From an uncultured Actinomycetota bacterium (lineage in GTDB: Bacteria; Actinomycetota; Actinomycetes; JAHEKZ01): a stretch of DNA of 64,000 bases. Positions 1-64,000 of this stretch are shown one piece after another. The stretch covers positions 1,248,001 through 1,312,000 of the forward strand of contig CAVQYR010000001.1 of NCBI GenBank assembly GCA_963718235.1, given 5' to 3'. Numbering within the stretch: the stretch's first letter is position 1; every line of letters begins with the position of its first letter. The position numbers were made by a program, and so were the translations under genes. The notes under the pieces are model-generated. The model searched no databases. It saw only the letters and a program-made list of their open reading frames with translations, and was not told the origin of the DNA.

Positions 1-2
1 TG

Positions 3-710
3 ATGGTTCCACGCACGGACATGGTGTTCATCGAAAGGGGCAAGACGCTGCGACAGGCGTTGTCCCTCGGCCTGCGCAGTGGCTTCAGCCGGATCCCGGT
101 CATCGGTGAGAACGAGGACGACGTGGTGGGCGTCGTCTATCTCAAGGACGTCACCCGGCGCGCCTTCGACCACCGACAGGGTGAGAGCACCGAGAAGGTC
201 GACTCGCTCATGCGCAAGCCGTACTTCGTGCCCGACAGCAAGCCGGTGGACGAGCTGCTCAAGGACATGCAGGCCCGGCGCACCCACATCGCCATCGTCG
301 TCGACGAGTACGGCGGTGTCGGTGGCCTGGTCACGATCGAGGACGTCCTGGAGGAGATCGTCGGCGAGATCGTCGACGAGTACGACACACCCGAGCGACC
401 GCAGATCGAACAGCTGGGTGACGGCCGGTTCCGGGTGAACACCCGGCTGCACGTCGAGGACCTAGCCGAGCTGCTCGACGTCGAGCTCGACGAGGACGAG
501 CTCGAAGACGTCGACACCGTCGGCGGTCTGATGGCCCACCGCCTGGGCAAGGTGCCGATCCCGGGAGCGGAGATCGAGCTCTCGGGGTGGCAGCTGGTCG
601 CCGAGTCGACGGTCGGGCGACGCAACCGGATCGAGACGGTGCTGGTCAACCGGCAGCGTGAGACCGACCACGTGGCGTCTGCCGCCGAGCAGGAGTCGAC
701 CGATGCCTGA
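3..710 (+). CDS. HlyC/CorC family CBS-domain protein, 5'-truncated by the window edge
   Basis: MVPRTDM...GFSRIPV...VVDEYGG.GLVTIEDVLEEIVGEIVDEYD CBS pair and CorC C-terminal domain (DTVGGL...GKVP); usual position upstream of era. Confidence 0.9.
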   Translation: MVPRTDMVFIERGKTLRQALSLGLRSGFSRIPVIGENEDDVVGVVYLKDVTRRAFDHRQGESTEKVDSLMRKPYFVPDSKPVDELLKDMQARRTHIAIVVDEYGGVGGLVTIEDVLEEIVGEIVDEYDTPERPQIEQLGDGRFRVNTRLHVEDLAELLDVELDEDELEDVDTVGGLMAHRLGKVPIPGAEIELSGWQLVAESTVGRRNRIETVLVNRQRETDHVASAAEQESTDA

Positions 711-1047
711 GCCCACCGATCCCGAGGACCTCAAGCTCGTCACTCTGGCGCGCAGCAGTCGCAGTCGAGTGGCTGCCGCAGAGGGTGCTGCGGTGCGTGA
801 CACGACCGGACGCACCTACGCGGCGACGACCGTGGCGCTGCCCTCGTTGCATCTCTCGGCACTTCAGGCCGCGGTGGCAGCTGCTGTCGCCAGTGGGGCC
901 GAGGGGTTGGAGGCCGCGGCCGTCGTCACCGAGGCGGCCACAGCTGACGCCGATGGCATGGCCGCGGTTCGTGATCTGGGTGGGCTCGGCACACCCGTCG
1001 TCCTGGCCGACCCGACCGGTGAGGTCCGTGGCACCGCCCGATTCTGA
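703..1047 (+). CDS. Cytidine deaminase-fold protein lacking catalytic motifs
   Basis: ATG 703 overlaps the upstream stop; EGAAVRDTTGRTY resembles the CDA N-terminus, but HAE/CAE and PCxxC are absent; sits between the hlyC-like gene and era. Confidence 0.75.
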   Translation: MPEPTDPEDLKLVTLARSSRSRVAAAEGAAVRDTTGRTYAATTVALPSLHLSALQAAVAAAVASGAEGLEAAAVVTEAATADADGMAAVRDLGGLGTPVVLADPTGEVRGTARF

Positions 1048-1068
1048 CGTGCTGGGAGACTCCTCCCC

Positions 1069-1983
1069 GTGACCCAGCACTCCGGATTCGTGTCCGTCGT
1101 CGGGCGACCGAATGCCGGCAAGTCCACCCTGATCAACGCCATGGTCGGCGAGAAGATCGCGATCACCTCGAGCAAGCCGCAGACCACGCGCCGCACCGTG
1201 CGTGGGATCGTCAACTCACCCGCCGGGCAGCTCGTTCTGGTCGACACCCCAGGGCTCCATCGCCCACGGACCTTGCTGGGCGAGCGGCTCAACGACGAGG
1301 CGAAGTCCACGCTGGCCGACGTCGACGTGATTGCGGTCACGTTGCCTGCCGACGAGCGGATCGGACCCGGCGACCGGTTCATCACCGCCGAGACCGCCAG
1401 CGTGCGGCGGGCCCAGAAGGTGGCCGTGGTGACGAAGGCTGATCTCGTCGACCCGGAACAGATGCTGCGGCACCTGACCGACATCGTGCAGCTGGGCGCC
1501 GAGCTGGGCGTCGAGTGGGCCGAGATCGTGCCGGTGTCGGCCGTCGACGGGTTCCAGGTCGAGCTGCTCACCGAGCTGCTCACCCGGCTGCTTCCCGAAG
1601 GACCGGCGCTCTACCCGGAGGACACCACGACCGACGAGCCGGTCGAGACCCGGGTCAGCGAGCTGATCCGCGAGGCCGCGCTGGAGGGTGTCCGAGACGA
1701 GCTGCCGCACTCGATCGCCGTGCTGGTCGACGAGATGTCGGCGCGCGCGGGGCGTCGTCCGGAGCGGCCGCTCACCGACGTCCACGCCACGATCTTCGTC
1801 GAGCGCTCCAGCCAGAAGGCGATCGTGATCGGCCCCAAGGGTGCCCGGCTCAAGCAGGTGGGCATGGCCGCCCGCAAGGAGATCGAGCACCTGCTCGGCA
1901 CGCCCGTGTACCTCGACCTGCACGTCACCGTCGCCAAGGACTGGCAGCGCGACCCCCGCCAGCTGCGCAAGCTCGGCTTCTGA
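1069..1983 (+). CDS. era: GTPase Era
   Basis: GRPNAGKST, KPQTTR, DTPG, TKAD and C-terminal KH domain (IVIGPKGARLK). Confidence 0.97.
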   Translation: MTQHSGFVSVVGRPNAGKSTLINAMVGEKIAITSSKPQTTRRTVRGIVNSPAGQLVLVDTPGLHRPRTLLGERLNDEAKSTLADVDVIAVTLPADERIGPGDRFITAETASVRRAQKVAVVTKADLVDPEQMLRHLTDIVQLGAELGVEWAEIVPVSAVDGFQVELLTELLTRLLPEGPALYPEDTTTDEPVETRVSELIREAALEGVRDELPHSIAVLVDEMSARAGRRPERPLTDVHATIFVERSSQKAIVIGPKGARLKQVGMAARKEIEHLLGTPVYLDLHVTVAKDWQRDPRQLRKLGF

Positions 1984-2004
1984 CCCCGCTCCTCCGCCGA
2001 TGAT

Positions 2005-2077
2005 CAGCAAACCTGACCATCGGTCGGGTTTGCCGGCGGTAGACCGCCAGCAAACCCACGTCAGCGCCAGCAAACCC
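2005..2077. repeat. Short intergenic repeat and hairpin element (CAGCAAACC x3 plus an inverted copy)
   Basis: CAGCAAACC at 2005, CGCCAGCAAACCC at 2045 and 2065; hairpin GCAAACCTGACC-atc-GGTCGGGTTTGC at 2007-2033 between convergent genes. Confidence 0.65.
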
Positions 2078-2098
2078 GCGTTCGGCTGCGGCGGACCG

Positions 2099-3292
2099 TC
2101 AACCGGCCGAGGGCTCGGCCACGCTGGCGATGGCTGCCTCAGTCGCAGTGACAGTTTCGGCCTGGTCGGGGTGGCGCATCTCGGGGATGAGCTCGTACCG
2201 CTTGCCGTAGGTGTCGGCCACCGACTGGACGGCGGCCACGACCGGGATGGCGACGAGGGCCCCCCAGGGGCCGAACAGCGCCGCGCCTCCCATGACGGCG
2301 CCGAACGCCACCGCCGGGTGGATGTTGACGGTCCGTGAGGTCACCTTGGGGCTGAGGAAGTAGTTCTCGACCTGCTGGTACAAGAGGATGAAACCCAGCA
2401 CGAGCAGCCCCTTGACCGGACTCGCGAGCAGCGCGATCAGCACCGGGAGCGCACCGCCCAGGTAGGTGCCGATCGTGGGGATGAACTGGCTGACCAGACC
2501 GGTCCAGATCGCGAGCGGCAGCCAGAAGGGGATATTGAGGGCGAGCAGGAAGATCCCGGTGAAGAACGCGCACAGCATGGCCAGCACGAGTCGGGAGAAC
2601 ACGTATCCGCCGGTCTTGGCCACGGTGATCCGCCAGACCGTGTCGATCACTCGTTGCTGTCGTTGCGGGAACCACGACGAGACCGTCGCGCGCAGCCGAG
2701 GCGCCTCGGCCGACATGTAGAACGCGAACAGCAGAAGCGTGAAACCGCTGAAGACCAGGGAGACCAACGACCTGACGACGCCCAAGAGCCCGCCGCTCAG
2801 GTTGGACGCCAGGGACAGGAGCTTGCCCGTGTCGATGTTCAGTGCGTCTCGGATCTTGTTCTGGTCCCAGTCGGTGTTGAAGGTGTCATTCACCCAGGTG
2901 ATCGTCTCGTCGACGTAGCTGGGGAAGGCGGTGATCAGCTGCACGAGCTGCTCGAACAACAGCGTGCCGAAGACCGCGAAGAAGGCGACCGTCAGCAGGA
3001 GCATGCTGAGCATCACGGTGCCCGTGGCCAGACCGCGCTTCATGCCGGCCGTGACCAGCCGCCCGACCGCGGGTTCCATGGCGATGGACAGCAACCAGGC
3101 CAGGAACAAGATCCCGATCAGGCTGGACAGACCGTGGAAGGCCCAGGTGAGGATCCGCAGCGCGATCACCCCGGCGAAGACCCACAGGATGAACCCGCGG
3201 ATCCACGGCGGCGGAGTGCGGTAGACCATCCCGAGCACGCGTGTGACGGTGCTGCGGGCCGGCGCGGCCGTCGTTCCCGGTTGCTCGCTCAT
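2099..3292 (-). CDS. AI-2E (PerM/UPF0118) family transporter
   Basis: Multi-TM; QFIPTIG, YQQVENYFLSPK, IHPAV, GPWGALVAIP; ATG at 3292. Confidence 0.9.
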   Translation of the reverse strand: MSEQPGTTAAPARSTVTRVLGMVYRTPPPWIRGFILWVFAGVIALRILTWAFHGLSSLIGILFLAWLLSIAMEPAVGRLVTAGMKRGLATGTVMLSMLLLTVAFFAVFGTLLFEQLVQLITAFPSYVDETITWVNDTFNTDWDQNKIRDALNIDTGKLLSLASNLSGGLLGVVRSLVSLVFSGFTLLLFAFYMSAEAPRLRATVSSWFPQRQQRVIDTVWRITVAKTGGYVFSRLVLAMLCAFFTGIFLLALNIPFWLPLAIWTGLVSQFIPTIGTYLGGALPVLIALLASPVKGLLVLGFILLYQQVENYFLSPKVTSRTVNIHPAVAFGAVMGGAALFGPWGALVAIPVVAAVQSVADTYGKRYELIPEMRHPDQAETVTATEAAIASVAEPSAG

Positions 3293-3345
3293 CTCGCCCC
3301 TTCTGTGCCCGTCGACGGTAGCCCGCAGGCGAGGCTGTGACGTGA

Positions 3346-5199
<1,854 letters not shown>

Positions 5200-5214
5200 C
5201 GCCATTCCGGAGCC

Positions 5215-5246
5215 GCGGTGGCTTTCGGGGTGGCGAAAGCCGCCGC
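5215..5246. terminator. Inverted repeat between convergent genes, putative bidirectional terminator
   Basis: GCGGTGGCTTTCG-N6-CGAAAGCCGCCGC. Confidence 0.65.
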
Positions 5247-6058
5247 TACTCCGGAGTCGGGGGAGAGGCCGCCTGGGCGGTGCCGATCCGGGTGAAGCCG
5301 ACCCGCTCGTAGACGCGCGCGACGTCCTCGCCGCCGGCCGACAGGAAGACGACCTGGACGTCGCGGCGCAGCGCGTCGGCGACCAGCGTGTCGGTGATCG
5401 CTGCCCCGAGCCCCCGTCGACGGTGGTCGGGCAGGGTCGCGACGCCGACGATCTCGGTCACGTCCGCGACCGGCTGGTGTGACCCGGTCGCAAGCACCCC
5501 GTGCTCGTCCTCGGCCACCACGACCACGGTGCGGCCGTCGGCGATCCGGGCCCGCAGGTAGGCATCGTCGGAGGCGGAGTGGCCGCGAAGCGCCTCGTCG
5601 CGCGCCTTGGCGCCGTCGGCTCCGACCTCCGTGCCGGGGCTGGCGAAGCCCAGGCCGGCGACCACGCGCGACGCGGCCACGGCCTCGTCGTCGGCCCCGA
5701 GCCGGCGGATCCGGATGCCGTCGGGCACGGGGACGGCGAGCGGGTCGTGGTGCACGAGGAGCGGGTGTGAGAGCACCGTGAGGCCCGCGTCGGCGGCCGC
5801 CGTCGCGAGGTCGGGGGTGACCTCGGCAAGCCACTCGATCGACGGTTCCAGCCCGAGGTCCTGCTGGCGTCGGATGACGGCGGTCACGTCGTGTGCGTTG
5901 ATCGCCGAAGAGTCACCCAGCCGGGGTCGGGCGTAGAAGGGCCAACCGACCTCGGCGACGAACAGGGTGAACGGCCCGACCGGCTCGGCGTGGGCCGAGG
6001 TGCGGGGGACGGCGTCGAGGTACGCCTCGATCCGGTCGAGGAGATGGGTGCGTGTCAC
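5246..6058 (-). CDS. GNAT family N-acetyltransferase
   Basis: EIVGVATLPDHRRRGLGAA acetyl-CoA motif and VYERVGF; GTG 6058 lies 6 nt after CAGGAT (alternative start 6076). Confidence 0.85.
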   Translation of the reverse strand: MTRTHLLDRIEAYLDAVPRTSAHAEPVGPFTLFVAEVGWPFYARPRLGDSSAINAHDVTAVIRRQQDLGLEPSIEWLAEVTPDLATAAADAGLTVLSHPLLVHHDPLAVPVPDGIRIRRLGADDEAVAASRVVAGLGFASPGTEVGADGAKARDEALRGHSASDDAYLRARIADGRTVVVVAEDEHGVLATGSHQPVADVTEIVGVATLPDHRRRGLGAAITDTLVADALRRDVQVVFLSAGGEDVARVYERVGFTRIGTAQAASPPTPE

Positions 6059-6152
6059 GGGCCCATCCTGGTCCATGCTGTCCGGCGTGCGGGAGACAAT
6101 GCCCGGGTGACGACTGACCAGGCCACGACGGCACGCTCACGGTGAGCACCCG

Positions 6153-6884
6153 ATGAGCCTGTACCGCGACGAAGCCGTCGTCCTGCGCACCCAGAAGCTG
6201 GGTGAGGCCGACCGGATCGTCACCCTGCTCACCCGCCAGCACGGACGCGTGCGCGCGGTGGCCAAGGGCGTGCGCCGCACCCGCTCGAAGTTCGGGTCGC
6301 GGCTGGAGCCGTTCGGGCACGTCGACGTCCAGCTGTACGAGGGGCGCTCCCTCGACGTCGTCACCCAGGTCGAGTCCCTGGCCTCGCCCGGGGCAGCGCT
6401 GGCGGCCGACTACCCCGCCTACACCTCGGGCACCGCGATGCTCGAGACCGCCGAGCGGCTCACCGACGTCGAGCGGGAGCCGTCGACGCAGCTGTACCTG
6501 CTGCTGGTGGGAGGGCTGCGTTCACTGGCCGGCGCCGAGCACGACCCCGGGTCGGTGCTCGACGCGTTCCTGCTGCGGGCGCTGGCCATCGCCGGCTACG
6601 CGCCGAGCTTTGCCGACTGCGCCAGGTGCGGCCTCGAGGGGCCGCACCGGTTCTTCTCCGTCCAGGGGGGTGGGTCGGTGTGCGGGGACTGCCGTCCCGC
6701 CGGGTCCGTGACGGTCGCCCCCGAGACCCTCGAGCTGCTCTCGGCCCTGCTGACCGGCGACTGGGCGACCGCAGACGACTCCGAGACCCGGTACCGGCGG
6801 GCCGGCAGCGGCCTGACGGCCGCCTACCTCCAGTGGCACCTGGAGCGGGGACTGCGCTCGCTACGGCTGGTGGAGCGGACATGA
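6153..6884 (+). CDS. recO: DNA repair protein RecO
   Basis: [38 protein letters not shown], CxxC...CxxC zinc finger. Confidence 0.96.
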
Positions 6885-7684
6885 GGCGTCGCGAACCACC
6901 TCGACCGCCCACGCCGCACCCGTCAGGCGAGCGGCCCCCTGCCCTCCCCTCCGAGCTGGTGCCCCGTCACGTGGCCGTGGTCATGGACGGCAACGGCCGC
7001 TGGGCCAAGCGACGAGGGCTGCCCCGCACGGCCGGCCACGAGGCCGGGGAGGCAGCGCTGTTCGACCTCGTCGAGGGCGCGATCGAGATCGGTGTGAAGT
7101 ACGTGTCGGCGTACGCCTTCTCCACCGAGAACTGGAAACGGTCGCCGGACGAGGTCCGGTTCCTGATGGGGTTCAACCGGGACGTGATCCGACGCCGACG
7201 CGACGAGATGAACGCGATGGGGGTGCGAGTCCGCTGGGCCGGACGTCGTCCGAAGCTGTGGAAGTCGGTCATCGACGAGCTGGAGGTCGCCGAGCAGATG
7301 ACCGCAGACAACAACGTGCTGACCCTGACCATGTGCGTCAACTACGGCGGACGGTCCGAGATCGTCGACGCCGCCGCCACGATCGCCCGCTTGGCGCGAG
7401 AGGGCCGGCTCAACCCGGACAAGCTCGACGAGCGGATGTTCGCCCGCTACCTCGACGAGCCGGACCTTCCCGATGTCGACCTGTTCATCCGCAGCAGCGG
7501 CGAGCAGCGCACCAGCAACTTCCTGCTGTGGCAGTCCGCCTATGCCGAGCTGGTGTTCCTCGAGACGCTGTGGCCCGACGTCGACCGCCGCCACCTGTGG
7601 TGGGCGATCGAGCAGTACGCCTCGCGCGACCGGCGCTACGGTGGAGCGTTGCCCAACCCGGAACCGACCGGTCGGACGACGTGA
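6881..7684 (+). CDS. uppS: Isoprenyl transferase (polyprenyl diphosphate synthase)
   Basis: [45 protein letters not shown]; ATGA overlap with recO. Confidence 0.95.
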
Positions 7685-7694
7685 GGACCGCCGG

Positions 7695-8684
7695 GTGAGT
7701 GGCGCCATGCCGCAGACGGCTCGGCGTAGCACCGGCATGACGCCCGGTGTGTTCGTCCTGTGCGCGATCCTGGTCGGACTCGTGGTCGGACAAGGGCGGT
7801 TGGCCGACTGGCTCCAGGACCAGCCGGCCATGCAGACCTTCTCCACCGTCCTGGTCAGCATCGTGATCCAGGCGCTCCCGTTCCTCGTGTTCGGCGTGCT
7901 GCTGAGCGCCGCGATCGCCGCCTTCGTGCCACCGGCCTTCTTCGGCCGTGTCCTGCCGCGGCGGGAGGCGCTGGCCGTGCCCGTCGCTGCTGCTGGCGGC
8001 GCTCTGCTTCCGGGCTGTGAGTGTGCTTCGGTACCCGTGGCTGGCGGGCTCATGGCCCGCGGCGTCGCCCCCGCCGCCGCTCTCGCGTTCCTCCTGTCGG
8101 CGCCCGCCATCAACCCGATCGTCACGGTCTCGACCCTCGTGGCGTTCCCCGGGGAGCCACAGATGGCCCTCGGACGATTCCTGGCGTCTCTGGTGACGGC
8201 GGTCGTCGTCGGTTGGTGGTGGCTTCGCTTCGGTCGCGGCGGTTGGCTACGCGTCCCGTCTCGGGACCACCTGCACGGTGCGACCGGCTGGGAGGCGTTC
8301 CGGCTCTCGGCGCAGCACGACTTCCTGCACGCGGGTGGCTTCTTGGTGCTCGGTGGACTGGCCGCCGCCGTCCTGAACGTGCTGGTCCCCAGGGAGTGGT
8401 TGGACACCGTGGCCGACAACCCCGTGCTCTCGATCCTGGTTCTGGCCCTGTTGGCCGTGGTCCTCTCCCTGTGCTCGGAAGCGGACGCCTTCGTCGCGGC
8501 CGGGCTCACCCAGTTCTCGTTGACGTCTCGGCTGGTCTTCCTCGTCGTCGGTCCCATGGTCGACCTCAAGCTGGTCTCGCTCCAGGCGGGCATCTTCGGG
8601 TCTGCGTTCGCCCGTCGGTTCGCGCCGGTGACCTTGGTCACCGCGATCAGTGTGGCCAGCGTGGTGGGGGTGGCCCTGCTGTGA
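7695..8684 (+). CDS. DUF318/ArsP-like permease
   Basis: QALPFLVFG, LPGCECASVP, FLLSAPAINP, LCSEADAFVA, VGPMVDLKL; start GTG 7695 or ATG 7707. Confidence 0.88.
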   Translation: MSGAMPQTARRSTGMTPGVFVLCAILVGLVVGQGRLADWLQDQPAMQTFSTVLVSIVIQALPFLVFGVLLSAAIAAFVPPAFFGRVLPRREALAVPVAAAGGALLPGCECASVPVAGGLMARGVAPAAALAFLLSAPAINPIVTVSTLVAFPGEPQMALGRFLASLVTAVVVGWWWLRFGRGGWLRVPSRDHLHGATGWEAFRLSAQHDFLHAGGFLVLGGLAAAVLNVLVPREWLDTVADNPVLSILVLALLAVVLSLCSEADAFVAAGLTQFSLTSRLVFLVVGPMVDLKLVSLQAGIFGSAFARRFAPVTLVTAISVASVVGVALL

Positions 8685-9382
8685 GGCGCGATGTACAGAG
8701 TCTCCTGCTGGCCTTTCTGGGGGCCACCATCCTGCGGCTGTCGATGACCGACGAGTACCTGTCCTACGTCAAGCCCGGCATGCGCCCCTTCCTCATCGCG
8801 TCCGGAGTGGTCCTGGTCCTGCTGGGAGCGGTATCCGTGCTGCGCGACACCAAGGACGCACCAGCCGACAGCGACCAGCCAGACGACGACGAGCACCCGA
8901 CGCCACGCGTCACGTGGCTTTTGCTGCTCCCCGTGCTGCTCGTGTTCGTGGTGACGCCGCCGCCACTGGGCGCCTTCGCAGCGGACCGTGCCGCTTCGGC
9001 GATTCCGGAGCCGGGAGAGGTCGAGCTTCCGGCGCTGCCGGACGGCGACCCGGTGTCGATCCGGGTGTCGGAGTACGCCTTCCGGGCGGTGTGGGACCAG
9101 GGCGACACGTTGGCGGGTCGCGTCGTCCAGCTCACGGGATTCGCGTCAGCGACCGAGGCGGGCGGCTGGTACCTCAACCGACTGTCGCTTGCGTGCTGTG
9201 CGGCCGATGCCCGGGTGGCGCGGGTCGAGGTCGTGGGAGCCGATGATCCTGGGGTCGACACCTGGGTCCAGGTGACTGGCCGTTGGGTCCCGGGGGGCGA
9301 GGTCGAAGACCCCGGCGCCGTGCCGCTGATCGAGGCATCCGAGGTGGTTGCCATCGATCGGCCGGCCCGGCCCTACGAGTAG
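8681..9382 (+). CDS. TIGR03943 family putative permease subunit
   Basis: YLSYVKPGMRP, PPPLGAF, RLSLACCAADA, RPYE end; GTGA overlap with the permease. Confidence 0.85.
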   Translation: MRRDVQSLLLAFLGATILRLSMTDEYLSYVKPGMRPFLIASGVVLVLLGAVSVLRDTKDAPADSDQPDDDEHPTPRVTWLLLLPVLLVFVVTPPPLGAFAADRAASAIPEPGEVELPALPDGDPVSIRVSEYAFRAVWDQGDTLAGRVVQLTGFASATEAGGWYLNRLSLACCAADARVARVEVVGADDPGVDTWVQVTGRWVPGGEVEDPGAVPLIEASEVVAIDRPARPYE

Positions 9383-9386
9383 CGGC

Positions 9387-9806
9387 TCAGCCGGTCGAGC
9401 AGTCGCGGCACCGCCCGAAGACCTCAACGGCGTGGGTCACCTCGGTGAAGCCATGGCTCGTCGCCACCTGCTCCGCCCAACGCTCGACTGCCGGTCCCTC
9501 GACCTCGATCGCACGTCCGCAGACACGGCACACCAGATGGTGGTGGTGTGAGGAGCCGCAGCGGCGGTACACGGTTTCGCCCTCGCCCGTCCGCAGGACG
9601 TCGAGATCGCCGGCGTCGGCCATCGCCTGCAGCGTGCGATAGACCGTGGTGAGCCCGACCGAGTGACCGCGCTCTCTCAGCAGTGCGTGGATCTCTTGCG
9701 CGCTGCTGAACCCGTCGAGGTCCTCCAGCACCATGGTGACCGCTGTGCGCTGGCGCGTGGTTCGGCGGCGGCTCGGATCGTCGAGGGCGCGCTCAGTCGA
9801 GGTCAT
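9387..9806 (-). CDS. zur: Fur family zinc uptake regulator
   Basis: RTTRQR, VGLTTVYRTL, HHHHLVCRVCG, FGRCRDC; adjacent to znuABC. Confidence 0.9.
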   Translation of the reverse strand: MTSTERALDDPSRRRTTRQRTAVTMVLEDLDGFSSAQEIHALLRERGHSVGLTTVYRTLQAMADAGDLDVLRTGEGETVYRRCGSSHHHHLVCRVCGRAIEVEGPAVERWAEQVATSHGFTEVTHAVEVFGRCRDCSTG

Positions 9807-10140
9807 GGGCGTTGCCCTCCTGTGCGTGGTGGAGAGCGTCCTTGACGATGTGCGCGACGTGGTCGTCGGTGAGTCGGTAGGCCACCTCGCGTCCGCGGCG
9901 CACTCCTTCGACAAGGTCGGCGCCACGCAGGACTCGCAGGTGCTGGCTCACCAACGGCTGAGGCAGGTCCAGGGCATCGACGAGCTCATGAACGCACTGG
10001 TCACCGTCGGTCAGCGCACTCACCAGGGCCACTCGTACGGGGGAGGCAAGGGCTCGGAACAGCTCACCGGCCTCGGCGTACGCCGTGCTGTCTGCCTGCG
10101 GGGGCTCGGCGAGTGGCACATCGGGTGGCGTCGATGACAT
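9793..10140 (-). CDS. smtB: ArsR/SmtB family metalloregulator
   Basis: FRALASPVR, CVHELV, VSQHLRVLR, alpha5 site DDHVAHIVKDALHHAQE; smtB-zur pair as in mycobacteria. Confidence 0.88.
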   Translation of the reverse strand: MSSTPPDVPLAEPPQADSTAYAEAGELFRALASPVRVALVSALTDGDQCVHELVDALDLPQPLVSQHLRVLRGADLVEGVRRGREVAYRLTDDHVAHIVKDALHHAQEGNAHDLD

Positions 10141-10161
10141 ATGCTGATATTGCCATATATC
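10136..10161. promoter_or_regulatory. SmtB-type 12-2-12 operator overlapping the smtB start
   Basis: GACATATGCTGATATTGCCATATATC, an imperfect AT-rich palindrome in a GC-rich background. Confidence 0.7.
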
Positions 10162-10190
10162 GTAGTCGCGATCAAGGACGGCCCCCGGAC

Positions 10191-11018
10191 CTACCGGGCG
10201 CGGCCGTTGCCGACCCGGCGTCGCAGGGGTGCCCCGACGGCGGTGAGAGCGAAGACGATGATGGCGAGCAGGACGATCGTCCCCCCTGAGGGCGCATCCG
10301 CGTAGTAGGACGCCACGACCCCCCCGACCGCACACGTCACGGCCAGGGTCACGGCCACTGTCGTCGTCGAACGGAAGCTGCGACACACCAGCTGCGCCGT
10401 CGCCACGGGAACGATCATGAGGGCACTGATGAGGAGCAGTCCGACGACTCGCATGGACAAGACCACCGTGCTGGCCGTGAGGCAGGCGAGCAGGACGTTC
10501 ATCGCGTTGACGGGCATTCCGGAGGCTCGGGCGAACTCCTCGTCGTTGCTGATCGCGAACAGCTGGTGGGAGAGGAGGCCGGTCAGGGCGACGATGGCCA
10601 ACGTCAGGGCCGCGAAGACGAGCAGGTCTTGGCCCGACGTGGTGGTGATGGCACCGAACAGGTAGCTGTTCAACGTCGCCACCGTCCCGCCAGGGGCGAA
10701 GCTGATCAGGACGACACCTCCGGCGATACCCCCGTAGAACATGACGGCCAGGGCCAGGTCTCCTCCGGTCCGACCTCTCGCACGAAGCAGCTCGACGGTC
10801 ACTGCACCGATGACCGAGACCACGAGGGCGACCAGGACGGGTGCGCGGCTGGTGAGCAGGCCGAGGGCGACCCCCGTCAGGGCGATGTGCCCGATGCCGT
10901 CGCCGATGAGGGACAGCCTGCGCTGGACCAGGAAGACGCCGATCCTCGGCGCCGCCAGCCCAACCATCACAGCAGCGACCAGAGCACGTTGCATGAAGTC
11001 GTACTGCAGGAGCTCCAC
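10191..11018 (-). CDS. znuB: Zinc ABC transporter permease
   Basis: DFMQRAL, LSLIGDGIGHIALTG, SYLFG, VGLLLISALMIVP. Confidence 0.92.
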   Translation of the reverse strand: MELLQYDFMQRALVAAVMVGLAAPRIGVFLVQRRLSLIGDGIGHIALTGVALGLLTSRAPVLVALVVSVIGAVTVELLRARGRTGGDLALAVMFYGGIAGGVVLISFAPGGTVATLNSYLFGAITTTSGQDLLVFAALTLAIVALTGLLSHQLFAISNDEEFARASGMPVNAMNVLLACLTASTVVLSMRVVGLLLISALMIVPVATAQLVCRSFRSTTTVAVTLAVTCAVGGVVASYYADAPSGGTIVLLAIIVFALTAVGAPLRRRVGNGRAR

Positions 11019-11020
11019 GG

Positions 11021-11800
11021 CTAGTCGTCCATCAGGCGTCGTTCGGGAGGCGACGGGTCGTCGTCGTGGTGGGCGAACGGCTCACCCGTCGCCCGCAGGA
11101 TGGCCTCGGTCGGTGGTCCGTCGTACTCGATCCGACCGTGGCTGATCCACACGACTCGGGTGAGACTGCGCTCGAAGGGGCCGGTGTCGTGAGTGACGAC
11201 CAGGATCGTGGTACCGGTCCTGGACAGCTGGTCGAGCACCCCGGCGAGCTCGGCCTGTGCCTCGGCGTCGAGTCCCGCTGTCGGCTCGTCGAGCACGAGG
11301 AACTGGACGTCGCGGACCAGGGCGCGGGCGATCAGTACCCGGCGCTGCTGTCCACCGGAGAGTCGCTCGACCGGCTTCCAGGCGAGGGGGGCGAGGCCGA
11401 GCCGGTCCAGGGCGGCTGCGGTCGCTTCACGGTCGGTCCGGCCCAGTGGTCTCCAGCGCCGGTCGGCCAGGCAGCCACTCGAGACGACCTCCTCGACGGT
11501 GCTGGGGATCGGTCCCCCGGCCGTGTGACGTTGGGGGACGTACCCGACGCGTGAACGACGTGTGGCACCCTCGGCGCCGAACAGCTCGACCGAGCCGCTC
11601 TGCACCTCAGCGAGCCCGACGATGGCCTTGACCAGCGTGGACTTGCCCGAGCCGTTCGGCCCGACCAGCGCAACGAACTCCCCGGGGCTCACCGACAGGT
11701 CGACGCCGTGAATCACCCTCGTTCCGTCGAACCCGACGGCAGCGTTCCTGAAGTCGACGAGGGGGGTGCCTTCGGCGAGGGAGGGTTCGGTCAGCGACAG
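11021..11800 (-). CDS. znuC: Zinc ABC transporter ATPase (start probably CTG 11800 or 11794; first GTG 11716)
   Basis: GPNGSGKST, GYVPQR, LSGGQQRR, LDEPT; the frame stays open upstream as TEPSLAEGTPLVDFRNAAVGFDGTRV. Confidence 0.9.
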   Translation of the reverse strand: MSLTEPSLAEGTPLVDFRNAAVGFDGTRVIHGVDLSVSPGEFVALVGPNGSGKSTLVKAIVGLAEVQSGSVELFGAEGATRRSRVGYVPQRHTAGGPIPSTVEEVVSSGCLADRRWRPLGRTDREATAAALDRLGLAPLAWKPVERLSGGQQRRVLIARALVRDVQFLVLDEPTAGLDAEAQAELAGVLDQLSRTGTTILVVTHDTGPFERSLTRVVWISHGRIEYDGPPTEAILRATGEPFAHHDDDPSPPERRLMDD

Positions 11801-12750
11801 GGTTGCCCCTTCCGGAGGTTCGTGAGGTTCGAGGCCATGATCTCGAAGTAGTCGTCGCCCTGGGAAGAGTCCGAGAGACCTTCGATCGGATCGAGGACGT
11901 CGGTGACGGCGCCGGTCTCAGCGGCAACGGTCTCGGCGATGGCCGGGCTCACGAGGGCCTCGAAGTAGATGGTCTTCACGTCGTTGGCTCGGACGAAGTC
12001 GGTGACCGCCGCGAGCTGCTGCGGGCTGGGCTCGGCCTCAGGGGTGAGGCCGGTGATACCGACCTGGTTCAGGCCGTAGGCGTCGGCGAGGTATCCGAAG
12101 GCAGTGTGACTGGTGACGATGTCACGCCGAACGCACTCGTCGAGACCTGCGCTGAGCTCGGAATCGAGCTGCCCGAGGTCGGCGCGCAACTGGTCGGCAT
12201 TCGCCTGGAAGGTCTCGGCGCGTTCCGGGTCGAGACTCGACAGCTCGTCGGCGAGTGCCTCGGCGACGTCGGCCAGGCGGAGCGGGTCCAGCCAGAAGTG
12301 CGGGTCGACCTGCTCGGTGTCCTCGGAGACGCCCTCCTCGATCGGGGTGAACACCAGGGAGAGGTCGGCGGAGGCGGCCGCGTCGAAGGACGTGTCGGGA
12401 GCCTGTCCCGCCACCGCGTCATCGACGGCTGGCTGGAATCCGGAGAGGTAGACCGCCAGGTCGGCGTCTCCCACCGCAGCGACGTCCTGCGGCGTCAGCT
12501 CCAGGTCGTGCGGCTCGGCGCCCGGCTTGGTCAGGTTGGTCACCGTCACCGCGTCACCGCCGACCCGCTCGGCGACGAACTGCAGCGGGTAGAAGGCGGC
12601 GACGACCGACAGCGGCTCGTCGGCAGCGCCTGCGGTCTGGTCCGCGTCGGTGCTGCACGCCGAGAGCGCCAGCGCGGCCAACGCAGCCAACGCAGTCGGG
12701 ACGACCATGGTGGCGATGGGCAGGGCGCGGTGGGCTCGAGGCGAGGTCAT
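11791..12750 (-). CDS. znuA: Zinc ABC transporter substrate-binding lipoprotein
   Basis: Lipobox LSAC, VVAAFYPL, EPHDLEL, DPHFWLDP, SHTAFGYL. Confidence 0.92.
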   Translation of the reverse strand: MTSPRAHRALPIATMVVPTALAALAALALSACSTDADQTAGAADEPLSVVAAFYPLQFVAERVGGDAVTVTNLTKPGAEPHDLELTPQDVAAVGDADLAVYLSGFQPAVDDAVAGQAPDTSFDAAASADLSLVFTPIEEGVSEDTEQVDPHFWLDPLRLADVAEALADELSSLDPERAETFQANADQLRADLGQLDSELSAGLDECVRRDIVTSHTAFGYLADAYGLNQVGITGLTPEAEPSPQQLAAVTDFVRANDVKTIYFEALVSPAIAETVAAETGAVTDVLDPIEGLSDSSQGDDYFEIMASNLTNLRKGQPCR

Positions 12751-12766
12751 GCCGGAATCCCATCCG

Positions 12767-12787
12767 AAATGAAAACGATTGTCAATA
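12767..12787. promoter_or_regulatory. Zur box
   Basis: AAATGAAAACGATTGTCAATA matches the actinobacterial Zur palindrome, directly upstream of znuA. Confidence 0.85.
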
Positions 12788-12811
12788 CCGCCAGCAAGCC
12801 GAGAGCTCGGG

Positions 12812-13435
12812 TCAGGGGTTGCGCAGCACCGAGACCGCGAAGTCGGCGCCGTCGTCCCAGGGCCGCAGGTCCCAGGTCGAGAACCGGTGCTCCAGCCGCC
12901 AGCCAGCAGCGGCCAGGTCGGCGTCGAACGCCGCCAGCGCGTAGCCGCGCTCGATCCCGAAGCCGAACACCGCGACCCCGTCGGGGCGGACGTGGCCGCG
13001 CAGCCGGGCCAGCACCTCCAGCTCGGTCTCCGGTGCCAGGTACGGCATCACGTTGCCGGCGCAGACCACCGCGTCGAACGGCTCGGGGATGCCCCGCGGG
13101 CCCAGGTCGAGGGTGAACAGGTCCTCGTTGAGCCAGACGGGGCCTGGGTGGTCCTCGCGTGCGGCCGCGACCAGGACGGGGTCCACGTCGACGCCGACTA
13201 CCCGGTGGCCCCGTCGGAAGAGCTCGCCGCCGACCCGACCCGGGCCACAGCCGGCGTCCAGGACGTAGGAGGCGGGCGCGACCAGCGCGTCGACCAGCCG
13301 GGCCTCGCCGACCAGGTCGGCCCCGTCGGCCGCCATCTGCCGGAACCGCTCGACGTAGGCGTGGGAGTGCCCGGGGTCCAGGTCGGTCAGCCAGCGCGGA
13401 CGTGGTCCCTGGTCCGGCGTCGTGTCGTCGTCCAT
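12812..13435 (-). CDS. Class I SAM-dependent methyltransferase
   Basis: VLDAGCGPGR, GVDVD, FDAVVCAGNV. Confidence 0.88.
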   Translation of the reverse strand: MDDDTTPDQGPRPRWLTDLDPGHSHAYVERFRQMAADGADLVGEARLVDALVAPASYVLDAGCGPGRVGGELFRRGHRVVGVDVDPVLVAAAREDHPGPVWLNEDLFTLDLGPRGIPEPFDAVVCAGNVMPYLAPETELEVLARLRGHVRPDGVAVFGFGIERGYALAAFDADLAAAGWRLEHRFSTWDLRPWDDGADFAVSVLRNP

Positions 13436-13444
13436 GGCTCTGTC

Positions 13445-13792
13445 CTAGCCGCCGTTGAACCCGAACAGCTTGGTCGCAGCCACGTAGGCGACCAAAGCCA
13501 CGACGGCGACCCGCAGGATCCGTGCCGGCAGGGTGTAGCTCGGCCAGCCCAGGGCAGCCAGCCAGCCGAGGAATGCCGCAACCACCAGCAGCAGCACCCC
13601 ACCGACGATGCCTTCGATCGCCAGGCCGGCGAAGGTCACGGCGGCCAGGCCGATCACGAACGCCCAGCGCGGGATGCCGCTCAGACCGACGAGCACGGGC
13701 GCGCTGAAGCGTTGGAACGCCGTCGCGTCGGCCGGCGCCTGGCCGCCGGAGCGAGGCGTGGGCTGCTTGTCGGCTGGCTTGGGGTTGGCCAC
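13445..13792 (-). CDS. Small actinobacterial membrane protein (DUF6703-like)
   Basis: Three hydrophobic segments; FLGWLAALGWP...RILR. Confidence 0.7.
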   Translation of the reverse strand: MANPKPADKQPTPRSGGQAPADATAFQRFSAPVLVGLSGIPRWAFVIGLAAVTFAGLAIEGIVGGVLLLVVAAFLGWLAALGWPSYTLPARILRVAVVALVAYVAATKLFGFNGG

Positions 13793-13892
13793 AGGTCCTC
13801 CGGGCGGGCTGGGCGGTCGCAGGTGCCGCTAGCGTGGGCTGGTCGGCTCATCTTCGCGCATCGGCGCGGCCGGCCCCACAGGAGAGTGGTCC

Positions 13893-14225
13893 GTGCTGCA
13901 GGTGGTCACCCGGTACTGGCTCGCCGACGACGACGCCGCGTTTCGCGACGAGGCGGCCGCCGCAGTCGCCGTCCTGGCTCGGCAGGAGGGGTACCTGGAC
14001 GGTTCGGTGGCCCGCAGCGTCGACGAACCCGAGCTGTGGGTCGTCGAGACCCGTTGGTCCACCGTCGGCGACTTCCGTCGTGCCCTGTCCGTCTTCGACG
14101 TCAAGGTGTCCGCCGTACCGCTGCTGTCCCGGGCGGTCGACGAGCCCTCGGTGTTCGAGGTGCTGCACCGCCGTGACGCCCGGGGCCCGGTCGACTCGGC
14201 CGTCCGACCGCGCCGGGTAGCCTGA
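13893..14225 (+). CDS. ABM-like (antibiotic biosynthesis monooxygenase fold) protein
   Basis: GYLDG..ARSVDEPELW...TRW..VGDFRRALS...EPSVFE; usual position upstream of glyQS. Confidence 0.75.
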   Translation: MLQVVTRYWLADDDAAFRDEAAAAVAVLARQEGYLDGSVARSVDEPELWVVETRWSTVGDFRRALSVFDVKVSAVPLLSRAVDEPSVFEVLHRRDARGPVDSAVRPRRVA

Positions 14226-14282
14226 CGCCTCACGCCAATACCCCTCCGGCACCCAGCCGGACGGAGCGAGGAGCGCACCACC

Positions 14283-15659
14283 GTGGCCGCCGATCTCATC
14301 GACAGTGTCGTCTCGCTGTGCAAGCGACGAGGCTTCGTCTTCCCCTCCAGCGAGATCTACGGCGGCCAGCGGGCCGCCTGGGACTACGGGCCGCTGGGCG
14401 TGGAGATGAAGGACAACGTCAAGCGGCAGTGGTGGCAGTCGGTCGTGCGCGAGCGCGACGACGTGGTGGGTATCGACACGTCGGTCATCCTCGCGCCCGA
14501 GGTCTGGGCGGCGTCCGGCCACGTCGAGGCCTTCGTCGACCCGCTCACCGAGTGCACCGCCTGTCACAAGCGCTTCCGGGCCGACCAGCTCGAGGAGGTC
14601 TTCGAGGTCAAGCACAAGCGGGCCCCCGAGTCGCTGGCTGAGGTCAACTGCCCGAACTGCGGCAACAAGGGACAGTTCACCGAACCACGCATGTTCAACG
14701 GTCTGCTCAAGACCCACCTCGGCCCGATCGAGGACGGCTCCGGACTGGCGTACCTGCGGCCGGAGACCGCCCAGGGCATCTTCATCTCGTTCGCGTACGC
14801 CCAGCAGGTGTCGCGCAAGAAGCCTCCGTTCGGGGTCGCCAACATCGGCAAGTCCTTCCGCAACGAGATCACGCCGGGCAACTTCATCTTCCGCACCCGC
14901 GAGTTCGAGCAGATGGAGATGGAGTTCTTCGTCCAGCCCGGAAGCGACGAGGAGTGGCACCAGTACTGGATCGACGCCCGGCTGGCCTGGTACCTCGACC
15001 TGGGGATCAAGTCGGACAACCTTCGGTTGTATGAGCACCCGCAGGAGAAGCTGTCGCACTACTCCACGCGCACGGTCGACATCGAGTACCGGTTCAGGTT
15101 CGGCGGTCAGGAGTTCAGCGAGCTCGAGGGCATCGCCAACCGCACCGACTACGACCTGAAGACCCATGCAGCGAAGTCCGGTGTCGACCTGTCGTTCTTC
15201 GACCAGGACGCCGGTGAGCGTTGGGTCCCGTACGTCATCGAGCCGGCCGCGGGAGTGAACCGGGCCATGCTCGCCCTGCTCCTCGACGCCTACGCCGAGG
15301 ACGAGGCGCCCAACGCCAAGGGTGGGGTCGACAAACGCACCGTCATGCGGTTCGACCCGCGGATCGCCCCGGTGAAGGCCGCGGTCCTCCCGCTGTCGCG
15401 CAACGCCGACCTGTCGCCGAAGGCCCGCGACCTCGCCCTGCAGCTGCGCAAGCGCTGGAACGTCGACTTCGACGACGCCGGTGCGATCGGCCGTCGCTAC
15501 CGCCGCCAGGACGAGATCGGGACGCCGTTCGCCCTGACCGTCGACTTCGAGACCCTTGACGACGACGCGGTCACGATTCGCGAGCGCGACTCGATGGAGC
15601 AACGCCGGGTCGGGCTGGCCCAGGTTGAGGCGTTCCTGCAGGAGCGACTGCCCGGCTAG
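14283..15659 (+). CDS. glyQS: Glycine--tRNA ligase (homodimeric type)
   Basis: [67 protein letters not shown]. Confidence 0.97.
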
Positions 15660-15679
15660 GTTCGGCTAGCTCCGGCTAG
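15653..15679. repeat. Three CGGCTAG units at 10-nt period
   Basis: cccggctagg ttcggctagc tccggctagg at the junction of convergent genes. Confidence 0.7.
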
Positions 15680-16152
15680 GTGCGCGGGGGCGGGCTCTCG
15701 ATGCTGGCGAGGTCGGCCTCGACGATCGCCTTGTCGTCGGGGTCGGCGATCGTGGCCGCTGCCGCGGTCGCCTCGCGGCGGTACCGCTCGGTGAGCTCGG
15801 CGTCACCGGCGACGGAGGCCGCCCGGGCGAGCGCCTCGTAGGCGAAGGCCAGGTCGAAGTCACCGATCCCGTGCTGCTCGCACAGGTCGAGGCAGCGTTG
15901 GGCGTGGTGCCGGGCCGGCTCGGCGCGCCCGAGCAGCGCGTAGACCCGTGACACCTGCCACTCTCCGCGGGCCCGGTGCACGGGGGTACCGACGATGCCC
16001 CAGTGGTGACGGGACGCATGGGCGGTGTGGACGAGCTCGTCGTCCTGCTCCGGAGTCCGGTCGGGGGTGTCCATCAGCGCCCAGGCGTCGTTGAAGGACT
16101 TGACGGCCAGGGCGCGGTGCTGCTCGGGGGTCACGGTGACGTCGTCGCTCAT
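15676..16152 (-). CDS. Conserved hypothetical helical (TPR-like) protein
   Basis: HTAHASRHHW...RGEWQVSRVY...FDLAFAYEALARA; GATACT 6 nt before ATG. Confidence 0.75.
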   Translation of the reverse strand: MSDDVTVTPEQHRALAVKSFNDAWALMDTPDRTPEQDDELVHTAHASRHHWGIVGTPVHRARGEWQVSRVYALLGRAEPARHHAQRCLDLCEQHGIGDFDLAFAYEALARAASVAGDAELTERYRREATAAAATIADPDDKAIVEADLASIESPPPRT

Positions 16153-16184
16153 GGACCCAGTATCCCCGCATGCGACGATGAGGG

Positions 16185-17348
16185 GTGTCCATCACCGCCA
16201 CGCAGGGGGTCCACGCGCCCCCTGCCGAGCCGCTCACGCTCGGACGGCTGATCGTCGACCCCCCGGTCGTCCTGGCCCCGATGGCGGGGGTCACCAACGC
16301 CGCCTTCCGCCGTCTGTGCCGCGAGCAGGGGGCTGGGCTCTACGTGTGCGAGATGATCACCTCCCGCGGGGTCGTCGAACGCGATCGCAAGACCCTGTCG
16401 ATGCTCACCTTCGACCCGTTGGAGGAGGTCCGGTCGGTCCAGCTGTACGGCGTCGACCCGCACCACGTCGGCGAGGCCGTGAAGGTGCTGGCCGGGGACC
16501 ACGGCGTGGCGCACGTCGACCTGAACTTCGGGTGCCCGGTGCCGAAGGTCACCCGCAAGGGCGGGGGTGCTGCCCTGCCGTGGAAGCGCGACCTGCTCGA
16601 GGCGATCGTGCGGGCGGCCGTGCGCTCCGCCGCGGAGTACGACGTACCGGTCACCGTCAAGACCCGCCTGGGCATCGACGCCGACCATCTCACCTACCTC
16701 GAGGCGGGGCGGATCGCCGAGGACGCCGGGTGCGCCGCGATCGCCCTGCACGGGCGCACCGCCGACCAGCACTACTCCGGCCACGCCGACTGGCGGCCGA
16801 TCGCCGAGCTCAAGGCGCACGTGTCGATCCCGGTCCTGGGCAACGGCGACATCTGGGAGGCGGTGGACGCCCTGCGCATGGTGGCCGACACCGGCTGCGA
16901 CGGGGTGGTGGTCGGGCGTGGGTGCCTGGGGCGACCGTGGCTGTTCGGCGACCTGGCTGCGGCGTTCGCCGGGCGTGAGCAACGTTCCCAGGCGCCACGA
17001 CTCGGTGAGGTCGCCGCGTGCGTGCGACGGCACGGGGAGCTGCTCGCTGAGCTGATGGGCGAGCCGCGCGGGCTCACCGACCTGCGCAAGCACATGGCTT
17101 GGTACTTCAAGGGGTTCGCCGTGGGGAGTGAGCTGCGGGCCGCGCTGGGCCAGGTCAGCGCCCTCGACGAGCTCGACGGCCTGCTGGCCCGGCTCGACCC
17201 GGCTCAGCCCTACCCGGTCACCGAGTTCGGTGTTCCGCGCGGGCGCCAGGGCTCGCCCCGGCGGGTGGCCCTGCCCGAGGGCTGGCTCGATGACCGGCGG
17301 ACGGCGTCACTGGGGGCCGACGCCGAGCTCGACGTCAGCGGTGGATGA
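16185..17348 (+). CDS. dusB: tRNA dihydrouridine synthase DusB
   Basis: VLAPMAGVT, DLNFGCPVPKV, LHGRT, GNGDI, GRGCLGRPW. Confidence 0.95.
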   Translation: MSITATQGVHAPPAEPLTLGRLIVDPPVVLAPMAGVTNAAFRRLCREQGAGLYVCEMITSRGVVERDRKTLSMLTFDPLEEVRSVQLYGVDPHHVGEAVKVLAGDHGVAHVDLNFGCPVPKVTRKGGGAALPWKRDLLEAIVRAAVRSAAEYDVPVTVKTRLGIDADHLTYLEAGRIAEDAGCAAIALHGRTADQHYSGHADWRPIAELKAHVSIPVLGNGDIWEAVDALRMVADTGCDGVVVGRGCLGRPWLFGDLAAAFAGREQRSQAPRLGEVAACVRRHGELLAELMGEPRGLTDLRKHMAWYFKGFAVGSELRAALGQVSALDELDGLLARLDPAQPYPVTEFGVPRGRQGSPRRVALPEGWLDDRRTASLGADAELDVSGG

Positions 17349-17429
17349 GGGGACAAAGGCCCGTACCGACGGTCCCGGTTCGTGCGGACCATAGAGTGAG
17401 GACAGGCCGCAACCGCGAAGGGGTCCGCG

Positions 17430-20117
17430 ATGCCGTACGTGTTCGGGTTCGCCGAAGGTGACAAGGACAAGAAGGAGCTGCTCGGGGGCAAGGGGGCAAA
17501 CCTCGCCGAGATGACCCGGCTCGAGCTGCCGGTTCCCCCGGGGTTCACCATCAGCACGCAGGCCTGCCGGGCCTTCCGTGATCTGAAGGAGCTCCCGTTC
17601 GGCCTGGTCGACGAGATTGACGACCACCTCGGGCGCCTCGAGCGCACCATGGGCCGGCTCCTGGGCGACGCGGAGAACCCGCTGCTCGTGTCGGTGCGCT
17701 CCGGCGGCAAGTACTCCATGCCGGGGATGATGGACACCGTTCTGAACATCGGGCTCAACGACCAGTCGGTCGTCGGTCTGGCGACCCGCACCCGCGACGA
17801 GCGATTCGCCTGGGACTCCTACCGGCGGCTGGTCCAGATGTTCGGTCGCACCGTGCTCGAAGTCCCCTCCGACCGGTTCGAGCAGACCATCGACGCGGTC
17901 AAGCTGCACCGTGGGACCACCGACGACCTCGACCTCACCGTCGACGACCTGCACCATCTGGTGGAGGCGTTCACGGCGACGATCAAGGAGTACACCGGCT
18001 TCTCGTTCCCGCAGGACCCGCGCGAGCAGCTGCGGCAGGCGGTGATCGCGGTCTTCCGTTCGTGGGACGGCGACCGGGCACGGCTGTACCGCAGGCAAGA
18101 ACGCATCCCCGACGACCTCGGCACGGCGGTCAACGTGCAGACCATGGTGTTCGGCAACCTGGGACCGGACAGCGGCACCGGCGTGGCGTTCACCCGTGAC
18201 CCGGCGACGGGGCAGACCGGCAGCTATGGCGACTACCTGTCCAACGCGCAGGGTGAGGACGTCGTGGCCGGCATCCGCAACACGATGCCGCTCTCGGAGC
18301 TGGAGTCCCTCGACCCGTCGTCCTACCGCGAGCTCGTGAACATCATGGGCGTGCTCGAGCGGCACTTCCGCGACATGTGCGACATCGAGTTCACCATCGA
18401 GCGCGGTCGGCTGTGGATGCTGCAGACCCGGATCGGCAAGCGGACCGCTGAGGCGGCGTTCCGGATCGCCGTCCAGCTGGCCGACGAGGGCCTCATAGAC
18501 ATGGACGAGGCACTGGAGCGGGTCACAGGGGCACAGCTCGCCCGGCTGATGTTCCCCCACTTCGACAGCTCGTCGGGCGCCGAGCCGCTGGTCCAGGGCG
18601 TCGGTGCTTCGCCGGGTGCCGCGGTGGGCCGTGCCGTGTTCGACAGCAAGCGAGCGGCCGTGCGCGCGGTCGCGGGCGACGCCGTCATCCTGGTTCGGCG
18701 TGAGACCAACCCCGACGACCTCGGCGGCATGATCGCCGCCCAGGGGGTACTGACGAGCCGGGGCGGCAAGACCTCGCACGCCGCAGTGGTCGCGCGCGGC
18801 ATGGGCAAGCCTTGCGTGGTCGGCGTCGAGCAGCTCGACGTCGACGTGGTCCAGCGACGCTTCACCACCGGCGACGGGGTCGTGGTCAGCGAGGGCGACC
18901 TCGTGTCGATCGACGGAACGACGGGCCTCGTCTACGTCGGGGCCGTTCCCGTGGTTCCCTCCCCGGTCGTTCGCTACTTCGACGGGCTGGACACCGACGC
19001 GAGCAGCGACCAGCTGGTGCACGCGGTCGACCGCCTGATCGGTCACGCCGACAAGCGCCGCCGGCTCGGGGTCAAGGCCAACGCCGACATCGCCGTCGAC
19101 GCTGCCAGGGCACGCCGTTTTGGCGCCGAGGGGATCGGTCTGGCCCGCACCGAGCACATGTTCCTCGGTGACCGCAAGGACCACGTCGTCCGACTGGTGC
19201 TCGCTTCCGACGACCAGGCTCGCCAGCTCGTCTACGACGACCTCCTCCCGCTGCAGCGGGCCGACTTCGCCGGCCTGCTCGAGCCGATGGACGGTCAGAC
19301 GGTGACGATCCGCCTGCTCGACCCGCCGCTGCACGAGTTCCTTCCCGACGTCACCGAGCTGAGCGTCCGGGTCGCGTTGGAGGACGCGCGCGGCCGGACC
19401 ACCACCGAGCACCACCAGCTGCTCGACGCGGTGCGTCGCATGCACGAGGCCAACCCCATGATGGGGCTGCGCGGCGTTCGGCTCGGGCTCGTGCTGCCGG
19501 GCCTGTACGCACTGCAGATCCGGGCCGTGGCGGAGGCGGCGGCCGACCTCATCGCGGCGGGCGGCGACCCCCGTCCGGAGATCATGGTTCCCCTGGTGGC
19601 CACGGTGACCGAGCTGGAGCGGGTCCGTCACGAGGCCGAGCAGGTCATCGAGCAGGTCGCCGCCGAGCGGGGCGTCCGGCTGGACATCCCGATCGGCACG
19701 ATGATCGAGCTCCCGCGCGCTGCGTTGACGGCCGGGGAGATCGCCCAGGCTGCCGACTTCTTCTCCTTCGGCACCAACGACCTCACCCAGACGACCTGGG
19801 GGTTCAGTCGCGACGACGCCGAGGGCGCGTTCTTCACCACCTACCTGGAGGCGCGGATCTTCGCCGTCTCACCCTTCGAGTCGATCGACGAGGACGGGGT
19901 CGGACGGCTCGTGGCGATGGCCAGCCAGACTGGGCGCGAGGCCAAGCCCGAGCTGTCCCTGGGCGTCTGCGGTGAGCACGGGGGCGACCCTGCGTCGATC
20001 CACTTCTTCCACCGGCTCGGGCTCGACTACGTGTCGTGCTCGCCGTTCCGGGTACCGGTCGCCCGGCTGGAGGCCGGCCGCGCCGCCCTGTCGGTGGAAG
20101 GCAGCGACAGTCGTTGA
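17430..20117 (+). CDS. ppdK: Pyruvate, phosphate dikinase
   Basis: [16 protein letters not shown]...[21 protein letters not shown] (phospho-His), [17 protein letters not shown]. Confidence 0.97.
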
Positions 20118-21370
20118 CCCGTTCTGCCCCTGGCGAGCAGGATCGCGCCGAGTACGACTCGGTCGACTGCGCCCGGCTCGTGACCGAACCGGCGAAGCCG
20201 TCCGGGCGCACACCGTTCGAACGTGACCGGGCCCGGGTGCTGCACAGCTCGGCGCTGCGCCGGCTCGCGGCCAAGACCCAGGTCGTCGTCCCGTGGGAGA
20301 GCGACTTCCCCCGCACCCGACTGACCCACTCGCTGGAGTGCGCGCAGATCGGCCGTGAGCTCGGGCAGGCGCTGGGCTGTGACCCCGACCTGGTCGAGGC
20401 GGCCTGTCTGGCCCACGACCTGGGTCACCCGCCGTTCGGTCACAACGGCGAGTCGGCACTCGACGAGGTCGCCCAGGTGTGTGGGGGCTTCGAAGGCAAC
20501 GCGCAGAGCCTGCGGATCCTCACCCGCCTGGAGGCCAAGGTCGTCGACGACGGCGTCAGCGTGGGGCTCAACCTCACCCGAGCCACCCTGGACGCCGCCA
20601 CCAAGTACCCGTGGCCGCGGCGTCCGGGTGACACCAAGTTCGGGGTCTACGACGACGACCTCGAGGTCTTCGCCTGGGTCCGCAGCCGGTCACCGGGGCA
20701 GCGCCGCTGCGTCGAGGCGCAGGTGATGGACTGGGCCGACGACGTCGCCTACTCGGTGCACGACTTCGAGGACGCCGTCTTCGCCGGCCATCTGCTGCTC
20801 GACTCGCTGCACGACCAGGACGAGCAGCACGACCTGGCCGCCCTGGCCGCCGACCGGTACGCGGTCGGCGCCGACCCGGGCGCGCTCGTCGCGGCGCTGC
20901 AGCGTCTGCTGGCGACCTCGATGTGGCCGCAGAAGTTCGACGGGGGACACCAGGCGCTGGCCGGGCTGAAGCACGCGTCGAGCCAGCTGATCGGACGCTT
21001 CTGCTCGGCGGCGGAGTCGATGACCCGCGACAAGCACGGTGACGAGCCGCTGCATCGCTACGGCGCCGACCTCGAGGTGCCGGACGACACGCGCCTGGAG
21101 TGCGCGATGCTCAAGGCAGTCACGGCCCGGTACGTCATGGGACGTGCCGGCGCGGAGGCCAACTACTCACGCCAGCGCGAGGTGATCCACGGGCTCACCG
21201 ACGCCCTCCTGGCCGGTGCGCCGTCCGTTCTGGAGCCGCTGCACCGGGAACGCTTCGCTGTCGCAGATGACGATGTCGACCGGCTGCGCGTGGTGATCGA
21301 CCAGGTGGCGTCGCTCACCGACCCGGCGGCGCTGGCGTGGTATGCCCGGCTCACCGGACGGACTCCTTGA
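20114..21370 (+). CDS. dgt: dGTP triphosphohydrolase
   Basis: [50 protein letters not shown]; TTGA overlap. Confidence 0.95.
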
Positions 21371-21834
21371 CTCCGATGGAGCCGTTCGAGGTCCGTGGGG
21401 TTGGCGTCGAAGTGGTCCGGCCGCTGCGCCACGCCGTCCTGCGCGGCCCGGAACGTCCGCTCAGCGAGTCCTGCTACCCGCAGGACGACGGGGAGGAGAC
21501 GGTCCACCTCGCGGTCCTGCAGGGCGGCGTGGTCGTCGCCTGCGCCACGTTCTTCCCGGAGGCCCACGACGGCACGCCGGCGTGGCGACTGCGCGGCATG
21601 GCCACCGACCCGGCCCACCGCAGAAGGGGTCTCGGTGGCGCGCTCCTGGAGGTCGGGGTCGGCCTCGCCGAAGGAGCCGGCGTTCCCGTGCTCTGGTGCA
21701 ACGCCCGCACGGCGGCACTCCCGTTCTACCGCAGCCACGGGTTCGAGACTGTCGGCGAGGAGTTCGTCACCGCGGCAGGCGTGCCGCACTTCGTGGCGGT
21801 GCTTCAGCTGTCGAGGAACGGCACGTCGACGTAG
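21367..21834 (+). CDS. GNAT family N-acetyltransferase
   Basis: [39 protein letters not shown]; start TTG 21367 or ATG 21376. Confidence 0.87.
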
Positions 21835-22895
21835 GGCTTGCGGTCCGGGGGCCCGGCGGCGATCCGGACCCGTACCGGGTCGTCGAGCTCGGCGATGATC
21901 GAGCCGAAGGTGAAACCGTCGTCGCGCCAGCGGCCGGGGAACATGCAGATGCCGGACTCGGTGTCGGCGAACAGCGCCTCGAGGTCGTCGACGTCCAGCT
22001 GCGGGGTCGCCTCCAGGGTCGAGCCGAGATGCGCGAGGCGGGGCTGCGACGACGTCGTGGCCCACTCGGTCGGATCCTGGCTCGCGGGGTCCAGGGGTCC
22101 GCGGTAGGCCAGTGGATGGTTGGTGTGCCAGCGACGCGTCTTGTTCTCGGTGTCGTTGGTGTACTCGACGACCACGCCGGCGCCGCACTCGAAGCCGCGC
22201 ACACCCTCGCGGGTGGTGACGGTGTAGGACTGGCCCGAGGCGTGGGGCAGCCGGTGCAGCACGTCGACGGCGTCGTCCAAGGATCTCTGGGCGAGCAGCG
22301 CGCGCAGCACGAACGCGACGGGGACGCCGTCGGGGTCGACGGGCAGCTGTTCCAGGGTGTTGACCAGGACGACGAGCCCTGCGTCGTTCGCGCCGCAGAG
22401 TCCGACGAGCCCGGCGCGGCTGAGCAGCACCTGGCGGGGTGCGTCGTCCGGCGCCAGCCGGAGCGCCACCTGGGTGCCGTCCATCCAGGTGTCGAGGTCC
22501 ATGGTCTGGCCCGCCACGCCCACATGCCGGTCGTCGCCGCTGCTGGCGACCACGCTGCACCCGGCCCCGTGGGTTCCCCACCACCACGCCTCGTCGAGGC
22601 AGTTCGTGGCGAACACCACGTCGACGTCCTGACCGGCTCCCGCAGCGATCGCCTCCACCTCGGTCGCCAGCCACGGCAGGTGACGCTCGACCGCCCGCCA
22701 GAAGCCGGCCCGCGCGAACAGGTCGGTGACGAGCTCGTCGAGGGACCTCCCGTCCGCGGCCAGGGCAGCCCGCCACTGGTCGAGCCCGGCGGTGATCAGG
22801 TCGGCCGCCTGGTCGCCGTGGCTGCTGCCCAGCTGGTAGGGGTCGCCGGAGGCGGAGACCCGGCGGATCCCGGACAGGCTCGTGGGGTTGGTCAT
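21804..22895 (-). CDS. C45 family autoproteolytic Ntn acyltransferase/hydrolase
   Basis: [13 protein letters not shown] nucleophile (GAGCS), GQTMD, GANDAGL, HTNH. Confidence 0.8.
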
Positions 22896-22969
22896 CCCAG
22901 CATTGTGCTGGTACCCAGCGGGGAGTGAGGGGCGGGCCCGCCGATGGGGCTCGACCTAGACTGCGAGAC

Positions 22970-24871
22970 GTGCCCCGCATCCGCCACGACGACATCGCGC
23001 TGGTGCGCGAGCGGGCGCCGATCGCCGACATCGTGGGAGAGCAGGTCACCCTGCGCAACGCGGGCGGGGGCAGCCTCAAGGGGCTGTGCCCTTTCCATGA
23101 CGAGAAGTCGCCCAGCTTCCACGTGACCCCGAGCAAGGGGCTGTACTTCTGCTTCGGCTGCCAGGCCGGGGGAGACGTGATCGACTTCGTGCGGCGGATC
23201 GACCACCTGGACTTCAACGAGGCGGTCGAGAAGCTGGCCGCCCGGGCCGGGGTCCAGCTGCGCTACGAGGAGGCCGGCGTCGCGCCGCGGCGTCAGGCCG
23301 GTGAGCGGACCCGCCTGCTCGAGGCTCACCGCGAGGCCGCCGCGTTCTACGTCGAACAGCTCTCGACTGCGGAGGCGGTGGTCGGTCGCACGTTCCTCGA
23401 CGAGCGCGGCTTCGACGCCGACGCGGCTTCGCACTTCGGGGTCGGCTTCGCTCCAGGCGGGTGGGACGTCTTGACCCGGCACCTGCGGGGCCGTGGTTTC
23501 ACCGACCGCGAGCTGACCGTGGGTGGGCTGGCCAAGGAGGGGCCGCGTGGGCTGATCGACCGGTTCCGCGGCCGGCTCGTCTGGCCGATCCGTGACATCA
23601 CCGGCGACACCGTTGGTTTCGGGGCGCGCAAGCTGCTCGACGACGACCCCGGACCCAAGTACCTCAACAGCGCCGAGTCGCCGATCTACCGCAAGAGCCA
23701 GGTGCTCTACGGCATCGACCTGGCCAAGCGCGACATCGCCAACCGTCGTCAGGCGGTGATCGTCGAGGGGTACACCGACGTCATGGCGTGCCACTTGTCC
23801 GGCGTCACCACTGCGGTGGCCACATGCGGCACGGCGTTCGGTGAGGACCACCGCAAGGTGCTGCGTCGGCTGCTCATGGACGCCGACACCTTTGCCGGTG
23901 AGGTCGTCTTCACCTTCGACGGCGACGCGGCAGGGCAGAAGGCCGCCATGCGTGCCTTCGAGGACGACCAGAGGTTCGTCTCGCAGACGTTCGTGGCCGT
24001 CGAGCGGCACGGGCTTGACCCGTGCGAGCTGCGCCAGCAGTACGGCGGCGACGCAGTGGTGGCGCTGGTCGACCAACGGGTGCCGCTGTTCGAGTTCGCG
24101 ATCCGAAGCGCGTTGGCCGGGCAGAACCTCGAGCTGCCGGAGGGGCGGGTCGCTGCGCTGCGGGCCGCAGCGCCGCTGGTGGCCCGGATCCGCGACGTGT
24201 CGCTGCGCCCGGAGTACGCCCGCTCGCTGGCCGGGTGGCTGGGCATGGACGTCGGCCCGGTGCTGGCCGCGGTCAACCAGGCGATCCGGACCCCGCAGCG
24301 TTCGAGGCCTGCGCGCGCGGAGCCGGCAAGGCCCGAGGCGGCCGAGCAATCGGCCACGCCCGCCACACCCGCCACATCCGCGCGGCTCGAGCGCCCCGAC
24401 CCGCGCGATCGGCGGCTGCTGGTCGACCGCGAGCTGTTGAAGCTCGCCGTCCAGCACCCGGACCTCGTCGGCGAGGCGTTCGACGCGATCCCGCCTGGTT
24501 CGTTCGCCCATCCCGCGTACCGCGCGGTGGCGGAGGCGGTGGCGGTGGCTGGTGGAGTCGAGGCGACGAGCGGTGGGGAGGCGTGGGTGGTCGCCGTCCA
24601 GCAGCACGCGGCTGACGACGTGATCCGTGGGCTGGTCACCGAGCTCGCGGTCGAGCCGGTGCGCGCTGACGGTCCGCTCGAGCATCGCTACGCCCGCGAG
24701 CAGCTTGCGTCGATCCGGGTCCGGGCCGTCGACGCACGGATCGAGGGGCTGCGGTCGACCCTGCAGCGGCTGGACCCCGCGGCCGACGAGTACACCGCGG
24801 TCTTCGGTGAGCTGGTGGCCCTGGAGCAGCAGCGGCGCCAGCTGCACGACGAGGCGTTCGGCGAGGGCTGA
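22970..24871 (+). CDS. dnaG: DNA primase
   Basis: [11 protein letters not shown]...CFGC, KYLNS, VEGYTDV, FDGDAAG; TAGACT 7 nt before GTG. Confidence 0.97.
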
Positions 24872-24876
24872 GCAGC

Positions 24877-25393
24877 ATGCGATGGCCCGGACGATCCGGC
24901 CTGACCCCGGAGCTGCGCGATGCTTTGGAGACTCCAGCCGGGGGAGCGGGTCCTGGCTGTCGCCCACGACCCGGACGGTCGAGCAGTCGTAGCGACCGAC
25001 CGCGACCTGATGCTGCAGCGCCGACCGCCGACGTACGAGCGGATCGGCTGGGAGACGATCGACAAGGCGACGTACGCCGACGGAGTCCTTCGGGTCACCC
25101 GGGTCGACGAGTCGGGGGTCAGTGGGGGTGCGCTGAAGATCCCGCTGCCGGACCCCGGGTCGTTCCCGGTCGTCGTCCGTGACCGGGTAACGGCCAGCAT
25201 CGTGGTGAGCCAGCCGGTGACTCTGGCCGAGGGCAAGGCAGCGCGGGTCGTCGCTCGCCGGCGTCCTGACCTCGACGCCTTGGCCTGGGGCTACGTGCTC
25301 GACCCCGGGGTCGACCCGGCCGACCCGGGCGTCGTCCGGGCGGCTCAGGCGGCGGTGGCCTCGGTGCGGCTGGAGGCCGGGATCGACGGGTGA
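24877..25393 (+). CDS. Conserved actinobacterial hypothetical protein with a frameshift near 24930
   Basis: MRWPGRSGLTPELRDAL joins RLQPGERVLA...GWETIDKATY...VRDRVTASIV after removing one base. Confidence 0.65.
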
Positions 25394-25430
25394 GCCCGGC
25401 TGATATTCTCGCGGCTGCTCGTTCGCACGG

Positions 25431-25503
25431 TCCCGCGTAGCTCAATTGGCAGAGCAGCCGGCTGTTAACCGGCAGGTTACTGGTTCGAGTCCAGTCGCGG
25501 GAG
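25431..25503 (+). tRNA. tRNA-Asn (GTT)
   Basis: TCCCGCG/CGCGGGA acceptor stem, TAGCTCAATTGGCAGAGC D-arm, anticodon GTT at 25464-25466, GGTTCGAGTCC T-arm; CCA not encoded. Confidence 0.97.
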
Positions 25504-25568
25504 CTTCGTTTGGGGATCTCCGCAGGTCGGGTCCGCGTCGGGTGAACGTGCGGGCCATCAACCGGGCG

Positions 25569-25592
25569 CGGTACGGCAACCGGTACGGCAAC
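25569..25592. repeat. Tandem 12-mer CGGTACGGCAAC x2, putative integrase arm-type sites
   Basis: Perfect tandem repeat between the tRNA 3' end and the integrase stop codon. Confidence 0.65.
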
Positions 25593-25617
25593 CAGCCGAA
25601 GGTGACGGTGGATTGTC

Positions 25618-25746
25618 CTAAATGAGTGCATCGGAGAGCCGCTTGATCGCCTCGATGTCGGCTCCGGGGAGACTGTGACCGTAGATGTCTAGGGTCGTGC
25701 TTGATCTCGAGTGACCGAGGATCGTGGAGACGGTCAGTGCGGGATT
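25618..25746 (-). pseudogene. Tyrosine integrase C-terminal remnant
   Basis: Minus strand reads NPALTVSTILGHSRSSTTLDIYGHSLPGADIEAIKRLSDALI*, the box II LGH...T...Y motif, pointing at the tRNA. Confidence 0.85.
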
Positions 25747-25927
25747 CGACTGCTCAGACATGGTGCAGTTCCTCGACCTGGTGAGCAGACAGGATTGGGG
25801 TGTATGCGAACGTGTCCAGCGAGGGGCCTCTTCTCCCGGATTCGACCGAGGCGTCTATCCACCCCAGGATGCCCTGCTGCACCGGTTCGCCGAGCGCTAT
25901 CTCAGATGCCGCGGACCACTGCCTTGA
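25739..25927 (+). pseudogene. C-terminal fragment of a Rieske oxygenase alpha subunit
   Basis: GFDCSDMVQFLDLVSRQDWGVCERVQRGASSPGFDRGVY...LHRFAERY; no Rieske domain upstream. Confidence 0.75.
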
Positions 25928-26211
25928 GTGACCCTGCCAAGACTCCGGGATGGGTGGACTCTGGGCCGGTCCACCACGACAACGATCCTGAGCGCCACCC
26001 GTGGCCTTCCATGCAAACGGGTTGGACGTGGCGGACCCCCGTCTCATCCACCTTGCTGGAAGGTCGCCGAGCCAAGGCGACGCGACTCCTCGGCATTGCG
26101 AACGCAGGAGGGATGAGCCACCTTTCCCAGTGGTTGGGGCGGAGTCAGGGACGTCATCGCGAGCGACGTTGACCACGGCCGACGGACACCGACCGGTTCC
26201 CCAGCTCGGGT

Positions 26212-27160
26212 TCAGGTGAACGCGATGGGGTCCTGCGGCGAGCGGTCAACGGTCAGAGAGAACACGTCGGGGCGACCGTAGTGCCCGGCTACGTCCAGCG
26301 TGCGGTGCAGAGCGCTCGAGGCGTCAGCATGGAGGTCGGCGTAGATAATGCCGTACTCGTCCCGCAGCGGGCCAGCAACGATCTGCCCGTCCGGCGCGAC
26401 CACGACCGAGTCTCCAGAGTTGATCCACGTGTCTGGGTCGGTGAACACGGCGTCCTTCGATGGGAAGGTCGCGGGGATGTCGCGTGAGTTGAGGGCGCAG
26501 CCTGATCCGATCACCCAGCAGCGACCTTCAGCGGCGATGTGCCGCATCGACGACACCCAGGTATCGCCGTGATCCCAGGTGGAGGCAACGTAGATCTGGA
26601 CGCCCTCTGCGTACAGTGCGTACCTCGCCAGCGGCATGTAGTTCTCCCAGCAGATCAACCCGCCCAGCCGACCAAATGCCGTATCGACGACGCGCAGGCC
26701 TGAGGCGTCTCCTTGCCCCCAAACCATCCGCTCTGGATTGGTCGGGATCAGCTTGCGGTGCCGGTTCAGGACCGATCCATCGGCACCGACTGTGACCAGG
26801 GTGTTGTAGAGCGTCCCCCGGCTGAACGTTCCCTCCCGCTCGTGAATGCCACATACAACAACCACGCCGTGCTCGGCAGCGGCCATGCGAAGGGGCTGCA
26901 AGTCATCAGTCGTCAGGTCGACACTTGCCTCGAGCAACTTGGCATGGATGTCCTCAGTCAAGCTCATAGTCGTCGCCAGGCCGCAACGACCAGATCCAGG
27001 CGGGGTACCCCGGAATGAACGTCTCCGGAAACACGACCAACTTTGCACCGACAGCCGCGACCTCCGCGACGGCATCGACCGCCACGGCCATCGTGGCGCT
27101 CCGATCGAGCAGGATCGGCGGGCGCTGGACCACCGCTACCTTTGTCGAACCGTCAACCAT
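26212..27160 (-). CDS. Nitrilase (carbon-nitrogen hydrolase), frameshift near 26962
   Basis: VFPETFIPGYP (Glu), HRKLIPT..ER.VWGQGD (Lys), GGLICWENYMPLAR (Cys), DVAGHYGRPDVF. Confidence 0.88.
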
Positions 27161-27380
27161 GGCGGGGCCTTCCGTCGACGCACGTTCGGTGGGGCCAACC
27201 ATACTGTCGCTGTCCGAGGCAGCCTGAGCGGCGGCTGAAGGTTGGCAGCCAGGGCATACGCGGGAACGCACAACGGCCTGCGACATGCTCAAGGGAGTAC
27301 TCCAACTGCCAGCCTGGGCAGCAAGCCCCAGTCCGCAGCCGTCTGCTTGGAGTACCGGCGAAGGGAACTGAGAGGCGTGC

Positions 27381-28412
27381 TCACCGATCGAGTTGGGGTG
27401 CGGGAGCGCCGGCCTGGAGTTCGGTGACGATCTGGCTGAGCGCGTTCTCAGCGATGTGCTTGTTGAGCATGAACACCTTCGAGGCTGCACGTACTGTCGT
27501 TCGCGTCGTCCCCCCAGTGTCGGGGGTGAGCCACAGCGTGACGACCACGGGGCACCCGTTGAGGCGAACGCCGGCTTGCCACCAGCCCCGCAGAACGGTC
27601 TGCGGCCCAGACACCCAGTCACCCACAAGGACTGCGTCAGCCTGGGCCAAGGCCTCGCGGCCACGCTTGCCTGCTGTCTCCGAATCGACCGGAAGGACCA
27701 AGTCGGCTTGACGGACTACCGTCGGCAGACCGAGGAGCAGGCCCCCAGACCTACGGAGGAATCGGTAGCTGTGGGCGATGGCATGCTCCAGGACTGCTTC
27801 CTCGTCCTCCGACGGCGCCAAGACGCCGGGAGCCTCGATTGACCGCTTCAGCACCTGCTCGGTGTAGCCGGATCCCGCCCCTGGGCGCTTCCGGTCAGGA
27901 ATTGCCGCCAGGGCGCACATGAGCCCGGCAAAGCACAACAGGATGCAGAGCAGCGCGACCTCGCCGAAAACCCACTCAGGCAGGTCAGCGACCGACCGGA
28001 TGAGGGCCAGGATGAGGAACGCCACCCACCCTGACAGGAAGAGCACGAGTCCCACGACACCCCAGCGGACTGAGTGCGGGCCTAGCGCCATCCAGTCCTC
28101 GACCCGCCGCACAGCCACCACGACCAGAAGGAAGAAGACTGGCACACAGAGCATTGCCCACGATGTCGACTCGGGCCACGTCTCCGTGAGCCAGATCCCC
28201 ACCGACAAGACGACGAGCGCCCCGAGCCCCGCCAGGACTGCGCCCAAGAGCGCAGTGAGCGAGTCCGCCTTGGAGGAGGACGAGTATGCGGGACTCGAAG
28301 GCTCGTCAGTCCGGCGATCAGCCACCTCGGGCTTCGGGGTTGACACGACGACCACCTCCACCAAACTCAGTCTGTGCGGATCCTGCATGCGGCGGTAGAG
28401 ACCTTCGGCCAT
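27381..28412 (-). CDS. Hypothetical membrane protein (about 4 TM plus soluble C-terminal domain); start uncertain
   Basis: Long ORF with four hydrophobic segments; no family recognised. Confidence 0.55.
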   Translation of the reverse strand: MAEGLYRRMQDPHRLSLVEVVVVSTPKPEVADRRTDEPSSPAYSSSSKADSLTALLGAVLAGLGALVVLSVGIWLTETWPESTSWAMLCVPVFFLLVVVAVRRVEDWMALGPHSVRWGVVGLVLFLSGWVAFLILALIRSVADLPEWVFGEVALLCILLCFAGLMCALAAIPDRKRPGAGSGYTEQVLKRSIEAPGVLAPSEDEEAVLEHAIAHSYRFLRRSGGLLLGLPTVVRQADLVLPVDSETAGKRGREALAQADAVLVGDWVSGPQTVLRGWWQAGVRLNGCPVVVTLWLTPDTGGTTRTTVRAASKVFMLNKHIAENALSQIVTELQAGAPAPQLDR

Positions 28413-28598
28413 CACGGTCTGCCTCGGGCTCAGCGAACCCCCGACCTGGTCAGCTCGACCGACGCGACAGCCAGCTCGCAGCCGGTCAGCCGCGGACCTC
28501 GGGCCGAAGGCCTCTGACGAAGCCGGCGAGCAGCCCGCAGACTGGGACTTGAGAAGCCCTCGGCGTGGAGGGCTGGCAGGCGGAAGGCGGTGACTCCC

Positions 28599-28760
28599 AT
28601 GACGAGCCACCCGGATCTGCGAGAAGGCGACCCCAGGGTCCACGACTTGATCGCGCGCATCGACGAGGCGATCGACGAGGGTGACGAGGAGTTGGTCGAG
28701 AAGTTGAGCGTCGAGCTTCACGTGCTGGACCCGATGGCTGGAGCCGGGTCGGATACGTGA
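28599..28760 (+). CDS. Small acidic protein (53 aa), below the ORF-track cutoff
   Basis: MTSHPDLREGDPRVHDLIARIDEAIDEGDEELVEKLSVELHVLDPMAGAGSDT; GGAAGG upstream; GC-rich third positions. Confidence 0.55.
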   Translation: MTSHPDLREGDPRVHDLIARIDEAIDEGDEELVEKLSVELHVLDPMAGAGSDT

Positions 28761-28789
28761 GGCTACGAGGGGACGGTGGACAATCCCTT

Positions 28790-29649
28790 ATGGGTGAGTC
28801 CGCTGGATCGGTCGTCGTCGGGGGACGCACGCTGCGAGTGACCAGCCCCGACCGCGTGGTGTATCCCGCGGACGGGGTCACCAAGGCCGCAGTCATCGGC
28901 TACTACGTGCACATGGCCGAGCGCATGCTGCCGCACCTGCGTCGGCGTCCCGTGACGCGGATCCGGTGGCCGGGTGGGGTCAACGAGCCGCGGTTCTTCG
29001 AGAAGCAGTTGCCCAAGGGGGCGCCGACCTGGATCGAGTCACTCGACCTGGTGCACTCGGACGGCACGGTCACCTACCCGTTCGCGCACGAGCCAGCCAC
29101 GCTCGCTTGGTTCGCGCAGCAGAACGCCCTCGAGCTGCACGTGCCCCAGTGGCGCTGGCACGGTGACGCGCCGCGCATCGACCGACTGGTGCTCGACCTC
29201 GATCCCGGGCCAGGAACGGGTCTCGCCGAGTGCGTGCAGATCGCGCTGTGGATGAAGGAGCGACTCGACGTCGACGGACTGGCGAGCGTTCCTGTCACGA
29301 GCGGGAGCAAGGGCATCCACGTCTACGCGCGCTGGAGCTCGTCGGGTCGTTCACAGACCACCAGCGAGTACGCAAAGGCGCTCGCGGACGACGCCGTCGC
29401 GACCTTCCCCAGGCTGGCCACGGCGTCCATGGCCAAGGTCGAGCGTGACGGCAAGGTGCTCATCGACTGGTCGCAGAACAACCCGTCGAAGACGACGATC
29501 ACGCCCTATTCGTTGCGTGGTCGAGCGCGGCCCTTCGTCGCCGTACCTAGACGATGGGACGAGGTCGAAGCCCAGGTCTGGACCAGTTGCTGATGGCGGA
29601 CGCGTTGGAACGCCTCGACGACCCCGATCCGCTCGAGGTGCTGCTCTAG
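28790..29649 (+). CDS. ligD: LigD polymerase (primase-polymerase) domain protein, frameshift near 29572
   Basis: TSPDRVVYP...TK, RWPGG..FFEK, ELH, DRLVLDLDPG, TSGSKGIH, IDWSQN, PYSLRGR; tail PGLDQL...DPLEVLL* in the next frame. Confidence 0.88.
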
Positions 29650-29652
29650 CCC

Positions 29653-30649
29653 CTACGCGGTCTTGCGTCGCGATGGTGCCTTCTTCGTCGCCTTCTTGGC
29701 CACGGCCTTCTTCGTCGGGGCCTTGGTGGTCTTCTTGGCTGCGTTCTTCGCCGTCTTGGCCACGGTCTTCCTCGACGGCGTCTTGGTGGTCTTCTTGGTC
29801 GTGGTCTTGGCCGCCTTGGCGGCAGTCTTCTTCGCCGGTGCCGTGGTGGTCGTCTTCACGACCGGCTTCTTCTTCGCGGGCTTGTCCTCGGCCGCGGCAA
29901 CGCTCGCCCGCAGGGCGTCCATCAGGTCGATGACGTTCGACTGGGGTGCGGCCTCGACCGGTCGAGCGATCTCCTGCCCGGCAATCTTGGCGTCGACCAT
30001 CTCGCGGAGCACCTCGCGGTACTGGTCGTGGAACTGGCTCGGGTCGAAGCCTTCGTCGAAGGCGTTGACGAACATCGACGCCATGTCGAGCTCTTGCGGT
30101 CGGACGTCGACGTCGTCATCCATGAAGGAGAAGTGCGGCTTGCGAACCTCGTCGGGCCACAGCATCGTCTGGACGACCAGGACGCCGTCCTGAGCGCGGA
30201 TCGTGGCCAGCCGCTCGCGCTGGCGCAGCGCCAGCTTGACGATGGCCACCTTGTCGGTCGCGACCAACGAGTCGTGCAGCAGCACGTACGGCTTCGCGTC
30301 CCCGGTCGGCTCGGCGTAGTAGGCCTTGGACAGCGAGACCGGGTTGATCTCGTCCCGGTCGGCGAAGCTGACCACCTCGACGGACTTCGTGGAGGCGATG
30401 GGCAGGTTCGCGAGGTCCTTGTCGGTGAGGACCACCATGTTCTCGTCCTCGAGCTCGTAGCCCTTGGCGATCTGACCGTACGGGCACCTCCTCACCGTCG
30501 ACGGAGCAGAAGCGCTTGTACTTGATCCGCCCGCCGTCGGCCGCGTGCACCTGCCGCAGGGGGACGTCCTTCTCCTCGGTGGCCGAGACGAGGCGCACGG
30601 GGATCGAGACCAGGCCGAACGCGATCGAGCCCTTCCAGACGGTCTGCAT
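29653..30649 (-). CDS. ku: NHEJ Ku protein with Lys/Ala/Thr-rich tail, frameshift near 30484
   Basis: MQTVWKGSIAFGLVSIPVRL, IAKGYE, KPYVLL, LWPDEVR, NVIDLMDALRASV. Confidence 0.92.
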
Positions 30650-30774
30650 CAGGTGCTCCAGGGGTAGGGATGGGGCAGCAGCCATCCCATGATGGCCCAC
30701 TCCCCGGAGATTGGACCCGTTTCAGGCGTCTGACCCCGTTTCCGGGCCGACACGCCGGGCCATGTCCCGGATCC

Positions 30775-30796
30775 TGTCAGACCCTCGTGCCAGCGT
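30775..30796 (+). promoter_or_regulatory. Putative RecA-NDp/PafBC-type DNA-damage promoter
   Basis: TGTCAG-N10-CAGCGT versus consensus TGTCGG-N10-TAnnnT. Confidence 0.5.
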
Positions 30797-30835
30797 GGAG
30801 GCCGTGGGGGATCGAAGCTACGAGGAGGACGTGCC

Positions 30836-31024
30836 ATGCCCGGGAGCGCCGAGACGGTCGAGTACTGGTGCCACGACTGCCGCGACGACCGCCCCTTCGA
30901 GGTGGTCCCTGGGGTCCACGACGCAGCGGCCCGTGAGTGGGCGTGCGTGACGTGCGGTGCGGCCTACATCGAGGCCTTTGACGTCGCGATGCAGATCGAG
31001 ACTGACGTCCGAGGTGTTGCCTAG
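30836..31024 (+). CDS. Small zinc-ribbon protein
   Basis: WCHDC...FE...EWACVTCGAA; GAGGAGG SD. Confidence 0.75.
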   Translation: MPGSAETVEYWCHDCRDDRPFEVVPGVHDAAAREWACVTCGAAYIEAFDVAMQIETDVRGVA

Positions 31025-31046
31025 CCCGAGGGCGGTGTACCTGTCC

Positions 31047-31466
31047 TCACACGGTGACCTTGGGCCGCTGGGCCTCACCAGCCCGCTGCCCCGACTCGAG
31101 CACGGTGGACTTGGCGAGCAGGCTGTGGTGGATCGTGGCAATCAGCCACATCGCAACCATCGCTACCATCACCACGGTCAGCGCGTTCTGGCTCGATCCG
31201 ACCAGCATCACCACGCCCGCGATCAGAGCCACGAAGCCAAGCAGCGAGGTCACCGCCAAGTAGACCCTGTTGCCGTGCAGTAGCTGGCCGAAAGTGGGCA
31301 CGACCGCAGTGGCGGAGGCAGCGAAGCCCAGGGCGAGGATGACGGCACCCGCGACCCGGACACTGCTCATCGCCGTCGGCACGGTGTCAAGAAGCCACAG
31401 CAGATAGATCACCCCGGCGGCGGCTACCAAGCCGGTTGCGACGAGGTCTCGCTTCTGGAGGGTCAT
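31047..31466 (-). CDS. Hypothetical 4-TM membrane protein
   Basis: MTLQKRDLVATGL..., four hydrophobic helices, GGGAGG SD. Confidence 0.7.
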   Translation of the reverse strand: MTLQKRDLVATGLVAAAGVIYLLWLLDTVPTAMSSVRVAGAVILALGFAASATAVVPTFGQLLHGNRVYLAVTSLLGFVALIAGVVMLVGSSQNALTVVMVAMVAMWLIATIHHSLLAKSTVLESGQRAGEAQRPKVTV

Positions 31467-31723
31467 GATCGTCCTCCCATCTCTCCCTGCCAGCACCGCA
31501 CCACCGCGAAGAGTGCGAAGCGCAGTTACCTCTGGCACCCTCAGCATCTGCCGGGCAGGCGGACGTTTGCCAGAGGCGTTGGCCCCGCTCTGACCGAGGC
31601 ATCGGAGGGGACGTGGCGAGCCGGTCAGGCGCGGAGGCCTGGCTCGGGAGGTCACGGGCTTTCGACTCTGGCGGAGTGTCGTGGCCAGCCGGAACATGGG
31701 GGTGAGGACCGAGGAGGTGTGTC

Positions 31724-32047
31724 ATGTCTGTGCCTACGCCGTTCCTGAAATCTGATGCGACGCCCGGCTACGAAAGCCCGCCGGTACAGGACCCAGACGC
31801 CGTCGAGCGCGCCCAGGCGCGTAAGCGTCTTCAGGACCGCCGCAAGATCGTCACCGACGTCGTCTCGTACGTGGTGATCAACGCATTCCTTGTCTTCGTC
31901 TGGCTCATGTCAGGCGGCGGCTACTTCTGGCCCGGGTGGGTGATGGCCGGTTGGGGCATCTTCCTCGTCCTGCACGTGTGGGAGGTCTTCTGGCGGCGCC
32001 CGATCACCGAAGCCGATGTCGACGAGGAAGTCCGTCGCAGCCGGTAG
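31724..32047 (+). CDS. 2TM domain-containing protein
   Basis: YVVINAFLVFVW..GGGYFWPGWVMAGWGIFLVLH...ITEADVDEE; GAGGAGG SD. Confidence 0.85.
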   Translation: MSVPTPFLKSDATPGYESPPVQDPDAVERAQARKRLQDRRKIVTDVVSYVVINAFLVFVWLMSGGGYFWPGWVMAGWGIFLVLHVWEVFWRRPITEADVDEEVRRSR

Positions 32048-32164
32048 CCCCACAGCGATCGGCCTCTGACGACGAGTAACCGGGTGGCGCACCGGCCGTG
32101 GCTGGCTTAGTTCTTGCTGCATGTGAGCGTGCTCGCGCGGGCAAGGCACTCCTAGACTCCGTCT

Positions 32165-35100
32165 GTGGCCACCTGTCGGGCGTGTGCGAAGGAGCTTCCC
32201 GGGGAGTTCCCGTTCTGCCCCTTCTGTGGGGCAGCCGTCGAGCCTGCTCCAGTCGCTGGTGAGCGTGAGCGGCGGGTAGTCACCGTCCTCTTCTGCGACC
32301 TGGTCGGCTCCACCGCGGCGGCGGAGCACGCCGACGTCGAGGACGTGCAACGGCGGCTGGTCGAGTACCACGACCTCACCCGCGCGCGCATCGAGGCCTT
32401 TGGTGGGGTGGTCGAGAAGTTCGTCGGCGACGCCGTGATGGCGGTCTTCGGCGCTGCGGTCGCGCACGAGGACGACGCCGAGCGCGCCGTTCGCGCAGGA
32501 CTCAGCATCGTCGAGGACGTCGCCTCGCTGCGCGACGTCCGGGTCCGAGTCGGGATCAACACGGGCGAGGTCCTGGTGGCCGTGGGTTCTCGCCCGGAGA
32601 CGGGCGAGAACTACGTCGTCGGTGACACCGTGAACACCGCGGCGAGAATCCAGACGGCAGCGCACCCCGACACCGTGCTGGTCGGTGAGTCGACCTACCG
32701 GGCCACAGACCGGGTCTTCGAGTATGCCGAGCGAGAACCGGTGAGCGCCAAGGGGAAGTCGGATCCGCTGAACGTCTGGCACGCGCTGGCTGCGAAGGCA
32801 CGGTTCGGCACGGACATGATGCGCGACCTTGGCACCCCAATGGTCGGGCGATCGCTGGAGCTCGCCGCCCTCCAGAACGCCCTCGCACGGGCCCGCGACG
32901 GCGGGATCCAGCTGGTCACCGTCGTCGGCGAGCCCGGGGTCGGCAAATCGCGCCTGGTTGCCGAGCTCTTCGCCCACATCGACCGGTCGGACGAGCTGCA
33001 CGTGTGGCGCCAGGGCCGGTGTCTGCCGTACGGCGACGGCATCGCCTACTGGGCCCTCGCCGAGATCGTCAAGGCTCATCTCGGCATCTACGACGGTGAC
33101 CCGGACGAGCAGGTCCGGCGCAAGCTCGATGCATTCATCGACGCAGGAGAGGATCGAGTCTGGCTGCGCGCACCGCTCGGTAGCCTGGTCGGTTCCTCCG
33201 ACGCGGCAGGTGTCGACCGCGAGACGGTGTTCTCCGCGTGGCGCCACTTCCTCGAGCTCATGGCCGAGGTCAGCCCGGCCATCATCGTGATCGAGGACCT
33301 GCACTGGGCCGACCCTTCGCTGCTGGACTTCCTGGAGTACCTGGCCGACTGGTCGCGAGAGTCCCCCCTGCTGGTAGTCGGAACGGCCCGTCCCGAGCTG
33401 CTCACCAGCCGGCCGACGTGGGCTGCGGGGCTCGCCAATGCGGGGACCCTGCGGGTGTCACCGCTCACCCCCGCCGAGACGAGGGACCTGATCACGTCCC
33501 ATCTCGCGAACACGCCCTTGCCGATCGACGTGCAGAACGCCGTGGTCGAGCGTTCGGGAGGCAACCCGCTGTACGCCGAGGAGTTCGTGCGCATGCTGCG
33601 CGATCGGGGGTCCCTGGATGACTCCGGACGACCGACCGATGACCTCGACCTCAGCAACATCACACTGCCCGAAACCGTGCAGGCGCTGATCGCCGCCCGA
33701 CTCGACACCCTGGCACCTGAGCTCAAGACGGTCGTCCAGGATGCCGCGGTCGTGGGAAAGGTGTTCTGGCGCGGTGCCGTCGCGGAGCTAGGGCAGCGAG
33801 ACACTGCCGATCTGGAGCGTTCGCTGCACGAACTGGTGCGCAAGGAGATGGTGCGCCCACTTCGCCGATCGTCGGTGCAGGGCGACCACGAGTACTCCTT
33901 CACCCACGCCCTCGTCAGGGACGTCGCCTACCAGCGCCTGCCCCGTAGCGAACGCCTGACTAGGCACCTGGCCACGGCGGAGTGGATCGAGCGCCTGGCC
34001 GGTGACGGGATCGGCGACGTCGCCGAGGTGCTCACGTACCACGCGACCTGCGCCATGGAACTCGCCAGGGCAGAAGGTGACACGGCCGCGGCCGAGCGGA
34101 TCAGACCGCTGCTCGTGAGGTATGCCATGCGGGCCGGGGACCACCTGCGCGCCATCGATGCCGTCCGAGCGCTCGCCCTCCTCGACCTCGCTCGCGGTCA
34201 CCTGGCCGACGACGACCCCCTGCGAGGCGAGGTCCTGCGTTCGTGGGCCTGGGCGGCGACGGCGTCCAGGTCCAACGCCGAGGTGACCGAGGCGATCGAG
34301 CAGGCCGTGGCCTTCTACCGCACGGCCGGCACCGACGCCGAACTTGCCGCGGCGCTGACGCAAGCCGCGCATGTGGCCGCCCAAGGCGCTCACCCGGAGG
34401 TGGACGCCGCCTACAACGCCGAGGCTCGGGCCCTGCTCGAGCCGCACGGTGACTCGTTCGCACTGGCGGAGGCGCTGGGCCACAGCGTCGTTCACGGCCG
34501 TGGCACCCGACCGGCCGCCGAGGAGCTCGCCATGGCGCAGCGGGCGGTCGCGATGGCCGACCGGCTCGGTGGTCCGGACGCGCCAGGGTCGGTGGACGCC
34601 TGGCTGTCGTCGCACAACGCGCACGCCACGATCACCCAGTTCGACAGCGCGGACGCCCTGAGCGAGTTCGAGGCGATGGCCGAGGTGGCCGACCGGCTGC
34701 GGCCGGATCGCTCCGACCGGGTCCGCAACAACCTCGCCATGGCCATGGGCTACCGCCTTGGCCCTCGAGCCGCGATCGACACCCTCGACGAGGCGAGCGC
34801 GACACAACGCAAACGCGGTCGCGAGGTGCACGCCTGGTGGCTCGACTCCACGTCCCTGGAGTTCCGGCTGCTCGCCGGCCGGCTGGAGCAGGCGGCCGAG
34901 GTTGCCGAGGCCGCCTTCGTGGCGCTCGGCGAGCGCGGGGTCTCCAGCTCGATCGAGGCGGCGGCGCAGCTGGTGCGCGCCCAGCTGGCGATGGGCCGGC
35001 AGGATGTGGCGCTTCCGGAGTCCGTGAGCGAAGGTCTGGTGACCAGGGACCCTGAGTACCGGAGCATCGCGGGGATCGCTGCCCTCGAGTGGCTGGTTGC

Positions 35101-35560
35101 CGCTGGGCAGGTGCAACGGGCCGGATCATCGCTTGAAGTGCTGTTGGGAGGCCTCGACCTGTTGGAGCTGCTGCCTCGCCTGCCCGCGTTCGCCCGGGTC
35201 GCTGCGGCCGCGGGCCGTCCGGACCTGGTCGGTGCCCTGCGTGACCTCGTCTCGGACGGCACGCCGCTGGGCCGGGCCGGTCGGCTCGCCGCGTCGGGCC
35301 TGGCGCTCGAACCCGCGGACCCGCCAGCGGCAGTCACCGCCTTCGAGGGCGCAGCTGCCGCGTTTGCCGAGCTGGGAGCCCAGTACGAAACGGCGCACAG
35401 TGTCGCCGGCGAGGGTCGCAGCAGGCTGGCCGCCCGTGGCCCCGCTGGTGACCCCGCCGGGGCCCGCACCACGCTGACCGAGGCGGCCCGCATGTTCGAC
35501 GAGATGCAGGCGGTCCCGGCGGGGCAGCGGTGTCGAATCCTGCTGGAGTCGCTCGACTGA
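32165..35560 (+). CDS. Zn-ribbon + class III adenylate/guanylate cyclase + AAA/STAND ATPase + helical repeats
   Basis: CRAC...FCPFCG; VLFCDLVGST, EKFVGDAV, GDTVNTAAR; GEPGVGKS, IEDLHWAD, GGNPLY, FTHALVRDVAY; TAGACT 6 nt before GTG. Confidence 0.9.
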   Translation: MATCRACAKELPGEFPFCPFCGAAVEPAPVAGERERRVVTVLFCDLVGSTAAAEHADVEDVQRRLVEYHDLTRARIEAFGGVVEKFVGDAVMAVFGAAVAHEDDAERAVRAGLSIVEDVASLRDVRVRVGINTGEVLVAVGSRPETGENYVVGDTVNTAARIQTAAHPDTVLVGESTYRATDRVFEYAEREPVSAKGKSDPLNVWHALAAKARFGTDMMRDLGTPMVGRSLELAALQNALARARDGGIQLVTVVGEPGVGKSRLVAELFAHIDRSDELHVWRQGRCLPYGDGIAYWALAEIVKAHLGIYDGDPDEQVRRKLDAFIDAGEDRVWLRAPLGSLVGSSDAAGVDRETVFSAWRHFLELMAEVSPAIIVIEDLHWADPSLLDFLEYLADWSRESPLLVVGTARPELLTSRPTWAAGLANAGTLRVSPLTPAETRDLITSHLANTPLPIDVQNAVVERSGGNPLYAEEFVRMLRDRGSLDDSGRPTDDLDLSNITLPETVQALIAARLDTLAPELKTVVQDAAVVGKVFWRGAVAELGQRDTADLERSLHELVRKEMVRPLRRSSVQGDHEYSFTHALVRDVAYQRLPRSERLTRHLATAEWIERLAGDGIGDVAEVLTYHATCAMELARAEGDTAAAERIRPLLVRYAMRAGDHLRAIDAVRALALLDLARGHLADDDPLRGEVLRSWAWAATASRSNAEVTEAIEQAVAFYRTAGTDAELAAALTQAAHVAAQGAHPEVDAAYNAEARALLEPHGDSFALAEALGHSVVHGRGTRPAAEELAMAQRAVAMADRLGGPDAPGSVDAWLSSHNAHATITQFDSADALSEFEAMAEVADRLRPDRSDRVRNNLAMAMGYRLGPRAAIDTLDEASATQRKRGREVHAWWLDSTSLEFRLLAGRLEQAAEVAEAAFVALGERGVSSSIEAAAQLVRAQLAMGRQDVALPESVSEGLVTRDPEYRSIAGIAALEWLVAAGQVQRAGSSLEVLLGGLDLLELLPRLPAFARVAAAAGRPDLVGALRDLVSDGTPLGRAGRLAASGLALEPADPPAAVTAFEGAAAAFAELGAQYETAHSVAGEGRSRLAARGPAGDPAGARTTLTEAARMFDEMQAVPAGQRCRILLESLD

Positions 35561-35597
35561 GTGGCCCATCACACAGGCGATGTCCAGTGCGGCGTCG

Positions 35598-36272
35598 TCA
35601 CCAGAGGCCGAGGCCGTCGAGGGCCTTGAGGAGGAACCAGGAACCGAAGACCAGACCGACCACGACGACGATGGCCCGGTTGTGCCGCTCCATCCAGTCC
35701 GACACCCTCGTGAGGAACGCGTCGCTGCGGCGCGGCGCCACGACTGCGACCGCGACCACAACCAGGACCAGCGACTGCGCGAGAAGGACGAACGCGACGT
35801 AGGTCACGACCGCCGCAGTGCCTGTGACGTCTGCCGCCTCGATCGCTCCAAGGGCGGACAGAGTGAACACCCAGAACTTGGCACTGACGGCGATCAGTCC
35901 TGCTCCGAGCAGGAAGGCCTTGCCGGGTCGAACCGCGTCGAAGGCGGCCATCCACCTCGGCGGTGGCGCGTCGGGGTCGTCGTCGGCGAACTGCGCGCGA
36001 GCGGCGGTGACGAGCAGCAGGATGCCGACCACGAGCAGCAGGACCGAGACGACCAGCGCCGGCTCGTCGGAGGAACCCGAGTCATCCGGCCGGACCAGCC
36101 AGCCGAACACGACACCCTGCGCCAGTCGGGTCGCGGTCATGCCGGCCACCCAGGCGGCCGCGGTCTTGCGACCCGCAGGAGCGCGCAGCAGCAGGACGGT
36201 GATCACGATCTGGACCGGTACGACGGTGCTGGCCAGGGCCAGCGGGATGAGGGTCGCCCAGAGCTCGGCCAA
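35598..36272 (-). CDS. GAP (Sap-like) family membrane protein
   Basis: IPLALA...P...VLLL, PPRWM, RVSDWMERHN; about 6 TM. Confidence 0.75.
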   Translation of the reverse strand: MAELWATLIPLALASTVVPVQIVITVLLLRAPAGRKTAAAWVAGMTATRLAQGVVFGWLVRPDDSGSSDEPALVVSVLLLVVGILLLVTAARAQFADDDPDAPPPRWMAAFDAVRPGKAFLLGAGLIAVSAKFWVFTLSALGAIEAADVTGTAAVVTYVAFVLLAQSLVLVVVAVAVVAPRRSDAFLTRVSDWMERHNRAIVVVVGLVFGSWFLLKALDGLGLW

Positions 36273-36452
36273 TGCACCTCACCTCGCCCTCGTCGATGCC
36301 TTGCCGATGTCCTGCGGTGACGCTACCGGTCACGGGATCGAGCCGCCGGCATGGTTGCGCGCTCTTCTGCGATGGGCGCTGAGTCTCCCGCGATAGCCTG
36401 CCGGGCAGAGGTCTGCGGTGCCAGGCGGAGGTCCGCGTCAGGGAGGAGTGCC

Positions 36453-37595
36453 ATGAACCGCATCGTGGTCAGGGAGGCTGACGGCTTTCCGCGGGTCAGT
36501 GTCAGTGAGGGCGGACGCGAGGTCGAGCTGCCGGCGCTGTGGCTGCGCCAGTACAGCCCCGAGGCCAGCGAGTGCGACCCGATCACCGGCCAGAGGCTGT
36601 TCGACCCTCACCTGCTGCCGGTCGACCTCCACCTGGTTGCCGTCGAGTCGGAGGGCGACCGCCTCGTCGTCACCTTCAGCGACGGGCACACCTCGACCTT
36701 CGACCAGGCGGAACTTCTCGCCAACGTCGTGCTCTCCGACGGTCTGCCGGCTCCCATTCACTGGCACGCGGACAGCGGCCAGCCTCATGTGCGGTCCTGG
36801 GTCGAGCTTGATGACCCGGCCGCCGAACGGGACGCGCTCGAGGACTTCCTCGCCTACGGCGCGATCGTGTTCGACGGCCTGCCGACGTCCGAGGGCGCCA
36901 TGCTCCATGTGGCTACGCGGTTCGGCTACGTTCGCGAAACCAACTTCGGGCCTGTTTTCGACGTTCGCTCGGTCCCGGACTCGACCGACCTCGCCTACCG
37001 CGCTGTTGCGCTGACTGCCCACACCGACAACCCCTATCGCACGCCCGTTCCCGGGATTCAGCTGTTGCACTGCCTGGTCAACGACACGACGGGCGGTGAG
37101 TCGACTCTCGTTGACGGGCTGGCCGTCGTCGACCAGCTCCAGGCAGATGACCCGGAGGCGGTCGACCTCCTGGCCGCGGTTCCCGTTCGGTTCCACTACC
37201 GCGACGCCGACACCGACATCGTCACGATCCGCCCGGTCGTCGACCGTGACCACTCGGGAACCGTGATCGGCCTCAACTACAGCCCCCGGCTCGACGAGGT
37301 CCCACTCCTTGCTCCTGATGAGACACGGCGGTACCAGTCCGCGCGCCAGCGGCTGGCGCACCTGCTCGCCAGCCCCGAGTTCGAGGTCCGGTTCGCGCTG
37401 GGTGCGGGCCAGCTGATGATGTTCGACAACAACCGCGTGATGCACGGGCGTACCGGATTCGACCCCAGCGAGGGCCTGCGTCACCTGCAGGGCTGCTACA
37501 TCGACCAGGACGGCCCGCGTACCCGCTTCCGGGTGCTCAGTCGACGACTTGCGGCGGCGGGGTCCGCGGCAGAGGAATCCGTGGAGCGTGTGTGA
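36453..37595 (+). CDS. Gamma-butyrobetaine hydroxylase/TmpA-like Fe(II)/2OG dioxygenase
   Basis: N-terminal DUF971-like (LWLR...TGQRL...FSDGH); HTDNPYR..PGIQLLHCL, DNNRVMHGR, RHLQGCY; GGAGG SD. Confidence 0.88.
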   Translation: MNRIVVREADGFPRVSVSEGGREVELPALWLRQYSPEASECDPITGQRLFDPHLLPVDLHLVAVESEGDRLVVTFSDGHTSTFDQAELLANVVLSDGLPAPIHWHADSGQPHVRSWVELDDPAAERDALEDFLAYGAIVFDGLPTSEGAMLHVATRFGYVRETNFGPVFDVRSVPDSTDLAYRAVALTAHTDNPYRTPVPGIQLLHCLVNDTTGGESTLVDGLAVVDQLQADDPEAVDLLAAVPVRFHYRDADTDIVTIRPVVDRDHSGTVIGLNYSPRLDEVPLLAPDETRRYQSARQRLAHLLASPEFEVRFALGAGQLMMFDNNRVMHGRTGFDPSEGLRHLQGCYIDQDGPRTRFRVLSRRLAAAGSAAEESVERV

Positions 37596-38197
37596 TGACC
37601 ACCACCGACCGTGACCTCGAGCCATCAGGTCCCAGTGTTGCCTTCACCCAGATGAAGGACGGGACGCGCGCTGAGTACCAGTACCTTCGGCGTCTCGAGC
37701 ACGAATACCAGGCTGCGTTGCCCGACCGCGTGATGGCGGCGCTGCGCCGCCTCGACGACGGGCTCGCCGGCTATCAGGTCAGTCGCCTCGAGCACTCGCT
37801 GCAGGCGGCTACGCGCGCGGAGGCTGATGGAGCGGACGTCGAGATGATCGTCGGCGCGCTGGTCCACGACCTCGGCGACGAGCTCGCTCCTGACAACCAC
37901 TCACAGCTGGCGGTGGCGATCGTCCGCCCCTACGTGCGGGCCGAGGTCACCTGGGTGATCGAGATGCACGGCGTCTTCCAGATGGTCTACTACGGCGAGC
38001 ACGTGGGGCTCGACCCGAACGCCCGCGACGCCTATCGCGACCATCAATGGTTCGACAGCTGCGCGACCTTCTGCGAGCGCTGGGACCAGTCGTCCTTCGA
38101 CCCGGACTACCCGACCAAGCCGCTGGAGCACTTCGAGCCGATGCTGCGCGAGGTCTTCGGTCGAACTGCCTTCGACCCCGCCACCGGCTGTCGCTGA
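37595..38197 (+). CDS. HD-domain diiron oxygenase-like protein (PhnZ/MIOX superfamily, non-PhnZ clade)
   Basis: FTQMKDGT, LEHSLQ, VHDLGD, NHSQ, MHGVFQ, RWDQSSFDP; coupled to the upstream dioxygenase (alternative start GTG 37592). Confidence 0.82.
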   Translation: MTTTDRDLEPSGPSVAFTQMKDGTRAEYQYLRRLEHEYQAALPDRVMAALRRLDDGLAGYQVSRLEHSLQAATRAEADGADVEMIVGALVHDLGDELAPDNHSQLAVAIVRPYVRAEVTWVIEMHGVFQMVYYGEHVGLDPNARDAYRDHQWFDSCATFCERWDQSSFDPDYPTKPLEHFEPMLREVFGRTAFDPATGCR

Positions 38198-38240
38198 CCC
38201 CAGCCGGCCGTCCTGGTTCGGCGGCCGGGCGACCGGCCAG

Positions 38241-40044
38241 TCAGCGCACGGTGACCGACCGGGTCCAGCCCGACCACGAGCCGGCACCAACGCTGTTGAT
38301 GGCACGGATGCGGAACCGGTAGGACGAACCGACCTTGAGGTGGTCGAAGCGCAGCTGACGGACCGTCCCCTTCACGACTCGTTGCTGGCCCCTCGAGGTG
38401 ACGATGCTGTAGCGCAGCACTGGGGCGCCGTTCGGCGGTGCAGCCGTCCAGGTCAGTACGGCTGACTTCCTGGCTGGTTTGGCCGACAGGCGCTGGACCC
38501 GGCCCGGAGCCCCCGCGGGGCGCACGGTGTTGCTCGTGGTGGCCGGTCCGGTGCCCACGTCGTTGGTCGCCGCGACGGTGAAGCGGTAGCGGTGGCCGTT
38601 GCGCAGACCGGTGACGACCGTGCCACGTGCCTTGGCCCCCACGGTCTTGGTCTGCCCGCCCGGCAGCCTGGTCACCACGTAGGAGGTGATGGGTGAGCCG
38701 TTGGGCTTGCCCGCAGTCCAGGTCAGAGTCGCCCGGCCATTGCCCGCCTTGGCGGTGACGACCGACGGCGGTCGTGCGGAGCCTGCGGGCACGACCGCGC
38801 TCGTCGGGCTCGAGGGCGCGCCGGTTCCGGCGTCGCTCTGTGCCACCACCGCGAACGTGTAGGAGCGGCCGTTCGTCAGGCCGTTGACGGTGCAGCTCAA
38901 CGTCGAGGTGGTGCAGGTCCTTGCCCTCGGGAGTCGACGTCGCCACGTACTGCGTGATCGGGTCGCTGCCGGAACTGGTCGGGGCACTCCACTTCACCGT
39001 TGCCGAGGCGTCTCCCGGCACGGCCTAGCGCTTTGCGTGGTGCGCCAGGCGGAGTGGCGGCGATGTTGACGCTGTGCGGTGGCGCTGTCCTTGCTGCCGG
39101 CGTTGTCGGTCACAGTCAGGGTGACCTGGTAGGTGCCGGACGCTGCGTACACATGGGTCGGGCTGGCCGCGGTCGATGTGGCGCCGTCGCCGAACGCCCA
39201 CGCATACGACTCGATCGTGCCGTCGGGATCGCTGGAACCGCTCGAGTCGAAGGAGCACGACTTGTTCACGCAGGAGGACGTGAACGTCGCTGTCGGGGGC
39301 TGGTTGCCAGACGCACCTCGGTCGAGACACGGACGTAGTCGATGTCGCCGGAGAAGTAGTCGCAGGTGATGGTCACCTGGTCGCAGTTGTGCTTGCCGCC
39401 GATGGTGAACGGCTGCTTGTTGTTGATCGGACCTGTCGCGCCGTTCTTGATGGCCACCCGCACACCGTCGACATACTGCTTGACCTGGGTCGCCGTGTGC
39501 ACGCAGGTGACGGTGTGCCACTGCCCGTCGTTCAACGCAGCGGGGGAGCCGGTGCCGACCCGGGTGCCGTCGGCGCCCTTGAAGAGGCACTGGACGTTCC
39601 CTCCGGGACCCTGGACCTTGATCTGGCCGCCCTTGGTCGTGGACTGGCCCTTCTGCATGTAGTTGCCGAAGGGGCGGGTCGTGCGGAACCGGAACTCCAG
39701 GGTGTACGTGGCCGTTGGGGTCAGGGATGTCGAGCCGGATCGTCGTCTGGGACCTGGACGACCCTTGCCTCCTGGACGGGGAGGCAGGCCGGGCACCGCT
39801 CAGCCCAGCTGTAGTACGAGCCGTTGGACGTCAGACCGACCGACGCAGCGTCGGGGCTGATCTGGCCATTGATCCCGTTCCCACTCGAGTCGACCATCAC
39901 CGACGACCCGGCTGACTCGTCGAGCTGCCAGTCGGCGACCACTGCGGTCGCGGCCTGCGCGGGGGCGACCCACGGCGGCGCGGTCAGTCCCACCGCGGCA
40001 AGGGCGAGGACGGTGACCACGATCCCGACACGCTTCATCGACAC
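38241..40044 (-). CDS. Secreted LamG-like + PKD + 3x fibronectin type III protein with about 6 frameshifts (error or pseudogene)
   Basis: Signal peptide ...AQAA; WQLDE..DSSGNG; LNDGQWHTV...YVDG...FSGDIDYVR; NQPPTA...SSDPDGTI..YAWAFGDG; repeated GSPITSY/GLTNG.SYTF.V.A. Confidence 0.75.
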
Positions 40045-40325
40045 CCCTGAGGACGATCCTGGACGGCTTGGGGTGCAAAGCCTTGCCCCCCATACGAACG
40101 CACTAGTGAGCCATAGGTATCACCAAATCCGCGTGCGCCGCTGACGAACGACGATCCAGTGAGCGAGCGACTACATCCAGTCATCGCTCCCGACCTGCGG
40201 ACTCCCGCAGACGGGTGCCTTCGTCACGTGCAGTGAGCGCTGGTCACAGCAGGTGACCTTGCGGTCGGCGGCATCGCGACAGACCCCTCGTGCACCTTCG
40301 AGACACGTGCGGTTAGCGTCCAGGG

Positions 40326-41201
40326 ATGCGCATGGGAGTGGTGATCCTTCCGGACAGCCGGTGGCCGGCAGCGCTGGACCGGTGGCGCGAAGCCGAGCGG
40401 TTCGGGTTCGCCACGGCATGGACCTACGACCACCTGTCGTGGCGGTCGTTGCGCGACGGACCCTGGCTGGGCACGGTCCCGCTGCTGGCCGCGGTCGCCA
40501 CCTCGACCACCACCCTGCGGTTCGGCACGCTGGTGGCCAGCCCGAACTTCCGTCACCCAGCGCCGCTGGCCAAGGACGTGATGACTCTCGACGAGATCAG
40601 TGGCGGGCGGCTGGAGCTGGGAGTCGGGGCAGGTGGTGGCGGCTTCGACTCGACGGTGCTCGGGCAGCCGCCGCTGACCGTCGCCCAGAAGGCTGCCCGG
40701 TTCGAGGAGTTCGTCGACGCGCTCGACGTACTTCTGCGCGAGCCAGCCTCTTCGTACTCCGGTGAGTTCTTCACGGTCGTGGAATCGCGGACATACCCGG
40801 GGTGCGCCCAGCGACCGCGGGTCCCTTTCACCGTGGCTGCGTCGGGACCGAGGTCGTTACGCGTGGCCGCTCGACATGGCCAGGGGTGGGTTACGGTCGG
40901 CGCATCCGGGAGCGGCGCGTCGTCGCAGGCATGGTTCGACGCCGTGACCCTCCAGGTCGCGAACCTGGCAGCAGCCTGTGAGCGAGAGGGACGAGACCCG
41001 GACTCGCTGCGCCGGGTCGCGCTGGTCAACCTCGAGGCCCAGTGGGCGCAGGGATCGGTCAGCGTGTGGGACGACTTCTGCGGGCGGGTGGAGGAGCTGG
41101 GCTTCACTGACGTTGTCGTGCACTGGCCACGACCGGAGGACCCGACGTGGCCGGGGCCGCCGATGAACGTGTTCGACGAGATCTGCAGCAGACTGCGCTG
41201 A
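40326..41201 (+). CDS. LLM class flavin-dependent oxidoreductase
   Basis: AWTYDHL, GTLVASPNFRHP, TLDEISGGRLELGVGAG; TAGCGT 6 nt before ATG. Confidence 0.88.
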   Translation: MRMGVVILPDSRWPAALDRWREAERFGFATAWTYDHLSWRSLRDGPWLGTVPLLAAVATSTTTLRFGTLVASPNFRHPAPLAKDVMTLDEISGGRLELGVGAGGGGFDSTVLGQPPLTVAQKAARFEEFVDALDVLLREPASSYSGEFFTVVESRTYPGCAQRPRVPFTVAASGPRSLRVAARHGQGWVTVGASGSGASSQAWFDAVTLQVANLAAACEREGRDPDSLRRVALVNLEAQWAQGSVSVWDDFCGRVEELGFTDVVVHWPRPEDPTWPGPPMNVFDEICSRLR

Positions 41202-41202
41202 C

Positions 41203-42081
41203 TCACCGACGGGTCGGGCGGATCCCGTCGGCGGCCTGAGCGAAACGGTCACCGAGGCGCACGTCGTCACCCTGGTCCAGGACGACGGTGAGCGCGGCGG
41301 CCCAACCGTGACAGAACAGCTGCCAGCCGTCGTGCACGCCGTGCAGCTCATCGAGCTGCCGACGGGCCTGCTCCAGGAACTGCAGGTCGCCTCGGTAGTT
41401 GAGCTCCCAGACGGTGGCCCCGGGTGGGAAACGCACCGAGTCGGTGGTGGGGGAGCCGGGTCGGTCCTTGCCCAACCCGGTGGCGTTGACGATCAGCGAC
41501 CCGGGCGGGGACCCAGCCACCAGGTCATCCCAGGGTCCGCTGCCGAGGTGGTGCTCGACGGACCCTCCGGCTACGCGCGCGAGGCGTGCGACGGCGCCGG
41601 CCCGTGGTTCCGCGCACACGACGCGCACGCGCTCGCGACTCCTCGACAGGTGGTAGGCCAGGGCCAGGCCGGTGCCGCCGGCGCCGAGGCAGGTGACCTG
41701 CCCTTCGGCGGCCGGCCAGATCTGGTCGACGACTCGTCCGACCGAGACCGGGTCGCGCGCCCAACCCTCCAAGGACCCGGTCGGGGTCCGGCGAACCGCG
41801 TTGACCTCCTCGCACGCCTCAGCCACCGGGTCGAGCCAGCTGAAGCGAGACCGACCGGCGTGGAACAGACGCACCTTGTGCGTGGTCACCACCGCACCCG
41901 CCACCGAGGGGTCACGGCCCAGCTCGTCGAGCCACTGCACGTATGCGTCGTCGTCGGCATCGAGCGGGAGGTCGACCCCGCGGAGTCCGCACTGCGTGCC
42001 GAGCAGCGGCCGCCAGAGTGGAAACGCTCGATGGACCGACGAGGCACTGGTCGAGACACCGAGGAAGACGATGTCGGTCAC
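41203..42081 (-). CDS. Divergent shikimate dehydrogenase-fold protein
   Basis: FLGVST..SS, GAVVTTHK, LGAGGTG, VNATGLGKDRPGSP, WELNYRG, DGWQLFCHGW; TAGACT 6 nt before GTG. Confidence 0.75.
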   Translation of the reverse strand: MTDIVFLGVSTSASSVHRAFPLWRPLLGTQCGLRGVDLPLDADDDAYVQWLDELGRDPSVAGAVVTTHKVRLFHAGRSRFSWLDPVAEACEEVNAVRRTPTGSLEGWARDPVSVGRVVDQIWPAAEGQVTCLGAGGTGLALAYHLSRSRERVRVVCAEPRAGAVARLARVAGGSVEHHLGSGPWDDLVAGSPPGSLIVNATGLGKDRPGSPTTDSVRFPPGATVWELNYRGDLQFLEQARRQLDELHGVHDGWQLFCHGWAAALTVVLDQGDDVRLGDRFAQAADGIRPTRR

Positions 42082-42127
42082 GTGCGGAGTCTAGGTGTCG
42101 GCGCACTCGTCTCGGCGCCACGACGAC

Positions 42128-43189
42128 CTACCGAGCCCCCGGGTGGAGCCTCACGACGGTGCCGGTGGTCGCCGAGGTGCGGGCGGCGTCGAGCACACGC
42201 AGCACCTCGACCACGCCACTCGGTTCGACCGGTGGTGTCGCGCCGCGGAGGATCGACGCGGCAACCGCGGGGTAGTAGCGCTCCCAGCAACCGGAGACCA
42301 GCGGCAGGGAGTCGCCCTCGGGCCAAAGGGCCGACGCCCTCGAAGCAGGCTCTGCCCCCCACGTCGGGTCGCCCGGTCGCCTTCCGGCGCGAAGAGCCTC
42401 CTCCTGACCGTCGAGCCCGTGGACCACCCAGCTGCGCTGGTCGCCGAGCACCCGGAAGCGCGGTGCCGGGTCGGCCGCCAGGACGCTGGCCCACGCATGG
42501 CTCACCGACCCGCTGACGTGGGTCAGGGCCACGAACACGTCGTCGTCGGCCGCCGCAGGGATTCTGACCGAGCCGACCTCGGCGTACACCGACTCGACCG
42601 GACCAAGCGCCAGGACCAGCTGGTCCACCAGGTGGCTGCCGAGGTCGTACAGCAGGCCACCCATGGCGACCGGGTCCGAGCGTTCGCGCCACCCACCGCT
42701 GGGGATCGGTCTCCAGCGCTCGAACCGTGACTCGATGCGATGCACGTGACCGAGACGCCCTTCGGCGAGCAGCGACTGGAGGGTCAGGAAGTCGGAGTCC
42801 CAGCGACGGTTCTGGAACACGTGCAGCTGACGCCCGCCGGACCGCGCGTGCTCGAACAGGGACCGGGCGGTCTCGGCGTCGGGTGCCATCGGCTTGTCGA
42901 CGACGACGTGCAGGCCGTGGTCGAGCGCCGCCCGGACCAGCGGGACGTGCGCGATGTTCGCCGTGGCCACGACCGCGAGGTCGAACTCGTCAGCGCGGGC
43001 GAACGCCGCGTCGGCGTCGGGCAGGAGGGTGGCTTCGGGGTGGTCGTCGGCGGCGACAGCAGCGCGCTCCGGGTCACTGGTCACGATGGCCGCCAGCTCG
43101 AGTTCGCTGGCAGCGGAGATGAGTGGCGCATGGAAGACCCGACCGGCCAGCCCGTAGCCGTGGAGCAGGACACGCAGTCGATGCGGCAT
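42128..43189 (-). CDS. Gfo/Idh/MocA oxidoreductase (YdgJ/IolW-like)
   Basis: GYGLAGRVFHAP, HVVVDKP, FQNRRWDSDF, GLLYDLGSHLVDQ. Confidence 0.9.
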   Translation of the reverse strand: MPHRLRVLLHGYGLAGRVFHAPLISAASELELAAIVTSDPERAAVAADDHPEATLLPDADAAFARADEFDLAVVATANIAHVPLVRAALDHGLHVVVDKPMAPDAETARSLFEHARSGGRQLHVFQNRRWDSDFLTLQSLLAEGRLGHVHRIESRFERWRPIPSGGWRERSDPVAMGGLLYDLGSHLVDQLVLALGPVESVYAEVGSVRIPAAADDDVFVALTHVSGSVSHAWASVLAADPAPRFRVLGDQRSWVVHGLDGQEEALRAGRRPGDPTWGAEPASRASALWPEGDSLPLVSGCWERYYPAVAASILRGATPPVEPSGVVEVLRVLDAARTSATTGTVVRLHPGAR

Positions 43190-43229
43190 GCTGACCAGTG
43201 AACACCCGTCGTCGACCTAGGGAGTGCCG

Positions 43230-43967
43230 ATGCCCGCCGAGACACGAGACCTGGCCGGAACCGTGGTGGCCATCACCGGGGCCACGGCCGGTATCGGCGC
43301 CGCCGCGGCACGCCTCCTGGTCGAGGCCGGTGCGAACGTGGCCCTCAACGGCCGTCGCCAGGACCGGTTGGACGCCTTGACGGCCGAGCTCGGTGCGGAC
43401 CGGGTCGTCTCGGTGCCCGGCGACGTCCGGACCCCGGAGGACCACGCTGCGCTGGTTCGCGCCGCACTGGACCGGTGGGGGCGACTCGACTCCGTCGTGC
43501 CGAACGCCGGGATCGGGATGTACGGGAGCATCCTGGACTACCCCGACGACGAGATCGCGCGCATGGTCGACACGAACTTCACCGGCACCGTGTGGTCGGT
43601 GCGGGCCGCGCTCCCGGCCATGCTGGAGACCACTGGTGGCGGCGACGTCGTCATCGTGGCCTCGGTGGCGGGGCTTCGCGGTGGCGGCGACGAGGCGGTG
43701 TACGCCGGCACGAAGTTCGCCCAGGTGGGCCTCGCCGGCGCGCTCGACCGTGAGCTTCGCGAGCGCGGCGTGCGCGTCTCGGCAATCTGCCCGGCCGGTG
43801 TCGAGACCGAGTTCGCCCTCGGTGCCGGCCGCACTGCCGGTGACCCCTCGATGGAGGCGTACCTGCGGCCGGAAGACGTCGCCCACGCGGTGGTCACCGT
43901 GCTGAAGCAGCCACGACGCGTGCGGACCACGCTGTGGGCCCTGTGGTCCATGGGACAGCAGTCCTGA
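43230..43967 (+). CDS. SDR family oxidoreductase (possible pentitol/sugar dehydrogenase)
   Basis: ITGATAGIG, PNAG, ASVAG, YAGTK; 15 nt upstream of xylB (alternative start 43224). Confidence 0.87.
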   Translation: MPAETRDLAGTVVAITGATAGIGAAAARLLVEAGANVALNGRRQDRLDALTAELGADRVVSVPGDVRTPEDHAALVRAALDRWGRLDSVVPNAGIGMYGSILDYPDDEIARMVDTNFTGTVWSVRAALPAMLETTGGGDVVIVASVAGLRGGGDEAVYAGTKFAQVGLAGALDRELRERGVRVSAICPAGVETEFALGAGRTAGDPSMEAYLRPEDVAHAVVTVLKQPRRVRTTLWALWSMGQQS

Positions 43968-43982
43968 CGGACGGGCCGAACC

Positions 43983-45497
43983 TTGAGTGCGAGCGCCGCA
44001 GTCGGACGCGAGTACGTCGTCGGGATCGACGTCTCGACGACGGCCACGAAGGCGGTGCTCGTCGACGAGACGGGTCGGGTCGCGGCGGTCGGGGTCAGCG
44101 AGTACGGCTTCGACACCCCGCGCCCCGGGTGGTCCGAGCAGGACCCGGCGCTGTGGTGGGCGGCCACGCGGCACGCGGTCGGGTCTGCCCTCGATGACGC
44201 CCAGGTCCCAGGGGATGCGGTACGGGCGGTCGGGCTGACCGGCCAGATGCACGGCTCGGTGCTGCTGGACAGCGCCGGCGAGGTCGTGCGTCCGGTGCTG
44301 CTGTGGAACGACCAACGAACTGCGGCGGAGTGCGACGAGATCCGCAGGCTCGTCGGAACCCAGCGGCTGGTCCAGCTGACCGGCAACGACGCGCTCACTG
44401 GTTTCACCGCCCCCAAGCTGCTGTGGGTCCGGCGGCACGAGCCGGGGGAGTGGTCGCGTGTGTCGCACGTCCTCCTGCCCAAGGACTTCGTTCGGCTCCG
44501 GCTCACGGGTGAGTACGCCACCGACGTCGCTGACGCGTCCGGAACCCTGCTCGTCGACGTGACGGCGCGCACCTGGTCGGCGGACGTGCTCTCGGCGTTG
44601 TCGCTCGATCCCGCGTTGCTTCCGAGCCTGTTCGAAGGCCCGGAGGTGACCGGGCTCATCACGGAGGACGCCGCCGCGGCCACGGGTCTGGCGGTCGGCA
44701 CACCAGTCGTGGCAGGAGGTGGCGACCAGGCCGCCAACGCAGTAGGGGTCGGTGCAGTGGCAGGTGGTATTGGCGCACTGTCACTCGGCACATCAGGGGT
44801 GGTGTTCGTCCCCACCGACCGGCCAGTGATCGAGCCTCACGGGCGCGTGCACTCCTTCTGCCACGCCGTGCCCGACACCTGGCACGTCATGGGAGTGATG
44901 CTGTCGGCAGCGGGTTCGCTGCGTTGGTACCGCGACACGGTGGCTCCCGGGGTCCAGTTCGGGTCGCTGGTCGACGAGGCGAGCGGCATCCCGCCGGGGG
45001 CCGAGGGTCTGTGGTTCCTTCCGTACCTGACCGGCGAGCGGACGCCGCACGCAGATCCCAACGCTCGCGGGGCGTTCATCGGACTGACGGTCCGGCACAC
45101 GCGCGCACACCTCACCCGGGCCGTCCTCGAGGGTGTTGCGTTCGGGCTGCGTGGTGGGCTCGAGCTGATGGTGTCGGCAGGCGTCGCGCGGCCTGAGGAG
45201 TTCCGGGCCTCCGGGGGTGGGACCAAGAGCCCGCTGTGGCGACAGATCGTGGCTGATGTGCTCGGGGTCCGGCTCAGCCTCACGCAGACAGCCGAGGGTG
45301 CGGCCTACGGCGCAGCCGTCCTGGCCGGGGTGGGTGCCGGTTGGGGTTCGAGCGTCCCGGAGCTGGCGGGAGCCTTCGTGCATGTCGAAGGCCCGGCGAC
45401 CGACCCGGTCTCCACGGGCGCGTACGAGGGACCGTACGCGTCGTTCCAAGGTCTGTACCCGGCGCTCGCGCCGACCTTCTCGGCGCTCGACGCCTGA
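43983..45497 (+). CDS. xylB: Xylulokinase
   Basis: GIDVSTT, GWSEQDP, GLTGQMHG, LWNDQR, GFTAPK, GGGDQAA, LPYLTGERTPH. Confidence 0.92.
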   Translation: MSASAAVGREYVVGIDVSTTATKAVLVDETGRVAAVGVSEYGFDTPRPGWSEQDPALWWAATRHAVGSALDDAQVPGDAVRAVGLTGQMHGSVLLDSAGEVVRPVLLWNDQRTAAECDEIRRLVGTQRLVQLTGNDALTGFTAPKLLWVRRHEPGEWSRVSHVLLPKDFVRLRLTGEYATDVADASGTLLVDVTARTWSADVLSALSLDPALLPSLFEGPEVTGLITEDAAAATGLAVGTPVVAGGGDQAANAVGVGAVAGGIGALSLGTSGVVFVPTDRPVIEPHGRVHSFCHAVPDTWHVMGVMLSAAGSLRWYRDTVAPGVQFGSLVDEASGIPPGAEGLWFLPYLTGERTPHADPNARGAFIGLTVRHTRAHLTRAVLEGVAFGLRGGLELMVSAGVARPEEFRASGGGTKSPLWRQIVADVLGVRLSLTQTAEGAAYGAAVLAGVGAGWGSSVPELAGAFVHVEGPATDPVSTGAYEGPYASFQGLYPALAPTFSALDA

Positions 45498-45525
45498 CGA
45501 GGCCCCGCCGCTCGCCTGACCCGGG

Positions 45526-47211
45526 TCACCCGGTGGAGGGTGTCCAGATCTCAGCGTCGGTCGCGCCGCGCGCGAGCAGGGCGAACTGGTTGGCATCCAC
45601 GGTCACCCACGGGCCGGTCTCTCCATCGGGCCACTCCACGCGCACGTCGACCTGGTCGGCGTCGCCCAGACCCAGATGGACCCACCCGAGCTGCCCACTC
45701 GCATGGCCGCCACCGATCGTCAGCTGGCGGCTGACCGTGCCGGCGTCGGTGCGCATCTCGAGCCATGCGCCGACCGCATCGCGGTTGCTGCCGGGCTGGT
45801 GCAGTCGCAGCGCAGCCCAGTTCCCCATGGGCTCGGGGTTGGCCTTGTCCCCGGAGCCCACGTTGCGCCACAACCGCACGTTCTCGCCACGGTTGACCTC
45901 GACGAGGTCGAGCATCCCGTCGAGGTTGAAGTCGGCCAGGGCCGCCCCTCGGCCTCGCCCGAAGCTCACGATCCCGGCCTCCCTGGCGCTCTCGGTGAAG
46001 GTGCCATCGGTGTTGCCCAGGAGCAGGTTGCTCGGATCCTCGGCAGCGTGGTCGGCCTGGGCATCGACGTTGCCCTTGGAGATGAACAGGTCGATGACCC
46101 CGTCGTTGTTCACGTCGGCGAACTCCGGGTGCCAAGCGGTCGAGGGGAGGAGAGGGTCGCCCATGAAGGGTCGGTGCGCGGTCACGCCGCGGCGGATGGC
46201 GATGTCCCCGTACGTCGGCCGCTCCGGACCGTCGGTGAGGGTCTGCAGTCTGTTGTCGCCCTGGCTGGTGATGAAGACCTCCGGGAGGCCGTCTCCGGTC
46301 ACGTCGTAGGTGGCGATGCCCATGCCCCAGATCTGCAGCGGCTGCCAGCCCTCCTCGAGGGTGTAGGGGCGCGGCGCCTCACCGCCGTCGACCCGCCACA
46401 GCTGCTCCTGTCCATCGGTGTAGTAATGGCGGTCGTTGGCCATCCGCAGGTCGTGCCGGCCAGTGTGGTTCCAGTCGGCGAAGAGGATCGACAGCGTGCA
46501 CAGCCCCGGTGCCAGCGTGATCGGTGGTCGGTAGCCAGCCCCGTCCGCGGCCGGTCGGTACATCGCACTGTCCGTGCAGCCGCGGGCGTTCTGCTTGTCC
46601 GCCTTCACGTCGAGGTAGTTGCCGAAGGCGAGAGTCGGTAGCGCGGTCGGGTCCTCCCAGGTGGCCGAGAACGCGTCCGTCCAGGCCTTGCCGCCGTCGA
46701 AGGCCCACGTCTCGTTGGCCCGCTCGAACCGACAGCCGCCCAGCCCTCGCAGCAGCACGTTCTCGCCGACCCGCAGCACGGCCAGGTCGAGGTTCCCGTC
46801 GGCGTCGATGTCGATCGGGTACGCGCCGGTGACCTCGGTGAGGTCGGTTGCGGCGTCGGGCACCTCGCTGAACCTGAGCTCGCCGCCGACCGAGCTGTCG
46901 TTGTGGAACAGGGCGGCGGGCTCCTCGCCACCCGCCAGGTAGAGGTCCGGGCGACCGTCGTCGTCGCAGTCGAACGTGGCGACCCCTCCACCGACGTAGA
47001 ACCTGAAGTCGCCGTCGTACACGTGCCGGATGCCAGAGGCGCTGGTCTCCTCGACGAAGCGAGGGGGACTGGCCGCTGACGGCTCCTCGGCGGCAAGGGG
47101 GCCGACCGCCACGACGAAAGCGGCGGCGCCGGCGAGGCAGCCGGCGAGGATCCCGCCCAGGAACCATCGGACACCCCCTGCCCGGCGCGAGACCGGCGGC
47201 AGCTCGCTCAT
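45526..47211 (-). CDS. CRTAC1-family FG-GAP/VCBS beta-propeller + ASPIC/UnbV protein, N-terminal TM or signal
   Basis: Repeated DxDxDGxxD motifs (DCDDDGRPD, DIDADGNLD, DVNNDGVID, DFNLDGMLD); NRDAVGA...GGGHASGQ...HLGLG; ATGA overlap. Confidence 0.88.
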   Translation of the reverse strand: MSELPPVSRRAGGVRWFLGGILAGCLAGAAAFVVAVGPLAAEEPSAASPPRFVEETSASGIRHVYDGDFRFYVGGGVATFDCDDDGRPDLYLAGGEEPAALFHNDSSVGGELRFSEVPDAATDLTEVTGAYPIDIDADGNLDLAVLRVGENVLLRGLGGCRFERANETWAFDGGKAWTDAFSATWEDPTALPTLAFGNYLDVKADKQNARGCTDSAMYRPAADGAGYRPPITLAPGLCTLSILFADWNHTGRHDLRMANDRHYYTDGQEQLWRVDGGEAPRPYTLEEGWQPLQIWGMGIATYDVTGDGLPEVFITSQGDNRLQTLTDGPERPTYGDIAIRRGVTAHRPFMGDPLLPSTAWHPEFADVNNDGVIDLFISKGNVDAQADHAAEDPSNLLLGNTDGTFTESAREAGIVSFGRGRGAALADFNLDGMLDLVEVNRGENVRLWRNVGSGDKANPEPMGNWAALRLHQPGSNRDAVGAWLEMRTDAGTVSRQLTIGGGHASGQLGWVHLGLGDADQVDVRVEWPDGETGPWVTVDANQFALLARGATDAEIWTPSTG

Positions 47212-49073
47212 CTGGACTCCCCGAAGTACGTCTGGGCCTTGGCCCAGGCAGCCTTCCCGCACGCGCTGCCGATGGCCCGACCCTCGAGGTCGTCGGCCCG
47301 CACGTGAATACCGCCGTAGAGCCGGGAGATGCCTGCCTGGTCCGACGCGTCTGCGTAGGTCGCCGACTGGAGCACGACGTCCTTGGTCGGCCCAGCCTCG
47401 AACTCCAGCGATCCGGCGGGAATGGTCCAGCTGAAGAGTCCGCCCGGGAAGTACTCGCTGCCGGTCATCGCGGTCAGCACCTCTGCGGCAGCCCGGCTGA
47501 ACGTGCTGTGTCCGGACACGTAGGCCGCGAACGCCGGGGTCACGAAGGTGTCCCGCTGGTAGGGCACCCAGTCAACCGCTCGGATCCAGTCGACCCCGCC
47601 GGTCTGGGTCTCCGGGTCGTCCGGAGTGCCGGTCCACGAGCGCACCGCGATCTCGCCCTCGTGGCCGGCCAGCTCCTCGTGCCGGTGCCCGGGCCGGGTC
47701 GTCCTCGACGTGACCAGCTCGACCAGCCCCGGCACGAGCGGAAGACCCTCGCGGTCGTAGGAGGGAAGGCTCGGGTCGCTCGACTGACCCAACCCACCCA
47801 GGTAGCGGATCATCGAGATCGGACGGGACGTGTCGTAGAAGCCCTTTACCCCCCAGGCGGCGACGGCCGCGTCGTGCGTCGCGCCGTTGAGCGCGAAGTA
47901 GAGCTCCACGTCCCACTGCAGGCGATCGACCGTCGGTCCTGAACCACCGATCCGCAGCTCAGGGGCGAGCTGGTCGGACACGGCGTTGGCGATGGTGTTC
48001 CAGTGGCCGGGTGGTGTCTCGGACTTCGGGCCGTCGGCCCAGAACTCGGCGACCGCACGTCCGAAGTCGGCCTGGTTCACCGGGTTGGGCGGGTAGGGCT
48101 CCCCGGTCACCGGGTTCAGCGGATGCCCAGTTCCGTCGTACGTACCCAGAGGGTTGGCGCCGAGTGAACCGGGTGACGCGTCGACCACGACCCCTTGGTT
48201 CGGGTCGAGCTCGCTGCTGAGCCGGATCACCTCGACGGCGGCCTCCTTGAACGCGCCGTCACTGCTCGGGTCCTCCAAGCGAGGCGGCGGTCCGGGGTCG
48301 ATCGGGAGGCCCTCGTCGCCGCCGTCCGGAAGGGCGAAGCCGGTGACGCGACCCCACTGGGTGCCGATGGCCTTCTGGACGTTGTCCTCGGCAGGGATCC
48401 CGTTCTGTGAGGTCAGCTGCTCGATCTGGAGCGGCTGCCAACGGTTGGGGTCGGTCATCGTCGTCCCGGGCTTGGCCACGACGAGGGGCGGGTTGACGGG
48501 GACGTAGTCCGGATTGGTGTATCGGCCGGCCTCGTTGGAGCCGTCGTCGACTCCGGACGCGAGCACCGCGGCGGCGATCCGGTTGCCGAGTGCGGCCGGG
48601 CTGTCCCCCTCCGTGGTGTCCACGTCGGTCGAGTAGCACATCGACGTCATCAGGGCATCGAAGGCCGGGATCGAGTCCGACGCGCCGACCGCACCCAGGT
48701 AGCGGGACTCGAGCACGCGGTACGCGGCATAGCTGATCGCCTCGTCTCGGGCGGCAGCCACGTCGGCGGCATCGTGCTTCTCGTCCAGGAAGTAGCCGCG
48801 TGCCTGGGGGTCGTAGGCGGCCCAGGCGTCCCACATCGCCGCCGAGACGTGGAAGAGGTTGCGGGCGTGGACCGGCGGGTTCGGGATGTCACGGCGGATC
48901 GCGTCCAACGTGGCCTCGTCCCACGCACGGGCCACCGACCACTCCGGGTGGCTCGCCGCGCAGTCCGGCTCCTCAGATGCGTCTCGGGCCAGGGAGAGCC
49001 CGCCGAACGCGAACGCAAACCCGAGGACGGCACCGAGGACCGAAGCCGCACCGCGCTTGGCGCCGTTGCTCAC
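47208..49073 (-). CDS. Secreted vanadium-dependent haloperoxidase-like (PAP2 superfamily) protein
   Basis: K-x6-RP (KGFYDTSRP), YVSGHST, SRLYGGIH; SVARAWDE..LDAIRRD.P.P..HARNLFH; FWADGP.SETPPGHW; hydrophobic N-terminus. Confidence 0.85.
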   Translation of the reverse strand: MSNGAKRGAASVLGAVLGFAFAFGGLSLARDASEEPDCAASHPEWSVARAWDEATLDAIRRDIPNPPVHARNLFHVSAAMWDAWAAYDPQARGYFLDEKHDAADVAAARDEAISYAAYRVLESRYLGAVGASDSIPAFDALMTSMCYSTDVDTTEGDSPAALGNRIAAAVLASGVDDGSNEAGRYTNPDYVPVNPPLVVAKPGTTMTDPNRWQPLQIEQLTSQNGIPAEDNVQKAIGTQWGRVTGFALPDGGDEGLPIDPGPPPRLEDPSSDGAFKEAAVEVIRLSSELDPNQGVVVDASPGSLGANPLGTYDGTGHPLNPVTGEPYPPNPVNQADFGRAVAEFWADGPKSETPPGHWNTIANAVSDQLAPELRIGGSGPTVDRLQWDVELYFALNGATHDAAVAAWGVKGFYDTSRPISMIRYLGGLGQSSDPSLPSYDREGLPLVPGLVELVTSRTTRPGHRHEELAGHEGEIAVRSWTGTPDDPETQTGGVDWIRAVDWVPYQRDTFVTPAFAAYVSGHSTFSRAAAEVLTAMTGSEYFPGGLFSWTIPAGSLEFEAGPTKDVVLQSATYADASDQAGISRLYGGIHVRADDLEGRAIGSACGKAAWAKAQTYFGESR

Positions 49074-49323
49074 GCTGACCTTCCGAGACCTGTTCGGAGA
49101 CCCTGTCCGACGGACATGATTCTGTCTCATCGGAGGGACGGTCGAGCCCCTCGGCGGCGGACCGGCGCACCCACCACGTCGCGGGCGCGCTCAGGGTGAC
49201 CCCAACGAAACCATTCCGTTACGCGAAGGGGACGTTTGGCCCGAGTTGCAAGGGGGGTCCTCGTCGCTAGGGTGAGGGCGTTGATCAACTGTGGTCACCA
49301 GACTCGGAAATGGAGGAGCAGCC

Positions 49324-50460
49324 TTGTCGAAGCTTCGATACTTCGTGCTGCTACCCGTTGCTGCGCTCGCGCTTGCCGCCTGCAGCAGCGACGACGGCGG
49401 AGGCGGCGGTGATACGACTGCGGCGGCAGAAGGAATCACGGTCGGGGTCTCCTGGAACAACTTCAACGAACCACGCTGGGCCAAGGCCGACGAGCCGGCC
49501 ATGCAGGAGAAGCTGACCGAGCTCGGTGCCGAGTACATCTCGACCGACGCCGGATCGTCAGCGGACCAGCAGCTCACCGACGTCGAGAACCTGATCACCC
49601 AGGGTGCTGACGTGCTGATCATCCTGGCCCAGGACGGCACGGCGATCCTGCCGGCGGTTCAGAGCGCGACCGACCAGGGGATCCCGGTGATCAGCTACGA
49701 CCGGCTCATCGAGGATCCCAACTCCTTCTACCTGACGTTCGACAACGTCGAGGTCGGTCGGATGCAGGCCCAGGCCATCTACGACCTGGTCCCCAAGGGC
49801 AACTACGTGTTCATCAAGGGCAACGCGGCTGACGCCAACGCAGACTTCCTGCGCGGCGGGCAGGAGGAGGTCCTGACCAAGGCGACCGGGTGCAAGGAGC
49901 TCAAGCCGCCGTGCGACATCGTCAACGTCGGCGAGTCCTACACGGACAACTGGGAACCGGCGGTCGCCCAGACGAACATGGAGCAGTTCCTGACCAAGAA
50001 CAACAACAACGTCGACGCAGTGGTGGCCTCGAACGACGGCATGGCCGGCGGCGTGGTGGCAGCACTGGAGGCCCAGGGCCTCGCCGGTGACGTTCCGGTG
50101 TCTGGCCAGGACGGTGACGCTCCGGCACTCAACCGGGTCGCGCTCGGCACCCAGGCGGTCGACGTCTGGAAGAACGCCTTCGAGCTCGGCAAGGCGGCAG
50201 CGGAGATCGCCGTCCAGCTGGCTGACGGCACCGCGCTCGCGGACGTCTCGATCACCAGCGACCTGGGTGACACCGCCCCGGCCGCAGGTCCTGACGCCCA
50301 GCCGTTCACCACTCCAGAAGGCAACGAGGTCTCGTCGCTCATCCTGACCCCGATCCCGATCACCCAGGACAACCTCAACGTCCCGGTCGATGCGGGTTGG
50401 ATCACCCAGGAGGAGCTCTGCCAGGGCGTCAAGGCCGGCTCTGTGGCGGCCTGCCCGTAG
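49324..50460 (+). CDS. xylF: D-xylose-type ABC substrate-binding lipoprotein
   Basis: Lipobox LAAC, GVSWNNF.E.RW, ISYDRLI, FDNVEVG, NDGMAGG, SGQDGD; GGAGGAG SD. Confidence 0.85.
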
Positions 50461-50490
50461 GTCATCACCGATGACCAGCTCGTAGATCGA

Positions 50491-50534
50491 TCTGTGCGGT
50501 GCTGGCGGACCAGGGTTCGCCAGCACCGCACAGA
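50491..50534 (+). other. 20-bp stem-loop after the binding-protein gene (mRNA stabiliser or attenuator)
   Basis: TCTGTGCGGTGCTGGCGGAC-cagg-GTTCGCCAGCACCGCACAGA. Confidence 0.75.
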
Positions 50535-50555
50535 ACCACGAACGGAGGGTGCTCC

Positions 50556-51873
50556 TTGAGCGACGCGTCTACAGTTGCGGCTCCGGTTGAGCAGGGCGAG
50601 CCCAGCAAGCGCAGGGGCGCCTCCGCAGTGCTGCGCTCGATGGAGCTGGACCCCCGGCTGTTCGGGATGCTCATCGCGCTGGCGGTCATCTGGATCGTGT
50701 TCGACATCTGGTCCGGCGGCACGTTCCTGTCGCCACGGAACCTGTGGAACCTGTCGGTGCAGACCGCCGTCGTCGGAATCATGACGACCGGAATGGTGCT
50801 GGTCATCGTCACCCGCAACATCGACCTGTCGATCGGCTCGATGCTGGCCGTGATCGGCATGTTCATGGGGCTCCTGCAGGCCGAGTGGCTGCCCAAGTGG
50901 ATCGGGTTCGACCACCCCTTCACCTGGTTGATCTCCTTGGCCGCGGGGATCGCGCTCGGGGCGGCGATCGGGGCCTTCCAGGGGTCGCTCGTCGCCTATG
51001 CAGGCGTGCCGGCCTTCATCGTCACGCTGGGCGGGCTGCTGGTCTGGCGTGGTGTGGCCTGGTGGATGGCCTCGGGCCGGACGATCGCGCCGATGGACAC
51101 CAACTTCCAGCTCCTCGGCGGTGGCTCCAAGGGCACCATCGGCGGCACCTGGACCTGGATCATCGCGGTGGTCGCCTGTCTGGGCATCGTGCTGTTCCTC
51201 GTGAGCAGTCGACGACGACGCAAGAAGTTCGGGTTCACCCTGCGCCCCGTGTGGGCCGACGTCACCATCGCCATCGTGGGGTGCGTGGCGGTGATCGTCT
51301 CCGCGTGGGTGATCAACTCCTACCCCATGCCGCCGGCACTGGCCCGCCAGTACGCCGAGGACAACGGGATCGCCTGGCCAGAGGGTGGCCTGGAGATCCC
51401 CCTCGGTCTGGCCAACCCGGTGCTGATCTTGATCGTGGTCGGGCCTGGTGATGACCTTCGTCGCCACCCGGCTGAGCTTCGGGCGCTACGTGTTCGCCAT
51501 CGGTGGCAACCCGGAGGCCGCCGAGCTGAGCGGGATCAAGACCCGCTGGACGATCGTGCGGGTGTTCATGGTGATGGGCATCCTGGTCGCCATCGCCGCA
51601 GCCGTGTCGACCGCCCGGCTCAACGCCGCCACGAGCGGCCTCGGGCAGCTGGCCGAGCTGTACGTCATCGCGGCCGCGGTCATCGGCGGTACCTCCCTGG
51701 CCGGGGGCATCGGCACCATCCCTGGCGCCATGCTCGGCGCCCTGGTCGCGCAGTCGCTGCAGTCGGGCATGGTGCTGATCGGGGTCGACGCGCCGGTCCA
51801 GGACATCGTCGTCGGTGTCGTGCTGGTGTTCGCGGTGGCTCTTGACTCCCTCTACCGACGGAGGTTGACATGA
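50556..51873 (+). CDS. xylH: Xylose ABC permease, frameshift near 51442
   Basis: [70 protein letters not shown]. Confidence 0.85.
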
Positions 51874-52668
51874 CGGCAGAGTTGGCTGCTGAGCCTATCC
51901 AGCCCCTAGTGGAGATGCGTGACATCCGGGTGGCGTTCGGTGGGGTCCACGCCGTCGACGGCGTCACCGTCGACCTGTTCCCGGGCGAGGTGGTCGCGCT
52001 GGTCGGCGGCAACGGCGCCGGCAAGACCACGCTGATCAAGACCCTGTCCGGGGCGCACAAGGCCGACTCCGGCCAGATCATCGTCAACGGGGAAGAGGTG
52101 ACCATCAACAACCCCCGCGACGCCCAGCTGCTGGGTGTCGAGACGATCTACCAGACCCTCGCCCTTGCCGACAACATCGACGCCCCGTCGAACATCTTCC
52201 TCGGCCGCGAGGTGCGCACCCGGTGGCGGACCCTGGACGACACGGCCATGGAGGACGCCAGCCGCAAGCTGATGGGGCGGCTCAACCCCGGTTCCGCAAC
52301 TTCACCGCCCCGGTGAGCTCACTGTCGGGTGGACAGCGGCAGTCGGTGGCGATCGCCCGGGCCGTTCACTTCAACGCCCGCATCCTGATCATGGACGAGC
52401 CCACCGCCGCCCTCGGCCCGGCTGAGACCGAGCAGGTGCGCGACCTGATCCGTCAGCTGAAGAAGGAAGGCATCGGGATCTTCCTGATCAGCCACGACAT
52501 CCACGACGTGTTCGACCTGTCCGACCGGATCAGCGTGATGCTGCAGGGCAAGCTCGTCGGCACCGTCAACAAGTCCGACGTCACCAGGACGAGGTGCTGG
52601 CGATGATCATCGCCGGCAAGAAGCCCGGCGAAGTGACTGCCAAGGACATCGAGCAGCTGCACCTCTAG
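51870..52668 (+). CDS. xylG: Sugar ABC ATPase (single domain), frameshifts near 52288 and 52586
   Basis: [35 protein letters not shown]; tail [11 protein letters not shown]...HL*. Confidence 0.82.
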
Positions 52669-52707
52669 CGGACACCGTCGTCCCTGGCGCTCGAGGTTTG
52701 CTCACGG

Positions 52708-54036
52708 CTACTGCGTCTTCCACAGCGTCCGGTTGACCAGGTTCTCGAGCTGCTCCTGACGCCCGCTCACCGGTGATGGGTCGATACCGCCTTCGGCCAC
52801 TCGCTTCTCCAGGTCGGCCAGGGACAGTCCACCTGCCAAGATCTCCAACCCCAGGCGCTGCGACCACCCGGCGTACCTCGCGTCACGTGCAGCTTCGATG
52901 TACCCGTCCTCGACCATCCTGGCCGCCACCAGCAGCGACAGGGCGAGGACGTCCATGCCTCCGATGTGCCCGTGGAACAGGTCGTCGCGCGCCAGGCTCT
53001 GGCGTCGGAGCTTGGAGTCGAAGTTCATGCCACCGGTGGTGAAGCCTCCGCCGCGCAGGATCTCGTACAACGCCAGGCTCATCTCCTCGATGGAGTTGGG
53101 GAACTGGTCGGTGTCCCAGCCGTTCTGCGGGTCGCCACGGTTGGCGTCGATGCTGCCGAAGACCCCGTTGTCGACGGCGTACGCGACCTCGTGGTGGAAG
53201 CTGTGCCCGGCGAGGGTCGCGTGGTTCACCTCGATGTTCACGAAGTACTCACCGAGCAGGCCGTACCGCTCGAGGAAGCCGTGGACGGTGGCACAGTCGT
53301 AGTCGTACTGGTGCTTGGTCGGCTCCTGCGGCTTGGGCTCGATGAGCAGGGTCCCTTCGAACCCGATCGAGTGCTTGTACTCGGCCACGAGGTGCAGGAA
53401 CCGCGCGAGCTGGTCGGCCTCCTGCTTCATCCGGGTGTTGAGGAGGGTCTCGTAGCCCTCGCGCCCGCCCCAGAGCACGTAGTTGGCGCCACCCAGCCGG
53501 TGCGTCGCATCGAGCGCGTTCTTCACCTGCGCGGCCGCGTAGGCGAAGGCCTCCGGGTTGGGATTGGTGGCCGCACCCGCTGCGAACCTCGGGTGGCTGA
53601 ACGCGTTGCTGGTGCCCCAGAGCAGTCGGACCCCGGTGCGCACCATCTGCTCCCCGGCATAGTCGACCATCTCCTCGAGGTTGCGTCGGCTCTGGGCGAA
53701 GTCGTCGCCGGCCGGGGCCATGTCGATGTCGTGGAAGGTGAAGAAGGGAACCCCCAGCTTGGCGAAGAGCTCGAACGCGGCATCCATCTTCTGACGCGCG
53801 GCTGCCATGGGGTCGGACGCCGGCTGCAACCACGGCCGGTCGAAGGTGCCCGATCCGAACACGTCGCTGCCCGGCCAGTTGAACGAGTGCCAGTAGCACA
53901 CGGCCATCCGCAGGTGCTCGTCCATGCGCTTGCCGAGCACGAGCCGCTCGGGGTTGTAGTACCGGAAGGCGAGGTCGTTCTCGGTGTCTGGGCCCTCGAA
54001 GGCGATCGGGCTGACGTCGGCGAAGAACTCGGGCAC
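52708..54036 (-). CDS. xylA: Xylose isomerase, class II (442 aa)
   Basis: N-terminal FEGP...LAFRYY extension, [49 protein letters not shown]. Confidence 0.96.
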
Positions 54037-54059
54037 GGTGGCCTCCTGGAGTGGTCGGG

Positions 54060-55028
54060 CTACGACCCCAGTATCTCGTCTATCACCCTCATGTTCGCCA
54101 TCGCGTCGGAAACGGGCACGGGGACGTCGGTGTCGTCCAGGATCGCCCGGCTGAACAGCTCGGCCTGGAGGGTGTACTGGTTGGCCGGAGGGAAGGTCAG
54201 GCTCTCCGCGTCCGCGCCGTCGACCGTGAGGTGGATCCGCGTCTCGCGGTCCCAGGGGATGTTGAAGGGGATCTCGACCTCGATCCGCCCTCGCGTCCCC
54301 ACGATGTTCACCCGCTGGTAGGGCTCACACCGGATGCAGACGGTGAAGGTCGACTGGCCACCGTCGGGGAAGGCGAGGACGGCAGAGGTCGTGGTGTCGA
54401 TCCCCATGACCGGGTCACGTCGGACCTGGGCGGCGACCGCCGTGGGTTCCGCCAGGAAGAGCATCCGGGACAGGTTGATCGGGTAGCAGCCGATGTCCAT
54501 CAGGGCGCCACCGCCGTGGCCGACCTGGTTGCGGATGTTGGCCGGGTCGTCGTTGTAGTAGCTGAACCAGGTCTGGACCCCCTGCAGGCGACCGATCGCG
54601 CCGGTCCGGACGAGCCTGGTGGCCTCGACCCAGGTGGGGTGGTGGCGGTACATGAACGCCTCCTGGAGCTTGACGCCGGCCTGAGCACAGGCGTGCGCCA
54701 TCTCCTGGGCCTGCGCTGCGCTCAGGGCGAGCGGCTTCTCACACAGGACGTGTTTGCCCGCCTGTGCCGCCTTGAGGGTCCACTCCGCGTGCTGGTCGTT
54801 GGGCAGCGGGACGTACACGGCGTCGACATCCTCGGCCGCGAGCAGGGCCTCGTAGCTCTGGTAGGCGGCAGGGATGCCCAGCCGTGCGGCTGCAGCCTCG
54901 CTGCGGCTCGCGTCGCGAGAGGCGATGGCCACCACCTCGCACCCCTGCGCGCGCTGGATCGCGGGGGTCACCTCGACCATGCCGATGTCTGCGGTGCTGA
55001 GGACTCCCCATCGAACGGTGCTCACCAC
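54060..55028 (-). CDS. Gfo/Idh/MocA oxidoreductase (possible aldose dehydrogenase)
   Basis: [39 protein letters not shown]. Confidence 0.88.
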
Positions 55029-55083
55029 TCACCGACTCTCGCCGTCGGTGGGTGGCCCTGCCCAAGGTGGCACAAGGGGCGGG

Positions 55084-55605
55084 TCAGCCGCGCTTCAGCA
55101 GCTTGGTCGGCCCGGCGTGGCCGCCAGTGACCGAGCCGTAGTTGTTGCCGTCGGCCTCCAAGCGCACACTGTTGGGTGCGTTGTCGAGGCAGGAGCGCGG
55201 GATCACGATCCGGTAGGCGCCGGTGGCCTTGACCCGGCTGAACTCGAACGTTCGGCAGCGCACCGCCTTCGCGTCCTCCGGTTGACCCGTCGAGGTGTAG
55301 TACAGGTCGGTTGCCCACTTGGCGCCATAGCAGCCGCCCTGGGCGAAGTAGAGGACCTTCCCTGCACGGTTCTCGAGGTTGACCGTGAGGGTCTGGGCGC
55401 CCCCGCACGCCTTGCCGAGCCCGAAGACCTGGGCCGTCACCGCGTTCGCCCCGTTGTTAGCGACCAGCTTCGTGATGTCGCCGCGGCCAGGGCCAGGGGC
55501 GCTGCCGAGGACGGTCTGCGACTGCGCGCTGGCCACACCGGCACCAAGGACGGTCATGCTGGCCAGGACGATGGCGGCAACTGCTGCTCGGCGCATGGAG
55601 GTCAC
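55084..55605 (-). CDS. Secreted hypothetical protein
   Basis: MRRAAVAAIVL...ASA signal peptide; four Cys. Confidence 0.6.
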   Translation of the reverse strand: MTSMRRAAVAAIVLASMTVLGAGVASAQSQTVLGSAPGPGRGDITKLVANNGANAVTAQVFGLGKACGGAQTLTVNLENRAGKVLYFAQGGCYGAKWATDLYYTSTGQPEDAKAVRCRTFEFSRVKATGAYRIVIPRSCLDNAPNSVRLEADGNNYGSVTGGHAGPTKLLKRG

Positions 55606-55740
55606 CTCTGCTCGACGGGTTGCCGACCCTAGCGACGCCCCTGAGGCTTGTCAGTCGAAGGCCAGAAGTTCACGCCGAAGGACGATCAGACGGCATCCTG
55701 TGACCGGCAGTACGCGCAGCTTGCGGAAGGTGGGGCGAAG

Positions 55741-57288
55741 GTGGATGGCGCAGTGGCGAGCCCGCATCGTCTGGCGACGGCAGCGGGTGAGCAGGTGCTC
55801 GCGGAGGGCGGGTCCGCGGTGGACGCTGCCATCGCGACAGCGGCTGTGCTTGCCGTGGTGGCGCCTCATCAGTGCGGGATCGGTGGTGATGCGGTTGCGC
55901 TGGTTGCCGAGCCCGGTGCGGACATCGCCTGCTACCAGGGGGCCGGTCGGTCGGCGGCTGCGGTCGACGTCGACGCCGTGCGGCAGCTCGGGCACGGCCC
56001 GATGCCGGTGTTCGGTCCACACTCGGTCACTGTTCCCGGGGCGGTCTCCGCGTGGGCCGCGATGCATGCCGACGCGGGCCGGCTGCCCTGGTCCGGGTTG
56101 TTCGACGACGCGACCACGTTGGCCGCGGACGGCTTCGGCGTCGGCCGCGGGCTGAGCGAGGCGATCGCCGACAGCTCGGGCCGGGTCCGTGTGGATCCTG
56201 GCCTGCATGCTCTCCTGACCCTGGACGACAAGCCTCTGACGCTCGGTGACCACCTGCAGCAGCCGGCGCTCGCGCAGACCCTCACCGCACTGGCCTCCGC
56301 CGGACCGGATGCGCTGTACCGGGGGCCGGTCGGAGCGTCACTGGTGGAGCATCTGCGGTCCCTCGGGTCGTCGTTGTCCGTCGAAGACCTCACCGGTCAC
56401 CTGTGCGAGCGCCCCGAACCGATCGAGTCAGCGTGGAGGGGCGCCAGGCTGTGGACTGCTCCACCCCCGTCGCAAGGGGTGGTCCTGTTCCACATCCTCG
56501 CCCTCCTGGACGAACTCGGTGGCTCGAACGACCTGCTCGGGTCAGACGCCGACCTGTTGGCCGGGGTGTTCGCGGCGTCGACCACGTTCCGGGAGGAGCG
56601 GCTGGCCGACCCGCGGGCGTCGCCGGTCGACGTCTCCCACGGGGTGCACCCGGACGACATCGCGAGGACCGCGGGTCAGATCAGGGAGGGGGCACGACCG
56701 GCGGCCGCGCCCTCGCCCTCGCCCCGGCGTCCCGACGGCGACACCGTGGCCGTCGTGGCTGCGGACGCCGAAGGAGGCTTCGTCTCCCTCATCTTCAGCC
56801 TCTTCTACTCGTTCGGTTCAGGGATCTGCGACCCCTCCACCGGAGTGGTCCTGCACAACCGAGGGGCCGGGTTCACCCTGGACGCCGGGTCGCCGAACTG
56901 CCTGGCGCCGAGCCGTCGCCCGGCCCACAGCCTGATGCCGTTGCTGCTGGCCGACGACGAGGGCGTGTTCGCCGCGCACGGCACGATGGGGGGCTACGGC
57001 CAGCCGCAGATCCACGCCCAGCTGCTGCTGCGCCTGGATGCGGGGCAGACGCCCACCGAGGCGGTGACCGCCCCCCGATGGGTGGTCGGGCGCCCAGACG
57101 ACGACGGCGGCCTCCAGATCGAGGTCGAGCGCTCCGCGCCGGGCGTGGTCCAGGACTCACTGGGCAGAGCCGGGCTTCCCGTCCAGCTGCTGGCCGACCT
57201 GGACAGCGAGGTTGGTCACGCCCAGCTGGTGCGTCGCGATGCCTCGGGCGCGCTGCTGGTCGCGACGGACCCACGCGCCGAAGGCTGA
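55741..57288 (+). CDS. Gamma-glutamyltransferase family Ntn hydrolase, cytoplasmic type
   Basis: GGSAVDAAIA, GIGGD, VTVPG, PPPSQG, GD|T nucleophile, HNRG, RPAHSL, GTMGG.GQPQ, DPRAEG. Confidence 0.88.
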   Translation: MDGAVASPHRLATAAGEQVLAEGGSAVDAAIATAAVLAVVAPHQCGIGGDAVALVAEPGADIACYQGAGRSAAAVDVDAVRQLGHGPMPVFGPHSVTVPGAVSAWAAMHADAGRLPWSGLFDDATTLAADGFGVGRGLSEAIADSSGRVRVDPGLHALLTLDDKPLTLGDHLQQPALAQTLTALASAGPDALYRGPVGASLVEHLRSLGSSLSVEDLTGHLCERPEPIESAWRGARLWTAPPPSQGVVLFHILALLDELGGSNDLLGSDADLLAGVFAASTTFREERLADPRASPVDVSHGVHPDDIARTAGQIREGARPAAAPSPSPRRPDGDTVAVVAADAEGGFVSLIFSLFYSFGSGICDPSTGVVLHNRGAGFTLDAGSPNCLAPSRRPAHSLMPLLLADDEGVFAAHGTMGGYGQPQIHAQLLLRLDAGQTPTEAVTAPRWVVGRPDDDGGLQIEVERSAPGVVQDSLGRAGLPVQLLADLDSEVGHAQLVRRDASGALLVATDPRAEG

Positions 57289-57311
57289 CCCGGCCGGTGT
57301 TGAATGCCCGG

Positions 57312-58991
57312 ATGAGCGACCCGAGTGCTGCCCGAGACTCCGTCCAGCCGTCCGCCAGTGGCCCTGCCGACCTCGTCATCACCGACGCCGACGTCTACAC
57401 CGTCGACGCGGCCCGCAGCTGGGCCAGGGGACTGGCCGTGCGTGGCGGCCAGATCATCGCTGTCGAGCCCGATCCAACCGACCTCGAGGCGCACATCGGT
57501 CCACGCACCGAGGTGCTGTCCCTGCCCGGGCGGATGGTCGTGCCGGGGTTCCAGGACGCACACATCCACACCCCCTTCGCGGGGCGTAACCGACTGCGCA
57601 TCTTCCTCAACGACCTCGAAGGGCGCCAGGAGTACCTGGAGGTGATCGCCCGTTACGCGGCGGACAACCCGGATGAGCCGTGGATCGTCGGTGGGGGCTG
57701 GGCCATGGAGTACTTCCCCGGGGGGACGCCGACCAAGGACGACCTCGACGCCATCGTTGCCGACCGGCCGGTCTTCTTGTTGAACCGTGACGTCCACGGT
57801 GCCTGGGTCAACTCCAAGGCGCTGGAGATCGCCGGGATCGACAAGGACACCCCGGACCCGGCCGACGGGAGGATCGAGCGTGACCCGGTGACGGGGGAGC
57901 CCTCCGGAACCCTGCACGAGGGGGCGGCCTACTCGTTCAACGACCGGGTCGTTCCGCTGCCGGACCGCGCCGAGTGGGAGGCCGCGATCCTGGAGGGGCA
58001 GCGACACCTGCACTCTCTCGGTATCACCGCTTGGCAGGACGCCTGGGTGACGCCCGGGACCTTGGAGGCGTACCGATCCCTGGCCGACTCCGGCCAGCTT
58101 CAGGCTCGCGTGGTCGGGTCCCTGTGGTGGGACCGCCACCGAGGCCTCGAGCAGATCCCTGAGCTGTTGACCCAGCGGGAGTCCGGCACGGTCGGGTCGT
58201 TCAGTGCGACCACGGTCAAGATCATGACCGACGGTGTGCTGGAGAACTTCACCGGCGCCCTGCTGGAGCCGTACTGCGACGGGTGCGGCGGACACACCGA
58301 CAACCACGGTCTCTCCTACGTCGAGCGGGACCTGCTCGCCGCCGCCGTCACCGAGCTGGACCGGCTTGGCTTCCAGGTGCACATGCACGCGATCGGCGAC
58401 CGTGCGGTTCGTAACGCGTTGGACGCCGTCGCGGCAGCCCGGGCGGCCAACGGCATGAATGACCGGCGCCACCACATCGCCCACGTGCAGATCGTCCAGC
58501 CGGAGGACGTACCCCGGTTCCGCGAGCTCGGCGTCGTGGCCAACTGCCAGCCCTTCTGGGCCCAGATGGAGCCCCAGATGGAGGAGCTGACCCTGCCGTT
58601 CCTGGGCCGGGACCGGGCCGACCTGCAGTACCCCTTCGGTGACCTCCTGCGCTCCGGCGCCGTGCTGGCGGGTGGCAGCGACTGGTCGGTGACCACCGCC
58701 AACCCGCTTGAGGAGATCGAGGTGATGGTCAACCGGGTGGGCACCGAGAACCGCGGAGGAGCCCCCTACCTGCCCGAGCAACGGGTCCCCCTCCCCGCGG
58801 CGTTCGCCGCCTTCACGATGGGCACCGCCTACGTCAACCACGACGACCACGCTTCGGGGTCGGTCGAGGTCGGCAAGCGAGCCGACCTGGCGGTTCTGGA
58901 CCGAAACCTGTTCGCCGCCGGTGCTGGAGCGGTCGCCGAGGCCCACGTCGAGGCCACCTACGTGGGGGGTCGGCAGGTGTTCGGTGAGTGA
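57312..58991 (+). CDS. YtcJ/NfdA-like amidohydrolase
   Basis: VPGFQDAHIH, DVHGAWVNS, HMHAIGD, HIAHVQ, GSDW, GKRADL. Confidence 0.9.
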   Translation: MSDPSAARDSVQPSASGPADLVITDADVYTVDAARSWARGLAVRGGQIIAVEPDPTDLEAHIGPRTEVLSLPGRMVVPGFQDAHIHTPFAGRNRLRIFLNDLEGRQEYLEVIARYAADNPDEPWIVGGGWAMEYFPGGTPTKDDLDAIVADRPVFLLNRDVHGAWVNSKALEIAGIDKDTPDPADGRIERDPVTGEPSGTLHEGAAYSFNDRVVPLPDRAEWEAAILEGQRHLHSLGITAWQDAWVTPGTLEAYRSLADSGQLQARVVGSLWWDRHRGLEQIPELLTQRESGTVGSFSATTVKIMTDGVLENFTGALLEPYCDGCGGHTDNHGLSYVERDLLAAAVTELDRLGFQVHMHAIGDRAVRNALDAVAAARAANGMNDRRHHIAHVQIVQPEDVPRFRELGVVANCQPFWAQMEPQMEELTLPFLGRDRADLQYPFGDLLRSGAVLAGGSDWSVTTANPLEEIEVMVNRVGTENRGGAPYLPEQRVPLPAAFAAFTMGTAYVNHDDHASGSVEVGKRADLAVLDRNLFAAGAGAVAEAHVEATYVGGRQVFGE

Positions 58992-59136
58992 CGAGGGACT
59001 CGGCGCTGCCGAGTCTCGTAACGATGTGGTCGCAAGTGGTCCCGCACCCCTGGACGGTCTGGTTGACTCGGGGCCTACGCGACGGTCCGGTGCGGCGGGC
59101 GTCGCGCGCCTGTCGACGAGGAGAGGTTCTTAGCCT

Positions 59137-60273
59137 GTGAGTGGCGACAAGGGCTCGGTCGAGCTGGTCAACGTGACGAAGAAGTTCGGCGACTTCACCG
59201 CCGTGGACGCCCTGAACCTCCAGGTCGAGCCGGGCGAGTTCCTCTCGCTGCTGGGGCCGAGTGGCTGCGGCAAGACGACGACGCTGCGCATGCTCGCCGG
59301 CTTCGAGGAGCCGACCGCGGGCGAGATCCTCATCTCGGGCCAGCCGGTCCAGGGTCGCCCCCCCTACAAGCGCGACGTCAACACCGTCTTCCAGGCGTAC
59401 GCCCTGTTCCCGCACATGACCGTCGCGGAGAACGTCGCCTACGGGCTTCGGCAGAAGAAGACGGGCAAGTCCGAGATCAACTCCAAGGTCAGCGAAGCGC
59501 TCGACATGGTGAAGATGCGGGCGATGGCGGGGCGTAAGCCCAACCAGCTTTCCGGCGGTCAGCAGCAGCGGGTAGCCGTGGCCCGGGCGCTGGTCAACCG
59601 GCCGAGCCTGCTGCTGCTCGACGAGCCTCTGGGCGCCCTCGACCGCAAGCTGCGCGAGGAGATGCAGATCGAGCTGAAGCTGTTGCAGAGCCAGCTCGGG
59701 ATCACGTTCATCTTCGTCACCCACGACCAGGAGGAAGCGCTGTCGATGAGTGACCGGATCGCGGTCATGCTCGACGGACACGTCGAACAGCTCGCCGATC
59801 CCTACGCGATCTACGAGCACCCCGCGACCGCTTTCGTGGCCGGCTTCATCGGCCAGCAGAACTTCTTCGAGGGCACGGCGTCCGACGGGGGCAAGACCGT
59901 CACCGGCGACGGCTGGGTCGCGCAGACCGACCGCCCCTCGGAGCCGATCTCCGACGGCGCGGAGGCGCTCGTCGCCGTAAGGCCGGAGACCGTCTCGGTC
60001 GGGGAGGACCGCCCTGACCAGAACACGAACCTCCGCCACGGGACTCTCGCGGGTGTGTCGCACCTCGGCGACGTCATCCAGTTCGTGGTCTCCACCGGCG
60101 AGGGCAAGGAGATCCTCAGCCGGGTGCCGCGCACCAAGGCCCCGAGGCTTCTCCCCGGAGCGTCGGTGTGGTGCTCCTGGGACGCCGAGCACACCTACGT
60201 CTTCGGGTCATCGCAGGCCGACATCGTCCTGGCCGACCCAGCTGAGCTGGTCGAGACCGGCCTCGGTGAGTAA
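59137..60273 (+). CDS. potA: Polyamine-type ABC transporter ATPase
   Basis: GPSGCGKT, VNTVFQ.YALFPH, LSGGQQQR, LDEPLGALD, TOBE domain. Confidence 0.88.
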   Translation: MSGDKGSVELVNVTKKFGDFTAVDALNLQVEPGEFLSLLGPSGCGKTTTLRMLAGFEEPTAGEILISGQPVQGRPPYKRDVNTVFQAYALFPHMTVAENVAYGLRQKKTGKSEINSKVSEALDMVKMRAMAGRKPNQLSGGQQQRVAVARALVNRPSLLLLDEPLGALDRKLREEMQIELKLLQSQLGITFIFVTHDQEEALSMSDRIAVMLDGHVEQLADPYAIYEHPATAFVAGFIGQQNFFEGTASDGGKTVTGDGWVAQTDRPSEPISDGAEALVAVRPETVSVGEDRPDQNTNLRHGTLAGVSHLGDVIQFVVSTGEGKEILSRVPRTKAPRLLPGASVWCSWDAEHTYVFGSSQADIVLADPAELVETGLGE

Positions 60274-60324
60274 CTCGCTTCCGTGCGCAGGAACGCGCAC
60301 GGACCAACTGGAAGGACACCGCAG

Positions 60325-61512
60325 ATGAGTGACGAGCCCACGCTGAAGATTCTTGCCTCGCGTGAAGGAGCTCGGCAGATCTCCCGGCGCGCCTTCATGG
60401 CAGGTGCCAGCGTCACGGCAGTCGGGGGGAGCCTGATCCTCTCGGCCTGTGGCGGCAGCGACGACACCGGCGGGGAGCCGACGCCCAGCGCAGCCCCGTC
60501 GGGAGCCGTCGAGAGCGCGCTCAACATCTACAACTGGGCCGACTACAACGACCCCAAGCTGTACAAGAAGTTCACTGCGGAGACCGGGGCCAAGGTCCAG
60601 GTCGACATCTTCGACTCCAACGAGCAGGCCGTGGCCAAGCTGAACGCCGCGGGCGGCACCAGCGGTTTCGACCTCATGTGTCCCACGGGCACGTTCATCC
60701 CCCTGATGGTTCAGCAGCAGCTGATCCAGCCGCTGGACACCGCGCGCCTGACGAACTTCGGCAACATCGCCCCGGAGTACCTCGACCAGTCGTGGGACCT
60801 GGGGAACAAGTACTCCGTCCCCAAGGACTGGGGTACGACCGGCTTCATGTACGACAAGCGCGCGATCACCCGACCCATGAAGACCTGGCAGGACTTCATG
60901 GACGCCATGCAGAACGAGGCCGCGAACAACACCTCGGTGCTCGCTACGCCGAACAACTTGTGCTCCCTGTTCTTCTGGACCCAGGATCCGGTCCTCGACT
61001 GGACAACCACGGACACCGCTGAGCTGGACGCGTGCGAGACGTACATCCTCGAGGAGGTGGCGCCCTACGTGAAGGCGTACGACTCCTACCCCGGTATCGC
61101 GATCACCCAGGGCAAGTACGTGCTGTCGCAGATCTGGAACGGTGACGCCCGCGCCGGGCTGACGCGTGGCGACAACCCGGAGAACTTCGAATGGGTCTTC
61201 CCAGACGGGACCACCGAGATCTGGATGGACACCTGGACGGTGGTGGCCGGCGCGCCGAACCCCAACGCCGCCTACGCCTGGATCGACTGGATCCTGCAGC
61301 CGGAGATCTCCTACATCGACCTCAAGTACCACGGCTACAACACTGCCATCAAGGGGATCGAGGAGAAGGCGCTGGCCGACGGCATCCCCTACCCGGAGAT
61401 CATCTTCTTCGACGAGGACCAGGTCGCACAGATGGTGGCCGGCGCGGTCAACGAGGGTCTGGACCGGCAGAACGAGATCTACCAGCAGGCCAAGGCCGTC
61501 TCCGCCAGCTGA
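60325..61512 (+). CDS. potD: PotD/PotF-family binding lipoprotein with Tat signal
   Basis: SRRAFM...LSAC; LNIYNWADY, WGTTG, IWNGDA, IWMDTW. Confidence 0.82.
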   Translation: MSDEPTLKILASREGARQISRRAFMAGASVTAVGGSLILSACGGSDDTGGEPTPSAAPSGAVESALNIYNWADYNDPKLYKKFTAETGAKVQVDIFDSNEQAVAKLNAAGGTSGFDLMCPTGTFIPLMVQQQLIQPLDTARLTNFGNIAPEYLDQSWDLGNKYSVPKDWGTTGFMYDKRAITRPMKTWQDFMDAMQNEAANNTSVLATPNNLCSLFFWTQDPVLDWTTTDTAELDACETYILEEVAPYVKAYDSYPGIAITQGKYVLSQIWNGDARAGLTRGDNPENFEWVFPDGTTEIWMDTWTVVAGAPNPNAAYAWIDWILQPEISYIDLKYHGYNTAIKGIEEKALADGIPYPEIIFFDEDQVAQMVAGAVNEGLDRQNEIYQQAKAVSAS

Positions 61513-61535
61513 CCCGAAGGAGTACCTGTCCACCC

Positions 61536-62519
61536 ATGAGCACCCAGGCTCCGGAGCGGCCGCCAGCCGCTGCGCCTCCGCCGGTCGCGCCCGCGCCCAG
61601 GGCGCGTCGGCGGGCGCCGAAGTTCACCATGGCGATCCCCGCGTGGGCGTGGCTGCTGGTCTTCTTCCTGATCCCGGTCGGCTTCATCCTCGTCTACAGC
61701 TTCGGGCGCAAGCCCGGGCTGCTGGAGCTGAAGCCCGGCCAGATCAACACGATCGCCCTCGACCAGTGGCCGACCTTCGAGCGCTACCAGGAGGTGCTGG
61801 ACGGCCCGATCCTGTCGACCTTCCAGAACACCCTGCAGATCGCCATCATCGGCACCCTGGCCTGCCTGCTGATCGGCTTCCCGTTCGCCTACTGGCTGGC
61901 GGTCAAGGTGCCGGAGAGGTACCGGGCGATCCTGCTCGGACTCATCCTGGTGCCGTTCTGGACCAACTTCTTGATCCGAACGATCGCCTGGCAGATCCTG
62001 CTGTTCCCCGAGGGCTGGTTCTCCGGACTGCTCCAGGACATCGGGTTGCTGGGCGGTCCACTCGCGGTGCTCGACACCAGAGCGGCAGTCCAGATCGGGG
62101 TCGTCTACAACTACCTGGTCCTGATGATCCTGCCCTTGTTCGTGGCGCTGGACCGGATCGACCCGGCCCTGCGCGACGGCAGCAAGGACCTGGGTGCCAA
62201 CCGGATCAAGACGTTCATGCAGGTGACCTTGCCCCTGGCGATGCCTGGGGTCGTCTCGGGGCTGCTGCTCGTGTTCATCCCGTTGATGGGCGACTACATC
62301 ACCGCCTCGATCCTCGGTGGCGCCAAGGGCACCATGGCTGGACAGCTGGTCTACGACCAGTTCCTGGTGGCGCAGAACTGGGCACTGGGGTCGGCGATGG
62401 CCATGTTCTTGATCATGACGATCCTGGTCACGGTTCTCGTCTTTGCGGCGGTGTTCCTACTCGTTGCCTGGGTCCTGAGACGTCGCCGCCGGGTCACCTT
62501 GACGGAGGTGACCGCATGA
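61536..62519 (+). CDS. potB: Polyamine-type ABC permease
   Basis: LVPFWTNFLIR, VYNYL, SKDLGAN, VFIPLMGDY. Confidence 0.85.
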   Translation: MSTQAPERPPAAAPPPVAPAPRARRRAPKFTMAIPAWAWLLVFFLIPVGFILVYSFGRKPGLLELKPGQINTIALDQWPTFERYQEVLDGPILSTFQNTLQIAIIGTLACLLIGFPFAYWLAVKVPERYRAILLGLILVPFWTNFLIRTIAWQILLFPEGWFSGLLQDIGLLGGPLAVLDTRAAVQIGVVYNYLVLMILPLFVALDRIDPALRDGSKDLGANRIKTFMQVTLPLAMPGVVSGLLLVFIPLMGDYITASILGGAKGTMAGQLVYDQFLVAQNWALGSAMAMFLIMTILVTVLVFAAVFLLVAWVLRRRRRVTLTEVTA

Positions 62520-63400
62520 CCGCAGTCGCTGCTGCTCCCGCGCCGGCCCCGGTGGTCAAGCGGAAGATCGACTGGGTCACGGTAGGGCTCTACGTGTGGG
62601 GCATCGCGACCCTGATCTTCCTGTTCCTGCCGGTCATCCTGGTCACCGTCTACTCGTTCAACTCCGGTCCGGCGCTGCTCGTCTGGCGTGGGTTCAGCAC
62701 CGAGCCCTTCGGTACCGCACTTGCCGACTCCCAGCTCACCGGACCCATGATCACCTCGGTGAAGGTGGCGCTGGGCGCTGCCGTCATTGCGACCATCCTG
62801 GGGACCTTCGCCGGCATGGCACTGGGCCGGCGTCCGGGCAAGTGGACGGTCCTCTTCATCGGTCTGATCGCTCTGGTGCTGGTCACGCCTGAGATCGTCG
62901 ACGGCATCTCCATGTTGCTGTGGTTCGTCCAGCTCGGTGACATCCCGGGCCTGGCGTTCTTCGACAACGGGCTCATCCGACTGTTCATCGGCACCTCGTT
63001 GTTCGCAGTGGCCGTCGTCACGCTGATCGTGCGCGCGCGCGTGGCTGGGCTCTCGGAGTCACTCGAGGAGGCCGCCGCCGACCTCTATGCCGCACCGTGG
63101 AACCGGTTCCGCCAGGTCACGTTCCCGTTGTTGGCTCCGGCGATCATCTCCGGCGGCTTGCTGGCGTTCTCCCTGAGCCTGGACAACACGATCATCGCCC
63201 AGTTCGTCAGCGTCGGTGGAACTGCGACCTGGCCGGTCTACGTGTGGGGGTCGGTCCGGCAGGGGCTCAAGCCGGAGGTCGCGGCGATGTCCACCCTGCT
63301 GCTGATCCTGACCCTGACCTCGCTCATCCTGGTGGCTCTGGTGCTCCGCCGCTCCGGGGCGTCGTCCAAGGAGATCGCCACGACCATGGCCGGCCAGTAG
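62516..63400 (+). CDS. potC: Polyamine-type ABC permease
   Basis: YSFN, TPEIV, LEEAAADLYA, FSLSLD; ATGA overlap. Confidence 0.85.
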   Translation: MTAVAAAPAPAPVVKRKIDWVTVGLYVWGIATLIFLFLPVILVTVYSFNSGPALLVWRGFSTEPFGTALADSQLTGPMITSVKVALGAAVIATILGTFAGMALGRRPGKWTVLFIGLIALVLVTPEIVDGISMLLWFVQLGDIPGLAFFDNGLIRLFIGTSLFAVAVVTLIVRARVAGLSESLEEAAADLYAAPWNRFRQVTFPLLAPAIISGGLLAFSLSLDNTIIAQFVSVGGTATWPVYVWGSVRQGLKPEVAAMSTLLLILTLTSLILVALVLRRSGASSKEIATTMAGQ

Positions 63401-63410
63401 ACCCACGCGA

Positions 63411-64000
63411 CTACAGGAAGTACAACCGGTTCAGGCTCACCGACTGCGCGGGCTCTGCGGTCAGCAGCTCGCCGTCGAACCGCACGGTTGCCTGTCTCGG
63501 GTCGACCTGGGTACGGCCGATCGTGTCGTTGCGCACCATGTCAGCCAGGCCGATCCCGCGGCAGTGGCGCACCGCGACCCGCTTCCGGTGGGTCTTCATC
63601 CGGTCGGCGTCGTTCTGCAGGGCCGCCTCACTGACGAAGGCCACGGCCAGGTCCGGGGCAGCCAGGCCGTGGGCGCCGAACTGGGGGCCGAGGACCAACG
63701 GCTCGGCCCGGTCGACGCTGGCGTTGGGGTCACCGGTGACGCCCCAGGCGGGGAAGCCGGCCTTCAGGACAAGGTGCGGCTTGGCGCCGAAGAAGACGGG
63801 CTCCCACAGCACGATGTCAGCGAGCTTGCCCGGCTCGACTGAGCCGATCTCGTGCGACAACCCGTGAGCGATGGCCGGGTTGATCGTGAGCTTGGCCAGG
63901 TACCGCAGCACCCGGTGGTTGTCATGGCGGTCGTCGTCGGGTCCGCGGTCGAGCCGGTTCTTGCCGGCGAGGGCGAAGGTGCGTCGGACGGTCTCCCCGG
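63411..64000 (-). CDS. ureC: Urease alpha subunit, C-terminal part (runs off the window)
   Basis: [21 protein letters not shown]...[21 protein letters not shown]...GDPNAS...RLYFL. Confidence 0.9.

Follow-up and report, generated by a model that had tools for sequence, protein, structure and literature searches.

Vanadium haloperoxidases (VHPOs) use peroxide to form hypohalous acid, and the NapH-type enzymes are located in natural-product clusters. In the MauG/pre-methylamine dehydrogenase and MbnH/MbnP systems, a di-haem enzyme oxidises a partner protein, MauG and MbnH acting on its tryptophans, and in the fungal pyranose oxidase, peroxidase, and aldos-2-ulose dehydratase scheme, sugar oxidation is coupled to peroxide-using enzymes. 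Vertebrate CRTAC1 has an EGF-type domain; to our knowledge, the function of no member of the CRTAC1/ASPIC-UnbV family is known, vertebrate CRTAC1 included. In this study, we analyzed a stretch of 64,000 nucleotides from an uncultured Actinomycetota bacterium (hereafter the window), in which a VHPO-like gene and a CRTAC1-like propeller gene lie between xylB and xylF. The two minus-strand open reading frames overlap at an ATGA (47208..47211), where the VHPO-like stop codon runs over the propeller start; this confirms the translational coupling proposed in a sequence-only reading of the same DNA. The VHPO-like gene occupies 47208..49073 (minus strand) when read from the GTG at 49073 (621 amino acids), whereas its longest reading frame begins at the ATG at 49130 (47208..49130, 640 amino acids). 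The GTG start, already chosen in the sequence-only reading, is favored because the closest homologues are approximately 621 residues long. The propeller reading frame at its full extent covers 45526..47262 (minus strand), but because its ATG lies in the ATGA overlap, the protein was taken as 45526..47211, with 561 residues.

Pfam recognized FG-GAP_3 (84.7 bits) and a C-terminal UnbV_ASPIC domain (44.4 bits; residues 479–542, 45586..45777, minus strand) in the propeller protein, which also contains four DxDxDGxxD motifs, at residues 81, 134, 366, and 427; these features agree with its earlier description as a calcium-type FG-GAP propeller with an ASPIC/UnbV domain. Mouse CRTAC1 (9etn) was both the top sequence match (E 5e-11) and the first-ranked fold match (E 2.8e-20, TM 0.64/0.65, 18% identity) of an AlphaFold2 (AF2) model with a pLDDT of 72.8 and a pTM of 0.78. 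The second fold match was the sugar-acting aldos-2-ulose dehydratase (E 7.4e-8, TM 0.48), a generic propeller likeness at 12% identity, and lectins and integrin-type binders were also among the fold matches. Across Rhodobacterales and the metagenome-assembled genome (MAG) clade, 107 propeller positions are kept, many of them Trp, Tyr, or His, and several of the conserved motifs fall in loops that AF2 modeled poorly. No recognizable redox cofactor or metal site beyond calcium was found in the propeller, and no matching family model names one, which counts against a redox mechanism. The propeller clade is very common: of 8000 candidates scored, 7964 reached significance, identity was at least 63% in the best 120, and at least 597 stretches carrying the propeller were found in species-representative genomes. 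More distant CRTAC1-family genes occur in glycoside-hydrolase loci of Granulicella (GH30 and GH28) and Natronosalvus (glycosyl hydrolase).

In the VHPO-like protein, both helical-bundle domains of the VHPO family were recognized (DUF6851, 61.5 bits; VCPO_2nd, 34.1 bits; cut-off 27), and all five significant PDB matches were vanadium haloperoxidases, including 9ptr (E 1e-16), 9l8x (E 1.1e-14), NapH3 (E 8.7e-10), and NapH1. The three PAP2/vanadate motifs named in the sequence-only reading are all present; in the numbering of the 640-residue form, they are KGFYDTSRP (residues 429–437, with K429, R436, and P437; 47820..47846), VSGH (V538, S539, G540, and H541; 47508..47519), and SRLYGGIH (residues 602–609, with S602, R603, and H609) followed by D613 (47292..47327), all on the minus strand. 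K429, R436, P437, S539, G540, H541, R603, H609, and D613 are unchanged in all 31 full-length orthologues; this is true conservation, with chance ruled out. Seven of these residues, K429, R436, S539, G540, H541, R603, and H609, correspond to the vanadate-binding set (Lys, Arg, Ser-Gly-His, Arg, and His) of the fungal enzyme. The complete PAP2 pattern (K-x6-RP, SGH, and SR-x5-H-x3-D) is likewise invariant up to D613, and the sequence would be compatible with either a haloperoxidase or a phosphatase, which sequence alone cannot separate. The AF2 model of this protein was poor (mean pLDDT 54.6, pTM 0.35). A hydrophobic segment at residues ~28–48 (48987..49049, minus strand) may be a signal peptide or a signal anchor; orthologues have an equivalent hydrophobic N-terminus, and Cys57, downstream of it, is invariant in 21 of 21 aligned rows. 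The pair had been called secreted. Export signals are indeed predicted at both N-termini, but because the VHPO-like N-terminus is hydrophobic and a helix, either membrane anchor or signal, is predicted in the AF2 model at propeller residues 10–36 (47104..47184, minus strand), both proteins may instead be membrane-anchored on the outside.

The surrounding genes form a xylose locus. On the plus strand, a short-chain dehydrogenase (SDR; 43224..43967) precedes xylB (43983..45497; xylulokinase, TIGR01312 569.9 bits against a cut-off of 380), which is convergent with the propeller gene. On the other side, a XylF-type sugar-binding lipoprotein is encoded at 49291..50460 (plus strand; TIGR02634 365.1 bits, slightly below the cut-off of 389.6). 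Its start is probably the TTG at 49324 rather than 49291, with a predicted lipoprotein-type signal, and the divergent region that the pair was said to share with xylFHG therefore stands in amended form, as a spacer of ~250 bp (49074..49323) with a perfect 10-bp palindrome at 49280–49289. No operator common to the related loci was found, as no palindrome occurred in more than 5 of 74 upstream regions; inspection by eye showed nothing but hairpin-like repeats ahead of xylF. The importer continues on the plus strand with the xylH permease (50499..51867; one frameshift near 51434–51445) and the xylG ATPase (51870..52662; frameshifts near 52283–52289 and 52585–52588), followed on the minus strand by the xylose isomerase gene xylA (52708..54036; 696.6 bits) and, upstream of it, a GFO/IDH/MocA oxidoreductase (54060..55028).

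For comparison, we used the best 80 of at least 597 propeller loci, a non-random sample. Homologues of the SDR (at least 35% identity) and of the GFO protein (at least 45% identity) recur in 25 and 39 of these 80 loci, respectively; the GFO homologue of one locus (L023), 59% identical to that of the window, has D-xylose 1-dehydrogenase Gfo6 as its best NCBIfam name, with a score below cut-off. A ROK regulator gene is present in 36 of the best 80 loci and was not found in the window. A cytoplasmic M24-like gene follows the propeller gene in 59 of 81 loci and is absent from the window. This absence, the frameshifts in xylH and xylG, and the failure to find an operator common to the loci count against the explanation that we favor below.

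The sequence-only reading could be checked against the neighborhood of close propeller homologues, and strong enrichment near xylose importer genes was found. A XylF-type gene was present in 69 of the best 80 of at least 597 loci, in 63 of the 65 whose upstream flank reaches at least 4 kb, and alongside the propeller in 73 of 76 scorable rows. At least four phyla are represented in the labels of these best 80 loci, and both gene order and orientation vary among them. The same importer link appears in Rhodobacterales, whose propellers are 46 to 51% identical to that of the window. In four of the five Rhodobacterales plasmids examined, xylFHG lies beside ROK-CRTAC1, the propeller gene overlapping the ROK regulator gene that is divergent from xylF. 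Counted separately, four of the five carry a MauG-like di-haem protein with two CxxCH motifs adjoining the propeller. In Phaeobacter gallaeciensis, Phaeobacter inhibens, and Roseinatronobacter, xylFHG is divergent from ROK-CRTAC1 and a di-haem "cytochrome c peroxidase" gene is convergent; strain SC52 has CRTAC1 and the peroxidase and lacks xylFHG. The roseobacter xyl loci put forward in the sequence-only reading, with a CRTAC1-like gene beside a MauG-like di-haem peroxidase, thus exist. As for the description of the module as pentose-linked, the linkage to XylFHG is strong, but the pentose is insecure: P. inhibens is reported to need xylFHG for the use of glucose and sucrose (PMC4436071).

The constant core of these loci is the CRTAC1-like calcium propeller, which is joined by one of three redox partners that can stand in for one another: the VHPO-like protein in the window and many Chloroflexota and Actinomycetota, a MauG-like protein in Rhodobacterales, and an RnfD/NqrB-like protein mostly in Acidimicrobiia. 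The VHPO-like gene adjoins the propeller gene in 35 of the best 80 of at least 597 loci, co-directional and just upstream in 27 and divergent in 8; it is missing from the other 45, and this optional presence counts against our favored explanation. VHPO and propeller domains share one chain in 23 of the 120 listed long homologues (protein clusters). All three fusions checked have the propeller first, and in both of those read at sequence level a Pro/Ala linker replaces the VHPO anchor, so the fusions are not read-through of the usual gene order. No di-haem gene was found in the window or in any of the 80 MAG loci (best 80 of at least 597). A propeller 31% identical to that of the window (P0180) is fused to a CCP_MauG domain. 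The Rhodobacterales di-haem partner scored highest with TIGR03981 (251 bits), then MbnH, then MauG, all below cut-offs; its best PDB match was the di-haem enzyme 6e1c, and canonical cytochrome c peroxidases outscored MauG. Together with the VHPO-like loci, this roseobacter arrangement bears out the idea that two unrelated peroxidase types were recruited to one propeller clade, each by adjacency and by natural fusion. The third partner, like the frequent M24-like neighbor, had not been foreseen: an RnfD-like membrane protein is encoded in 35 of 65 scorable rows, forms a single chain with the propeller in P0123, and has a membrane part that is matched by structure (TM 0.55) by a 148-member, 918-residue ASPIC/UnbV cluster. 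Among 53 rows flanked by at least 6 kb on either side, a VHPO partner alone was seen in 22, an RnfD-like one alone in 23, and a di-haem one alone in 4; exactly one type was present in 49, none in 4, and two in 0. The exclusivity of VHPO and RnfD-like partners is confounded by relatedness, as only 5 to 7 independent contrasts exist, which gave 0 in the same direction and ~3 in the opposite direction (sign test, p 0.25).

A functional tie of the propeller to both XylFHG and its VHPO-like partner is, in our view, quite likely. The opposing view, that the genes are neighbors through inherited synteny or hitch-hiking, could appeal to the related MAGs that make up many of the best 80 of at least 597 loci and to the clustering of labels on the tree, but the linkage outlasts changes of gene order and orientation, crosses phylum labels, reaches the diverged Rhodobacterales propellers, and is accompanied by natural fusions, so that such an absence of functional connection is very improbable. 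What the pair does is less secure. Our favored explanation, offered tentatively, is that it is this bacterium's version of a module of wide distribution, a redox-dependent accessory to XylFHG-type sugar uptake that acts outside the cytoplasmic membrane and that our literature search did not find described in print. From the genomic context, we infer that its chemistry may involve redox or peroxide reactions. The propeller would act at the cell surface, binding and oxidizing, or oxidatively processing, a sugar or a substrate derived from one. In cases where oxygen takes the electrons, peroxide would form, and the peroxidase next to the propeller or fused with it would use or remove it. In loci with an RnfD-like conduit, electrons might go to the membrane instead, making a peroxidase unnecessary. 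The product or released sugar would enter via XylFHG, after which the GFO and SDR oxidoreductases, XylA, and XylB could act on it in the cytoplasm, joined in most relatives by the M24-like protein. The aldos-2-ulose dehydratase fold match and the distant relatives in glycoside-hydrolase loci provide a carbohydrate context that favors this mechanism; a haloperoxidase is a poor way to detoxify peroxide, which counts against it. The still more specific proposal that CRTAC1-like propellers form a novel enzyme class, oxidizing sugars or oxidatively processing glycans at the cell surface and passing electrons to oxygen with a dedicated VHPO-like or MauG-like peroxidase or to an RnfD-like conduit, is doubtful. 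It would mean that primary sugar acquisition has taken over the haloperoxidase fold, and it would offer a first biochemical lead on what vertebrate CRTAC1 does.

The likeness of the Rhodobacterales partner to MauG and MbnH in NCBIfam would fit a maturation role at least as well: the peroxidase, VHPO-like in the window and MauG-like in Rhodobacterales, might use peroxide to install a cross-link or an oxidized-residue cofactor in the propeller, which would be the working enzyme or binder. The 6e1c match, the adjacency and fusion of peroxidase and propeller, and the invariant Trp, Tyr, His, and Cys of the propeller are in keeping with this, but it leaves unexplained why an RnfD-like membrane protein replaces the peroxidase and why four of the fully flanked loci are without any partner. 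A permanent fusion would be costly for a one-time event, and we know of no VHPO that modifies a protein; we regard maturation as unlikely. That the propeller has no redox role, and acts as a lectin-like binding protein or as a new enzyme that cleaves glycans and releases sugar for XylF, is suggested by the lectin and integrin-type fold matches and the glycoside-hydrolase loci of Granulicella and Natronosalvus. The VHPO-like protein might then independently direct hypohalous acid at lignin or humic matter or at competitors, the two being co-located through growth on plant debris. Fusion of the propeller to three different redox-type proteins and the single partner type of 49 of 53 fully flanked loci are unexpected for merely co-regulated independent functions, leaving the non-redox propeller a rather slim prospect and the independent VHPO role similarly so. 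Finally, the VHPO-like protein could in practice be a PAP2-type phosphatase of extracellular sugar phosphates or other esters, with the propeller helping binding, as the whole invariant PAP2 pattern, including its last Asp, would allow. Every significant PDB match and the DUF6851 and VCPO_2nd architecture point to haloperoxidases, however, and a haem peroxidase holds the equivalent place in Rhodobacterales, so the common feature would be peroxide chemistry and not phosphate; the phosphatase is improbable.

The sugar importer that the propeller adjoins is a core one, and the association spans Actinomycetota and Chloroflexota of soil and water as well as marine Rhodobacterales; current models of xylose and glucose uptake leave the propeller module out. 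That the redox partners are three unrelated proteins, each of which also occurs as a fusion with the propeller, points to a shared cell-surface chemistry. If the redox-module explanation is true, VHPO-like enzymes gain roles beyond halogenated natural products. Both P. inhibens and Ruegeria sp. TM1040 have the module and can be manipulated genetically, which makes direct testing possible.

Among described systems, homologues of hydrazine synthase subunits outside anammox bacteria flank a CRTAC1-family FG-GAP gene (PMC12758564). In those loci the gene likewise has di-haem (gamma-like) and propeller proteins as neighbors, and genes for ABC substrate-binding proteins lie close by, but the source describes other partner proteins and lineages, no xyl link, and no assigned function (PMC12758564). 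Compared with a canonical xylose locus (xylA, xylB, xylFGH, and regulator), the window has xylA, xylB, and xylFHG flanking the pair, but yielded no ROK gene and adds two exported proteins and the GFO and SDR oxidoreductases. MauG/pre-methylamine dehydrogenase and MbnH/MbnP find a parallel in the MauG-like di-haem genes that adjoin or are fused with CRTAC1-like propellers, although the window has a VHPO-like enzyme and no di-haem gene, and the Rhodobacterales family scores are all below cut-offs. The fungal pyranose oxidase scheme shares aldos-2-ulose dehydratase as the second fold match of the propeller, whereas the window locus is without a flavin oxidase. Vertebrate CRTAC1 (mouse 9etn) has the same FG-GAP calcium propeller and ASPIC/UnbV domain; Pfam reported no EGF-type domain in the bacterial propeller, which, unlike its vertebrate counterpart, is tied to XylFHG and redox partners. 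Compared with the solved bacterial VHPOs (9ptr/9pts, 9l8x, NapH3 8cxl, NapH1 3w35, and Zobellia 4cit), the VHPO-like protein has the same DUF6851 and VCPO_2nd pair and the complete set of vanadate-site residues, but differs from them in having an N-terminal anchor or signal, in being coupled or fused to a propeller, and in lying in a sugar-uptake locus.

The complement of positions 45526–49130 is occupied by two ORFs, a gene for a vanadium-haloperoxidase-like (VHPO-like) protein followed by a gene for a CRTAC1-like propeller, and an ATGA at 47208–47211 overlaps the TGA of the first with the ATG of the second. The nearest VHPO-like homologues are approximately 621 aa long, in agreement with the GTG at 49073 that a sequence-only reading of the window had proposed as the VHPO-like start. 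Both proteins have a hydrophobic segment at the N-terminus, and residues 10–36 of the propeller form a single long helix in its AF2 model. The two proteins are predicted to be exported and may be held at the membrane by this N-terminal anchor. A scan of 45300–49450 for promoters and terminators gave 0 promoter-like and 2 terminator-like sites, compared with 1.1 expected. The pair sits in a xylose-type cluster: it is flanked on one side by an SDR gene and xylB, and on the other, in the divergent direction, by xylF, xylH, and xylG, beyond which lie xylA and the gene of a GFO-family oxidoreductase. Neighbors without a tie to this module are genes for a PKD-domain protein (38994–39590, minus strand), an F420-type luciferase-like oxidoreductase (40326–41201, plus strand), and a gamma-glutamyltranspeptidase (55648–57288, plus strand).

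Pfam assigned DUF6851 and VCPO_2nd to the upstream protein, and all five of its significant PDB sequence matches were vanadium-dependent haloperoxidases (top match 9ptr, E = 1e-16). K429, R436, S539-G540-H541, R603, and H609, which we take to be the vanadate-binding residues of such haloperoxidases, were, together with D613, invariant in all 31 full-length orthologues taken from the related loci. Because these residues also define PAP2 phosphatases, haloperoxidase and phosphatase are not separable from sequence alone. The AF2 model of this protein (pLDDT 54.6) was too poor for use.

In the downstream protein, Pfam recognized FG-GAP_3 repeats and, at the C-terminus, UnbV_ASPIC; neither protein matched an NCBIfam model. 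CRTAC1 was the top match of the propeller by both sequence (9etn, E = 5e-11) and fold (E = 2.8e-20, TM 0.64), the latter using an AF2 model of moderate confidence (pLDDT 72.8, pTM 0.78). The second fold match was a fungal aldos-2-ulose dehydratase (E = 7.4e-8, TM 0.48), followed by integrins and other propellers. Between Rhodobacterales and the metagenome-assembled genome (MAG) clade, 107 propeller positions are conserved, and several of the conserved motifs fall in the loops with the worst AF2 modeling. Distant CRTAC1-family genes (26–28% protein identity) were also found on a Granulicella tundricola plasmid (locus L087), next to genes for a TonB-dependent receptor, GH30, and GH28, and in a glycoside-hydrolase locus on a plasmid of the haloarchaeon Natronosalvus amylolyticus (locus L088). 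The conserved positions and loops and the glycoside-hydrolase neighborhoods are consistent with a propeller that acts on carbohydrates, either as an enzyme or as a specific binder. Complex prediction for propeller residues 48–458 and VHPO-like residues 60–640 gave a score of 0.00, which we weighed neither for nor against the pairing.

A search of species-representative genomes with an alignment of 30 propeller homologues gave at least 597 related stretches, of which the best 80 (56–66% identity), collected from the propeller side, were kept. They are mostly MAGs labeled Acidimicrobiia, other Actinomycetota, and Chloroflexota, with a few from Acidobacteriota or other phyla; these labels may be wrong, and genes were called by our own ORF and similarity calls. 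A XylF-type gene (≥40% identity) was present in the fetched flank of 69 of these 80 loci, the top-ranking of at least 597. Where the upstream flank was 4 kb or longer, it was present in 63 of 65 loci, the exceptions being L015 and L029. The propeller thus has a conserved link to XylFHG, and the enrichment of its close homologues near xylose-type genes expected from the sequence-only reading was confirmed. The gene order varies: xylF is directly divergent from the propeller gene in some loci; in others, either the VHPO-like gene or a ROK regulator, GFO oxidoreductase, and SDR set intervenes; and in L052 and L057, xylF lies downstream of the propeller gene. In the same set of 80 loci, the best of at least 597, xylA occurred in 29, xylB in 33, and the VHPO-like gene in 35 (27 immediately upstream and codirectional, 8 divergent).

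Clustering of all ORFs in the loci identified two further conserved neighbors. One is an M24/creatinase-like cytoplasmic protein (approximately 458 aa) that contains a Creatinase_N domain and weakly matches prolidase; its gene immediately follows the propeller gene, often overlapping it, in 59 of 81 scorable rows (e.g., L011:11611–12987, plus strand) and is absent from the 64-kb window. The other is a polytopic membrane protein (approximately 525 aa) whose match to NQR2_RnfD_RnfE is borderline and which is named RnfD-family in the ESM Atlas; its gene was found in 35 of 65 scorable rows (e.g., L017:6621–8198, minus strand). In the two fully flanked loci that lack xylF, L015 and L029, this RnfD-like gene adjoins the propeller gene, as it does in the short-flanked L049.

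The propeller also occurs on Rhodobacterales plasmids at 46–51% identity, with Phaeobacter accounting for 59 of the 77 matching plasmid records. The sequence-only reading had suggested that some roseobacter xyl loci carry a CRTAC1-like gene beside a MauG-like di-haem peroxidase, and P. gallaeciensis, P. inhibens, and Roseinatronobacter indeed have this arrangement. There, xylFHG is divergent from a ROK gene whose end overlaps the CRTAC1 gene, and a "cytochrome c peroxidase" gene lies convergently just behind the latter. Strain SC52 carries CRTAC1 and the peroxidase and lacks xylFHG; in Ruegeria sp. TM1040, xylFHG and ROK-CRTAC1 are present and the peroxidase is missing. The four Rhodobacterales peroxidases are orthologous (54–62% identity), and each of the three translated ones contains two CxxCH motifs. 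Their top NCBIfam matches were the MauG-like families TIGR03981, MbnH, and MauG, all under the cut-off. The di-haem peroxidase gene was absent from the window and from all 80 MAG loci, the best of at least 597.

Partner exclusivity was scored on the 53 rows in which the flank extends 6 kb or more in each direction. The partner was VHPO-like only in 22 rows (including the window), RnfD-like only in 23, and di-haem only in 4; 4 rows had none, and no row had two partners, so that RnfD-like and VHPO-like genes never co-occurred. The VHPO-like partner is replaced elsewhere by two other redox-type proteins. State changes on the propeller tree numbered 12 for VHPO and 6 for RnfD, and close relatives have different partners (L058 versus L063; L069 versus L079). 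With only 5 to 7 independent contrasts available, a formal test of whether the VHPO-like and RnfD-like partners exclude each other did not reach significance (p = 0.25). The window propeller and that of a Jiangellales MAG (L008) form a sister pair inside a 22-row clade with 19 Chloroflexota rows, and this placement suggests that the module is passed between phyla.

VHPO and propeller domains (DUF6851/VCPO_2nd and FG-GAP_3/UnbV_ASPIC) were found in one chain in 23 of 120 listed clusters of longer homologues, at 41–59% identity to the window propeller. Three checked fusions have the order signal peptide, propeller, VHPO, and the sequences of two of them show a Pro/Ala-rich linker in place of the VHPO anchor. 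Such an order and linker could not have arisen by read-through of the usual VHPO-then-propeller gene order; a fourth fusion cluster has the reversed order (VHPO, propeller). The other partners are also found fused: cluster P0180 combines a more distant propeller (31% identity), two membrane helices, and a CCP_MauG di-haem domain, and the single sequence P0123 joins an RnfD-like protein to a propeller. In the ESM Atlas, the model of a 148-member cluster of 918-aa ASPIC/UnbV proteins matched the RnfD-like membrane part (TM 0.55). P0124, a propeller and M24-like protein in one chain, was given little weight as a true fusion since it is a single sequence and a possible read-through of adjacent genes. 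Another haloperoxidase-like/propeller pairing was seen in L086 (Chondrinema litorale plasmid NZ_CP111045.1; 6932–10537): the nearest VHPO-like gene on any plasmid searched (42% identity), which encodes a T9SS sorting domain, faces a convergent kelch-repeat propeller gene and LacI regulator.

We also examined the importer genes and the divergent spacer. The xylF product has a lipoprotein-type signal, and its start is most likely the TTG at 49324, which gives a spacer of 250 bp. Within this spacer, shared with the pair, a perfect 10-bp palindrome (49280–49289) lies 35 bp 5′ of the likely xylF start; its equivalent was not found across related loci. No palindrome upstream of xylF was common to more than 5 of 74 regions searched for an operator, and reading these regions by eye gave only hairpin-like repeats. 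In seven loci (L022, L025, L059, L065, L067, L068, and L075), a TATAGT-like box and the xylF ribosome-binding site bracket a GC-rich inverted repeat whose loop is variable; this repeat looks more like a 5′-leader hairpin than a fixed-spacing operator. Within 50499–52662, xylH has one frameshift (about 51434–51445) and xylG two (about 52283–52289 and 52585–52588), each close to a short run of G or C. Either long-read assembly errors or genuine decay of the importer could explain them; the reading frames of xylF, xylA, xylB, the pair, and all remaining cluster genes are intact.

Taken together, the propeller is very probably tied functionally to both XylFHG and its VHPO-like partner. We propose that outside the membrane it would carry out a redox-dependent task on a substrate related to sugars, that the peroxidase partner would handle peroxide generated there, and that the RnfD-like protein would offer an alternative membrane route for electrons. 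Such a redox role would account for both the exclusivity of the partners and the two kinds of peroxidase. It is weakened by three points: the propeller has no cofactor signature, the MauG-likeness of the Rhodobacterales partner would favor a maturation role, and a haloperoxidase is an odd scavenger.

Our literature searches found no paper on the VHPO-CRTAC1 pair, the CRTAC1-xylFHG link, or DUF6851. In a published report, xylFHG of P. inhibens is described as required for glucose and sucrose use (PMC4436071), so the sugar carried by XylFHG may not be xylose alone. A comparable setting appears in another report, in which a CRTAC1-family gene lies between non-anammox homologues of the subunits of hydrazine synthase; one of these homologues is di-haem, and ABC binding proteins are encoded close by (PMC12758564).
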